This document shows positions 1-64,000 of a stretch of 64,000 bases of DNA, piece after piece. Every line of letters starts with the position of its first letter. Position 1 is the stretch's first letter. Source of the DNA: Camelus dromedarius (Eukaryota). Where the stretch lies: positions 11,532,001-11,596,000 of the forward strand of contig NC_087436.1 of NCBI RefSeq assembly GCF_036321535.1, read 5' to 3'. A program made the position numbers and the translations under genes. The notes under the pieces were generated by a model. It was not told the DNA's origin, did no database searches, and worked only from the letters and a program-made list of their open reading frames with translations.

Positions 1-39
1 CATTTATTGAATGGCCTACTCTGCACACTAAATATGCAT

Positions 40-651
40 TGTTGGGGTTCAGGACACACTACCCCCAAATATGGCACTTTGGTAAATTAAATATCTTAAG
101 CTCAAAGAGCTTGCGAAAATGGTAGAAGCAGGAAAGTCACTCTGAACCACTCCCTGCCTTCTGTCTTGAAAGAAAATAAATCTCCCATGTGAGACGTACC
201 CTCCCTGTACCAGGAGGGTGGAAGGCATCCTCACCACCAGAGACAGGGAATTTGGGGCTGGGAAGGCTGTGTAGATGAACTTGTCTGTTACTTCTTCCCC
301 ATTTTGCTATCCTAGGCCAAACTCCTTTTTCTTGTCAATTTTTAAAAAACAAATTTAGTTTTTCTTCGTCTAAAATATGTAAGAGCTTCCTGCTTTGTTC
401 ACTTCTATGAGTCTCATATCTTTGTGGAACTGATGTATCTACTATGTAATTAAATATGTCTTTCTCCATTTAAAAAAATTTTTATTTGTCTTTTTTTTTT
501 TTTAATGGAGGTGCGTGCTAAGCATATGCTCTGCCACTGAGCTACTTCCCACCCCTCTGTTTTTCTCCTGTTAATCTGCCTTTTTACTTACAGAGGGGTC
601 TCAGCCAAGAACCTAGAAGGGTAGAAGGAATATTCTTTTTCCTCTCCTACA
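40..651 (+). mobile_element. Solo LTR, ERV1 class, MER34/MER39-like
   Basis: Begins TGTTGGGG...ACCCCCAAATATGGCACTTTGG and ends GGGTAGAAGGAA...TTTTCCTCTCCTACA (TG...CA). Flanked by GCAT/GTAT, a 4-bp TSD with 1 mismatch. Family assigned from recalled consensus. Confidence 0.65.
479..555 (-). mobile_element. tRNA-derived SINE (Vic-1-like), internally deleted, nested in the LTR
   Basis: Reverse complement reads GGGGTGGGAAGTAGCTCAGTGGCAGAGCATATGCTTAGCACGCAC...CTCCATT plus an A-tail. Confidence 0.7.
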
Positions 652-830
652 GTATTCACTGTTTTCATATGTGCTATTTCATTTGACCCTTCCTTGTTTT
701 ATTTATTCCTCTTTATCATCATTTCCACACCTATTCTCCACCCCCTCCTCACAAACACATCTCTTTCTAATGGGCTTAAAGTATATCCTTATGTTTGCAT
801 GAACTTGTGTTTTGCATGCATGCATTTTTT

Positions 831-1430
831 TAATTGAAGTATAGTCAGTTTATAATGTGTCAATTTCTGGTGTATAGCACAATGAATGTTTCAGTCATAC
901 ACATACACACATATATTCATTTTCATATTCTTTTTCATTATAGGTTACTGCAAGACATTGTTTATAGTTCCCCCTACTATACAAAAGAAAATTTTTGTTT
1001 ATCTATTTTATATGTAGTAGTTAGTATCTGCAAATCTCAAACTCCCAGTTTATCCCTTCCCACCCCCTTGTTCCCCAGTAACCGTAAGATTATTTACTTT
1101 CTGTGAGTCTGTCTCTGTTTTGTAGATAAGTTCATTAGCTTCTTCTTCTCCTTCTCCTCCTTCTCCTCCTCCTTCACCTCCTCCTCGTCCTTCTTCTTCT
1201 TCTAAGATTCCACAGATGAGTGATATCATATGGTATTTTTCTTTCTCTTTCTGGCTTACTTCACTTAGAATGATGATCTCCAGGTTCATCCTTTTTGCTG
1301 CAAATGGCATTATTTTATTCTTTTTTATGGCTTAGTAGTATTCCATTGTAGAAATATACAATAGCTTCTTTATCCAGTCATCTGTTGATGGACATTTAGG
1401 TTATTTCCATGTCTTGGCTATGGCATATAA
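831..1430 (-). mobile_element. 5'-truncated L1 (3' UTR + ORF2 C-terminal end)
   Basis: ORF 1050..1310(-) gives MPFAAKRMNLEIIILSEVSQKEKEKYHMISLICGI, the L1 ORF2 C-terminus. TSD TGCATGCATG(C/T)ATTTTTT at 813-830 and 1431-1448. Confidence 0.9.
1139..1203. repeat. (TCT/TCC)n imperfect trinucleotide microsatellite inside the L1
   Basis: Read directly from the sequence. Confidence 0.85.
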
Positions 1431-2059
1431 TGCATGCATGTATTTTTTAATTTATATAACAGTATGTATACTATATCTCATTCTTTTTCTTGCTCTTTAT
1501 AGTCAGCAATGGTTGTTGGGATAATCCCTATTGCTTTTGTATCTCTGGTCTCTTCCTTCTCACTGCTTCACTTCATTGAAGGATCATAAAGATTGTGCCC
1601 ATTTCCAACTTTACTAAGAATGTGGCAAATTATCCTCCAGCATGGTGGTTGTATTTATTTGCATTACTTCACTTCTAACTTACTTCTACTTCAAGTTATG
1701 CATCCACCTCAGTTTGCTGAAATCTTCCCCCAGTGACAGATACTCACACGGCTTTCCAACAACCTCTACTGCCATCAGTTCTGCAATGAAAGTAGTTATA
1801 TATGCTCCCTCGGAGACCCACATGAGAGCGTCTTTGGGGTATATACTCCAAGAGGACGGAGACTGCTGGGCCACCAATTACACATGTACTAATCTAACTA
1901 AGCACTGCTAGATTGCTCTTCAGAATGTGTACGAACCTACCTCCCATCTACAGTGTGTAGTGAGTGCTTCATTAGCCCTCCAGCCTCTTCAGATCACCAT
2001 CCCCAGATCACTAGCAAGAAAGGAAACAGAATTTCTGTCTTGCTTTTTTATTTTCTTAA

Positions 2060-2510
2060 CTCTGTTTTTTAATCATCAAAATTTTAAATTATGATTAAAT
2101 ATAGTTTATCAGTTTTTTTTCTTTAATGGCTTGTGCTTTGACCTTGCCTAACCCAAGATCACAAAGATTTTCTCTTATTTTCTTCCAGAAATTTTAGCCT
2201 TTACATTAATTCAGGTTAACATTTGTTTGTGTGTATATGGTTCATTTTTTTCCCCCATACAGAAGGCCAATTGTTCCAGGAATGCTTGTGGAAAAGACAA
2301 TTCTTTCTCAGTTAATTGGCCTTGACAACTTTGTTGATAGTCACTTGGTCATATATGTGTGGTCTATTTCTAGACTTTCTATTCTATTCCATTAATTCAT
2401 ATCTATGTCTCTCCTTATTCCCATACCAAACTCTCTTGATTACTCTAGCATTATAGTAAGTCTTAAAATCAGGTAGTGTAAATCCTTGCCTTTGTTCTTG
2501 AAGCCATTAA
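2060..2510 (-). mobile_element. Old L1 (L1M-type) ORF2 fragment
   Basis: Diverged antisense L1 motifs such as CCTAACCCAAGATCACAAAGATTTTCTC and TATAGTAAGTCTTAAAATCAGGTAGTG. Boundaries approximate. Confidence 0.7.
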
Positions 2511-2554
2511 GCTTTTTTATTTGTTTCCTTTCTCATTAAATATATATGTATATT

Positions 2555-3260
2555 TATTTTTAATTGAAGTATAGTCAATTTACAATGTTGTTTTAGTTTC
2601 TGGTGTACAACATAGTGATTCAGTTATTCATTTCATTATGATTATTACAAGGTATTGAATATAGTTCCCTGTGCTATACAGTAGGATCTTGTTGTTTATC
2701 TGTTTTATAAATAGTAGTTGGTATCTGCAAATCCCTAACTCCCAATTTATCCCTTCCCACCTGGTAACCATAAATTTGTTTTCTATGTCTGTAAGTCTGC
2801 TTTTGTTTTGTAAATTAGTTCATTTTTTTACATTCTACATATAAGTGATAACATATGGCATTTTTGCTTCTCTGTCTGACTTACTTCCCTTAGTATGGTA
2901 ATCTCTAGGTCCATCCATGTTGCTGCAAATGGCATTGTTTCATTCTTCTTTATGGCTGAGTAGTATTCCATTCCTTCTATATCTTCTTTATCCATTCATC
3001 TGTTGATGGACATATAGGTTGCATCCATGTCTTGGCTATTGTAAATAGTGCTGCTATGGACATTGGGGTGCATGTATCTTTTTAAGTTAGAGTTTCCTCC
3101 AGCTATATGCCCAGGAGTGGGATTTCTGGATCATATGGCAATTATATTTTTTAGTTTTTTAAGGAATCTCTGTATGGTTTTCCATAACGACTACACCAAA
3201 CTACATTCCCACCAGCAGTGTAGGAGGGTTCCCTTTTCTCCACACCCTCTCCAATATTTA
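2555..3260 (-). mobile_element. 5'-truncated L1 (3' UTR + ORF2 end)
   Basis: TTAATTGAAGTATAGTCAATTTACAATG 3' end and antisense ORF2 C-terminal motifs. Confidence 0.85.
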
Positions 3261-3867
3261 TTGAAATCATTATGCTTTTATAAGTAAAAACTGATTACTA
3301 GGTAATCTGTGAAGCAGGCCCTCTTCCCTTTCTATGAGCCTCAAAACATCTCCATGCTTCTCCCTGTCACTGAGCCTCACTGGGTTCAGGGGGATTAGGT
3401 AGGACTGAGGGGAGGGATGATGGAGCTGATGCTGTTGGCTGACCCAGTTTGAACCACAGCCCTGATCTTCCCAGCCAACCTCCTCCAGGCAGGGTGTCCA
3501 TAGGACCCACTTCTGGCTAATGGGATATGATATTTCAGCATCACATCTGTTAAATATTGCCCTTATGGGAAAATCTTGGCAAGAAAGTGGTAATAGATCA
3601 GTCCAGACATCTTCATCCTTGGTGAATATTTATATTTTATAACATTTTCCCCCTCTTGGAGACTTGTTATCACAATAAATGCTCCAGCTATCCTTTATTA
3701 GATTCATTACCAGGAATCCTATCTCTCTTTTATGTTTAAATAATTGATTCCAGGTATATTGGTCAAGGACAGGTTGAGCCCTACATGATTATTATTATAC
3801 CACGACTATGACTAGTAGTGGACGTATTAGTAGTATAGTATGGACTGTTTATAAAAAAACAAACACT

Positions 3868-3871
<4 letters not shown>

Positions 3872-3901
<30 letters not shown>
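3872..3901. repeat. (GT)15 microsatellite
   Basis: Read directly from the sequence. Confidence 0.95.
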
Positions 3902-3903
<2 letters not shown>

Positions 3904-4549
3904 CAAAGCAGACCTGTAAGGCAGGTACCCAGCCCTAACAACTATTAGGTAATATGACCCTTCATAATGGTATTTCAAAAATTAAATCCAAGTTTCTCAA
4001 AGACGTATGGCTGAATCTACACTGATTGCAGGTGAGGGCAAACACAGAGGTAGAATTTTTCCTGTGTGAGAAGTGAAATCAGCACAACTGCACCCTACAG
4101 TGCTATAATTTCCAAATTAGTCTGTGTTCATGAGCATACCCTACTAAATTCAGAGTTAAGTATTAAACACAGGCTTGATTACATTTCCCTAAACGTTCCC
4201 TAGACTCTGACTGTGTAAAGTAACAGGACCCTTTAGACAACAGTAACAGTAGAAGGATAACCTGGGTCTTGACTGGTGACTCTCATGAGTTGATGTGGTC
4301 TGCCAGGGCTTGTGGGGAGGACCAGATGCCTCAGGACGGTTCTGAGGTCGGACGGCAGGGACTGTAGCCTTCCCAGGAACGGCATGGAGCCCGGCAAACA
4401 CGTCTGATGGTCCCACCCCCCTTTTACCTTTTGTACGTCCTTCCCACCCCTCCATCTGCTAACCTACCCACATTCAGCAGACTTGTCATTACCTTTGTCA
4501 TAATAGCAGTAAGACACAGAAAGCCAGCTGGATTTGTGCAGATGTGGGA

Positions 4550-4801
4550 TTTTTTTTTGTATATACATATTTTAATTGAAGTATAGTCAGTTTACAATGT
4601 TGTGTCAATTTCTGGTGTACAGCACAATGCTTCACTCATACACGAACATACATTCGTTTCCATATTCTTCTTCACAAGTTACACCATTGAATACAGTTCC
4701 CTGTGCTATACAGTATAAACTTGTTGTTTATCTGTTTTATACATATATTAGTATCTGCAAATCTTGAATTCCTAATTTATCCCTTCCCACCCTCTTCCCC
4801 C
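4550..4801 (-). mobile_element. Short L1 3' UTR fragment
   Basis: Same 3' UTR as the other young L1 copies. Degenerate TSD TGCA(G/A)ATGTG at 4537 and 4802. Confidence 0.8.
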
Positions 4802-5111
4802 TGCAAATGTGTTTTAAGTTTATATCTCCTAAAATAAAAAGCCCTTTGTTAGCACAGTTTTATAGATCAGGAAAATTAAACTATTGTTCAGTCTATGGTT
4901 GGTGATTGGGAACCTCATACGTGTCTCAGTCTGCGTTTGTCAAGACATTTCATGTGTTTTTTGTTCCTCTTTCAGTTTTTAACAGGGATCTTCAAAATTC
5001 CTAGGCTAGCCTTTGGAAAGAGGGAAAAAATGGAGTAAATATGGAGTAAAACATGGACTAAAAAACTTCCTGTCTGTGGTATCATTTCAATACATTTCCC
5101 TCATGTAATTC

Positions 5112-5810
5112 TTTTTTTTTAAATAATAGCTTTATTGAGATGTAATTTACATACAATGAAATTCAGTCTTTCAAAGTGTACCATCAGTTATCTTTAGTAT
5201 ATTCAGAGTTGTGCAACTGTCACCGCTATTTAATGTCAGAACATTTCATCACCCTAAAAAGAAACCTTGTTAATGGAATATAATCTGCAAAAACAAAAAG
5301 AAACCAAAAAAAAAAAAAGAAAACCAAAAAACCCTGAATCACTATGGTATATACCTAAAACCAATACAATATTGTAAATCAACTAAACTTCAATAAAAAT
5401 TATTTGACTAAAAAAAAAAAAGAAACCTTGTGCCAATAGTCATTCCCCATTCCCCTCTCCCACTAGTCCCTGTCAACCACTAATCTACCTTATGTTTCTA
5501 CAGAATTTCCTATTCTGAACATTTCATATAAATGGAATCATACAATCATACAATGGCTTTTTGTGACTGGATTCTTTCATTTATAACAATATATTTAAGA
5601 TTTTCATCCATGTTGTCACATGTATTATTACTTCATTCCTTTTCATTGCTGAATAATATGTCATTGTATGGATACCACATTTTGTTTATCAAGTCATCAG
5701 TTGGTGAACATTTAGGTTGTCTCCTGTTTTGGGCTATTATAATAATGCTATGAACATTTGTGTACACGTTTTTGTGTGGCCATATCTTGAATTCTCTTTG
5801 GTATATACCT
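5112..5810 (-). mobile_element. Old L1 (L1MB-like) 3' end, interrupted by a younger L1 tail
   Basis: Motifs AGCTTTATTGAGATGTAATTTACATAC, GTTGTGCAACTGTCACC and ATTTCATATAAATGGAATCATACAA. Confidence 0.75.
5271..5416 (+). mobile_element. Very short L1 3' end with A-tail
   Basis: Perfect 15-bp TSD AAAAAGAAACCTTGT at 5256-5270 and 5417-5431. L1 terminus ATTGTAAATCAACTAAACTTCAATAAA. Confidence 0.85.
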
Positions 5811-5984
5811 GTGACTTCAAAATTTTAATGTAATTAAACTATTGTTTAAGAAGATGTGATAGTAGTTTCATTTTATAACAGTGCAATATTTTTAATGAAT
5901 TGACTTTGAATTTACTACTCGAAGTAGGACCAAAACAATGATGGGACTGTTAAGATGTATTGCTTACAATCACATTGTAAAAGC

Positions 5985-8280
5985 AAAAATATCTTGAACA
6001 GAATCCAAGAGTATATTAAAAGACTGACACTGCATGACCAAGAAAGACTGATTCCAAGAAATGCAAATGCAGCTTATAGCTTTTTAAAAGACTATTAATA
6101 TAATTCACCATATATATATTAATAAGTCAAAGGAGAGAAACCATACGATTATCTTGATTGATGCCAAAAATGCATTTAATAAAATTTAACATCCATTTCC
6201 AATGAAATACTTATTAAGTAGAATTAGATGAATATTTTCTCAACTTATTAAATCAGGAATAAAAGAGAGGTGCTGTTGATGTATCAAGCCAAGGAATCAA
6301 ACAAGAGTTGGAATAGAAGCAGCAAAACTATCATTTTTGCAATAGATTTTAAATTATATATACAAAATTAATAGTTGCTTTATACTTTAAAAATACTTAG
6401 TTAGAAAATATATTGGCAGACAACACATCAATTTTGATAACAACAAAAATGTAAAGTACATTCTTATAAAACCTTAACAAGAAGTGCTATATGAAGAAAA
6501 TGATCAGACTTTATTGACTCCAAATACGATGTTTTAATCACTATGATGGATGTATCCATACATACTAACTTATATGATAAAGTTAGCATTTCAGAAAAAG
6601 TGGTAAAATAGAAGACCACTCAGTATGGTTTGGGACAGCAGATCAGCCATCTGGAAAAAACAAAACAGACCGAGATTTCAACTCCTTATGCACAAATACC
6701 TTCCAGATGGATCACAGATAGAAGTGTGACAGACGGACTGTTGGAAGTATCAGAAGGAAAATGGATAACTCTTTCTCCCTTCAGAACATGGCAGGCCCTT
6801 TTAAAACTATGTCATAAAAAAATCAGAAACCAAAAAAGGCTAAAATTAATAACTTTGACTTTTTAAAGTTTTGTGTTGCATATAGCCCAACAAAAAGCAA
6901 ACTGATAACTTATGCTATAAAGAAGAGAGAAAGACAGATGACAAATTGGGAAAATGTTTTGCAACATGATGCAAAACAAAAGGCTAAAAGTAAAAAAAAT
7001 TTATATATGATACATATGTAGGGGGAAAAACCAAAAGAAAGATGACAAAAGAAATGAATGGGAAATTTACAAAATGAAGAAATCTAAATGACCAATAACC
7101 ATATGAGATGTTTAACCTTATTAGGATCAAACTCTAGCCAAATAAAATATCAATGAAATTTCAGTTTTTGGTCTAATTGACAATTATTACAAGGTTAATA
7201 ACATTCAGAGGTGGAGATGATTTCAGGAAAGGGATACTTTTATGTCTTACTGGTGGGGATTTCTAGAGGATAGTTTGGCAATATGTCTAAAAGTCTCAAA
7301 AGAAATAAATGAATACGTGAGAACAAATATCACAGGAAGGATACACATTGTGGCTTTGTTTAAAATAGTAGAAATTCAACAGATGACTAGATAAAGAAGA
7401 TGTGGTATGGAATGGAATACTCCTCAGCCATAAGAAAGAATAAAATAATGCCATCTGCAGCAACATGGATGGACACAGAGATCATCACTCTAAGTGAAGT
7501 AAGCTAGAAAGAGAAAGAAAAATACCATATGATATCACTTATATGCGGAATCAAAAAAAAAAAAAAAAAAGACACGGACTTGTTTATAAAACAGAAACAG
7601 ACTCACAGACGTAAAAAACAAACTTATGGTTTCCGGAGGGGAAAGGGGGTGGGAACGGATAAACTGGGAGTTTGAGATTTGCAGATACTAACTACTGTAT
7701 ATAAAATAGATAAACAACAAGTTTATACTATATAGCACAGGAAATTGTATTCCATATCTTGGAGTAACCTATAATGAAAAAGAATATGAAAAGGAATGTA
7801 TGTATGTGTATGTATGACTGAAACATTATGCTGTACACCAGAAATTGATGCAACATTGTAAACTGACTATACTTTAACTAAAAAAATAAAATAAAACCAA
7901 AAAATAGCAGAAATTCAGAAACAGCCTAGATAATCAAGTAAATTATGGTATACCGATTCAGAAGAATCCACTGCCGCCTGTAAGACAAGAAAGAAGTTCT
8001 GTAACGATGGGTATGGAAGGGTGTCTAGGACAGATGACTGGAAAGAAGCATGTTTCAGAATAGTGTGCACTGTGTGATGTCATTTATGTAAGATTGTACG
8101 TGTCTACAAACGTGTAGATATGCACAGAGAAACATGTGGAGGGTGTTCACCACACTGTCAGATGCTTTCTCTGGGAGTCTGGATATATTTTTACTTTCTT
8201 CTTTGTAATCTTCAGTTATGTTAGAATTTTGTTCATATCGAGCATGCACTGTATTTTAAAAACAGTAAGCTAGTTTTCAT
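5985..8280 (+). mobile_element. Old, fragmented L1 (ORF2 RT region to 3' UTR)
   Basis: A-rich strand with degenerate ORF2 motifs (ATCTTGATTGATGCCAAAAATGCATTTAATAAAATT, AAATACCTTCCAGATGGATCACAGA). Boundaries approximate. Confidence 0.7.
7379..7900 (+). mobile_element. Young 5'-truncated L1 nested in the older L1
   Basis: TSD AAAATAG(T/C)AGAAATTCA at 7362-7378 and 7901-7917. ORF2 end, 3' UTR and A-tail present. Confidence 0.9.
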
Positions 8281-10647
8281 GTATTGACCCTAAGTGTAGC
8301 TCCTCTCAGCATGACAATGCATGTGTTAGCAGTCTGGCACAGGGAGCAGCGATCGTGTCAAGGGCATTTCTCCCTTGAAACACCCTCAGACTAAAGAGAA
8401 ATGTGAAAAAGCTTGGAAGGTAGAGGAGATACTGGGGGAGATCAAGTACTTTGGAAACGAGGTGGTCCGTATGGAGTCCGATAACTCCATACGCCCCTCA
8501 GTGTGACCTTCCAGAGTTCACCCCGCATCCCTTTAAAACAGTCTGCCACCAAAATATCACATTTATACTCAAAAGTGACATTCAATGGTCAAATTAAATC
8601 TCTTGAATTTGCATGTATTCTTGGGGTGTACTATCTAAAAACAATGTATCGCAAGGTCAGGAAAACCCTCACTGACTCTTAGGAAGGAAACTGACATTGG
8701 CAGTTAGAGGTCAAAACACAGCATCAGGGCAAGGCCAAATACACTGTTCACCATCGCGGAAACAAAGGCTGGTGATGGAGCTATCAAATGTATTTCAAGA
8801 GGGTATTATGTTCCAAAGGAAATGGGATAGATTTAGATATTGATTTAGAAATAGATTTGGTCTTCCTCTCTCTGACCTGAAGCTTTTCTGAACACCTGCA
8901 ACTATTAGGCAAGATCTCCATAATGTTAGAAGAAATAAATGTGTGCTTTATATTTCTTATAAATTTTCATGCATACTGATTTATGAGTGTATATATATAT
9001 AAATTATGCCAGCAGGAATCCTCCAAAGAAAATATCTTAAATAGGTTTCCTTGACACCATGTAGGTGCATCAAATTTTATATTCAATTACAATCTTGAGA
9101 AGTTTTAGGTCCTGCTGTCTTGAATCCTATTTCCAATTGCAGCACTGTTTCACTGTTCAGTTTGGACAAGCTCCTTTATTTCTTAGATTTGGTCAGCCCA
9201 ATTTTAAGGGAAATTATAAGAAAAGAAAGTGAGAGCCATACTCCACAGGGGGGCAGTAAGGGTTAATGAGATTATAAGATAACCTTTTTTTTTTTTAGGA
9301 AAAAAAGGGGAAAATGCTATGTGTTTGCTTTATGCATGCTGATAACTAAAAGGAAAAATACAGTCCCACAAATAAAAAGCATGTGTAAATTTTAATATTT
9401 TCACTGTTTTGAATTCATAGACAAATTTGACCTCTATGCCTTGCGAAAGAAGGTTAAAAAAACGACAAATAATCCTCAGCTTTAGCAACACCGGAGTCCC
9501 CAAGGTCAGAGAAATGCTAACAGAAGGCAAGCTTACCACATTGTTCCCATGTCACTCAGCCTTATCCATTAGTCACTAACTTCTGGCTCAGAAATTTTTT
9601 TCAGGAATGTGCATAAGCCAGTTTAGTATAAAAACTGAAGTGCAGAACCACATATTTTGGAAAAGGGATTGAAAATAGAAAACTCGTTTAGACTAATCAA
9701 ACAGCTCTCTAAATTCCGTTTAGCACGATTGGAAACACAAGGATTACCGTAGCCTGCTGGTTTTTGTTAGCTGCAAAATCTCAAGTCACTACTGTACGGT
9801 TCTAGTACCAACTGTAGAACCTCTTAGAAAGCTGAACAGCTTCCCCAGGGACCAATTAAGTGCCTATTTTATGGCCCAAGCTCTTGGTTTATTGCAATTC
9901 GGGATAACTACAACAACTAGTCTTTAGAATCCCTTTTTCAGTCTTGGCCGACTTACTAACCAAGCTCCAGGGAGCAGTGCAGGTGGACCAGTGATTCTCA
10001 GAGAGGCCATGTGGGAGGGTAGATGGTCAACCTCCTCACTCAGGACTAGCTGAGACTCTCCAGGTGTATGTAAGTGGGGAAGAATTCAATTATAATTTCA
10101 TATTTGGGGGGAAATACTCTGACTTTTGTAATAAAACTACAGAAGGTAAAACTCTGGAAAAATTAGGTGTATAGGTTAAAGAAGCTTGAGAAGCAGTAAT
10201 AAATACTGAAAATTATTATAAAAGAAGGAGGGTTAAAAAGAGCTTGTCATTTGGCTGGGATCTTAAGAACATTTTCTTGGTAAAAGAGGTGACAGAGGGA
10301 CAGGGGGGATCTTGCCAGTACCCGGTGTTCCAGTTTCCTCCCCTCCCACGCCTGTCTGTTCCTCAGCAAGCTGTGAATTTGGAAGGCGGGCTCTGTGACT
10401 TGATTAGCTTCATGAAAGGCAGAGTTCAGTTGAAATCGTGGGCAATGCCTTTGAGAAACGAGACAGAGAAATGTAACTCTTGCCAAGTGGCAGTTCCGAA
10501 AGGTTAAGGGTTTTGCTTGGGCCTGAAGGTGATTGGGGAAGTAAAGAGAGCAAAAAAAGGAGGAGGTGGGGAGAGAGACAGAGAGAGAGAGAAACCCGTA
10601 CACAAGCTCTAGAAGATGGGGGAGAGAAAATTAAGAAACGTTTTCTA

Positions 10648-10855
10648 GTAACTAGTATATATGAAATAGATAAACAACAATTTCTTCTGTAGAGCACAGG
10701 GAACTATATTCAATATCGTGTAGTAACATATAATGAAAAAGAATATGAAAATGAATATATGTATGTATATGTATCACTGAAACATTATACTGTACACCAG
10801 AAATTGATAGAGCATTGTAAACTGACTATATTTTCATTAAAAAAAAAAAGAAAAA
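10648..10855 (+). mobile_element. L1 3' UTR end with A-tail
   Basis: ATAGATAAACAACAA...AGCACAGGGAACTATATTCAATATC...ATTGTAAACTGACTATA followed by poly(A). Confidence 0.85.
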
Positions 10856-12583
10856 TGTACTTGAATTTTAAGTTTATGGAGAACAGGACCTCTAAGAATA
10901 AATCACCATACAATTAAGTGTATAGTAATAAATAAAAAATGCTGTTCACTACAATGTACAAGGAGTCAGTATTTTAAGGTAGCAAGTCTATTGCCCCCAA
11001 AACTAGAATTACAAATAGAAATCAAATATGTGTATTATTTGGGGGCAAATAGCAGAGCAGGAACACACATTTATTTGCTGCACAGTAACTACTCTGAACT
11101 GTTAGAGAAATACTTTCCCTGGAGAACAAACAGGACACTTCACCTCTATCCCATGGATGAAGGTTTATTTTATCAGTCATTTCTGGAAGAAGAACCCTTG
11201 TATCTTCTTGGGGTTTTCATGACCTTTCTTTGTAGCAAGTGTGGTTCACTTGGTCACTAGGCAAGGATGTCTGTCCAGGTTGACTTATCTGGATTAAAAT
11301 AAGCTTAGTTCAAAGTCATCAGTTGGTGGATAAAGTTCTTTATCACGATTACTCTGAATAAATGTCTGGAAATTCAAGTGAATCAAGGTCTGATTTTATG
11401 AAGTTCTTCTCAGGATCTACAAGTTTGTATTTTAAAGGTCCCCTGGAATATGGGCTAATTCCTACAAACCTTTCAAGGAGAGAAAGTTTGGACCTTTTTA
11501 ACAGACTGATCAAAAAATTATTCTTAATTTGTTATCATTTACATGCAAATAAATGCTGCCACAGAATTTCCAGAGTGAGGAAGGCTAATAGTTCCCTCTG
11601 GATTTTTTTTTTAATTAATGATTTACTTAGCAAGCACTTTCTTCAGAAAAAGTACAAAGGTCATGATCCTGCCACACTAGAATTATCCTAACCTTCTTGA
11701 ATGAGATTGATTTAATGAGCTATTACTGGTGTCCTTATTATCACTTTTCTCACACAAGAATGGTAACTGTGTCATGTGAGGAAAACAGTCCAGATGGCAG
11801 TTCCTTAGTGTTTGATTTTAGCTTTCCTAGAACATTCCTTACAATATTAAACAAGATTTGGGAAACTTTTGTGGGTTTCTTTAGCTAATAAGTACTTATC
11901 TGGATCTTTTTCCACAGAAGCAATGTGTTGGGAAATGGTGTAGACAAAGATAAGGATTCAGAACATTCTTTGAAAGTGACTGTGAGAAGGAAGAAGACTC
12001 TAGAAGGTGGGAGGGGACAGGACCAGGGGCAGCTCCCCCAGAAGCCTGCAAGCTGAGAGTCAGTGTCACGGGGCCCTGACAGTGGCTCGTGTCTGCACCA
12101 TCCTTGTGGCAGTGCTGACAAATAGATTTACGTAAGCTGTGGTGATTTCACTAGTAACTTAAAGAGGATAAAGGGAGGAAATGGAGGAAGGCAAAAAGTG
12201 GTATGAAAGGGAAGGTGAGTGGGAAGGAACTTGATCAAGATCCAGGCAAATATTAGCCAAAGTTCAACTGGACTCTAAATGGCATGCTGGGGGAAGAGCG
12301 GAGCTGGGGGAAGCTTCCAGACCCTCCAAGCCTCTTTTTTAGAGAGGAAGATACTGAATGAATCTCAGGAAGACGGAGTCACAAGCTCACAACACAGAGA
12401 AGCAGATCCTTATCTCTCTATCCACATCTCTGCCATGGAAACCCTACCCATCTTTCAAGGCTCGATTCAAAAGCCATTCCTCTTGTTACCCCTTCCTAGT
12501 TTTTCTTAACTTAAATTTGTCCCTTTCACCTCTGAATTTCCACAGATTCCTGAATTCTGTCTGAATTTAAAAGAGCAACAGTT

Positions 12584-13144
12584 ATTTTGTTTTACTTATT
12601 TTTTATTGAAGTATAGTCAGTTCACAACATTGTGTCAATATCTGATGTACAGCATAATAGTTCAGTCAAACATGTACACACATATATTCATTTTCATATT
12701 GTTTTTCATTGTAGATTACTACAAAATATTGAATATGATTCCCTGTGCTATATAGAAGAAATGCCTTTTTATATAGTTTTATATATTTTACAATATCTGC
12801 AAATCTTGAATTTTCAATTTATCCCTTCCCACCCTCTCTCCCCTCTCATCACCGTAAGTTTGTTTATTATGTCTGTGAGTCTGTTTCTGTTTTATAGATA
12901 AGTTCATCAATTTATAGATAAGTTCTTTTTTCTTTTTCTTTAGATTTCACATATGAGTGATATCATATGGTATTTTTCTTTCTCTTTCTGGCTTAACTTA
13001 GAAAGACGATCTCCAGGTCCATCCATGTTGCTGCAAATGACATTACTTTATTCTTTTTTCATGGCTGAGTAGTATTCCACTTAAAAATATACCACAGCTT
13101 TTTTATCCAGTCTTTTGTTGATGTACATTTAGGCTGTTTCCATG
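12584..13144 (-). mobile_element. 5'-truncated L1
   Basis: Perfect 14-bp TSD AAAGAGCAACAGTT at 12570-12583 and 13145-13158. L1 3' UTR and ORF2 end. Confidence 0.9.
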
Positions 13145-14879
13145 AAAGAGCAACAGTTTTGTGTTGTTCTGTGGTGCTTGTCCTGGTGTGCTAACCTTTC
13201 TGTCCTGGGTTGCTTCTCAGCTGAGGCCTGCTGGTGCTGGAGGAGAGAGGTGCACTTCTCCTTTAAGACAGATTGGACTGCACAAGAAGATGGTTGTGCA
13301 GGCTGAGAAGGCTGTTCTATGTTGAGGGTTGCCTTGCTGGAAGGGAAAGAACAGGAAAATAATGAAATGTGCCTTGGCCTCATCCCTTCTTCTTTCTTTT
13401 CAATAAATAACCTTCATAAAGTCTACCTGTTTTATGTCTCCCTGTTCCTATGAATCCAGGCTCTAGCTTGTTTAAGGTTTCCCCTCAAGCATTCTATTAG
13501 CTCTATGTTATGATTCAAAAAGAAAAAAAAAATTCCAGGACCTGTGCGAGCCATCTTTTCTCTGGTTCCCCTCTAAGTGCCAGGCAGTCATGGACACAGT
13601 GTGACTTTGCTGGTGTCACAGAGCCACGGCAGTCATGTGGAGTGACTGACAGAGAATTTAAAAGTGGGAAAGAAGCCACTCTAACTTTTGCTATTATTAT
13701 GCTAAGAGAGAGCTCATTATGAAATCATGTTAAAAAGAGAAGATGGTTTATACCCAAAGGAGGAATTAACAGCTCAAAGAAAGAGATGTCTTCTCTTGTC
13801 AGTGAGCTTCTGTGAATTTAGAAACCCTGGCGAGTGAGTCACTGAAAACTTCCCAAGAGACAGCATTATTAATCTGTCTTTTCTTCTCCTCTTGAGAAAT
13901 CAGAGGTAAGAGATTTGCATTTAAAAAAAAAAATTCCACCACCCATCAAATGTCTGAAGGAACTAGTGGCAGAACAGGGATAGACCAAAACAAAATAAAA
14001 CAAAGAGGCAGTGTTTGGCCCACTGGTGAATTCCCTGCTCACTCAGCAGCCCAGAGCAGGTGCTCAGTAGATGTCTGGTTTGTTAAAAAGTTTGAGGCCT
14101 GCTTGGTCTGGAAAAGGCCAGCACGTGCCTGTGTTTACTCCCACAGGGAACGTTTCTGAGTCTCTGCTAAACTTTTCTGCCCTGTGCACCTCACTGCGTT
14201 AGTTACAGGAAAGCAGATGCCCTCAGTCTTTTGTATTATCTGTTCTCAGTCTGGGTCTTACAGTAATTTCTTTTCCCCCTTTTTTTTTCTGCTGAGTGAA
14301 AAAGTGATGACTTTTCTGATAAATGATGTATGTCTCCATTGCCACTAAAGATGCCAAATCAAAAGGCCACCAAAGCCCCTGTTTTTCATGCTTAGAGACT
14401 ATTATTGGTTGAAATGTGGTCTTAGAATTTAACAGTTTCATTCCCAAATTTGGGGGCCCAGGGTGTCAGGGGAGTGCCTCCTGGTCCCCCTCCTGGCCCC
14501 CCATGTGGCCCCCTCTGCATTTTACACCAACAGAACCAGACAGCTCTGTCTAGACAGCTTATTACTTTTTTTTTTAAAGACTTCATGATCATAAAATCCA
14601 TATATTTTATTGTTCAAAGTGATGGTAGAGAACTGTATGGAGTAGAAGAAAGAGCTGCAACCCTTTGGCAATCTCTCAGCAATCCATTCACCTAAGGTCA
14701 CAGCAGACATGTCTCCATTTTGAGAGATTCAGACAGATTATGTCACAGCCTGTGTTTGGAGGAAGAAAAATCTTGCATTCAAACTAATTCCTTCTACAAG
14801 CCTTCCAATTATGCATCGTATAGCTTTGGTAAAACCCTGGTCAGGTTCTCCTGAGGATTTTTAAATGGTGATGCCTGGC

Positions 14880-15136
14880 ACACCCCCGCGTCGGGTACAG
14901 ACCGCCCGTGTACCCCCTGTACTCTCCCCGCCTCCTCCTGGATTCCTGGGAGCGGGTGTGTGACGTGGGCGTGCTTCGTGTACTTGACATCTATAAATAC
15001 TCTCAGCTGCTCAGAGCTGCTCCCTGGTGTTTCGGCACACTCACTGTTCCCGGTTTTTACAGACCCCCGCACCCTCGCAAAAGAGGCGTAAAACAGAATT
15101 TTATTTCTGCTGAGATGCCTGTGATTCCAGGTAAAC
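14880..15136 (+). promoter_or_regulatory. Candidate orphan Pol II promoter and first exon (CRE-like site, GC-box-like site, TATA)
   Basis: TGACGT at 14961, TGGGCGTG at 14966, TATAAATA at 14992-14999, local CpG retention (~14880-15560), donor-like CAG|GTAAAC at 15130/15131. Confidence 0.35.
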
Positions 15137-15434
15137 TGCTACAAAACTAGATACGGTTTTTCAAGCGTGCCCAGTTTGTCCGCGGCGACGTGGATGCTCC
15201 GCTTTCGCTCCGCCCTCGGCGTCTTCTCTGGAGCTGACTCCCAGTGCCGACTGATTTACGCTTCCACCTGCCTCTACAGTTCGGTTCAGGGTTGGTTTTT
15301 CTCCCAGCCTGGGACTCGGACTCCATTTCTGGGCTAAAGCTTTATTCTCTCCTTTTCCCACAAGTCCTCCACCCACCGCTGCCTCTACCTGCCCTCAGTC
15401 TGCAGGTACCTGGGCAGCGTTCCAGTACCCAGAA

Positions 15435-15448
15435 CCCCCCCCCCCCAC

Positions 15449-15477
<29 letters not shown>
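15435..15477. repeat. C12 run followed by (CA)n microsatellite
   Basis: Read directly from the sequence. Confidence 0.9.
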
Positions 15478-15479
<2 letters not shown>

Positions 15480-15559
15480 CCGTCTGCAGTCACTGCACGG
15501 CTTCCCCTCAGTCTCTGGTGCCGGGCTGGGTCCGGACCTTGACCTTGCCTGTGCTGGGT

Positions 15560-15665
15560 AGTGATTACTACACCGTGTACCTGTGTGGATTGCAGTTTCC
15601 TCATCTGGAAAATGGGGATGTTAACAGGGTTAACAGGCTACCTCACAGGGTTTGTGCAAAGACGG
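15560..15665 (+). mobile_element. MIR fragment
   Basis: MIR core CAGTTTCCTCATCTGGAAAATGGGGAT...TACCTCACAGGGTT. Confidence 0.75.
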
Positions 15666-15699
15666 TAGGTTGCCGAAGTAATGGCAAACCCAATGAGTG

Positions 15700-16158
15700 A
15701 TGCCTCCCTGAACCCATGACCTCAGGAAATCCTCTCCCACAATGAGTTTCGGTTTGACCACTTAGCCTGCTTTGGCCAGTGAAGGAAGCAGTCTTGCTAA
15801 CACTTGCACAGTGAGTTTTTGCCCTCCCTCCTTTGCTGCTTTCTGGAACCCAGTCACCACCTGAAGAAGCCTGGGTTGACCTGCTGGATGATGAGGGACA
15901 TCTGTCCAGCTGACCCCACTCCCCCTACCCCTTCAATCAACAGCTAGATATGTAAATGAGGCCTTTTGCGACTAGCCAGCTCCCCTAACTTGCCAAGTGA
16001 GTGCAAACACACAAAAGATTCCAGCTGACACAAGACAGAGCAGAGACGAACTTTACCAACTGAATCCAAATTGTCAACCTACACAGTCTTGAGCAGTAAG
16101 TGGTGACTGAGTCATTAGATTTTGGAGTGGTTTGTTTTGTAGCAATAGACAAAGTCAA
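15700..16158 (+). mobile_element. MaLR LTR (MLT1-type)
   Basis: Motifs TGCTTTGGCCA, GAAGAAGCCTGGG...TGCTGGATGATGAG and 3' end TTTTGGAGTGGTTTGTTTTGTAGCAATAGA. Confidence 0.7.
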
Positions 16159-16602
16159 CTGAGTTTTTCTATGGTATGTGAAAGGTATTTAGAAAAGTGT
16201 CTGGCAGGAGGTATGTGCCTGTGTCTGTAGTTAATTATTACTCTGTATCAATGGTTCAAGCCATACTGGTGGTCTGGGAGACTTGTGAACATGCTGATCC
16301 TTCTTACGCTCCTGTGCCTTTGCACGTGACTAGAACCTTCATGGCTGCATTCACTGCCTACTTCCTACTTGTCCCTCGAGCAGGGGGATATTAAAAATAT
16401 TTCAGAACTGGTATGGCATAGGCAGCAGGCAGTCAACTGTGAACCACCTGCATGTCAAGTCTGTCTTTGAGACTCAGTCCAAGCATCCTGCTGCTTGCAT
16501 TGTTAGAACACCTCATCGGATTTCCCTGCTTCTGCCCTTATATCCTCCATCCCATAGTCTGTTTTCAGCATAGTCATCTTTTCAAATGTAAATGATCCTT
16601 TA

Positions 16603-17316
16603 TTTTTTTATTTATTTAAAACTCTTGCATTTTATTTTATTTTATTTTTTAACATTTTTTATTGAGTTACTGTCATTTTACAATGTTGTGTCAAATTCCA
16701 GTTTAGAGCACAATTTTTCAGTTATACGTGAACATACATATATTCATTGTCACATTTCTTTTCTTGCTGTGAGCTACCACAAGATCTTGCATATATTTCC
16801 CTGTGCTATACAGTATAATCTTGTTTATCTGTTCTACATTTTGAAATCCCAGTCTGTCCCTTCCCACTCCCCGTCCCCTTGGCAACCACAAGTTTGTATT
16901 CTATGTCTATGAGTCTGTTTCTGTTTTGTATTTATGGTTTTTTTTTTTTTTTTAGATTCCACATATAAGCGATCTCATATGGTATTTTTCTTTCTCTTTC
17001 TGGCTTACGTCACTTAGAATGACATTCTCCAGGAACATCCATGTGGCTGCAAACGGCGTTGTGTTGTCGGTTTTTGTGGCTGAATAGTATTCCATTGTAT
17101 AAATATACCACTTCTTCTTTATCCAGTCATCTGTTGACGGACATTTAGGCTGTTTCCATGTCTTGGCTATTGTAAATAGTGCTGCTATGAACATTGGGGT
17201 GCAGGTGTCTTTTTGAAGTAGTGTTCCTTCTGGATATATGCCCAGGAGTGGGATTACTGGGTCATATGGTAAGTCTATTCCTAGTCTTTTGAGGAATCTC
17301 CATACTGTTTTCCACA
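16603..17316 (-). mobile_element. Young 5'-truncated L1 with an open ORF2 C-terminal frame
   Basis: Perfect 15-bp TSD GTAAATGATCCTTTA at 16588-16602 and 17317-17331. ORF 16952..17338(-) [20 protein letters not shown]...MRSLICGI is uninterrupted. Confidence 0.95.
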
Positions 17317-17524
17317 GTAAATGATCCTTTAAAAACATAAGTCAGATTATGCACCCTTCTCTCAAAACTGTGCGATGATTCTCTGGTTCACTCAAAGTAA
17401 AATCTAAGGTCCTTACAATGGTCTAAATTTCTGCCCCTGCCCCTTACCTCTCTGATCTCCTCTCCTGCTCCCCACTCTTACTCTGCAACAGCCAAACTGG
17501 CCCCCTTCTTCAAAGTTTCCTGCT

Positions 17525-17630
17525 GGATGGTTGGGGTATAGCTCAGTGGTAGAGCGCATGCTTAGTACACACGAGGTCCTAGGTTCAATCCCCAGTGCCT
17601 CTAATAAGGAAAACACACACACACACACAC
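17525..17630 (+). mobile_element. tRNA-derived SINE (Vic-1-like) with (CA)n tail
   Basis: GGGGTATAGCTCAGTGGTAGAGCGCATGCTTAG...GGTTCAATCCCCAG with A and B boxes. Degenerate TSD AAA(G)TTTCCT. Confidence 0.85.
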
Positions 17631-17824
17631 AAATTTCCTACCTTAAGGACTTTGTTCTAGTAGTTCTTTCTGCCTAGACTGATTGTCCCAAAGGAACAGA
17701 CTTGCCTCACTGCCTCTTGTCTGCCAAGCCATTCTCAGTCAAACCTAAGCTGACTCTCCTGTTTAATACTACAACATGCTCCCTCTTGTCGTGTTGCACT
17801 ACCACCTCTCTGGTACCCCATCAC

Positions 17825-18170
17825 TTTTTGCACCAGTCAAGGATCCACTAGAGAAGTGGAACCAGAAGGAGATATATCAAGGAGCTGGCTTATGCAACTA
17901 TGGGGGCTGGTCAGGCAAGTCCAAAATCCACCGGGCATTCTGTCAGGAAGGGGAGACTGGGACTTGCCCACATGGGCCAAAGCTGCAGTCCACAGGGGGG
18001 CTTTCTTGTTCTGAGGAAAGCCTCAGTTCCACTCCTAGGGTCTTTCCCCTGATTGGAGCAGGCCTACCCAGATTATGTAGGATAACATTTGCAGCAAGAC
18101 CTGGATTAGTGTTTGACTGTATGACTCAGGACCATACCCGAGCCAACTGGCCCATGAAATTGACCATCCC
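17825..18170 (-). mobile_element. ERVL LTR (MLT2-type)
   Basis: Motifs AGAACC/GAACCAGAAGGAGAT, GGCAAGTCCAAAATC, CTGATTGG...GGCCTACCCAGATTAT and ATTAGTGTTTGACTG. Confidence 0.65.
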
Positions 18171-18899
18171 ACCTCCCAACATCCTGTATAATCTTCAAAT
18201 TTTTATGTCAATTGTGTCCTCGACTGAAACATAAGCTCCATGAAGGTTGAAGGTCTTTGCTTTGTTCACTGATGTCGTCCATATAAACATCCAATAGGTA
18301 CTTGTTGAATGAAATAACATCACTCCCTCAGGAAGTCTTCTCCAACTACCTGCTGTCCCCACAAGAGACCCCCACACCCCCTCAATGAGGCCCTGCACTA
18401 CTTCTCATTCACCTAAAGTTAGTTAAATCCACCCACTTCAATCTGACAATCCAATCTCCTTATAAGATAGGGCACCAGAGTAACCAGACACCTTCTGATT
18501 TTATGTATTTAGCTTAACTCTTTGCTCACTTTAGTCTCTTATTTTGCATCTGTTCGTTTAGCTGTCTTCTACTTCCTTCCCCTACTCTAACTTGATGGGC
18601 TGGGAAGAATAAAAGGAAAGATTGTTACAATTAAATGTCATATATAAAGAACTCTTTTGTGCAAGGCGGGAAGGCAGTGTTGAGTTGCTTGACGTCTTCA
18701 CCTGCAGAAATAGTCTTTCAATTTAGTGGCATTCATCCATAGCTTTATTGGCATTTATTAGGCACCAAATATGTTAGATGTTGTATAAAATATTAAGACC
18801 ACAGAGGGAAAAGTCGAGGTCTCTGCCTTTGAGTTGTCTATAGTGTAGTGTCGAATTACGAAGCAACATCACGGGGACAGAATCCAGACCTTATTCATT

Positions 18900-19080
18900 C
18901 TTAGTTCAACTCACACTTTGTTGCTCTAAGTACCAACATAGATTTGATCTTTAAATCAGTTGTCAACATTGGAAAAATAGAAGATTTCACATAAAAGTCA
19001 GAATTTGTGGCTTCCCTTGAAATATGAGAGGATCTAGCAACACAGCCTATGTTTCCACGTGGCACAAGCAGGTCAGATCT
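18900..19080. mobile_element. hAT-Charlie-type DNA transposon fragment
   Basis: AGATTTCACATAAAAGTCAGAATTTGTGGCTTCCCTTGAAA...GATCTAGCAACAC resembles recalled MER/Charlie relics. Confidence 0.4.
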
Positions 19081-19553
19081 AAGGAATCGCCGCCCACCAG
19101 GCAGGAGCACTCCCCCGTCCGCTTACCCTCTTCCCTACCACAGTGCCATGCTTCCCAGCGTCAAGGTCAGATGCCGGCTGCCGTTTGCCATCTCACACCT
19201 GGAGATTTAGGTCACCTTCCTGGCCTCCTGTGGGCATTTGGGTTTTGGATCCCTAGACTAGTACATTGTATTTGATAATATGCTAGCAAAACACTACTTA
19301 ACTCTGCAAAATAGTTCTGCTTCTATGGTATTCACAATAAATCTAAGATGTAGGTAGGCCAAGTGTTATTAGTTCCATTTTTCACATGAGGTAATAAACT
19401 GGAACAGTTAATTTACTAGTCTGGCATGTAGAGGTGGTTCTAGAATTCAGATTTTCTGGTCAGTCACCCTAAGTCTAAGGAGCACTGCAGAGGGACCTCA
19501 CCCTCTCCTCAACTTTCCTCCCTACAAGACTTCAGACTGAAGTAGTCCAAGAT

Positions 19554-19693
19554 GGGGGAGGGGGGTACAGCTCAGTGGTAGAGCACATGCTTAGCATGCA
19601 TGAGGTCTTTGGTTCAGTTCCCAGTACCTCCATCAATAAAATAGATAAGTAAACCTAATTACCCCCCACTACACACACATTGAAAAAAAAAAA
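19554..19693 (+). mobile_element. tRNA-derived SINE (Vic-1-like)
   Basis: GGGGGTACAGCTCAGTGGTAGAGCACATGCTTAGCATGCATGAGGTC...CCCAGTACCTCC...AAACCTAATTACC followed by an A-tail. Confidence 0.9.
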
Positions 19694-22600
19694 GACTGCG
19701 GAGAGAAGAAAAGTTAACACAAAGTTAATTTGGAATTTTGACTGTTACTTAAGACTGAGTTGTGGCTTCTTAGAACTATGAATGGCTGAAGGACTTTCTA
19801 CTAGAGGGATGGGCCCGTTCCGCACTTCCTCCTACGACAGGAAAAGATAATACCAATGAATATATGTTCGTAAGGACAAAAATTGCATTTTCTATGTCAT
19901 TAAACTGTGTCGTATTTGTTCACCTTACCCATCACACACAGAGCTGCACACATACGCACACTTTTCCCCTAGTACATGCCTACGATCATACTATACACAG
20001 TATTTTGTAACTTCCTTTTTCATTTCATCAGTGTCATCTTTTTATGACATTAAGTAGTCTTTTGACATATCAATTTTAACGGCCCCATAATCATCCACTA
20101 TATAGTGGTGTGATAGTAATTTTTGACCAGCCACCTTTTGGTCAATTTCAATTTCCAGTTTATTATTGTATGAATATACTGATTTAATATTCTGGTAGCT
20201 GACTTATTGTCTGCATCTATGATTCCCTCTTTAAGATAAATTCCTAGAAGTGGAATTGCTGTCACAGGACACATCTATTTTTTTTTAAACTTTTGTTGAA
20301 TGTGTAATGTCTCCTCAATCAATGCCCTTCCTTCTAAAGACTCCCAGCAAGTCCGTCCACTTCAGCCAGATAAATCTCGCCTGCATATTTTACTCCCCTA
20401 TTAAAACACCTCAGCTTATTAGAGCAATTTCAAACCACCTCTCAGTCAGGCTTTGGGAGTCCCCTGGGAAAACACCTTGCCTTTCCTGTCCAACCTCAGC
20501 TACCGCTTTTCACCTCCAGTTGGGGCAGACCCATCGTTTCTGCCAGGTCTGCCGTTTGTGTTCTCCTTCCTGTGTGAGGAAAAGTGTTTCTGGGGTAATC
20601 ACATCCCCGAATTATTTTTTCACTCATGAATCATATTCCCCTATAATTTGAGGTACGTACATCTCATTTCCTCAGGGTGGGCAAGCTGTTCCCAGGAGGG
20701 TTATTTTTTTGAATCTGTTTCCAAAGCAAACACAGTACTGGGCGCTGAATCTTGGCAAGGACTGTAAAAGTGTGGAATGAGTTACAGGAGAAAGTTCTGA
20801 AATATTCCCCGAATGCCTTTAGAATCAGTCATACCCCCATATGAAATCAGATGAATAAACCAGATGAGTTTTCAAAGTGGCTTCAACCATTGTTTTCTAA
20901 TAACACGATTATGACAAGTTGTTGATGAAATATAAATCATTTTCAGCTGGTCATCTGAAAGACACTTCCACTTACTTGCAAAAATTATTTGGTATGAAAT
21001 TCAGTATAAGAGAAAAAAAAATCTCAAAGATGATTTAATAACCACAATTACCAAAGTAGTTAGTGGTGACCATATGACATGGATTTTTGAAAACCACATT
21101 AGTGAGATTCCATTGTATAAAGATGTTTTGATTCATAGCTTATGATATAAAATAGAACCAATGAATTTCAAGATTACCCTAGACACTGAACATTTTTAAA
21201 AACTTTAGTTCATTTAAAAATAAATTATTTTCATTCCACCCCCGCAAAGTATGGTACTTTACTGTTCCCAAAATACTACACATTCAAATAAACTGTAATC
21301 ATGAACATATATAGCTTTCTACAGTTAGAACTTTAAAAGTGGATTGTGCTAAATAAAATGCATGTCACTGCCATATCTAAACATGCTTTAAAGTAAATCA
21401 TTATAAGTAGGCATGTAATTACTACAGTTTTAGGAAGGTTTAATCAGGAACTAAAACACAAAAGAATAAAATTTCAGCAATTCTTGACCAACATACAATG
21501 AACAGATATCCACCACAACTTAGCCCTTCAAGATCTTTCTAGTACCTAAGTTTTAAAGAGAAAGCATCCTTCTTGGTCGAGGCAACTGGAATGAAAAATT
21601 ACGGAGACAAGTACAGATTGAAACAAAGGATATGAAAAAAACAGAAACAGAGAACCTAGAAATACAAGGATTTCTGGGAAATGTAAAATCCAGTGTTAAA
21701 AAACTAATTTTGACTGGGGAAGTAGTGACTTTGAATTTTGCTTCCTAAGGATTAGAGGAAAACTAAGATTTCTAAAACAGTATGTGTGTTTTGGTGAGAG
21801 GGGAGGGAAAAGTTGCCTGGTACTAAGATGCAATGGAGTATCCATCTGGCAGGGTACTGTTTAATCTAATGCATTAGCCAAACTTCTGATGTTCAAAATC
21901 TTCCCTGAAATTAGTATCAGTTAAAATCCTGGATGCATTGGCAGCTGGCAGCTCCGCTCCCCCTGCCTGGGTCCCCGCAGCTACAGCAAATTGGCAGTAA
22001 GTCTTCCTTAGCAGCTGCTAATGGGCTGATGGTACCACACAGCATGATCCCACTGTGTGAAACAAACAAACAAAAAACCCCAGGTTTTTCTATATGTATC
22101 ACGTATGTCTGTAACTGCACAGGAAAATGTTTGAAAAGACACACACGAAACCATTACCATGGGTAATCTCTGTTTACACAGAGGGGATTGGGGGAGGGGC
22201 TGGTGGATATCATCACTTGGTGGTTTGAATTTTCACTGTAAGAACGTAATGATGCATTATTTGCACAATTTTAGAACTTAAAATTAAGAAAGCAACACTG
22301 GGATGCCAACCTATGCTGAGAGAAATGTGGAGAATTTATCCTTTTTTTTGAGCTTACATCTTATAACAAAGTAGCTCTCACAGAAACTTGCATTACTGGT
22401 TTCTTCAGGGGCCAATAATTTTCTGAGTGATTTTCTTTATAAAAGTGTCCTTGTCCTGGCTTACCTTCAATTTCCTGCTGGATATTTTGCTTGGATATCT
22501 TGCTCTTCCTGAAAACTTGGCAGGCCTAAACCACATACATCATCATCTACCTCGTGTGACTTTCTTCTTTCTATCAACTCTCTCTCCAGAGTCTCAGGTT

Positions 22601-23423
22601 GAAAGTCTTAGGATTTCTGACTACCTCATCTTCCTTGCTCCCATATCAAACTGGTTGTCAAGTCATACTTGTTCCTTTTTTGCCATCTCTTTGGTTCTCC
22701 TTTTCATTTAGAGAGCACAACCCTATTGTCTCACACATGAACTCTCGAAATAGCTTCCCAACTAACCTTCCTGCTTCCAGTCTCTCCTACCTGTCATTCC
22801 TTTTGCACAACAATGCCAGATGAAATGCTCCAGATGTCTGCCTGGCCAAGCACACGTGCGCATGCACACACACACACACGCAGACTCCTCCAAGACCTGT
22901 TACTCCACATAAAGCCTAACATCCATTCAAGGATGCCCAGGATCTGGCCTTAACATTGGCGTCTTGGCTTTTCCTTATTACCCCACTCTTGGACTCATTT
23001 GTCTAAAATCCCCCTTTGCTGCCCACTATGTGCCTTTCTCTTTCTTAAGTACTCAAGTCAGCATTCATCTTACTTGTGAAGATTTTCTTATCTGGTGTTT
23101 CCCTCTAATTAATTTGACTTAAAACACTGGATTTATTTCTTGTGGTTCAAGTTAATTACAAGAGTCTTAAGGCAGAATCCTTGCCTTAAGTTTTTTCTTT
23201 TTTCTACCCACCCCAACTCCCTATTTATCAAAGAGGTCATTCAATAAATGTTGGCCGACTGACTGACTGAAATCAAAGAAGTTTCTCTGGGCCTTCCTTA
23301 TTTCTGGGGACCATTGATTTTGTGCTTTCAAAAGGAAAAAGAAAATGAAAATTAATATATAGATTTAGTACGCAGCTGTTACAATGTACATTGCATGAAC
23401 TTGAGTTAAAATGTATGTTTCTG

Positions 23424-23593
23424 AACACGGACCTACCATATAGCACAGGGAAATTTATTCGATTTCTTGTAAAGGAGCCACAATGGAAAAGAAACTGAAA
23501 AAATATATATACATAATTTTGCTGTACACCTGAAACTAACACTGTAAATTGACTACACTTCAATTTTAAAAAATAAAGTGAAAAAAAATAAAA
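23424..23593 (+). mobile_element. Short L1 3' end
   Basis: TSD GTATGTTTCTG at 23413-23423 and 23594-23604. L1 terminal motifs and A-tail. Confidence 0.85.
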
Positions 23594-23931
23594 GTATGTT
23601 TCTGGAGGTAAATGTTTTGGTTGATGTACACAATGAATCTTGCCAGTTTGTCCATCCAACGGTATTATTGTGGGCATACTATGTGCAGTACTTTCCTAAG
23701 CCCTGAGAGTATAGCAGAGCTTACATTCCAAGGCAGAGGATAGACAATAAATGAAAAAAAAAATAAGTAAAACATATAGTTTGTCAAATTGTGATAAGAG
23801 TTTCTGGGAAACAGAGATCAGGAAAGGAGTTTAGGGAGTGCTGAGGGCAGAGAGGGTAGCTGCAACTTAAATAGGCTGACAGTATTTCCCCTCTCTGGCA
23901 CAGAAAATGGTTTGTATAATACCCAAGTATA

Positions 23932-24848
23932 TGCAACCAGATTACCACTAGTTATACTAACCATTGTTTTAATTTGTTCTTTGTTTCTAAATTGTTTATG
24001 CTTTGTATGACTTTATTAATGTTACTAGTTGTATTACCTATATTCTATTTTATAAGATTGTAGTCTCTTGCATTTCCCAATGTGTAACTAGGCCTCCGAC
24101 AAGATTGATGAAATAAATAACATTTATAATCCTGCATAAAATAATAATAATAGTGTGATTCTAGGTATAGGAAGAAGCAATATTTCCCGGATCATAATAG
24201 ACTAGTAAGACAGGCGATCCAGAGAACTTTTGGTTATCCATAGGGCCTGATCCAAAAATTAATACCTTGAGAGACATAACAGCAAAATCTTTGCCTGATC
24301 TAGGAATGAGTCTCCCTAGGGCCATGGACAAAATTGGTCATGAATTGTCTCCCAAAATATTGGTCGAATTTAGGACCAAGGGGGAGCACCGTGAACAGAA
24401 AGTACTGTGAGCCATATCAGTAAACAAAGAATGCTGAAGCCATCAAGTCATCAGCCAACTCAGGATGCAGACAAGAAGGCAGCCTGGCCTCTGCAGCCAT
24501 CCCCAGTGGTACCCCCTGAGGGATGTGAAAGGACAGGATACTGGCCCTAGATAGCTAGGTGCTTGTCAAAGGAATGATTTCAATGAGCCCAGACATTTGC
24601 TCCCTCCCATACATAGAAAAGCACTAAATTCTTTAACTTGAGATGTCTGGTTTTCCTTAATTAACAGTAATCCTTTGATGTTCCGACTACCTGGTCTTTG
24701 TTGTAAAGCTCCGATATATCCTGGCTCCTCCCCTACCTCTTTGGAGCAGTCCCTCAGAGCCATCTGAGAGGCTGTCATCCCCGGCTTGACTTGAAGAGGT
24801 TCACGTCCTCAGAAATGTCCGCTGAATAAAACATAACTCTCAAAAGAA
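23932..24848 (+). mobile_element. ERV1 (MER41/MER4-group-like) 3' fragment: internal sequence + PPT + U3-R + A-tail, apparently L1-retroposed
   Basis: PPT AAGGGGGAG at 24378-24386, LTR-like sequence from ~24390, AATAAA at 24825-24830, A-rich tail from 24842, 14-bp TSD AATACCCAAGTATA at 23918-23931 and 24849-24862. Confidence 0.8.
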
Positions 24849-25859
24849 AATACCCAAGTATAACACAGTTCAGATTAGTATAATAAAATAAAATTGGCTT
24901 GAATCATTTTGCTTCAGAAAATACAACTAGGAATATTTTTCTCATGATTTAATTTTAGTTAGCTTTTAACAAGGACTTCAAAATGGAAGCTTAGGTTCAT
25001 TTTTAGTTCAATGAAGAACAGTTCTCATATGAGGCCTGGATTCACTTCTATTTTGTGGGTTGGATTATTACCAAGATCTTAACAGAAGAAATGAAGAAAT
25101 ATGGATGCCTCAGGAATTGATTAACCACTTATATCCTGCACTAAACGTGCTTCTCTGCTTCCCGAAGCTGACTAGTACCAGATTAAGAATGAGAAAGGAT
25201 TTCTTGGCAAAGGATCCTTACTTGCAAAAATAATTCCAAGACTTGGGTTGAGCTTGAATTTTTGGATTCATGTGGAAACTCAAGACTTATCTTTTCACAT
25301 TACCATGTGAACAATTTGAACAAATAATACAGACTCCTAGAGGTTTGGTCTCCAAAAGTCAAGAGTTTAAGAATATTTTTCATCTCTTTCAGCATGGTCC
25401 TTTATTAAAGCATTCCATTGACAGTGCTATACAGAAATACCTCTATTAATGGAAAAGATAGGTTTCAACATCACACTTTTTCATCAAAAATGTTGTGATT
25501 GAAATAATATAGAAGGTGTTGGAATGCATTCTGAGAGGAAAGAGAATACGGGTTAGGGTACGAAGACATTATTTGGCTAAAATAATGCCAAGATCAAGTT
25601 GGTCTGTTGTATTGCAGTGCAATCCACTAATCATTCTAACTGATATTAGATAATTTCTAAGTTTGATTAGGGATGAAGAGAGCACAGTGGGGTCCTGTAG
25701 TTGGTGATGGTGAGAGGTGATAGATGTACTGATACCAAAAGGGAAAAAAGGGAACACTATGGGGAAAAGGAGAAAGGCAAAAAAACCAATTATTTCACAA
25801 TTTAGTTTAGGGTTAGTGCTATTAATAGCTGTGATGGACAAACAGAAAAGTGGGTAGAA

Positions 25860-25905
25860 GTGTGTATGTGTGTGTTTGTGTGTGTATGTGCATGTGTGTG
25901 TGTGA
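25860..25905. repeat. Imperfect (TG)n microsatellite
   Basis: Read directly from the sequence. Confidence 0.8.
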
Positions 25906-28900
25906 CCTGAGATGAATGACACCAAGCTCATAATGCTTCGTCTAATTTATCAAGAAGTTTTACTTGCTTTTTCTTCTCTCAGCATTGCTGACTGTGTAGA
26001 AAGATGTTGTCTTAGATAATGCCATAATGAGGTATTACATCACCAGACCACAGAAATAGATACCATAGAACTATGTACAAGTGAAAATAGATTAAGTAAA
26101 TTTCCTTTCCATAAAAAAAGGACAGAAAAACTGCTAACCTGATATACATTAGTGTGAAGTCTATTTTTGAATACTTCCTGTACCTATTCCAACAGATTTT
26201 CTATTAAACTTTGCAGTAAACAATTTGCTTTCATTTTTTCCAGGAACCTCTGATACAGGATAATTGGCAGGTGTGTGGTGCTGGAAATAAGGTTTGAATC
26301 TTCAAGACTATGAAAACAAGGAAGCAACATTTGTAGAATAAACTGGACTCACAGAAATGAATTCCTTCAATTAAAGATTTTCTGTTGGTCTGAAGCAGAA
26401 GACGCACATCAGCTCATTTCACATCACAAACACTGTAATAAATACTTTGACGTATTGACAAATCCATTTGCTAAACAGCAAAGTCTCACAAGAATAATTT
26501 GAAAAGCTTCATAATATATTATGTGTACTAAGCTGATTCCAAATCAAAATAATAAAAGCAAAAACCTTAATTTAAAATGAGAAAAACAACTCAAGTGATA
26601 CATTTTAGACTAACTCTTTAGGATAGAAAACAGGAGCTTTTAGAAGGTTTCCATTGTCTTTAATGCCCCATTTTTGAATGAGTGATGCTTTTCATTCTTC
26701 CTACCTTTACACTGGAAGGAATTACAAAAACAGAATCTTAGAGTTTTATATTCTTTGGTGAAACTGAGTCTTTTCTTTACAGGAGCAATTCTCAGTTTCC
26801 AGACTCTTGCCATGTGATGTGCTTGTGTCTGTCCTATCATGTCATGAGTTCTACTGCACCATGTGATTTAAACACAATCAAAGTCATTTTTGCTACCAGC
26901 TACTGTCACAGACTTGTTCCTCTGCATGGTTCCATCTTCTTTACTGGTGATGTGTTCTGGTTTCTCATATTAGCTATAGGTTATGGTTACAAGCACAGCT
27001 AAGGAATTGTTCTATTTCAAAGTATAATAAATCCTGTAAGATCTCATCCCTGTGTGGGGGAGCGAAGACCTCATCTAAAGCATAGGTAGGTGATCAGAGC
27101 TAATGACCTGAGCAGGTCAAACACCTCAGCACATCGAGTTAGTTCCTGTGCCAAGGGAAATGGAGACAGGGGGTCCTTGGTGGAGTTGGGTAGCTGCCCC
27201 TAATCCTCTGTGTCCTTTACTTGAGAAAATGGTGAAACTGACATACAAAGGAAAACATATCAAAAGTTTTCTTCCCTACAGATGGATTTGTGTTCATCCT
27301 GTCAAACTTTTTTCTTTTTTCTTGTGGTTGGTGAGACAGGGTTAAGTGTTGAGGCTGCATCTGGCCAAGGACCAGCTTGGTGAAGTGACTTGGCCCACAC
27401 AAAGATGCAAATGGAAACTTTGGCCTCATAAATGGCTACTGCTCTTAAGCAGGTCTGCTTATGTCTGAAAGCCAAAGGTCTGGTCACTGTCTTTTCAGAA
27501 AACCACCAAAGTGCTGTGTAGATTAACAACTTCAAATTGCTTCAAGATTCATAGATGAAGTTTGAGCTGTGGACCCAGCTCTTCAGCGTCTCTGCAGGGA
27601 GTGGAGTCAGGGCAGAGTATTGGATTAGGAATATGGACTGTCTTCAAATCTACCTGGTGGCCACCACACCAGGATACTACAGCTTGTGGGCTGTCATGTA
27701 ACTCTTAGCAATGTTGAGCTGTATGTGGGTAAAAAGTACCCTCTCCCAGATGACTTATAAAGCTTACAAATTTAGGAATAGGTGTGAAAAAGAAAAGGTT
27801 TGAGTAGACATTTAGCAGGCTAGCTGACCTGGATCCCTTAAGAAGCAGAGATTTGTAATGGACAAAACTAATCCAGGCGAGGATGTGAAAGGGGTTATGG
27901 TTTGGAGTTGTGTGCCTACTTGTCAGATTGACATATCCTAACTTTTCAGCATTTACTTATACCAATAGCATCACTTGGGGTGGGAAGACACAAAAGCACT
28001 AGGAGAGTTTTATGATTTTGTTTTGTTTTTTCCTGAAAGCTTCTGAAATCGCTGATCAAACAGTCCTGCTCACTCTGCTTACACACAGAAGAAGGAAGTC
28101 TGGCCAAAGTTTTGATCAAACCTGTTAGTGTGTCTCTTGGGTCTAGCACTTGACCTCAATTCCTCGCTGAGTAAAGTATAACTGATGGTCATGGAAATGC
28201 GTAGAAATAATAATAGCAGTGAATACTTATCAAGTACTTCCATTATACACTTAGTGCTATATGCTTTAAATAGATTATTCTACGTAATTCTTACAATGAC
28301 CTAATAAAGTAGGAAGTTTTATTACGGATCAGAATAAAATCTTCACTAACACTAAAGAAATAACTCAACAGATATGCCTTATACTTGAGGGATCAATAAC
28401 GCCACCAGGTTAAACAGGGGTGAGCTCATGTTAAGGCATACTAGATATGGCCTTTGCCTGGAAGGCTTCAACAGGGCACCAAGACAGTTCCCCCGACGTT
28501 ACTACTGCTCCTCCCCTGTCTCCTTCTCTAAATCCTCCTTATCTTATTGTCCTAGTGTTGGAGTGCCCTGGGGCTCACTTCTTGGTGCTTTCTTTTCTCT
28601 AGTTACATTATCTGGTTGATCTCAACCAGTCTTTAAATACCATCTACACGGCCATCTCCACTCCCAAGAGCCCAGACCAAAACCCTTGGGACCATCTTCC
28701 ACTGCTTTTCCTCTCACACTCATACCTAATCTATCAGCAATTCTTTTTCTCTTCTTTTTTGCTTTATCTTGTCAGTAAAATCAGAATCTGACCAGTTCTC
28801 TTTCTTCAGTACATATATGGCTCATATAGCAGCCAGTCATCTTTAAAAAAATGTTTTTTATTATAAACCTTTCAAGACATACACATAGATACACATAAAT

Positions 28901-29186
28901 AACTACCCCCATGCACTCATCACTCAGCGTCAAAAATTAATATTTTGTCCATCTTCTTTCTTCTATTCCCTACCCTCCCTTTTTTTTGGTAGAGAATTTT
29001 AAAACAAATCCCAGCAAAGTCGTCCTTTTAATGATCAGATCAAGCTGCTCACAACTTTTCATTGTTTCTCTTCTCAGGAAAAGCCAAATCTTTTTTGACG
29101 GCCTACCAGGCCTATGTGACCTGTCACCGCTTCCCCCACACCACCTCCTCTTACGGTATGCTGTCCTCACTCTGCCTCAGAGACCG

Positions 29187-29368
29187 TACAGGTTCTTAAA
29201 TCTTAGCGGGCACCAGCATGCCCTGGAGGGCTTGTTATAGTTCAGGTTGCTGGGCCTCACCCGCAGAATTTCTGATTCAGCAGATCTGAACTGGGCCTGG
29301 AGAATTCGCATTTCTAACAAGTTCCCAGATGCTACTGCTGTTCAGCGGCCTAACTGGGGAACCATCAG
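29187..29368. mobile_element. MER5A-type hAT DNA transposon
   Basis: TTGCTGGGCCTCACCCGCAGAATTTCTGATTCAG...GAATTCGCATTTCTAACAAGTTCCCAG is the typical MER5A core. Confidence 0.85.
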
Positions 29369-29499
29369 TTTACACTGTACTATCCTGGTTCTTCGACGGC
29401 CAAGAGTCTTTGCACTGCTCTTCCCTCTGCCTGAGCACTCTTTGCATTACTCAAGTTTCGCTTTGTTCCATCTGTTTAAATGACATGGTTTGAGAGGCC

Positions 29500-30650
29500 T
29501 TTCCTGTAACCATTATTTAGCATCCGTCTCCTCGCCCCGGTTATTTTCTATCTTCACGGCAAGCATCGGGTTTGTCGTGTCCAGATGGACAGGTCCGCTG
29601 TCACGGAGACCTGGTTTTGCTCCGCATCCCGTCCAAGCGCCAAGACCTCTCCCCGCAGGTGCACCGAGCGGACCACAGCCTGAGCAGGGAGACCCCGGTC
29701 CCTGATTGGGACCCAGGACCGGCGAGTCATTTCTTCTTGTCTCAGTTTCTCCATCTGTAGAGCAAAGGTCGCGTACCCGCACTCCTTCTCCTCCCTGGGC
29801 TCAGGCTGGGAGAGAACGGAGCGAACGCGCGTGCGGAGCCGGGCAGTCAGTGGACGCTGACCGCCGGAAAGCCGCGCTTTCCGGCAGAACCACGCCCAGC
29901 GTCTCCAGCCCCCGAGTCCCGGAGGGCAGACCCACCCTAAGGAACCCACTCGGCGGCAGCAGGAAGGGGCGGCGCGGGGCGGGGCCTCGAGGGCGCGTCA
30001 CACCCGGAAGTGCCCGCCTGCCGCCCCGCCCCCAGCAGCGCCGGCAGTCGGAGCGCGCCCGCGGAGCGGGGCCGCTGAGCAGGGCTGGCGGAGCTGGGCA
30101 GCCTCGGGCGCCGGTGCTGGTGCGGGTTCAGGCGCGGGCGCGGGTGCAGAGCGGCGGCGGGCGGGCAGGCGCCCGGGCGAATGGGACGCGGCGCTGCGGG
30201 CGGGCGGGGCCGGCGTCCGCGGCTGGAATGGTGCTGGCGGCGGTGGGCGCCCGCGAGCTGAAGCCCGAGAGGAGCCGCCATGGAGACGCCGCCGCGGCCT
30301 CCCGCGTGAGTGAGCGGACGGGTGGCGGGCGGGGCCGCTGCGGCCGGACCCGGCCGGGCGGCGGGCGGGGCGTCGCCGCGCGGGGTGTGGGGAGGGTCCT
30401 CCGCCGGCGAGCTGGAGCCCCGGGAGGGCCGAGCATCCGCGGGAAGGAGACGCGGGATGCGTGCGGGGCCGTCGGAAAAGGAAGCTGCAAAGTACAGACG
30501 CCGGTGGTGTGGAGAGGAATTCCTCTCAGCTTACCTGCTTCTCCGAATTCCTAGCAAAATTCTGTCAGAGAAGCTTGCACATCACTCTGAACGGGCCGCG
30601 GCTGTTTAGGGCATATGACCTCTTTTACCTGGCACTGCAGAAAATCGTGT
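29500..30650. promoter_or_regulatory. KLHL2: CpG island and promoter of KLHL2
   Basis: Very high GC and CpG density around exon 1. GC boxes GGGGCGGGGC (29976-29985) and GCCCCGCCCC (30023-30032), CRE half-site CGTCA (29996-30000), ETS/GABP site CCGGAAGTG (30004-30012). No TATA box seen. Confidence 0.92.
30280..30305 (+). CDS. KLHL2: Kelch-like protein 2 (Mayven), coding exon 1: METPPRPPA
   Basis: Optimal Kozak GCCGCCATGG and donor GC|GTGAGT (phase 2). Joins exon 2 in frame. Matches the recalled human N-terminus METPPLPPACTKQ. Confidence 0.95.
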
Positions 30651-32326
30651 TCGGAAATCACAGCATCTTCTGTTTCCCGGGCACCCTGGGCGAATTAGTA
30701 GTGTACGACATGCCAGGCACAGGTGTCTTTTTCCTTGGTACCTAAATACAGTCGAGACCACCTGCAACAAAATTGCTTCCAGAAATAACAACTGAGCGAT
30801 TATGTGGAAGACATTGAAGATACTGCATTATTCAGTACAAGATTCTTTTTTAGCATTTTGTTAAAAGTCGACTCTAAATCCCCAGGAATTTTGGACATTT
30901 CAATTTTGATTTGCTTTCCTTAGTTTAACCTTTATGAAGGAAGAACGCTTTGAATCTGACTTTTGAAACCGCAAATATCGTTCTGAAGAATGGTGTACCT
31001 CTTCCTGACAGCTTATTTTTGGAGCTTTATCGTTTTCCGCTTAGATTTGACCAGCTTGATTCCATGGCATTTGTACCACACCAGCCTTTTGTGGTTATTT
31101 GGCAGAATGCCAGCCGAAATATAAATATTGGGCTTAGGCTGAATAATTTTTTGGTGTTGAGTCCTTTTAGGAGAGCTAATAGGATTCTGGAACTACAATT
31201 TCTAAAAGTGCCTTGCAGAAATTTTAGCTCGAGTGGAACAGATCATGGGGATCTAAGGAGTACATAGGACTCTTGAATTTACCCCCCTGGACTGGAGGAA
31301 CAAGGGCTCAGTTCGGTTATGTTTTTCAGCAGGTTCAGGAAGGATCCTGAACGTCAAGGAAACGCGATGGTGGATTGTTCACTTCAGCAGTGGGAGCACA
31401 GCATCAGCACATGAGTTCTGTCTAGGCTCAGAGGCATGCAAGGCAGGAAACGTTACCTGTCCGTAGACAACTGGAAGTATTGAGAATATCCCACATAGGA
31501 TGTTATCTGTCGTAAACCTGCCCCCTTCATACCAGTTCCCTGCCACCCCCCCGTCTTTTTTTTTTTTTTTTTTTTTACTTCTGGAGCAGAGGGAACTAAA
31601 GGAAAGAAAAGGGGGACATTAGAATGCAGGTGAAAAAAAGGGTGTGGAAAAGCAGGCTCTGGAGGGAAAGAGTAGAGATGTAGAAAATGATTTAAATATA
31701 AATAATTAAAAATAAAATAAATGGGTGTATGCAAATATCGATAAACTGAATCTAGACCAGATCAACTCATAATTTTGGTGTCCAGCACAGGTCTTTGGTA
31801 CTGAGACGCCCTCAGTAGTGCTAGAACAGTGAGAGGCTGAGATGTAGTGGAAAGCCTGAATGCCAACAGGGATGGCAGAATAGTTAAAGAAAACAAAACA
31901 AAAAAAAAAAACAACTTTCAATCATGGGTGGCTAAATTTGGAGAAATTTTGTTTCTGTTCATTTAATAATAAATACAAATAAGTTTATTTGCATTTGGTC
32001 TATCTAGGACTAGCCCTAATCCTAGAACTCGTGATAGTGTTTTTTGCCTTTCTGTACATAAGAAATAGTTTTTCTTCCCATCCTTTTGTCTGTTTGCCTC
32101 CACTCTAATAACTTGTTTTTCCTTCCACGCCAAATCATGGGTGCCAGATTTGAGCGCTGGCAGTTCTTGGGGAGGGGAGCTTTTTCGAGTCTCACTGTGC
32201 TGGAACTAACTGGGCTAGGACAGAGGCCAGTGGCAGTTATTGAGAGGGATCAGTTTTTCATAAGGTTAGATTTTTAGCCTGAGCTTTAAGGCAAAGAAGA
32301 TTGACTTGGACTTAAAAGTGCCTTGG

Positions 32327-32364
32327 ATGATGTGGTTGGAAACAGGGACTCAGATCCTCTTTGT
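32327..32364 (+). pseudogene. KLHL2: Relic of a KLHL2 alternative first coding exon (MMWLETGTQILFV) whose in-frame donor reads ATGAGT
   Basis: Resembles the recalled N-terminus of a human KLHL2 isoform (MVWLEARPQILFV). At 38 nt, it ends in the phase 2 required to join exon 2. Confidence 0.65.
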
Positions 32365-34801
32365 ATGAGTGTCTGTTTATTAATTCATTTGTTCTGCAAA
32401 TGTTTGAATGCCTGTCTCTGCCAAGCACTGAGTGTGATGCTTTTGCTCATGCTTCTGTCTTAATAGCCAGTTTTGCATTGTTTTCAAACCCCAACTTGCT
32501 CCCTGACAGCCTGTTTTACATTGTCTTGGAGGGATGGAGGGCTGCCTTGTTCTTTCAGGTGGGCTTGTTGAGATTAAGTTTTTTGATCTCTTCTGCTCTT
32601 TCCACTCCTTGCCTCCAAGTTCGCATCCTTTTTGACTCTCGTGTTGATTGGCATTGGGCTTTATATCTCTGTTTATTGTTTTTTGCATCCTTGAGTATCA
32701 GTGATTTTTAGATTCTGTTACATTTTGGGGTCTGGGTAATATGAAGACCATAAGACATTAGCCTCTGATTGAATCTGAAAAGTGTGCAACTAAAATTATA
32801 TGTAGGTTAGCAGAGGAGTCTCAGACAGTAAACTGAGATACAGGAAAGGAAATGTAAACTCATCAGCCCTGACCCCAGGAATGTTTTATACATTATAGTT
32901 TTTATAGTTATTTTTGTAAAGGATTTTCATAATTACTAAGTTGAGGGAAGACTGTGAGTATAGGACAGAGTGCATCTCTCTGACCTCCCCTCACGGCAGA
33001 GTTTCCTTGGCCTTCGTTTTCCTACTGGCCCTCTTTCACAAGTTGGCTTTCTCTCTACCAGCCTTGCTTTTCTGCTTTTCCTTCATGAAATTAAGTAAGT
33101 GTACCTCAGATATACAACCATATTTTTATTTTCAGTCGATTCCATGTCACTGGTGGCTCTTAAATGTCAGAGATGTTCAGCATAGGCAGACAAATGTCTT
33201 GTTGACTGTGTTCTAAGGGATTTAGGCAGTGCAGAATTGGTTGGATTAGAGTAGAGGTTCACATACTTTTGGATTTCACTTACTGTAAATTCAAACAAAA
33301 CAAAAGTTGAAGTCTAACATAAAATTGCTAAGTTTTATTTCGCCAAATAGAGAAAAAAATTGATAAAATAATTATCAAATATCATCATTCTTTTGTAAAA
33401 GAAAGGACATTTTAGTGTCCGTTTCCCAATACAAAGGACATAATCTCAGATTAAAGGATAGTTCTTAAGTTGAATGCGTTTAGTCTCATGAAAACTTACT
33501 ACACTGTCCTCATTTTGTCACAGACCAATAAAAAGTTCATTGAAGCCTGACATTTGCAATTCACTGGACCAGATAAGCTTTAATGTTCATTCTAATTCTA
33601 AGATTCAATTACCATGAATTTGAAACCTTGTCACAGGTCACCCCAATATTCATTTGTTTGTCTTTTATAGGAATATATTCTTGTTTTTGTTTAGTCCCAA
33701 GTGTAAATTGGGCATCTCTCAGATCATAGGCAAATATCCTTAGTAATAGACAAAGACAGTTAAAATATTTAGGAGCAATAATGGCCTACAAGTTAATGTT
33801 GAAAAAAGACACATGAATCTGTGTGTGTTGAAGAAAGTGTCATATATAAGGAAAAATTTGAAGTGCATTTGGGAACATGAGAAGTGGATTCTAAAAATAA
33901 GTAGCAATTATGTATTAGTCTTACAGATTCTGAGTAATCACTCCTCCTTCTCCCACCAAATAGCCCTAAATCTCTTGTTTCTAATTTACATTTTCTCATG
34001 TACATAGTAGGCATGCAGTAAATATTAGTAAATGTGCTTTTGTGTGGGGTGACTGTAAATTTACCTAGCTGTGGCTGTAAACACCGAGAGTGTTTATGAA
34101 AACAGGTGAACGTCTTTCTTAAGATCAGGTGGAAGTTTCTTTCAAGGTGATAAAGAATGAAAATTGCCTTTCAGATGCTCTTCTATAGAATTCTGCCAAA
34201 GTCTTAATGTATTTACTGCTTATAATGGGGGAGTTTGGGTTTTTTATTCATATATATTGGGTGTCTGCTATGACTAGACTTAGGGAATATCTCAGAAAAC
34301 AAAACAAAGTCCTTTTCCTCATGGTTGAAACTGAGAGTAAACAAATATATGATACAATTACTGTTACTTTGCATTGTGTTGCTTTCTTTCTCACATTTCA
34401 GGTTATGGGCATTTGCTAAAGTATTTTTTTGACTAGTTCTTTTCTCTGGTCCTGCCTTGAAAAACAAGCTCTTGCTTTCCATGACAATACCTTTTCATGG
34501 TTTCCCACTCTAGTTTTTAGGTGGTTAAATGTGATTTACTGTATTACTTTATCTCATTTAATTCTGTCAACAACCTACCTTATTAACAACCTCTCTTATT
34601 ATTATTAGTTTTCAGAGGTTAAGTTACGTTCCTCAACTTATAAGTAGAGGAGCAACTGGGACTGTAATCTCTCTGTTGATTGCTTTTTTGGCTTACATGG
34701 CTTCTGTCTGTTGGCAGTAGCTGTTTCTCACAGATGCAGGCCTTGGCCACTTCTTCTCTTCAGCTATTAATCAGTAAGTTGTGGCTCCATCTGTATATCT
34801 T

Positions 34802-36036
34802 TTTTTTTTTTTAACTGAAGTACAGTCGATTACAATGTGTCAATTTCTGGTGTACAGCACAGTGTCCCAGTTGTGCATATACATACATATATTCATTTTC
34901 ATGTTATTTTTCATTAAAGGTTATAACGAGATATTGAACATAGTTCCCTGTGTATAGAGAAGAAACTTCTTTTAAAATCTATTTTTATATATAATGGCTA
35001 ACATTTGTAAATCTCAAACTCCCAAATTATCCCTTTCCACCCTCTTTCCCCAGTAATCATAAGATTCTTTACTATGTCTATGAGTCTGTTTCTGTTTTGT
35101 AGATGAGTTCATGGTGTCTTTTTTCTTTTTGAATTCCACATATAAGTGATATCATATGGTATTTTTCTTTCTCTTTCTGTCTTACTTCACTTAGAATGAC
35201 ATTCTCCAGGTCATCCATGTTGCTGTAAATGGCATTATTTTATTTTTTATGGCAGAGTAGTATTCCATTATATAAATATACCACAACTTCTTTATCCAGT
35301 CATCTTTTGATGGACATTTAGGTTGTTTTCATGTCTTGGCTATTGTAAATAGTGCTGCTATGAACATTGGGGTGCATGTATCTTTTCACATTAGAGTTCC
35401 CTCCACGTGTATACCCAGAAGTGGGATTGCTGGATCATATGGTAAGTCTATGTTTAGTATTTTGAGGACTCTCCAAACTGTTTTCCATAATGGCTGCACC
35501 AAACTACATTTCCACTAACAGTGTAGGAGAGTTTCCTTTTCTCCACACCCTCTCCAGCATTTATCATTCATGGACTTTTGAATGATGCCATTCTGAATGG
35601 TGTGAGGTGATAACCTCATTGTAGTTTTGATTTGCATTTCTCTGATAATTAGTGATATTGAACATTTTTTCATATGCCTGTTGGCCATTTGTATGCCTTC
35701 ACTGGAGCATTGTTTGTTTAGGTCTTCTGCCCATTTTTGGATTGGGTTGCTTGGTTTTTTCTTATTAAGTTGTATGAGCTGTTCATATATTCTGGAAATT
35801 AAGGCTTTGTCAGTTGCATCACTTGCAAATATTATCTCCCATTCCGTAAGTTGTCCTTTTGTTTTGCCTATGGTTTCCTTTGCTGTGCAAAAGCTTTTGA
35901 GTTTAATTAGGTCTCATTTGTTTATTTTTGCCCTTATTTCCATTGCCTGGGTAGACTGCCCTAGGGGAACGCTGCTAAGATTTATGTCAGAGAATGTTTT
36001 GCCTTTGTTTTCTTCTAGGAGATTTATCATGTCTTG
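34802..36036 (-). mobile_element. 5'-truncated L1 (~1.2 kb) in intron 1
   Basis: Perfect 16-bp TSD TCCATCTGTATATCTT at 34786-34801 and 36037-36052. TT/AAGA endonuclease site on the minus strand, poly(T) at the left end. Confidence 0.95.
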
Positions 36037-39000
36037 TCCATCTGTATATCTTAAGTCTGGACTCTAGGTCTGTGCTTCAGTTTTGAATTTTGAGCTTCTT
36101 ATAGAACACCTACTCTTAGCTCATACGTCAGATTCAAAATGTCTTAAACTGTGTTCGTAATCTTTTTCTTGAACTGACTTCCACTTGTAGCATCTCCACT
36201 TATTCAGTGGAATAATCATTCTTCCGGTCCTGGATACCCAAAGCCTTGTAATGGTCTTTGATTTCTCTTTCTCTCACCATCCTCCACATTTTATCAGCTC
36301 CCAGAACTGTACATTCTTGGTTTCAAGTGTCCATTCTGATTGCTGATACTCTGATGAAGAGCTTTCATCCCTGCTAACCTGAATTTTTCCTTCCGTTGAA
36401 CTCTTGGCTATTCTCTCCCCACCTTTCAGTCCACCTACAATTTTGACCCTCCAACATCTAGAGTCAAGTCAAAGACTTACCACAACCAGATCTCTCAGCT
36501 AGGTAGTCTTGGCCCTCCATCATTTTGGCCTTACCTTATCTGTTGCAATCATTATGTGCCTTAACTTCCTAGGGTAACCTGTGCCTCATAAGGCAGGAGT
36601 CTCCAGCCTTTTCCTATCCAGTCCTCAGTTCAAACAGCTTAGAACTGCCCTGAGAACTAGTTGGAGCCCCATCCCCTTCATAGAGTCTTCCCTATTTACC
36701 CCAACTCCTTCTAGCTCCTCTTTGTACTCCTGCACTGTTTGTGATCGGTAGCCCTTAATCTTGCCTTTGAATACTGACTTCGTGCCATTCCCGGGTGGTT
36801 TCCAGTATGCCTCCTGACTTAGCTGGTAACTGGAGAAGGCGCCCGTGTTCAGCCTCCTTTATACCCCTCACCCTGCTTAGCATTGGGCAATAGTGGGCAC
36901 CCAGGCAGTGCTTACCTACTTGATTTATTCACAGGGGCGGTGGTGTGGAGTATAGCTAATAACTTAATTCAGCGTTGCAATTAAAACTGCGGAAGGCCAA
37001 GAAAATCCATAAAAGTTTAACTCCATGTTCAGTTTAGCGCTTTACCTCAACAGTTTTCTTAACTCTGCATTTATATTCACATAGTGTTCAGTGCCTGTAC
37101 AGTTCCCTGAGGCAAGAAGGTGAGATATCATTATGTTTGACTTTCACCTTACATTTCATATTGGACATATTTGTGGAATGATGAAACCTTATCTTATAAG
37201 TACACAGCCAGAAGCCCGGAGAGACTAAGAGCCTAACCCAGGGTCACCTGGTCAGTGTTGGGCACAGGCCAGGACTGCGGTTCACATCTTCCAGCTGGTT
37301 CTGCTCCTCTTCCAGTGCCTTTTCACTCCAGTGCTGGGAAATGTAGCCCCATCAGCCGCATGGCCAAGTCGTATTGCTGCCCCCTTACCTGCCAGTGATG
37401 GCAATGCTGGGAAAAGTGGCAAAAGAAAGGTGAGAAATAGGAGTGATAAAAGACATGGAAATGCTAGAAATGGTTCCTCAACCTCCTCCTCCCTATTCGA
37501 GCGCCTCACAAGTGTCCCACTCTGACAGTGCTGTTCATTGTTTATAACAGAGTCTTTAAAATCAGACTGATGTTGCATAAGACATGCTTTTACCCTGGTC
37601 CCTCTCCTGCTAGTAGTCACTGTCAGGGACAGAAAGTGCCTGACTGTGCTCTGTTTGTCACGTAGGTGGGAGGGAACGCGGGAGAGGGAGCGGGTTGAAC
37701 TGAAGCCGAGCTTTTTACAGCTCTATTGTTCTAGGATCAGAGCAGTTCCACTCCTGCTTTCATCACCTCTCCACCTCCGAGTCCCAGCCACCCCGTCCTG
37801 CCTGCTTCCCCACACGCCACGTCCTGGGGGAGGACAGGGTGGTGGGCAACGCCCCCTCCGCCGTCCGCTCTGGGGGGTGCAGGAGTCTGCTTTAACTGCT
37901 GAGCCGTTTTGGCAATTGGGCGTTTCCATCTTTTCTAGACATCTCCTTTCCAGCTCTGAGAAATTGGAGATGTAACTTTTAGCCACCCATGGACTTTACT
38001 AATGTATTCAGTGGCATTAATGTGATGTTGTCTGTAAGGTGTTCTGTGACTGGATAGGAGGATTTTTATCTCACAGGATACTTCACACCCAATTCTAAAG
38101 CTCTGCAGACCGCAGGTATAATTCAAGTTCTTACATGTCTGTAGGGCAGACATGAACATTATTTGGTAATATGACCATATGTTCATAGATTACAGTTAGT
38201 CTGCTGGCTCTGTACCTAATAAAGGTTTAAATTCCAAACACTTGAACATTTGCAGAACATGTCTTTTTGCCTGTAACTAATTGCAAAAACTGAAAGCAAA
38301 ACTCTACCACAAACCACAATGTTTCCAGTGGGGAAAGCCCTCTACTTTTACAACCTCTAAGTAGTGCGGTGGTTCTTTGGGTGAGATGAAGAATGCGAGA
38401 GTATTTGGTTGGGAAACTAGAGTGGCATGACAAGTATTCTGGGACTGGTTAAATCTCTACTTCCTATTTCCCGGACTCATTAGAGAAGCAATGTCAGTGT
38501 GGTAACCAGCTTCTGAATGCAAGTGCAGCTAGGAAGACAACGGAGAAAACACAAGGAATATAAAGCCATGGAGGGACTTCAGAGCAGCACAGCACAAATG
38601 GTGACTTTGAAAACACCAGCTGCTGACGTGAACTTGGCAGGAATTTGTGAGAAGTGGTGGGTGACTCATTGCAAGCAGGGGAGTCCTGCAGCTTTTGAGG
38701 TGAACAGGCAAAGGGAAGAGCAGAGATGGTGGCCACCCGGGGGCTGAGGATTTGTGTCCTGAATGTGAAAATGTCTAGTCCCCTGTTCAGTTTTGCAGCT
38801 GCCTCTTCACAGGACTTAGAGCATTGTTTTCGCCAGAATACTGTCAAAACATAAACAATCTCTGTTTCCTAAAGTGTTTGTTCTCGATCTAAGATGATTG
38901 TCCTGTGGTGGGAGGTAAGTGGGCAGTGGGGCCTATTACATCACCCTCTTTCACAAAAAGTCTACCTAGCTGCCTTTTACCCCTACTCCTAGAGGTGCTG

Positions 39001-39484
39001 TCATTCTGTTATACCTAGACCTGTAAAAAGGGCTTGCCTGAATCCTCACGTGAAGAGGGATGGTTATGTGTAGTTTAAAAAAATTGCTTGGGTCATGTGT
39101 TCCTTTCCCCCTCCATTGGAAATCACTGTTCCAGAGCACTAAAATGCATCTAAAGATACTGTTATTTCTAAGTTGTCCTCAGAATTTTTGCAGTAGGGTT
39201 AAATCTTTGCTTGGTGATGGCATCTTGACTGTTTGAAGGACGCAGCCCTTATTAGAGAGTTTGCTCCCTGTCTGAGAGTTCCGTTATTGGCAATTGAGTG
39301 TTCTTAGGCAGAGTTAAAAAGTTACCTGGTCTGAAAAGCCAACCTTGCCCACAGCTGGGAATTGGCAGAAGAGTCAGTTACGGAAGGAAGGCTTTAAGAT
39401 TATCTGTTAGCAGTGTTCTGGGATCCAAACCCTTGAAAACCTCGGCTCCTGTAGAGTATGTTTTGTTAACAGTAGGCTACTGGA

Positions 39485-39596
39485 TAATTTAACACTGGTT
39501 ATGGGATGTAGAGTTAGGGAAAGACTTAAAAGTGAAAGAATAATTTAACACTGGTTATGGGATGTAGAGTTAAGGAAAGACTTAAAAGTGAAAGAA
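39485..39596. repeat. Tandem duplication, 2 x 56 bp, 1 mismatch
   Basis: TAATTTAACACTGGTTATGGGATGTAGAGTTA(G/A)GGAAAGACTTAAAAGTGAAAGAA occurs twice. Confidence 0.95.
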
Positions 39597-40899
39597 CCTT
39601 AAAAAAGAATCTCCAGATATTTTAAAGAAGACAGTTCTCAGAATGAGAGCTTTTCTGGAAAAAACTAGCTCTTCACGTCACAAGGGAAGCAGGAAGAAGG
39701 TGTAACTGCACTTATGGTAACTTAAAACATAAACCTTTCTCTCCCACTTGGCTGTTTCCTGGTGTATGTTCATCTCCCACATCTGTAGTTTTAGACATGA
39801 TGTGTCATTTTCTGGTACTCCGTTCTGCTTCTAAATGAGAGACCATCTGACACAAAATTACATAGCAATTGGAAAACTGTAGAAAGAACTTTATTGTTGA
39901 AAATGTAGACCAGTGACAGGGTGCTGCATTTGTAAGTGATTCTCAGTACAGAGAACACTTAAAAGAATGCAGTGTTATTTCTTGTTTATTCCTTTAAGCC
40001 TTTGAATGGAAGCTTTTCTTTGCAGAGTTTCTGGAGTACATCAGAAAAAGCAGGAACTAAAAATAGCTTTATGAATGCACCAGTATAGACGTTGCTTGTT
40101 GTATGATGACTGTCTAAAAGTTAATTCTTTAATGAAGGAAGTTGTAACTCTCAGTTTCTTAAGCAAATATAAACACTCTTGACTCTTAATGACATTCTTT
40201 GTATGGCGGCGCTGCTTTTGCTTCCATTCTGAGCATTGAAAGGCCTTCTGTGATAATTTTACCAGTCCTCAATATTATATTTTCCCTCTGTGTAAACTTA
40301 AGTTATTAAACTTGAAGCAGATATAAATATCATTAACTTGCTACATATGTAGATATTCAGTGTTTCATGGTCAGAAATTTTGTGTTGGTTGCACATATCT
40401 ACATAATCCCCCCCTTTCCGACTCTGTTCTTGATGAAAGGATGGTGGGAAATGGCATTATGGGGATGTGTCTTACAGTACACAGTGTTTCCCTAGTTCCC
40501 TCTACCAGCTCTTTTTCTTAAGCCAGGTGTAACTCATCCCCCTGTGCACACACACGTGCGTGCACGGGCACACACACACACACACACGGCCGCAGGGAGT
40601 AACGTGCACCATCCCATTCTCCCACTCCAGCTGTGGACCCACCCACTGGAGGCAGTGTCTTGTACTACTTCTTTTGTAAGTTCCCTTTAAAAACTCAAGT
40701 GCTTGGGAAACAGGACTGATATCCACATGTAGTACGCAGGCCCTGAAAGGATCAGGTGTCTCTCAGTGAGTGTTGATTCTGGGACTGGGGACACGAGCAA
40801 GGATAACTGCTATGGTTAATGCCAGGTTATCTTAATGTTTGAGTACCTGGGTTTCATGGCTTCCTGTACCACCTGTGTGACCCATAATTCCCACATTTC

Positions 40900-41830
40900 T
40901 GTCTCCCGCTAGACTTTTTCTCTCCAACTCTGGACTCTTATCCTTATCTGCTGATTTGACATCTTCACTTGGAACTCTGATATTTTAAAACCAACATGTG
41001 TGAAAACTGAGCTCTTGGTCCTTCTACCCCCAAAACTGGTTCTTTCTGCAGCCTCCCCCATTCAGTTAATGGAAACTCAAACCTTCTAGCTGCTCGGGTC
41101 AAAAAACTTGGAGTTATTCTGACTCTCACTGACATGCCACATGCATTCTGTCAACAGATCTGGTCTAACACTGCCTTTAAAACATATCCAGAGCCCAGCC
41201 ACTTCTCACCATGGCTCCTGCCTCCACTGCTGCTTCCCTGCCCTGAGCCACTGTCCTCTCCTCCTGCACAGCCCTCCTCAGTGGCTTCCTCCTTTCATCT
41301 CTGACCCGTATCGACTATTCTAACCCGGCAGTCAAGTGAGCCTTTGAAAACCTGAGTTGGATTGTGTCGCTCTTCTGCAGTGCCTCCCCATTTCACTCCG
41401 GGTACAAGCCACAGTCTTTACAACGTCCTCCAAGGTCCTACAATGATTGACACTGCCCTCTCCCTGCATCCCCAGCCCTGCCCCCATCCTGGAACACACG
41501 AGGTGCGTGCTGGCCTCGGCGCTGCTTATTCCATCCGTCTGGGCCTTCTCAGCTCTTAGTCCTAGTTCTAACCTCAGCCCTCAGTTTGGTCTATCCATCA
41601 CCCTCACCCCATACTCTCAACTCTCTTTACCTTGCCCTTTTTTCTTTTTTCCATGGTTCCTCTTTCCTAACGTGCCACCTACTCTGCTGCTCTGTTGTGT
41701 GAGTTGTCACCTCCACCCCCTGCCCCAGCTAGACTCCAAGGTCCGTGAGGACTGGACTTTTGTTTATTGATATATTCCAAGTGCCTAGACTGGTCCTGGG
41801 TACATAGTTGGCGGTCAAAAATTATTGGCT
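40900..41830 (+). mobile_element. L2 fragment(s)
   Basis: Motifs GACATCTTCACTTGGA, AAAAAACTTGGAGTTATTCTGACTC and 3' end AGTGCCTAGAC...TAGTTGGCGGTCAAAAATTATTGG. Confidence 0.75.
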
Positions 41831-42319
41831 GAGTAAATTAATAAAAGGATATTTTAAAAATGAATTATCCTTTTAGAAATGGGTAAGGAAAGGAAGCAGC
41901 GTGAAGGGAAATGGAAGGGAAATGGTGCAGTAAATAATGATACTTGCCTATTCTTTGTGTGATATATATATACAAGTATTTTCTTAGGATTAATTTTGTA
42001 TCCCAATTTTTTAATTTAATAGCTCTATTAGGGTATAATTTACATGCCATAAAATTCACCCATTATAATTGTACAAGTCAGAGATTTTAGACAGTTTCTA
42101 GAGTTGTGCAACTGTCCTCAAAAAGTCCCCTTGTGTCTGTCCATATGCAGTTAATCCTCCTTTCAATGGCATCCTGATTTTATTTGTTATTTTTTGGCTC
42201 CCAGGTCTCAAAAGAATAATTTATACAGCAACACTAATATAGCTTTGTAGTTTTTAGAAATTACACATTTAGATAAGAAATCAACTGTCATTGCTGAATG
42301 TAGGTAACAGTATCGAACA

Positions 42320-42525
42320 GTAGTGAGAAGAATGGACTTGAGTGTCAGACTAGCTGCAGTCTTACCCAGCTCCACCATTTACCACGATATCCAGATTGTT
42401 TTCTGCCTCAATCTCTTCATCTGTTATATGGGGGTAATAATAGCAGCTTACAGAGTTGTGAAGATTAAGCAAACAAACAAAATTTAGTACAGTGGCTACT
42501 TTATAGTTAATGTCTAGCAAATAAC
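42320..42525 (+). mobile_element. MIR
   Basis: GAGTGTCAGAC...CCCAGCTCCACCATTTAC...CTCAATCTCTTCATCTGTTATATGGGGGTAATAATAG. Confidence 0.75.
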
Positions 42526-42961
42526 CTTGCAGATAGAGAGCAAAATTCAAATGAGTTTCTAAAGTATGTGTAAAATATGATCCAGTTCCTGCCTGGTTTG
42601 TAAATGCGTGTGCCTACTGCAGAATGTAAAAGCAGGTTAATTTCCAACAGAGAAGAGCATTTCTCAGCATTTCTTTTGAAGGTAGTTGCAAAATCATTTT
42701 TACTAAACTTTCTGTGCTCATCTTTGACAGAGCTTTGACACCAGGGAGGTAATTATCTACTTTTTTGTTAAAATCACACTGACCATCAGAAAGTGTTCTG
42801 AATTATGTTTTAGTCTTTATGGTGAGATACACTGTGAGAGTTCCTCTAAATGAATGGGGCAGGTGGGGCATTCATTGTAACTCTTGTAGCCTGACAAGCT
42901 TGAACTAAATTACCTTTAATAAGGTCTTTTTCTCTGTTTTGTTATTTTCTTTTATGTGCAG

Positions 42962-43087
42962 ATGTACAAAGCAGGGTCATCAGAAGTCTCTCGATTCCAA
43001 AGATGATAATACTGAAAAACACTGCCCAGTGACAGTGAATCCTTGGCATATGAAGAAAGCTTTTAAAGTCATGAATGAATTAAGAAG
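42962..43087 (+). CDS. KLHL2: KLHL2 coding exon 2 (126 nt): CTKQGHQKSLDSKDDNTEKHCPVTVNPWHMKKAFKVMNELR
   Basis: Polypyrimidine tract and TGCAG| acceptor, AG|GTATTG donor. Peptide matches KLHL2 and phases agree with exons 1 and 3. Confidence 0.97.
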
Positions 43088-43272
43088 GTATTGTTACATT
43101 AACATACATGTAACCATGGATCTCTTACCTTTATTTTTCAGCTGTTTATAATGAAGATATTCCCCATCCCTCATTGTTTCTTTGTTTGATACAGGAACCA
43201 TTTAAACCCTTTTCTGCAAATTTCTTAATGTAAGAAGAGAGCAGGTAATTTATCAGAAGTGTGAATGGTGTA

Positions 43273-43565
43273 ACCTGCTCTGTCCAATATGGTAGCCACC
43301 AGCCACATGTGGCTACTGTGAATTGAGATGTTCTGTAAATGGAAAATACATAATGGATTTTCAAGACTTAGTACAACAAAAAGAATGTAAAATATTTATT
43401 AATAAGTTTCAAAAATGTTGATTACATTTTGAAATGATAGTATATTGGATATTTTGGGATAAATATAATTACTAATGGAATTAATTTCACTTATTTCTTT
43501 TTATTTTCTAAATGTGATTACTGGAAAATTGTGACTTGCATTATGTTTCTGTTGGACAGCTCTGG
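43273..43565. mobile_element. MER33-type hAT-Charlie element
   Basis: Terminal inverted motifs GCTCTGTCCAATATGGTAGCCACCAGCCACATGTGGCTA ... TTTCTGTTGGACAGC. Confidence 0.8.
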
Positions 43566-43612
43566 TCTAGGGCTTCTAACTTATTGCAAAGAATATGAAA
43601 AGAAAACTTTTA

Positions 43613-46600
43613 TTAAAATTTTTTTTTTGAGTAGTTGATTTACATCATATTAGTTTCAGGTATACAACATAGAGACTCAACATCTTTGTAGATTATATTC
43701 CATTTAAAGTCAGCACAAAATAATGGCTATATTTCCCTGTGCTATACAATATATCCCTGTGACCTATCCATTTTATACATAGTACTTTGTACCTCTCAAT
43801 CCCCTACCCACATCCCGCCTCTCCCTTCTTCCTTCTCCCCATTGGTAACCACCAGTCTGTTTTGTGTATCTGTGAGTCTGTTTCTGTTTTGTTATATTCA
43901 CTAGTTTTATTTTTTAGGTTCTACATACAAGTTAAAAGATAATATTTGTTTTTCTATAGATTCTACATGTAAGTTAAAATGTAGAGTATTTGTTTTTCCT
44001 TCTCAGACTTATTTCACTTAGCATAATACCTTGTAGGTCCATCCATGTTGTTGCAAATAGCAGAATTTCATTCTTTTTCATGACTGAGTAATAGTCCATT
44101 GTATATATATACACCACTTCTTTATTCATTCACCTGGTGATGGACACTTAGGTTGCTTCTATATCTTAGCTATTGTAAATAATGCTACTGTGAACTTTTG
44201 GGTGCATGTATTTTTTCTAATTAGTTTTTTGTTTTCTTCAGATATATACCCAGGAATAGAATTGCTGGATCATATGATAGTTCTGTTTTCAGTTTTTTGA
44301 GGAACCTTCATAGTGTTTTCCATGGTGGTTGCACCAAGTTATAGTCCCACCAACAGTGTACAACCGTTCCCTTTCTCCACATCCTTCCCAACATTTGTTA
44401 TTTGTAGACTTTTTTATGATAGCCATTCTGACAGGTGTGAGGTGTTTGGTTTTAACTTGATTTTCTCTGAAAACTACTGATGTTGAGCCTCTTTTCAGGT
44501 GCCTGTTGGCCATCTGTATGTCTTCTTTGGAAGAATGTCTATTTAGGTCTTCTGCCCATTTTTTAAGTCAGGTTGTTTGTTTTTGATATTGAGCTGTCTG
44601 AGCTGTTTATATGCTTTGGATATTAACCACTTTTCGATTGTATCGTTTGCAGATATTTTCTCCCACTCAGTAAGGTTATCTTTTTGTTTTGTCAGTGACT
44701 TCCTTTGCTCTGCAGAAGCTTTTAAGTATGATTAGCTCCCATTTGTCTATTTTTGCTTTTGTTTCTTTTGCCTTAACATGCAGATCCAAAAAAATATTGT
44801 TATGATTTTATCAGAGTGTTCTGCCTATGTTTTCTTCTAGGAGTTTTATGCTTTCAGGTCTTTAATCCATTTTGAGTTTATTTTTGTATATGGTGTGAGA
44901 AAATACTCTAATCTCATTCTTTTATATTTAGCTGTCCAGTTTTCCCAGCACCACTTATTGAAGAGACTGTCTTTTCTCCATTATATATTCTTGCTTCCTT
45001 TCTCATAGAGTAATTGACCAAAAGTGCATGGGTTTATTTCTGGGCTTTGTTCTTTTCCATTGATCTGTGTGTGTTTTGTATCAGTACCATGCTGTTTTGA
45101 TGATGATAGCTTTGGTAGTCAGTGAGTGTGATACTTCCAGCTTTGCTCTTTTTTTCTCAATATTGTTTTGGCTATTTAGGGTCTTTTGTGATTCCATATA
45201 AATTTTAGGATTATTCTAGTTCTTTGAAAAATGTTGTGTGGGTATTTTGATATGCATTGCATTTAATTTGTAGATTATTTTGGGTAGTGGGGACATTTTA
45301 ACAATATTAATTCTTCTAATCTCTGAACATAGGATATCTTTCCATTTCTTTTTCCTTCATCATATCTTTCCATCTCTGTTTCCTTCATCAATATTTTATA
45401 ATTTTTAGAATGTAGGTCTTTCACCTTCTTGGTTAAGTTTATTCTTAAGTATTTTATCCTTTTTGATGTGATTTTAAGTGAGATTATTTTCTTACTTTCT
45501 CTGTCTGATAGTTCATTATTAGTGTATATAAAAGCAACGGATTTCTGTGTATTAATGTTGCCTCCTGCAACTTTACTGAATTAATTTATTCTAATACTTT
45601 TTTGACAGAGACATTAGAGTTTTCTGTATATAGTATCACATCCTCTGAAAATAGTGACAGTTTTACTTCTTCCCTTCCAATTTGGATTCCTTTTATTTCT
45701 TTTTCTTCTCTGATTGCTGGGGCTAGACTTCCAATACTATGTTAAACAAATGGCAAGAGTGGGCATCCTTGTCTTGTTCCTGATTTTAGAGGAAAAGCTT
45801 TTAGGTTTTCACCAATGAGTATTATATTGGCTGTGGGTTTGTCATACATGGCCTTTATTATTTTGAGATTTGTTCTCTCTGTACCCACTTTGATGAGAGT
45901 TTTTATCATAAATGGATGTTGAATTTTGTCAAATGCCTTTTCTGTATCTGTTGAGATGATCATGTGATTTTTCTCCTTTTGTTAATATGTTGTATCATGT
46001 TGATTGATTTGCAGATATTGAACCGTCTTTGCATCCCTGGAATAAATCCCACTTGATCATGGTGTATGATCCTATTTATGTATTGTTGAATTTGGCTTGC
46101 TGATATTTTGTTGAGGATTTTTGTGTCTATATTCATTGGGGATATTGGACTGTACATTTCTTTTTTGTAGTGTTTTTGTCTGGTTTTGTATCAGGGTAAT
46201 TGTGGCCTTGTAGAGTAAATTTGTAATTTTTTTGTTTTTTGGTTTTTTTTTTTGAGAGGGGAGAGGTAATTAGGTTTATTTATTTTATTTATTTTTAGAG
46301 GAGGTACTGGGGATTGAACCCAAAACCTCCTACATGTTAAGCATGTGCTCTACCACTTGAGCTATACCCTCCCCCTATAGAGTGAATCTGGGAATGTTCC
46401 ATCCTCTTCATTTTTTGGGGAATAGTTTGAGAGACAGTTATTAGCTGTTCTTTATATGTTTGGTAGAATTTCTCTGTGAAGCCATTTTGTCCTGGACTTT
46501 TGTTTGCTGGAAATTTTTTTTTTTTAATTGTGAATTCAATTTCACAAGTGATTGATCTCTTTAAATTGTCTGTTTCTTCTTGATTCATTCTTGGCAGGTT

Positions 46601-47719
46601 TATGTTTCTAGAAATTTGTCCATTTCTTCTAGGTTGTCCAACTTGTTGGCATATAAATGTAGTGTTCTCTTATGATACTTCTGTTTCTCTGTGATACTGG
46701 TTATTATTTCTTCACGCATTTCTTATTTTGTTTATCTGGGTCCTTTCTCTTTTCTTCTTGGTGATCCTGACTGAAAGTTTACCATTTCTGTCTATTTTTT
46801 CAAAAAAACCACTTACTGATTTCATTGTTTTCTCTCTTTTTTTCTTTAAGTCTCTTTTATTTTCTCTCTGATCTTTATTATTTTCTTCCTTCTAATGACT
46901 ATGGGCTTTGTTTGTTCTTACTTCTCTTATTCCTTTAGATGTAGTTAGGTTGTTTATTTGAGATGTTTTTTCTTGAGGAAGGCCTGTGTCACTATAAACT
47001 TCCCTCTTAGAACTGCTTTCCTGCATCCCATAGATTTTGGAAAGTTGTGTTTCCATTTTCATTTGTTTTGAGGTATTTTCTGATTTCCTCTTTGATTTCT
47101 TCATTGACTCACATAGGTTTTTAGTAGCATGTTGTTTAATCTCCACGTGTTTGTGCTCTTCACGTTTTTCTTTCTGTATGTACTTCTTGTTTCATGCTGT
47201 TATGGTTGGAAAAAATACTTAACATTATTTGTATCTTCTCAAATTTGTTTGAGACTTGTTTTGTGGTTTAGCATGTGATCTGTCCTAGAGAATTTTCCAT
47301 GTGCTTTTGAAAAGAATGTGTATTCTGCTGTTTTGGATGGAATGTCTTGTAAATACCTATTAAGTCCCAGCTGGTCCTATATGTCATTTAAGACCACTCT
47401 TTCCTTATTCATTTTTTTTTTTGTTTGAATAATCTGTCCATTGATGTCAGTGGGGTGTTAAAGTTCCCTACTATTATTGTATTTTTATTTTCAATTTCTC
47501 CCTTAATGTCTGTTGATATTTGCTTTATGTACTTAGGGGCTCCTGTATTAGGTGTATAGTTGTTGATGAGTATTACACCTTTTTCTTACATTGATCCCTT
47601 TATTATTAAATAGTGCCCTTCTTTGTCTTGTTATATATAGGCTTTGTTTTAAGGTCTGTTTTGTCTGATATGAGTATTGCTACCCCTGCTTTCTGGTTGG
47701 TTCCATTTGCATGAAATGT
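43613..47719 (-). mobile_element. ~4.1-kb 5'-truncated L1 (3' UTR + most of ORF2, decayed)
   Basis: 13-bp TSD AAGAAAACTTTTA at 43600-43612 and 47720-47732. ORF fragments include RT motifs ([26 protein letters not shown]) and the endonuclease motif HANG..QKAGVAILISDK. Confidence 0.95.
46227..46375 (-). mobile_element. tRNA-derived SINE (Vic-1-like) nested in the L1
   Basis: Reverse complement GGGGAGGGTATAGCTCAAGTGGTAGAGCACATGC...CCCCAGTACCTCC...AAACCTAATTACC. Degenerate TSD TAGAGT(A/G)AAT(T/C)TG. Confidence 0.9.
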
Positions 47720-48104
47720 AAGAAAACTTTTAGATGGGGAAAAATGTAACTCTCTCTTTGGTGGTATTATAATTTGGGGGATTAGTGATCTGCTCATTGC
47801 TAAGGTAGTTCTGAAATACGTTTTTTAAGAGTCACTGTAATGAAGAATGACTTTAAAAGTTGATTGAAAAACAAGTAGCTTTTAAAAAAAATTATAAGAC
47901 TAATATATGTATTAATAGTCTTAGTTTTATTTTCTTAGCACTTAGTGAAAGATGTATATCATTCCCTTTGTAAAGTATGTATATGTGGAAGTTTGGCTAA
48001 GAAGGTAGCGACTTAAACTTTCCTTTAACCTCTCTATGCTGTGTCTTCCTAAAAACCTATCCTTTTGTTTGTTCCATTGTTTGTTTCTTTAATTAAGTTA
48101 AAGA

Positions 48105-48670
48105 TTCAATAAATATTTATCTGCTGGATGCTGGAGACATAGTGGTGAGCCAGAACAGACATGGTTACTGCCCTCATGGAGCTTATGGGTGACTCCAGGA
48201 AGCAGGCATTAATCAGAATCACACAACTAATTTGCTATAAATTCTAGTGTCAGTAAGTGCTACAGGTAGGGCTATGAAGATAGATAACAGTGGTCAGGGA
48301 ACGTTTCCCCGAGAAGGTACGAATATTTGCGCTAAGATTGAAAGGAAGAGAGAAGTAAGGGAATGAAGTCAGAGGCACAGGGCATGGCAGTGTCTAAGTC
48401 TTGCAGTGGGAGGGAGCTGGCCTCCTGGAGGAGCTGAGGGGTAGCTGGAGCGCAGATGGCCGGGGGTCACGGCAAGTGAGGAGGCTGAGTGGGTAGGTGA
48501 GGGAGCATTCTTAGGGCCTGCAGCATTTTGATCATTATCAGGAGTTGCCATGGGAGAAGCCCATTGGAGAGTTTTAAGCAGAAATGAGACATGATCACAT
48601 TTGTATTTTGAAAAGAACACACTGGCTGCCGGTTGGAGAGTGGACTGGAGAGAGAGGGACAAGAGAAGTT
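48105..48670 (-). mobile_element. L2 fragment
   Basis: Motifs ATTCAATAAATATTTAT, CTGCCCTCATGGAGCTTA and GGGAGAAGCCCATTGGAGAGTTTTAAGCAG...ACATGATC. Confidence 0.75.
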
Positions 48671-51600
48671 AGACTGACTATTGGATGTCTGGTTTGTTTC
48701 CTGGTGCTGCTCTGACAGCATTTTCAGTAAGTAGGTTTTCTTTAGTTTCTGGGAGAAAATATAGCCGGGATAATCCAGCAGGTCTGGGCATGCTGTTTCA
48801 GTTCGTTAATCCCATTGCAACAGGAGTTATTAGGGTGTAATTTGTGGTGGTTATTAAGTGACACCGAAAGAAAAGTAGGAAAAATAGTCTGGTTATTTTG
48901 AGACTGAGATCTTTAATGGTTTTTCTTTGAAAAGTCGGGAATGACTGGCTTTTCCTGGGCCTGTTGGAGTTACCTTTCCTCCCACTCCCGTGGGGCGGGT
49001 AGTCATGCCTTCCACTGATGTGTGACAGGCCCCTGTTGACCCAGGCCTGACTCACTGAGCTGCAGGGAAGGCCACACCTCTCTCTCCTTCCCCCAAGGTG
49101 AATGACCCGAGTTTTGGGACACACTCTTTGGCCTTGGGCCAGTTTTACTTTTTGAGCCTTTAAGTATAAAATGAGGGGGGTAGATGGAATGGAGTCCAAG
49201 GTTCACCGTAGCTGTGCCGATCTGTTAGCCCGGGAACCCTCTCCCTGCTTCCTACAGGTCACTGGTGCCCTGGTCTCCTCCTGGACTACTTAGCTTTATC
49301 CCTCATTCAGCTGTCCCATTTCGAGCGTGAGCTGTATGGCTGTGAACAGTGTGTTTTTGTGCTTTGCTTTCACGGTTTCAGTAGCTGGTGTGTAACCAGG
49401 CTAACAGTTGATGTTGATTTTCAGAACAAAGGATGACTTTGGGATAGCTGAGAGTGTTGGCTGCTAGGTGCTCAACGAGAATTGTTTTCATGGAGTCACC
49501 GACTGCTAGTGTTGTAAAAAATGAGCTCTCTTTGGGGATCATCAGAGCTTTTTTTTTTTTTTTTTTTTGGTTTTTAATGTCATTCCATTTCCTTTTACCC
49601 CTTATTGCCAATTTGAGTATTTCTTAAAAAAAAAAAAACCAAACCCTCTGAAGAGGCCTTCTTGTATAGCTGAAAATCCTTTATTATTTCCTGTCCTTGA
49701 GGCAACTTCCTGCTGCCAGAAATGGGTAGCTGAGAGTGGTTTCCTGCCTTCTGGGAAGGGAGAACTTCCTTGTTCTCTCCATTCTGCTCTTGGGCTGTCA
49801 CCTCTCATTGGTGGAATAACAGCCATACACTAGAGATTGCTTTTATGAACCTTTAGCTGATGAAAGTGAAATTTTAGGAGTAAAAATGACTTTTCTTCCA
49901 ACTATAGGTAGTGTAAGGTGTGGTTGTAAGAACAGGAGGGCAGGAATTTTGTAAGGCTTAAGTTACCAAATTAATATAGTTCATGGAAAAGGAGTGTGAC
50001 ATTTTCTTTCTTTAAACTAGTTTTTTGTTTCTTTTGAAAAGGAGGCCCAGATAATAGCTGTATATCCCAGCCTAGTATGAGCTTGAATAACTTGAAATAT
50101 CTCTTTTAAAAACCCTGCAGTCACTCACAAACAATGTATTCATCAAGTATTTGTAGTACCTGGTTCTCCTTTGAAATCAGCAAGCATGCCAGGAAGGCTG
50201 TGTGGGAGCCAGAGGCAGTGTCTGACTGGGCTCCCACCCTCCAAGTGACCTGATTGTGCAGGAGATGGACAGAGAAGAGGAGGAGTTGGTGGAAGACTGT
50301 GTGCAAAATGTAGGTGCTGAGAAAGATTCTCACAAGAGTAACTCACAGAGATAGTTTTAGGGGGGCTTGAGTGGTACAGTAGGATTCATAAAAGGACTGG
50401 AGAGGGAAGGTGGTTCCTGGCCTGGACAGTTGCACAAGCGAGGAACGGGGTAGACGTCCTCTGCAATGTGGACCAAGAGTTCATGCTGGGAGGCCTGTGT
50501 AGAAATAGTCAGGATTAGGCAGGTTTACACAGCATGCTGCATTGGGGTTTCATTCCATGGGCATTGGGAATCAGTGGGGACTTTTGAGAACAAGCATAAC
50601 ATTTTATGACTAATGATGTCGGAGAAACAGACAGGCGGTATAGTGAAAGGCGAGTCTAGTACACATCTCTGACGGGGATTAAGTTCTGTACACTTCTCAG
50701 GCGTGGCTTAGCAGGGCACTGACATTTTCAGAATCAAAACGATAGTCCTTTCTAGAGTGCTTGTTACACGCAGCACTCTGTATTGGGCCTGTGGGGCAGA
50801 GAGAGTGGCAAGTTGTACCCTGAACACATGTTTGATTGAGGACGTTACACTGTGAGCTTTTTGAGATGATCAGAAAAGGAGCTGTCTAATTTCACAATTT
50901 GACTTTAAAATAAATTAAAAAAAAAAACCCAAGTGACGAGAATATGGGGTAAGACTGGACTTGAGTTTTACAAATTTCATGAGTATTAGTGGGGGCCAAG
51001 CTATTATTTATCTAGAAGGAAGGTAATTTTGATCATTAAGTTACATTTAGGATTTGAAAGTTTTTAGGAAGCATAAATCACATGAAGCAATTTGAATGTT
51101 TGCCTATATATCACATGGAAGCCATAAATATTTAGTTGTTAGTTATAACAGCAGTTCTTACACTCCAGAAGGTAATTTAAACAAAAGAGCCTGAAGCTCC
51201 TTAAGGGAGTGCTTATTGTATTTTGCCCCCCAGGGCTTTCAGACATTGTGGGTCCATGCCACTACCAGGATTATACCTGTTGAGCATCCATGAAACCTTT
51301 TGAGTTGTGACTCTGGTTACTTGTGCTTTGTTGCTTTGATGGCAAGTGCATTAAACAACAAACTGAAGTGAGACTACCTGTCTCTTCATAGCTTTATATT
51401 GCTGTTTTTGAAAGAGATTTAGGAAATTACATAAGGTGTGAATTTTTTTTTATCACATATATGTGTGTGTGTATGTATGTATATAAATATAAAAACATAG
51501 ATACATAAAAATAAATGTTTTTTCCTATGGCAAAGCATTGTCAGTTTCTTTAGTTTTCATGTTGTACTAAAGTAGAATATAAAGCATTCCTTAAAGGACA

Positions 51601-53229
51601 GAACAGTGGGGAATAGCTCCCAAATCAAGCAAATGTGTTTATTTAAGAAATTTTAAGAGACAAAATTTTGAAGCTCACAGTCTAAATTTAACTGGTAATA
51701 TTCTATAGTGTATCTTAAGCACTTGTGATAGATTTCTTATCAAGGGGTGTTTATTGAGCTCGGATAGAATCATTAAACATCTCAAGGATGTGAAGAGTGG
51801 ATGGTAGGGAACGAGCTTGCTTCAGTGTCTTCTGTTGCCCTGCATTGCTAAGTGCCCACCACGTGGGGGACGCCGAGCCACTTCAGGGTTTGGCTTCAGC
51901 ATCCCCTCTTGAGTCAGAAATGGAAGATCTTACCTGGGTTTTTTTTTTTTTTTCCCAATTATTGTAACTAGGAGTAATTGCCTCATTTTATTTCACCAAG
52001 TTTAAAAAAGAAAAACCTTTAATGAGAAAGTTTTCTTTATGCATATTCTGCATTTTTTACGTGTAGTCAAGCTTTTCTCACGCATGTTCAGAAACTCACT
52101 TCTGCCTTACTGTCCCCCTCGGACATCCCTTTACTTCCTCATCTCTCCACTCACTCTCCCCACATCTGTTTCCTGTCGCTGATCTCTTCTTTCGCTTTAT
52201 TTCTAATTATTCTTTTCATCTCCTCTCAACTGTGACCAAGTGTCCTTACAAGTCCTCAAATCTGGAGTTGTCGTCACCTTCCCTTCTTGACAAATACTCA
52301 CTAATGGGCCTCCACCCACATCTTCTTGTGGCTGTTCTGTCACTTTTCACTGTCATTCTGCTCTCTTGCTTCTATCTGAAAAGGATGATGAATTCTCTAT
52401 ATTCTGGGACTCTTTTCTAGTTTAAGGCAGTTTCTAAATCACTGACTGTATTAGGTATTCCTCTGAGCCTCCAGGTTCCAAGTTGACTGTCACCCTTTCC
52501 TGCTTCCTGTTGGAAAGTCTCAGCAGCTGCAGCTCTGTTGAAGGGGCTGTGCTGTGCTGCAGGACTCTTACTGTGGTGGTGGATCTTAAGCCCAACAGCT
52601 AAGCTTTCCTGTGCCTAACTGCCACAGAAGTTCAAACCATCACCGTTTTAAGAAGAAAAAGAAGAAAGGTGGTGGTGACCCATGTTATGTGTTGCTCTTC
52701 AAGATGATTGACATTTTAGCTGGGTTGTATCTTCCTTGTCTGTTAAAGGACATTATCAGTTATAGGAAGTTTGGTTAAATGATGGATTTAAGTCAGCAAT
52801 CAGGAAGCCTTTCACAGTTAAGACATTGTCCCTGCCCCACCTCTCTTCATGCTGAGCAGCCAGCGCCCAATGATGCAGCTGAGCAGCCTGGCTCCCCCTG
52901 TGTCCTCACCAGGTTTTAACTTCTGGGCTTCTGACCTCTTGCCTAACTTCTTTTGATGTCTTGCTCTTGTTCCTGTGTCCTAATCCCTGATGCTTTTCCC
53001 AATATGCCTTTGAGCACATTCCTTGGCTGTGGCTTGTGTTTGCCCTGGGGACTCTGGTGAAAGCTTGTCTCACTCGGCCTGGCACCTCGGGAAGAAAGGG
53101 GACAGATGCCATGTAACCTTGCCACCCCCCCCCCCAACTTCCAGTAGCAAAGTCTTGTTTCATGAAACTACCAACTAATTTTGATATCTCAGAGCCTGAT
53201 GGTACATTTTACTCTAAGAAGATGTAATA

Positions 53230-54040
53230 AAGTAGCACCCCCTCATCCAAGGTTTCAGTTACTGTGGTCGACCATAGTCTGAAAATACTAAGTGGAAAAA
53301 TTCCAGAAATAAACAATTCATAAATTTTAAATTGAGCACCATTCTGAGTAATGATGAAATCTCACTGTCCTGCTCCGTCTTGCTCGAGATGTGAATCATC
53401 CTTTCTTGTCCAGTGGGTCCCAGTGACAGTCACTCGGTAGCCCCCTCAGTCATCGGGTCGACTGTTGCAGTATCATAGTGCTTGTATTCAAGCAACCCTT
53501 ATTTGACTTCATAATGGCCCCAAAGTGCAAGAAAAGTGATGCTGGCAATTAAGATATGCCAGAGAGAAGCTGCAACGTGCTTCCTTTAAGTAAAAAGTGT
53601 GAATGTTCCCAACTTAATAAGAAAAAAAATCATATGCTGAGGTTGCTAAGATCTACAGTAAGAACAAATCTTCTATCTGTGAAATTGTGAAGAAAGGAAA
53701 CGAAATTTCGTGCTAGTGTTGATGTCACACCTCAAACTGCAGAAGTTACAGCCACAGAGCATGATAATTGCTTAGTTAAGATGGAAAAAGCATTATACAG
53801 TAAGTTATTTTGAGAGAGACCATATTTACATAACTTATTACAGAATAGTTATAATTGTTATGTTTTATTATTAGTTACTGTTGTTAATCTCTTACTGTGC
53901 TTAATGTGTAAATTAATCTTTATTATGTGTATCTGCGTATAGGAAAAAACATGGTTTATATAGGATTTGGAATCATCTGCACTCTCAGGGATCCACTGGA
54001 GATCTTGGAGTATGTCCCCCGTGGATAAGGGAGGCTACTA
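53230..54040. mobile_element. MER44/Tigger7-type TcMar DNA transposon
   Basis: Terminal inverted repeats AGTAGCACCCCCTCATCC / GGATAAGGGAGGCTACT, TA flanks, internal GTGGAAAAATTCCAGAAATAAACAATTCATAAATTTTAAATTG. Confidence 0.85.
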
Positions 54041-55809
54041 TACATACAGCAGTGATAGGGTGTTCTAGTCTTAGGAATTCATTCATTTGATATCAGAAAA
54101 CCAAAAGCTGTCTTGGTATGTTTAGGCTGATTCATTTTCAAGGCAGTTTTTGCCCTGAGAAAGACCAATTTTCATGTTTCATTTAGGAGCTGAGTGCTTA
54201 CCTTTTTTCTGAGCCGTTTGAGTTTTACGTAAGGCCTGTGTAACTCCTGGTTTTTTTTTTTTTCCCAGACTTGAGCTTAGAAGCAGTTTCCTTTCCAAAG
54301 CTTTCCTATATGTCTGGGTTTGGCCTGTCTTCCGTGTACCCAGACACCGCACCCTTGCCCTGATAGTTATCTTTTCATTTTGTAATTACTTGTCAGCTTG
54401 TCTCCCCAGCTCCACCATACACTCCTTGCTGTTACCTTGTTTGTTGTGGTCAGCTGACATAGTCCTTGGTGCCCAGGACTTTATAAACAGTTAAATATTT
54501 GATGAATGAGTGAATAAATGCAGATTTTGCTAAACACCCACTTTGTTTTATTACTCTGAAAACCTTTTCCTTCTACAGTAATTCCATCGTTAGATTTCAC
54601 ATAATAGGAACATAAACTCACCATGCAGACTTTGGGTATGGGCTACTAAAACAAATTTCTGTTATTTTTATCACCGGATTTTATTTGTAGCCCTCTTCTC
54701 CTTACCCAGAGTCTCTCAAATTCTTATAAGCATGTACACTTGGAAGGGAGAGGTAAGGGCCAAACTCGGCAAACACACACTGGCTGAAAGATAAGAAGGT
54801 TGATCAGATCTCTCCTGTCTGTGAGTGCTGTTTTAAAATATGTTATTGCTGGAGAGAAAAAGAAAAAAAATTGGGCACTAATACTCAGTATATCCTTGTT
54901 CTGTAGCGTGGCCTCAGACTCCATGTGACTTAACCTAGGGCGTGGCTGTGTACTGGTTTGGCAGTGTTTTTACTTTCTTCGTAACTAACATCGGTTAATA
55001 AACCAGTAAGGCCAAAAGAATTCTGTGACAGCCAGCAGGTGTTCTGCTAGGAGGTTTGGATCAATGAGTAATTGTAATTGAAGCTGAATGTAATTAATTA
55101 TGTGATTTTTGAGCTGTTCAAGTATAAATTCCACATAAGTTCCATCTGGAAACTAGAGCACTAGGAAGGGTTCACTGACAAAAGGAGAACAAATGTAAAG
55201 ATGCGCTCGGCTTATGTCTGAGTTGTGTCCAGACGCCCTGGTCACCATGGGCAGCCTGGCTGGCCCTGCTGACCCCGAGCGCCCCGCTCTCCTTCTCCCG
55301 CACGCTTCGTGCTCCACCCTCCCCGTTGTGTCTGCTGCGTCAGGTCTCTGCCCAGCCCCACGTGCTGTTCTCTCTGTGGGTTCTCTTGCTCCTTCTCCAT
55401 CCAGCTAACGCTTACTTGTGTTTAGAACTCAGTGGCTGGGTCAGGTCACTAGCTGCAGGAAGCCCTTTCTGACCCCCAGTCTGCCTCAGGTGTCCCCTGT
55501 CCCCCCTGGCATCTTCACTCTGGCGCTTTCCACTTTGTCCTGTAATCTCTGCATTGTCAGTCCTTTGTGCTAGTCTCCTTAAGGGCACAGGTGATCTTGC
55601 AGTGCTTTGTTGAACTTGATTTTTCTAGCTATCCTTGTAGAGGTAGTTCTAAAAACCCACTAACACTGGGCCTTTTATAAGCTATATATAGAACTTAAAA
55701 ATAGAATTTCTAGTATACAGCATGTCAGATAATAAGTTGATGTGGTTTATAATTTATACTTTCTATTCCCTGTTTTATTTAAGCTTTAACAAAGCCTTAA
55801 AACCATGCA

Positions 55810-56020
55810 GCTTTAGGTGGTTTGTGTAGTGTAAGAGGCCCTGGAGCCAGACTCCAGGGATTTGAATCCTGGCATTGCCACTAGTGGTGACTTCAGCCTG
55901 CTCATTCATCTTTACTTTAGTTTCGCCAGCTCTAAGTTTTAAGGGTAAAAATCACAAAAACATGTACCTCCTAAGGTTATGGTAGGGTCTAGGTGGAATA
56001 AGACACCAGGGAGCGCTCCT
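55810..56020 (+). mobile_element. MIR
   Basis: CTGGAGCCAGACTCCAGGGATTTGAATCCTGGC...CCACTAG...TACCTCCTAAGGTT. Confidence 0.7.
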
Positions 56021-57464
56021 GCATAACATCTTCCTGAAAACACCACCACCTGCCCCCTGGTTACTTGTGAACCTGTGGAATCCATTGAATTGCAGAGCGG
56101 TTTTAGATGCTCAGAGCACACGGTGGACTTTGCCAGTTTTCCGCACCGGTCTGGAGGAATGACAGCTGAGTGGCGTGCCACCTGTTAGGAGTCTAACACG
56201 CGACGTGCCTGATGTCTCCCACAGCACCGTGACCTATGCTTCAGCCTACAGGGCACAGCGTGCGCATCACCCGCGGGGCCCCAGGATGCACGCCTCACCA
56301 GGGCTGTGCTGGCCCCTTTTCTTACAGCTTCTCCTAGACTGAAGGGAAGGTGTGTGCTGATAGAATCTCCAGGAGTTTTGTGTGAGCTCTGCAGGAACAA
56401 GTCTGTAAGCATCGTGGGAAAGTGGAACACTCAAGAACTGGGTTAAGCCCCGGTGAAAATGTTGCTTATAAGCTACTAGAAATTACAGAAGCCTGCAGCC
56501 ACCCTCGTGGGAATAAGGCAGAATAGTGGAGGAGGAGTACTGCGTGACCTGTGACACTATACACTTAAATTCAGTGTGCAGATATTTGAGGTGCGGAAAG
56601 GACTTTGGGTTCATCACATCTTTTTCAGTCATTAATGACATGATTACCAGTAAGGTTGGTGTTAAAGTGGAGCCCTCTTCCTCGTTCTGGAATTAACCTC
56701 AGCAACCTTTTCTCAAAAGCCAAAAGGATACTCTGACATTCTTATTTAGCTGGAAAGTCTCATCTGACCTCTGTAACATGGGAAAGGTGTTCACTGCATG
56801 TCTTTCAATGAATTAAAATGGACATTTTAGAACTAGAGGTGTGATTATGTTTGCTGAGTAATTGTTTTAAGGTAACAAAATGCTTTTTAATTTTATATAT
56901 GGTAATATTTTCTGGTTCTGAGTGATATTTTGCACTGGGAAAACCTTCTGATTAAGTTAAACTTCAAATGCTCAAATGCCTTTTAAGCAGCAGGTGAATG
57001 TAATTTTACCTTTGCTTCATGACCCAGGTCATTTTACATACGTGCATATTTTTGATACTTCGACAGAATTTATTTTCTATATGATTTATCTTGTCTTCGT
57101 CTTAGTGTCACACTGCCATCTGCCACTTCTGCTAATGTTTTTAATGCAAACAACCTTCCCTTTTACACTCCACTGATGGTTCGCTGCCAGTAATTTTCAT
57201 TAGGTTGAGGAATCAGAAATCAAGTTGGGAAAAATTTCTCTGTTAAACAAAGGCAAGACTGAGTGAGGGCCAAGGCATGTGGGTCTGTGTCACAGCAGTC
57301 TTCTGTGTGCTGCATGTTTGGGAATCCTGTTCTTAAGGATGGCAGTTTTTTAAAGTTAGTCTCAACTTCAGAAAATTGGGCTTTTACAGAAAAATTGTTA
57401 TGTAGGATGTTATACAGTTACTATTGTTATCATTAAAACTTTTCCTCTCTCTCTTTTGTAACAG

Positions 57465-57571
57465 TCAGAATTTGTTGTGTGATGTCACGATTGTGGCTGA
57501 AGACATGGAAATCTCTGCTCACAGAGTGGTGCTGGCCGCCTGTAGTCCTTACTTTCACGCCATGTTTACAG
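57465..57571 (+). CDS. KLHL2: KLHL2 coding exon 3 (107 nt), start of BTB/POZ domain: [36 protein letters not shown](G)
   Basis: Polypyrimidine tract and TAACAG| acceptor, ACAG|GTATGA donor. Classic BTB motif CDV...[15 protein letters not shown]. Confidence 0.98.
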
Positions 57572-58084
57572 GTATGAAATGTTTTAGTTATGGATGTTTT
57601 CAAAATGTATGTAGATCTGGGCTTTTCTTTCCACACTTTTTACTGATATTTTACTTTTATGAAATTAAGCATTGTAATAGAAGAAAATGCTCTTGCTTTG
57701 TTTCAGATTACTCATCTTTGTTTTCGTTGTAATCATGTTGTACGTATGTGTCCATTACTTACAAATACAATTTTATGCTCAGTTTCCCCCCTTTATATTT
57801 ATATTTACATATATTGGCTAAATTTACCTTCTTGCCATTTTATAATAGCTTTTGGCAGTTTCTTATTTTGGCGAAAGAAAATTGCTTTTACTATTTTACA
57901 TTTTTTCAAATTATTTTTACATTTACCTCATCCAGTGTTTATAGTGAACAGAGAGATGTTCTGATTCAGAAATATAAGAAAATAGGGTAGATACTTAGCC
58001 AACTATAAAAATACATAGACTGATTTTAATATTTCTGGAAAAAAATTACTTTGACCTGTCACACTGAACGTCTTTAAATTCATT

Positions 58085-58570
58085 TTTCCCTTTTTTATTG
58101 AAATATAATTGATGTACAATATTATGTTTCAGGAGCACTGTATAATGATTTGATATTTGCATACTTCATGAAATAACCACCATGATAAGTCCATTAACCA
58201 CCTGATCCCGTACAAGGTTACTCTAGTATTACTGACCACATTCCTCATACTAAGTATTACATCCCCACGGCTTCTTTATTTTATAGCTGGAGGTTTGTAC
58301 CGCTTAATTATTTAACTCATTCATCCACCCTCAGCTATACTCCTCTCTGTCAACCACCTGTTTGTTCTCTGTATCTGTTGAGTCTGTTTTCATTTTGTTT
58401 TCTTTATTTTTTGGATTTCACGCATGAGATTATGTGATATTTGTATTCTCTGACTTATTTCACTTAGCGTGATTCCCTCTAGATCCATCCATGTTGTTGC
58501 ACATGACAAGATTTCATTCTTTTTTATGCATAGTAATAGTCCTTTTATATATATTTATAAAAACATCTTT
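58085..58570 (-). mobile_element. Older L1 3' end (piece A of the composite)
   Basis: Poly(T), then TTTATTGAAATATAATTGATGTACAAT... to ATCCATGTTGTTGCACATGACAAGATTTCATTC. Confidence 0.8.
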
Positions 58571-58978
58571 TTTCTTTTTTATTGAAATATAGTTGATTTA
58601 CAATGTGTTAGTTTCAGATGCGCAGTAATGATTCAGTTATACATATCTATATAAGTATATATATATTTTTCAGATTCTTTTCCATTATAGGTTATTACAA
58701 GATGCTAAATAAAGTTCCCTGTGCTATACAGTAGGTCTTTGTTGTTTATATATTTTATATGTAGTAGTGTGTATATGTTAATCCCAAACTCCTAATTTAT
58801 CCCTCCTCCTCTTTTCGTTTAGTAACCATTAGTCTATTTTCTATGTCTGTGAGTCTTTTTTGGTTTGTAAATGTTCGTTTGTATCCTTTTTTTAGATTCC
58901 ACACATAGTGATATCATATATTTGTCTTTCTCTGTGTGACTTATTTCACTTAGCATGATAATCTCTAGGTCCATCCAT
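58571..58978 (-). mobile_element. Younger L1 3' end (piece B), stops abruptly at GGTCCATCCAT
   Basis: Poly(T), L1 3' UTR and ORF2 terminus. Confidence 0.85.
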
Positions 58979-60220
58979 TTACACTTTCATCAAAAGGGTA
59001 AAATATCTAGGAATAAATCTAACCAAAGAGGTAAAAGACCTGTACTCTGTAAGACACTGATGAAAGAAATTAAATATGACAGAAACAAATGGAAAAATAC
59101 ATTGCCCTCATGGATTGAATACTGTTAAAATGACCATTAACCCTAAGGCACAATCTACAGATTCAATGCAGTCCTTATAAAAATACCTGTGATATTTTTC
59201 ACAGAACTAGAATAATTCTAAAATTTGTATGAAAACACAAAAAACCCCAAAGAGCCAAGGCAATCTTGAGAAAGGGGAGAAATCTGGGGGACTCGTGCCC
59301 CCTGGTTTCAAATTATACTAGAAAGTACAGTAATCAAAATAGTACAGTACTGACACAAAAACAGAGAGATCAGTGTAACAAAATAGACAGCCCAGAAATA
59401 AATCCAAACTTATATGGGCAGTTAATCTCCAGCAAAGGAGGCAAGACTATACAAGGGGAATAGACTGTCTCTTCAATAAACGATGCTGGGAAAAGTGGAC
59501 AGTTACAAGCAAACGAATCAAATTGGACTACTTTCAAACACCACACAGAAAAATAAACTCAAAATGGATTAAAGACTTAAATGTAAGACCTGAAACCATA
59601 AAACTCCTAGAAGAAAATATAGGCCACATATTCTTTGACATCGGTCTTAGCAATACTTTTTGCCTCTTTCACCTGAGGCAACAAAAGCAAAAATTAACAA
59701 ATGGGATTACATCAAACTAAAAAGATTTTGCATAGAGAAAGAAACTATCAACAGAGACAGCTTACCAAATTTTAGAAGATTTTTTGCTAGTGAAATAGCC
59801 AATAAAGGATAATATCCAAAATATGCAAAATATACAAAGAACTCATACAACTCAATATCAAAAAGAAAAACCATTAAAATATGGGCAGAAAACTTGTACA
59901 GAGATTTTTCCAAAGAAGGCATACAAATAGCCAACAGACACATGAAAAGATAGCATCACTAGTCATCACGGAAATGCAAATCAAAACCACTATGAGATAC
60001 TTCTTGAATAGCTATTTTCAAGAAGACAACAAATAACAAGAATTGGTGAGAAGGTAAAGAAAAGGGAACCCTTGTGCACTGTTAATGGGATTGTAACCTG
60101 GTACAGCCAGTATGGCAAATGGTATAGAAGTTTATATAAAAATTAAAAATAGAACTACCATATGATCCAGCAATTCTACTTCTGGGAAAATGAAAGCAGG
60201 AATTGGAAAGATTTGTTATA
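58979..60220 (+). mobile_element. L1 ORF2 segment (piece P1, more diverged)
   Basis: ORF fragments such as [29 protein letters not shown]. Confidence 0.85.
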
Positions 60221-62020
60221 CTAAAGACACTAGAGAAAACTACTAGAGCACATCAGTGAATTAAGTAAAATTGCAGGATACAAAAATCAATATACGGAAA
60301 TCTGTTGTATTTCTACATACTAGCAATGAAATACCAAAAAAAGAAACAAAGGAAACAGTCCCATTTACCATCACATCAAAAAGAATAAAATACCTAGGAA
60401 TAAACCTAACATGGGAGGCTAAAGACCTGTACTGGGAAAAGACACTAAAGGAAGAAACTGAAGACAACACAAACAGATGGAAAGATATACCTACTGTGTT
60501 GGAAGAATCAGTACTGTTACAATGACCATACACCCAAGACAATTTACAGAGTCAGTGCAACCCCTATCAAATTACCAGTGGCATTTTTCGAAGAACTGGA
60601 ACACAAAATTTTAATATTTGTATACAAACACAAAGGAGCCAGAATGTTTTAATCCTGAGAAAGAAGAACAGAGCTGAAGGACTCACACTCCCAGACTTGA
60701 GACTATACTACAAAGCTACAGTAATCAAAACAGTATAGTACTGGCACAAAAACAGACACATAAATCTGTGACCAGGACAGAAAGCCCAGAAATAAACCTT
60801 ATGCTCAATTAATCTACAACAAAGGAGACAAGAATATATAATGGCAAAAAGACAGTCTCTTCAGTAAGTGGTGCTGGGAAAACTGGACAGCTACATGTAA
60901 AAGAATGAAATTAGAACATTCTCTAACACCATATACAAAAATAAACTCAAAATGAATTAAAGACCTAAATGTAAGACTGGATACTATAAAACTCCTAGAG
61001 GAAAATATAGGCAGAACACTCTTTGATATAAATCACAGCAATATTTTTTTTTTGATCCATCTACTAGAGTATTGGAAATAAAAGCAAAAATGAGCAAATT
61101 GGGGTGAGTGGGGAGGGTATAGCTCGAGTGGTAGAGCGCACGCTTGGCACGCACAAAGTCCTGTGTTCAATCCCCAGTACCTCCACTGAAAAAAAAAATT
61201 TTTTTAATTTGTACTAGTTAGAGCATCATTAGATCCAGAGAAACTTCCAAATATCAATGTCCAATGAAATAAAAGTTCCATTTAAAAAAAAAAAAAAAAG
61301 AACAAATGGGACATAATTAAACTTAAAAGCTTCTAAAAAGCAAAGGAAACCATAAAGTGAAAAGACCACCTATGGAATGGGAGAACATATTAGCAAACAA
61401 CTGACAAGGGATTAATTTCCAAAATATACAAACAACTCATACAGCTTAATCAAACAAACAAACAAACAAAAATCACAAACAACCCAATCAAAAAATGGGC
61501 AGAAGACCTAAATAGACATTTTTTCAAAGGAGCCATACAGGTGGCCAACAGGCACAAGAAAAGATGCTCAATATCACTAATTATTAGAGAAATGCAAATC
61601 AAAACTGCAGTAAGGTATCACCTCACACCAGTCAGAAATGGCCATCATTCAAAAGTCTACAAATAACAAAGAGTGAAGAGGGTATGGAGAAGAGGGAACC
61701 CTCCTACACTGTTGGTGGGAATGTAAATTGGTGAAGCATCTGTAGAAAACAGTATGGAGGTTCCTTAAAAAACTAAAAATAGATTTATCATATGATCCAG
61801 CAGTCCCACTCCTGGGCATATATCTGGAGAAAACTAATTCAAAAAGGTATATGCACCCCAAGATCATACAGCACTATTTACAATAGCCAAGACGTAGAAG
61901 CAACCTAAATGTCCATCAACAGATGAATTAATAAAGAAGGTGTGATATGTATATACAATGGAATACTGCTCAGCCATAAAAAAGAATGAAATAATGCCAT
62001 TCGCAGCGACGTGGATGACC
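60221..62020 (+). mobile_element. L1 ORF2 segment (piece P2), no 3' UTR or poly(A)
   Basis: ORF fragment KINIRKSVVFLHTSNE...VPFTITSKRIKYLGINLT. Ends at GCAGCGACGTGGATGACC. Confidence 0.85.
61104..61299 (+). mobile_element. tRNA-derived SINE (Vic-1-like) + ~85-bp unique tail + second poly(A)
   Basis: SINE body 61110-61188, A-run, unique sequence, AATAAA at 61268-61273, A16 at 61284-61299. Degenerate duplicated L1 target on both sides. Confidence 0.8.
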
Positions 62021-62429
62021 CCTCACCTTTCAGCCTGTTGCAGTCTTGCTGTTGCTGAACTGAGTTGAATAACCAAGAACGTAGGAGAGATTGTAGAGGG
62101 CTGTAAGCCAAGTGGGCAAATGATTTGAGGAGGTGCCTTTAGCTGAGGCTGATCTGAAACATCAGTACTAATAAAGTAGGGCTAGTTCAATTTTTATGTC
62201 CTGGGTTCACTTCCGCTCTCGGTTTACATCTTATTTATTACTCCTGGAGACTTTTCTAACCAGAATCTCTAGGTTTGCAAAAAAGAGCATTTGATCTGGT
62301 TTGTCTTGGCCTAATTTTGCTTTAGGAATTTAGAGATTCCCTAGTAAAGTGCTGACCCTGTAAGCAGCCTTCCTTCAGGTGACACTGTTACTGCCGCTTC
62401 CTTGTCGGAATGACTGGGTCTTTGGGATC

Positions 62430-62600
62430 GTCATTCACATCAGTCTGCTCCTCAGTTCCCCATCTGGAAAATGGGGATGATAATATTACTTACTTCTCAG
62501 GACTTTTGTATAGATGAAGTGAGATTATATATGTAAATATTTTAGCCCTTTACTTGGCACATGGAAAATGTTTAATTAATGTTGGCAGTAATTATCATGG
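62430..62600 (+). mobile_element. MIR
   Basis: CTCAGTTCCCCATCTGGAAAATGGGGATGATAATA...GTGAGATTATATATGTAAA. Confidence 0.8.
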
Positions 62601-62726
62601 TCATCCTTATTTTTTTAATCCTCAATTCCAAAATGTCTTCATATTGTAGGAATAAAAGATTGAAAAAGTCTTAAATTAGACTTTTGTTTGTATTTTATTT
62701 TCCACATTTAGAAAAATGTAGTGATT

Positions 62727-63054
62727 GAACTTACATATAAAACAGAAACAGACTCATAGTCATAGAATACAAACTTGTGGTTGCCAGGGGGGAATGGGGT
62801 GGGAAGGGACAGACTGGGAGTTTGCAATTTGTAGATACTGACAGGTATATGTAGAATAGATAAACAAGTTTATACTGTATAGCACAGGGAAATATATACA
62901 AGATCTTGGTGAAAAAGAATGTGATAGCTCATGGTGAAAAAGAATGTGACAATGAATATATGTATGTTTATGTTTGAAAAATTGAGCTCTACACTGGAAA
63001 TTGACACAACATTGTAAACTGAGTATAACTCAAAAAAATTAAATTAAAAAAAAA
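62727..63054 (+). mobile_element. Short young L1 3' UTR
   Basis: TSD core GTAGTGATT at 62718-62726 and 63055-63063. A-tail present. 3' UTR closely similar to the L1 at 16603-17316. Confidence 0.85.
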
Positions 63055-63552
63055 GTAGTGATTAACTTAAAGTGACAAGGTCAAGGTTAGTTTTCTTTCC
63101 CTTCAAGAGGTAGCACTTAGAGAGTCTCCAAACTACTTGAGCCGTAGACATCCAGAGACATGGATGCTTGGAGATAGGAGATCTTATTTAATATGTCTTT
63201 ATTTTTCTTCTCTATTTCCTTTATAATCTAAACTACATTTCAATTTTCCTCTGTTCTTTTTTTTTTATTTCTGTCTAATGGCTCTCACCTCTTTATGTTT
63301 TAGCTGACATGCAATTTGTGAATAAATGCGTTTTGCCTAATGATGGGAATGAGGCCCTGAAGATGTTTTGGTTCTATAAGGATTCCTAGGTATCTCAGTT
63401 AACTAATGGATGGGTCCTTGTAGTTCATCCTGCTTCTGCCTGAGAGTGCTAGGTCAGATCTTAGACTGCTGTGCACTAAGGTAGATGCAAAATAGGGGTA
63501 CTGTGTTAATTTCTGACACATATAAACGTGAATTGAGTACCTCAGGTGTGAT

Positions 63553-64000
63553 TTTTTTTTTACAACTTTATTGAGGCATATTTTACATAGGATCTCCCCA
63601 TTGTAGAGTTTAGTGATTTTTAGTAAATTTACTGAGTAGTACCACCATCACCGTAAATCAACTTTACAACATTTTTACTCCCACATAATATTTTTGAGGT
63701 TCATCCATGTTGTAGTGTGTATCATCAGTTTGTTCCTTTTCATTGCTGAATAGATTCCATTGTGTGAACGTGGCATATTTGGACTATCCATTTATCAGTT
63801 GATCCATTTATCATTTAGGTTGTTTACAGTTTGGGGCTCTTATGAATAATGCTGCTGTGAACATTCCTGTGCAGTTCTTTGTGTCAACCGATGTTTTTAT
63901 TTCTCGTGGTGGTAGATACCTATGAGTGGAATTCCTGGGTCATATGATAAATTTATATTTAAATTTTTAAAAATTGCTATGCTATTTTCCCAAGTGGCTA
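63553..64000 (-). mobile_element. Old L1 (L1MA/MB-like) 3' end, runs off the window
   Basis: Poly(T), ACAACTTTATTGAGGCATA, GAGGTTCATCCATGTTGTAG, GCTGCTGTGAACATTC. Confidence 0.75.

Follow-up and report, generated by a model that had tools for sequence, protein, structure and literature searches.

The 911-bp endogenous retrovirus (ERV) insert in the 64-kb window (the whole stretch of camelid DNA analysed here, whose positions serve as coordinates throughout) is, we conclude with high confidence, an ERV processed pseudogene made by L1. This insert, the window copy, lacks a U5, lies between the two halves of a long target-site duplication (TSD), and has many sister copies in the genome that share its 3' end and vary in their 5' ends.

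Structure of the window copy

All parts of the window copy read on the forward strand. An exact 14-bp direct repeat, identified by exact-repeat search and by an anchored TSD scan, abuts both ends of the insert (23918..23931 on the left and 24849..24862 on the right), so that the repeat reported in the sequence-only reading is real, and it has no further copy in the window even at two mismatches. Next to its left copy lie 458 bp (~460 bp had been estimated) of the 3' end of an ERV internal region (23932..24389), which has no open frame and no Pfam match and is 5'-truncated, as paralogues L001-L003 extend further upstream. The polypurine tract (24378..24386) is the same tract that stands directly before the 3' LTR in paralogues. 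The U3 (24390..24742) runs from the position at which paralogous LTRs start to the common 5' end of the R-only copies described below; this segment had already been called LTR-like, and the paralogue comparison corrects its start to 24390. A TATA-box position (24713..24719), whose first base is unlike that of most paralogues, lies 30 nt before the putative start site. The R region (24743..24842) extends from that start, as marked by the shared start of the R-only copies, to the poly(A) site, and a ~38-nt hairpin is predicted (without shuffle control) at its 5' end. The AATAAA polyadenylation signal (24825..24830) and the CA at 24841-24842 are, like the purine tract, exactly as originally described. 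In place of the 32-33-nt U5 of the paralogues, sequence and paralogue alignment show a short A-tail remnant (24844..24848). The tail first quoted, AAAAGAAAA, runs into the right copy of the repeat; the tail proper is 24842-24848, and because its first two A's are also present in paralogous LTRs, only ~5 nt of it are clearly added.

The 3' end of the window copy is not simply the end of the family's LTR. Its homology to the paralogues extends from the first base after the left repeat to 24842-24843, and paralogous LTRs run 32-33 nt beyond the position of 24842 through a U/GU-rich U5 that ends in CA. Two arrangements that had been named as fatal to the L1 interpretation, an LTR consensus that itself ends at ~24842 and a U5 that continues beyond 24862, thus do not apply, since homology ends at the poly(A) site just where the paralogues enter U5. 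As listed in the accessible text of PMC5016936, the hallmarks of HERV-W processed pseudogenes are a U3-R end, a tail, a TT/AAAA-type site and a 5-15-bp TSD. The 3' LTR of the window copy is U3-R, cut at the R/U5 boundary; the added A's in it have counterparts of up to ~27 nt in its sister copies; its TSD is an exact 14 bp; and its 5' end is truncated in the internal region, with no U3-bearing 5' LTR.

The significance of the 14-bp repeat can be estimated as follows: when 14-mers of the window were drawn at random, 4 of 200,000 draws gave one that occurred in a randomly chosen 44-nt stretch, and the anchored TSD scan gives the window copy a score of 11.9, where 900 mismatched-pair controls have a median of 3.4 and a 99th percentile of 9.2. 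There are counterpoints to an L1 origin, in that one of the 900 control pairs equalled this score (maximum 11.9), the added tail is short, and the target site agrees with the TT/AAAA insertion motif only in part (4/6 positions). An unanchored TSD scan was replaced by the anchored one because A-rich and L1-tail matches of up to 21 made its control useless.

No second copy of the family was found elsewhere in the 64-kb window. A hydrophobic stretch in the internal part was considered as an env remnant and rejected, as it has neither an open frame nor a Pfam match. The window also contains dense interspersed repeats of 68-86% mutual identity, at 23424-23577 (~350 bp left of the insert) and at many places across 800-63900, which we take to be mostly L1 3' ends.

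The parental ERV family

When the genome (a 2.31-Gb, 171-contig assembly) was searched with the 911-bp insert, 40 of 4880 candidates were scored and yielded 44 matches. The 20 best-scoring loci were compared as paralogues, and 18 further loci, mostly LTR-only matches, were left out. Among the 40 scored candidates the best match to the window copy is 83% (90% is the best over the R region), and none of the 20 best paralogues is a close parent provirus, the nearest having a K2P distance of 0.141 (range 0.141-0.176). Several paralogues are ~7-kb proviruses with two LTRs of ~475 nt. Proviruses L014 and L007 have 4-bp TSDs (those of L018 and L009 are not readable), and downstream of the 5' LTR lies a primer site complementary to the 3' ends of tRNA-Arg genes in the same genome, four of which are clustered within 1.7 kb at L064 (G000:C16:32360105-32363126). 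The family proviruses therefore have the features of class I ERVs (TG...CA LTRs, polypurine tract, tRNA primer site and 4-bp TSD), and the ERV1-type assignment made in the sequence-only reading is borne out by the last two of these. The MER41/MER4 label attached to it is tentative; the R and U5 ends of this family would resemble those of MER41.

The three sense frames of L014, of L018 and of the internal part of the window copy gave no Pfam match (0/9), and the longest stop-free frames in two proviruses, 165 and 126 amino acids, are both antisense. As there are no long frames and no Pfam matches in the sense frames of two proviruses, the family looks like a non-coding, non-autonomous ERV1-type family. 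In some of its proviruses the internal region contains nested LTRs that belong to this family or a related one (L001:3275-5212, L002:2389-2887 and L006:4564-5144). L009, L010, L015 and L016, spread over three contigs (C22, C23 and twice C19), are a single provirus whose flanks are shared as well, and so represent a segmental duplication and not four insertions.

The distances between 5' and 3' LTRs are 0.046-0.169 (K2P, 7 pairs). The mammalian substitution rate is 0.22% per million years. When the nearest distance of the window copy, 0.141, is halved and divided by this rate or by the 0.13% per million years used in the accessible part of PMC5016936, the window copy would be roughly 30-55 million years old, an upper bound if it is a late copy of a lost or unscored parent.

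A-tailed sister copies

The sequence-only reading treated the window copy as a singleton and suggested that copies with the same 3' structure be counted genome-wide. That count shows that it is one of ~50. Exact patterns for the two kinds of LTR end found 17 A-tailed and 545 U5 ends in the genome, and at up to three mismatches the numbers rise to 47 and 2109, so that A-tailed ends are ~2%; reversed-pattern controls gave 0 matches. Among the 20 best internal-bearing paralogues, six have an A-tail at the poly(A) site of the window copy or a few bases beyond it, and the other 14 retain U5 (four of the 14 being the one duplicated provirus). All 47 pattern matches and three of the 20 paralogues were combined into a set of 50 A-tailed copies, which includes the window copy. 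Their 5' ends range from <50 nt to ~1800 nt. An anchored TSD scoring above the 95th percentile of the 900 mismatched pairs was found in 23/50 copies, where 2-3 are expected; of the 27 below this threshold, three have a 5' end that was not reached or resolved, one is a complete LTR, and the others are short or diverged. The left edge is TT|A in 13 of the 23 TSD-passing copies (counted by eye).

These observations bear on two other origins for the window copy. It could be an ordinary provirus that lost its 5' part and its U5 in two later deletions, the 14-bp repeat and the A-run being coincidental; the family is old and many of its copies are broken or interrupted, and the short tail and imperfect target site of the window copy would fit. 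Such a history would, however, require a breakpoint exactly at the poly(A) site as well as an exact 14-bp repeat at both ends (the 4-in-200,000 chance above), and this 3' end is found in 47 copies and a TSD in 23/50, so we consider it extremely unlikely. Equally hard to credit is the capture of a cDNA from retroviral reverse transcription, or of the RNA itself, at a double-strand break without L1 endonuclease. The non-consensus target site of the window copy is in its favour, but the sister copies favour TT|A sites (13/23), retroviral cDNA terminates in U5 and not at R plus A's, and captures in break repair usually come with deletions and not with clean 14-bp TSDs.

The mechanism first proposed, L1 retroposition of a 5'-truncated U3-R-poly(A) unit with a long TSD, is thus supported by the missing U5, the 14-bp TSD and the sister copies, and the events may be pictured as follows: A non-autonomous, non-coding ERV1-type provirus would have been transcribed in the germ line by Pol II, and its RNA cleaved ~12 nt after AATAAA, with the U/GU-rich U5 assisting, and given its poly(A) tail where R ends in the 3' LTR. 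L1 ORF2p would then have taken this RNA in trans and cut one strand of A/T-rich DNA 5 kb upstream of a BTB gene. In target-primed reverse transcription, priming on the tail, 911 nt would have been copied before synthesis stopped, and repair would have left the 14-bp duplication. The expected product is a processed ERV pseudogene composed of an internal remnant, polypurine tract, U3, R and A-tail, with no U5.

Several members of the A-tailed set depart from the common form. The A-tail of L005, L011, L013 and L057 starts a few bases into U5 and not at the CA (for L057, 113 nt upstream of its signal were available for comparison); because these tails start inside U5, the poly(A) site appears to have minor downstream variants. 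L046 matched the A-tail pattern but is a complete LTR, and L045 is doubtful. L008 (G000:C37:31414400-31424100) has an A-tailed 3' end on a whole provirus with a complete 5'-side U3, and L051 (G000:C2:112304650-112305300) has one on a whole U3-R. Both lie beside L1-like sequence, and no TSD was found around either in the flanking DNA examined; they are possibly retroposed read-through RNAs from an upstream promoter, or recombinants. The A-tailed L033 (G000:C13:24804080-24805580) has a flanking duplication that exceeds the 26-nt limit of the scan and is offset from the 5' junction, unlike the usual TSD.

R-only copies

In 15 of the 50 A-tailed copies homology starts within ~3 nt of the base that matches 24743, which is 30 nt after the TATA box. 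The 30 nt upstream of this start match U3 at 5-12 positions in these 15 R-only copies, that is, they have no U3; among the 32 copies reaching further upstream, 29 match at 24-30 positions and the other three at 10, 15 and 19. In nine of the 15 the TSD scores above the threshold and ends no more than a few bases from the start. When the seven copies with internal sequence, the three with an unreached or unresolved 5' end, and L046, L051 and L045 are left out, 15 of the 37 LTR-internal 5' ends fall within one 4-nt window; the p value of this clustering is of order 1e-18 under a uniform model and 1e-12 under a much more 3'-weighted one. The R-only copies are 75-96 nt long and show the three R-length classes that are also found among the longer copies. 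Their start is thus tied to sequence and not to length, and several different LTRs should have been their sources. Immediately before the start, G stands in 10/15 and a pyrimidine in 0/15 of them, compared with 2/32 and 30/32, respectively, in U3-bearing copies (Fisher p 3e-5 for G). The available text of PMC3287187 traces an extra untemplated 5' G in full-length inserts made by L1 to the RNA cap. The extra G can also be templated, since G occurs at that position in ordinary U3-bearing LTRs.

These properties suggest that the R-only copies are probably full-length copies of 75-96-nt capped, polyadenylated RNAs. L1 would then also have copied short RNAs whose cap site and poly(A) site lie in one and the same LTR. 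The AATAAA in R follows the start by only 60-80 nt, so that any active LTR, whether solo, 5' or 3', can terminate its transcript immediately and produce an R-only RNA, while an RNA that reads through the provirus would end in the 3' LTR and give rise to copies like the window copy.

Are the R-only copies instead 5'-truncated copies of longer RNAs, on which synthesis stopped at a hotspot such as the hairpin with which R begins or a microhomology between the G and the target? The predicted hairpin begins at that very base, L021, L050 and L059 have a TSD whose own 3' end is G or GG, and a G is found there in ordinary LTRs as well. Moreover, a strict 5'-anchored pattern for copies starting with R or R-U5 gave no matches, and a looser one gave 13, three of them already known; nine of the ten new ones are U3-bearing LTRs and one is a chance match, with no new R-start copy and no R-U5-starting retrocopy among them. 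Against a hotspot stand the common start 30 nt after the TATA box, which is fixed to the sequence despite lengths of 75 to 96 nt, and the difference in preceding base between R-only and U3-bearing copies given above; a stalled enzyme should, in addition, stop at the 3' foot of the hairpin and not at its 5' end. We regard a hotspot as unlikely, and retain the view that the R-only copies represent whole short RNAs.

A broader proposal can be put forward tentatively, and might prove right or wrong with nearly equal ease: that family LTRs of at least three R-length classes made 75-96-nt capped, polyadenylated RNAs in the germ line, that L1 retroposed these about as often as all longer LTR-truncated RNAs, and that the R-only copies form an undescribed SINE-like class, which probably sits unnoticed, filed as LTR fragments, in other short-U5 ERV1 families of mammals. 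If this is true, R-only copies fix the start and poly(A) sites of an ancient LTR to the base, mapping the start site without an RNA experiment; such copies would be evidence that in the germ line LTRs both start and polyadenylate transcripts within their own length, and HERV-W would no longer stand alone as an ERV whose RNA is captured by L1.

The neighbouring BTB gene

The first coding exon of a KLHL2/3-type BTB gene (30280..30305, forward strand; Pfam and PDB matches) lies 5.4 kb downstream of the insert and is covered by a CpG island (~29000-31000). Exons of this gene are found at 30280, ~43000 and 57466; the Pfam BTB match has an E value of 3.8e-14, and the best PDB match is KLHL3. From the peptide we take the gene to be KLHL2 rather than KLHL3.

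That reading also had the U3 acting as an enhancer or promoter of KLHL2, which is unsupported by our analysis. The window copy is in sense 5.4 kb before the ATG, and the insert is probably widespread in the population: in 14 runs from two organisms, 76-81% of the words were present from a stretch of which the flanks make up only 57%, although the best of the 14 may be the assembly's own source. Bovine MER41_BT copies, moreover, are IFNG-inducible enhancers according to the accessible text of PMC9435751. On the other side, the absence of a perfect GAS motif from the U3 is confirmed on both strands, none of the seven paralogous 3' LTRs examined has one either (0/7), the TATA box differs in its first base from that of most paralogues, and with >2100 LTR ends in the genome some will be near promoters by chance. 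Co-option as an enhancer or upstream promoter of KLHL2 is very unlikely in our view, as is the accompanying idea that loss of the U/GU-rich U5 element would weaken the poly(A) signal and permit read-through; the window copy is most likely inert, and this locus is of little import unless regulatory activity is shown. The missing GAS is not decisive for MER41 membership, since only 1071 of 5491 bovine copies have one (PMC9435751, accessible text).

Comparison with known systems

An L1-made ERV pseudogene is of a known kind, that of HERV-W, found here in a new lineage and family; the R-only sister class is apparently undescribed. The available part of PMC5537654 presents HERV-W as unique among human ERV groups in its mobilisation by L1, with determinants that it describes as unknown; New World monkey ERV-W-like elements are described as being without such processed copies (PMC6995185, in the part available). 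Many human inserts with TSD and poly(A) map to ERVs in the accessible text of PMC11727581, which hints that L1 mobilisation of ERV RNA is wider than HERV-W. Neither a non-primate ERV processed pseudogene nor an R-only class appears in the available sections of PMC6407205, PMC4862087, PMC11359688 and PMC11727581, and searches of openly accessible full texts returned no report of camelid ERV retrocopies or of the R-only class. A separate family in another order that behaves like HERV-W is a second case for comparison, and with it ideas on what determines an L1 substrate (germ-line expression, a non-coding RNA not bound for packaging, a short U5) become testable.

The HERV-W processed pseudogenes, as characterised in the accessible portions of PMC5016936 and PMC5537654, resemble the window copy in their U3-R 3' end, poly(A) tail, 5-15-bp TSD and class I ERV origin, and an arginine primer site, that of the camelid family, is the second commonest type in HERV-W. 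Their TT/AAAA-type site compares with the 4/6 agreement in the window copy and TT|A in 13/23 TSD-passing copies. HERV-W is a primate group, whereas the camelid family is non-primate and non-coding and has a very short U5. A-tailed copies make up 135/213 of HERV-W, but ~2% of LTR ends and 6/20 of the best internal-bearing copies here. R-U5 5' ends, a HERV-W-type pseudogene form, were not found in the camelid family, and R-only copies, which are about one third of its A-tailed copies, are not mentioned for HERV-W in those portions of the two papers. Membership in HERV-W itself (LTR17/HERV17, with gag, pol and env) was considered and rejected: the LTR is ~475 nt compared with 780 nt for LTR17, and no coding remnants were detected.

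MER41_BT and MER41_Vpa are likewise cetartiodactyl ERV1-type LTR families with thousands of copies, and L1-made copies are not mentioned for them in the text available of PMC9435751 and bioRxiv 10.1101/2021.10.01.462810. Many MER41_BT copies have a GAS, and 0/8 LTRs checked in the camelid family do. The alpaca non-autonomous short ERV1 clusters in the accessible part of PMC8605555 are also without recognisable coding domains and are proposed to depend on other elements; they are likened to the camelid family by their description, which is of two-LTR elements only. Gene retrocopies and SVA, Pol II RNAs mobilised by L1, share with the camelid copies poly(A), TSD, 5' truncation and the untemplated 5' G (PMC3287187, in the text available), while the substrate in the camelid family is an LTR transcript, and its R-only products, since they carry no promoter, should not amplify further on their own.
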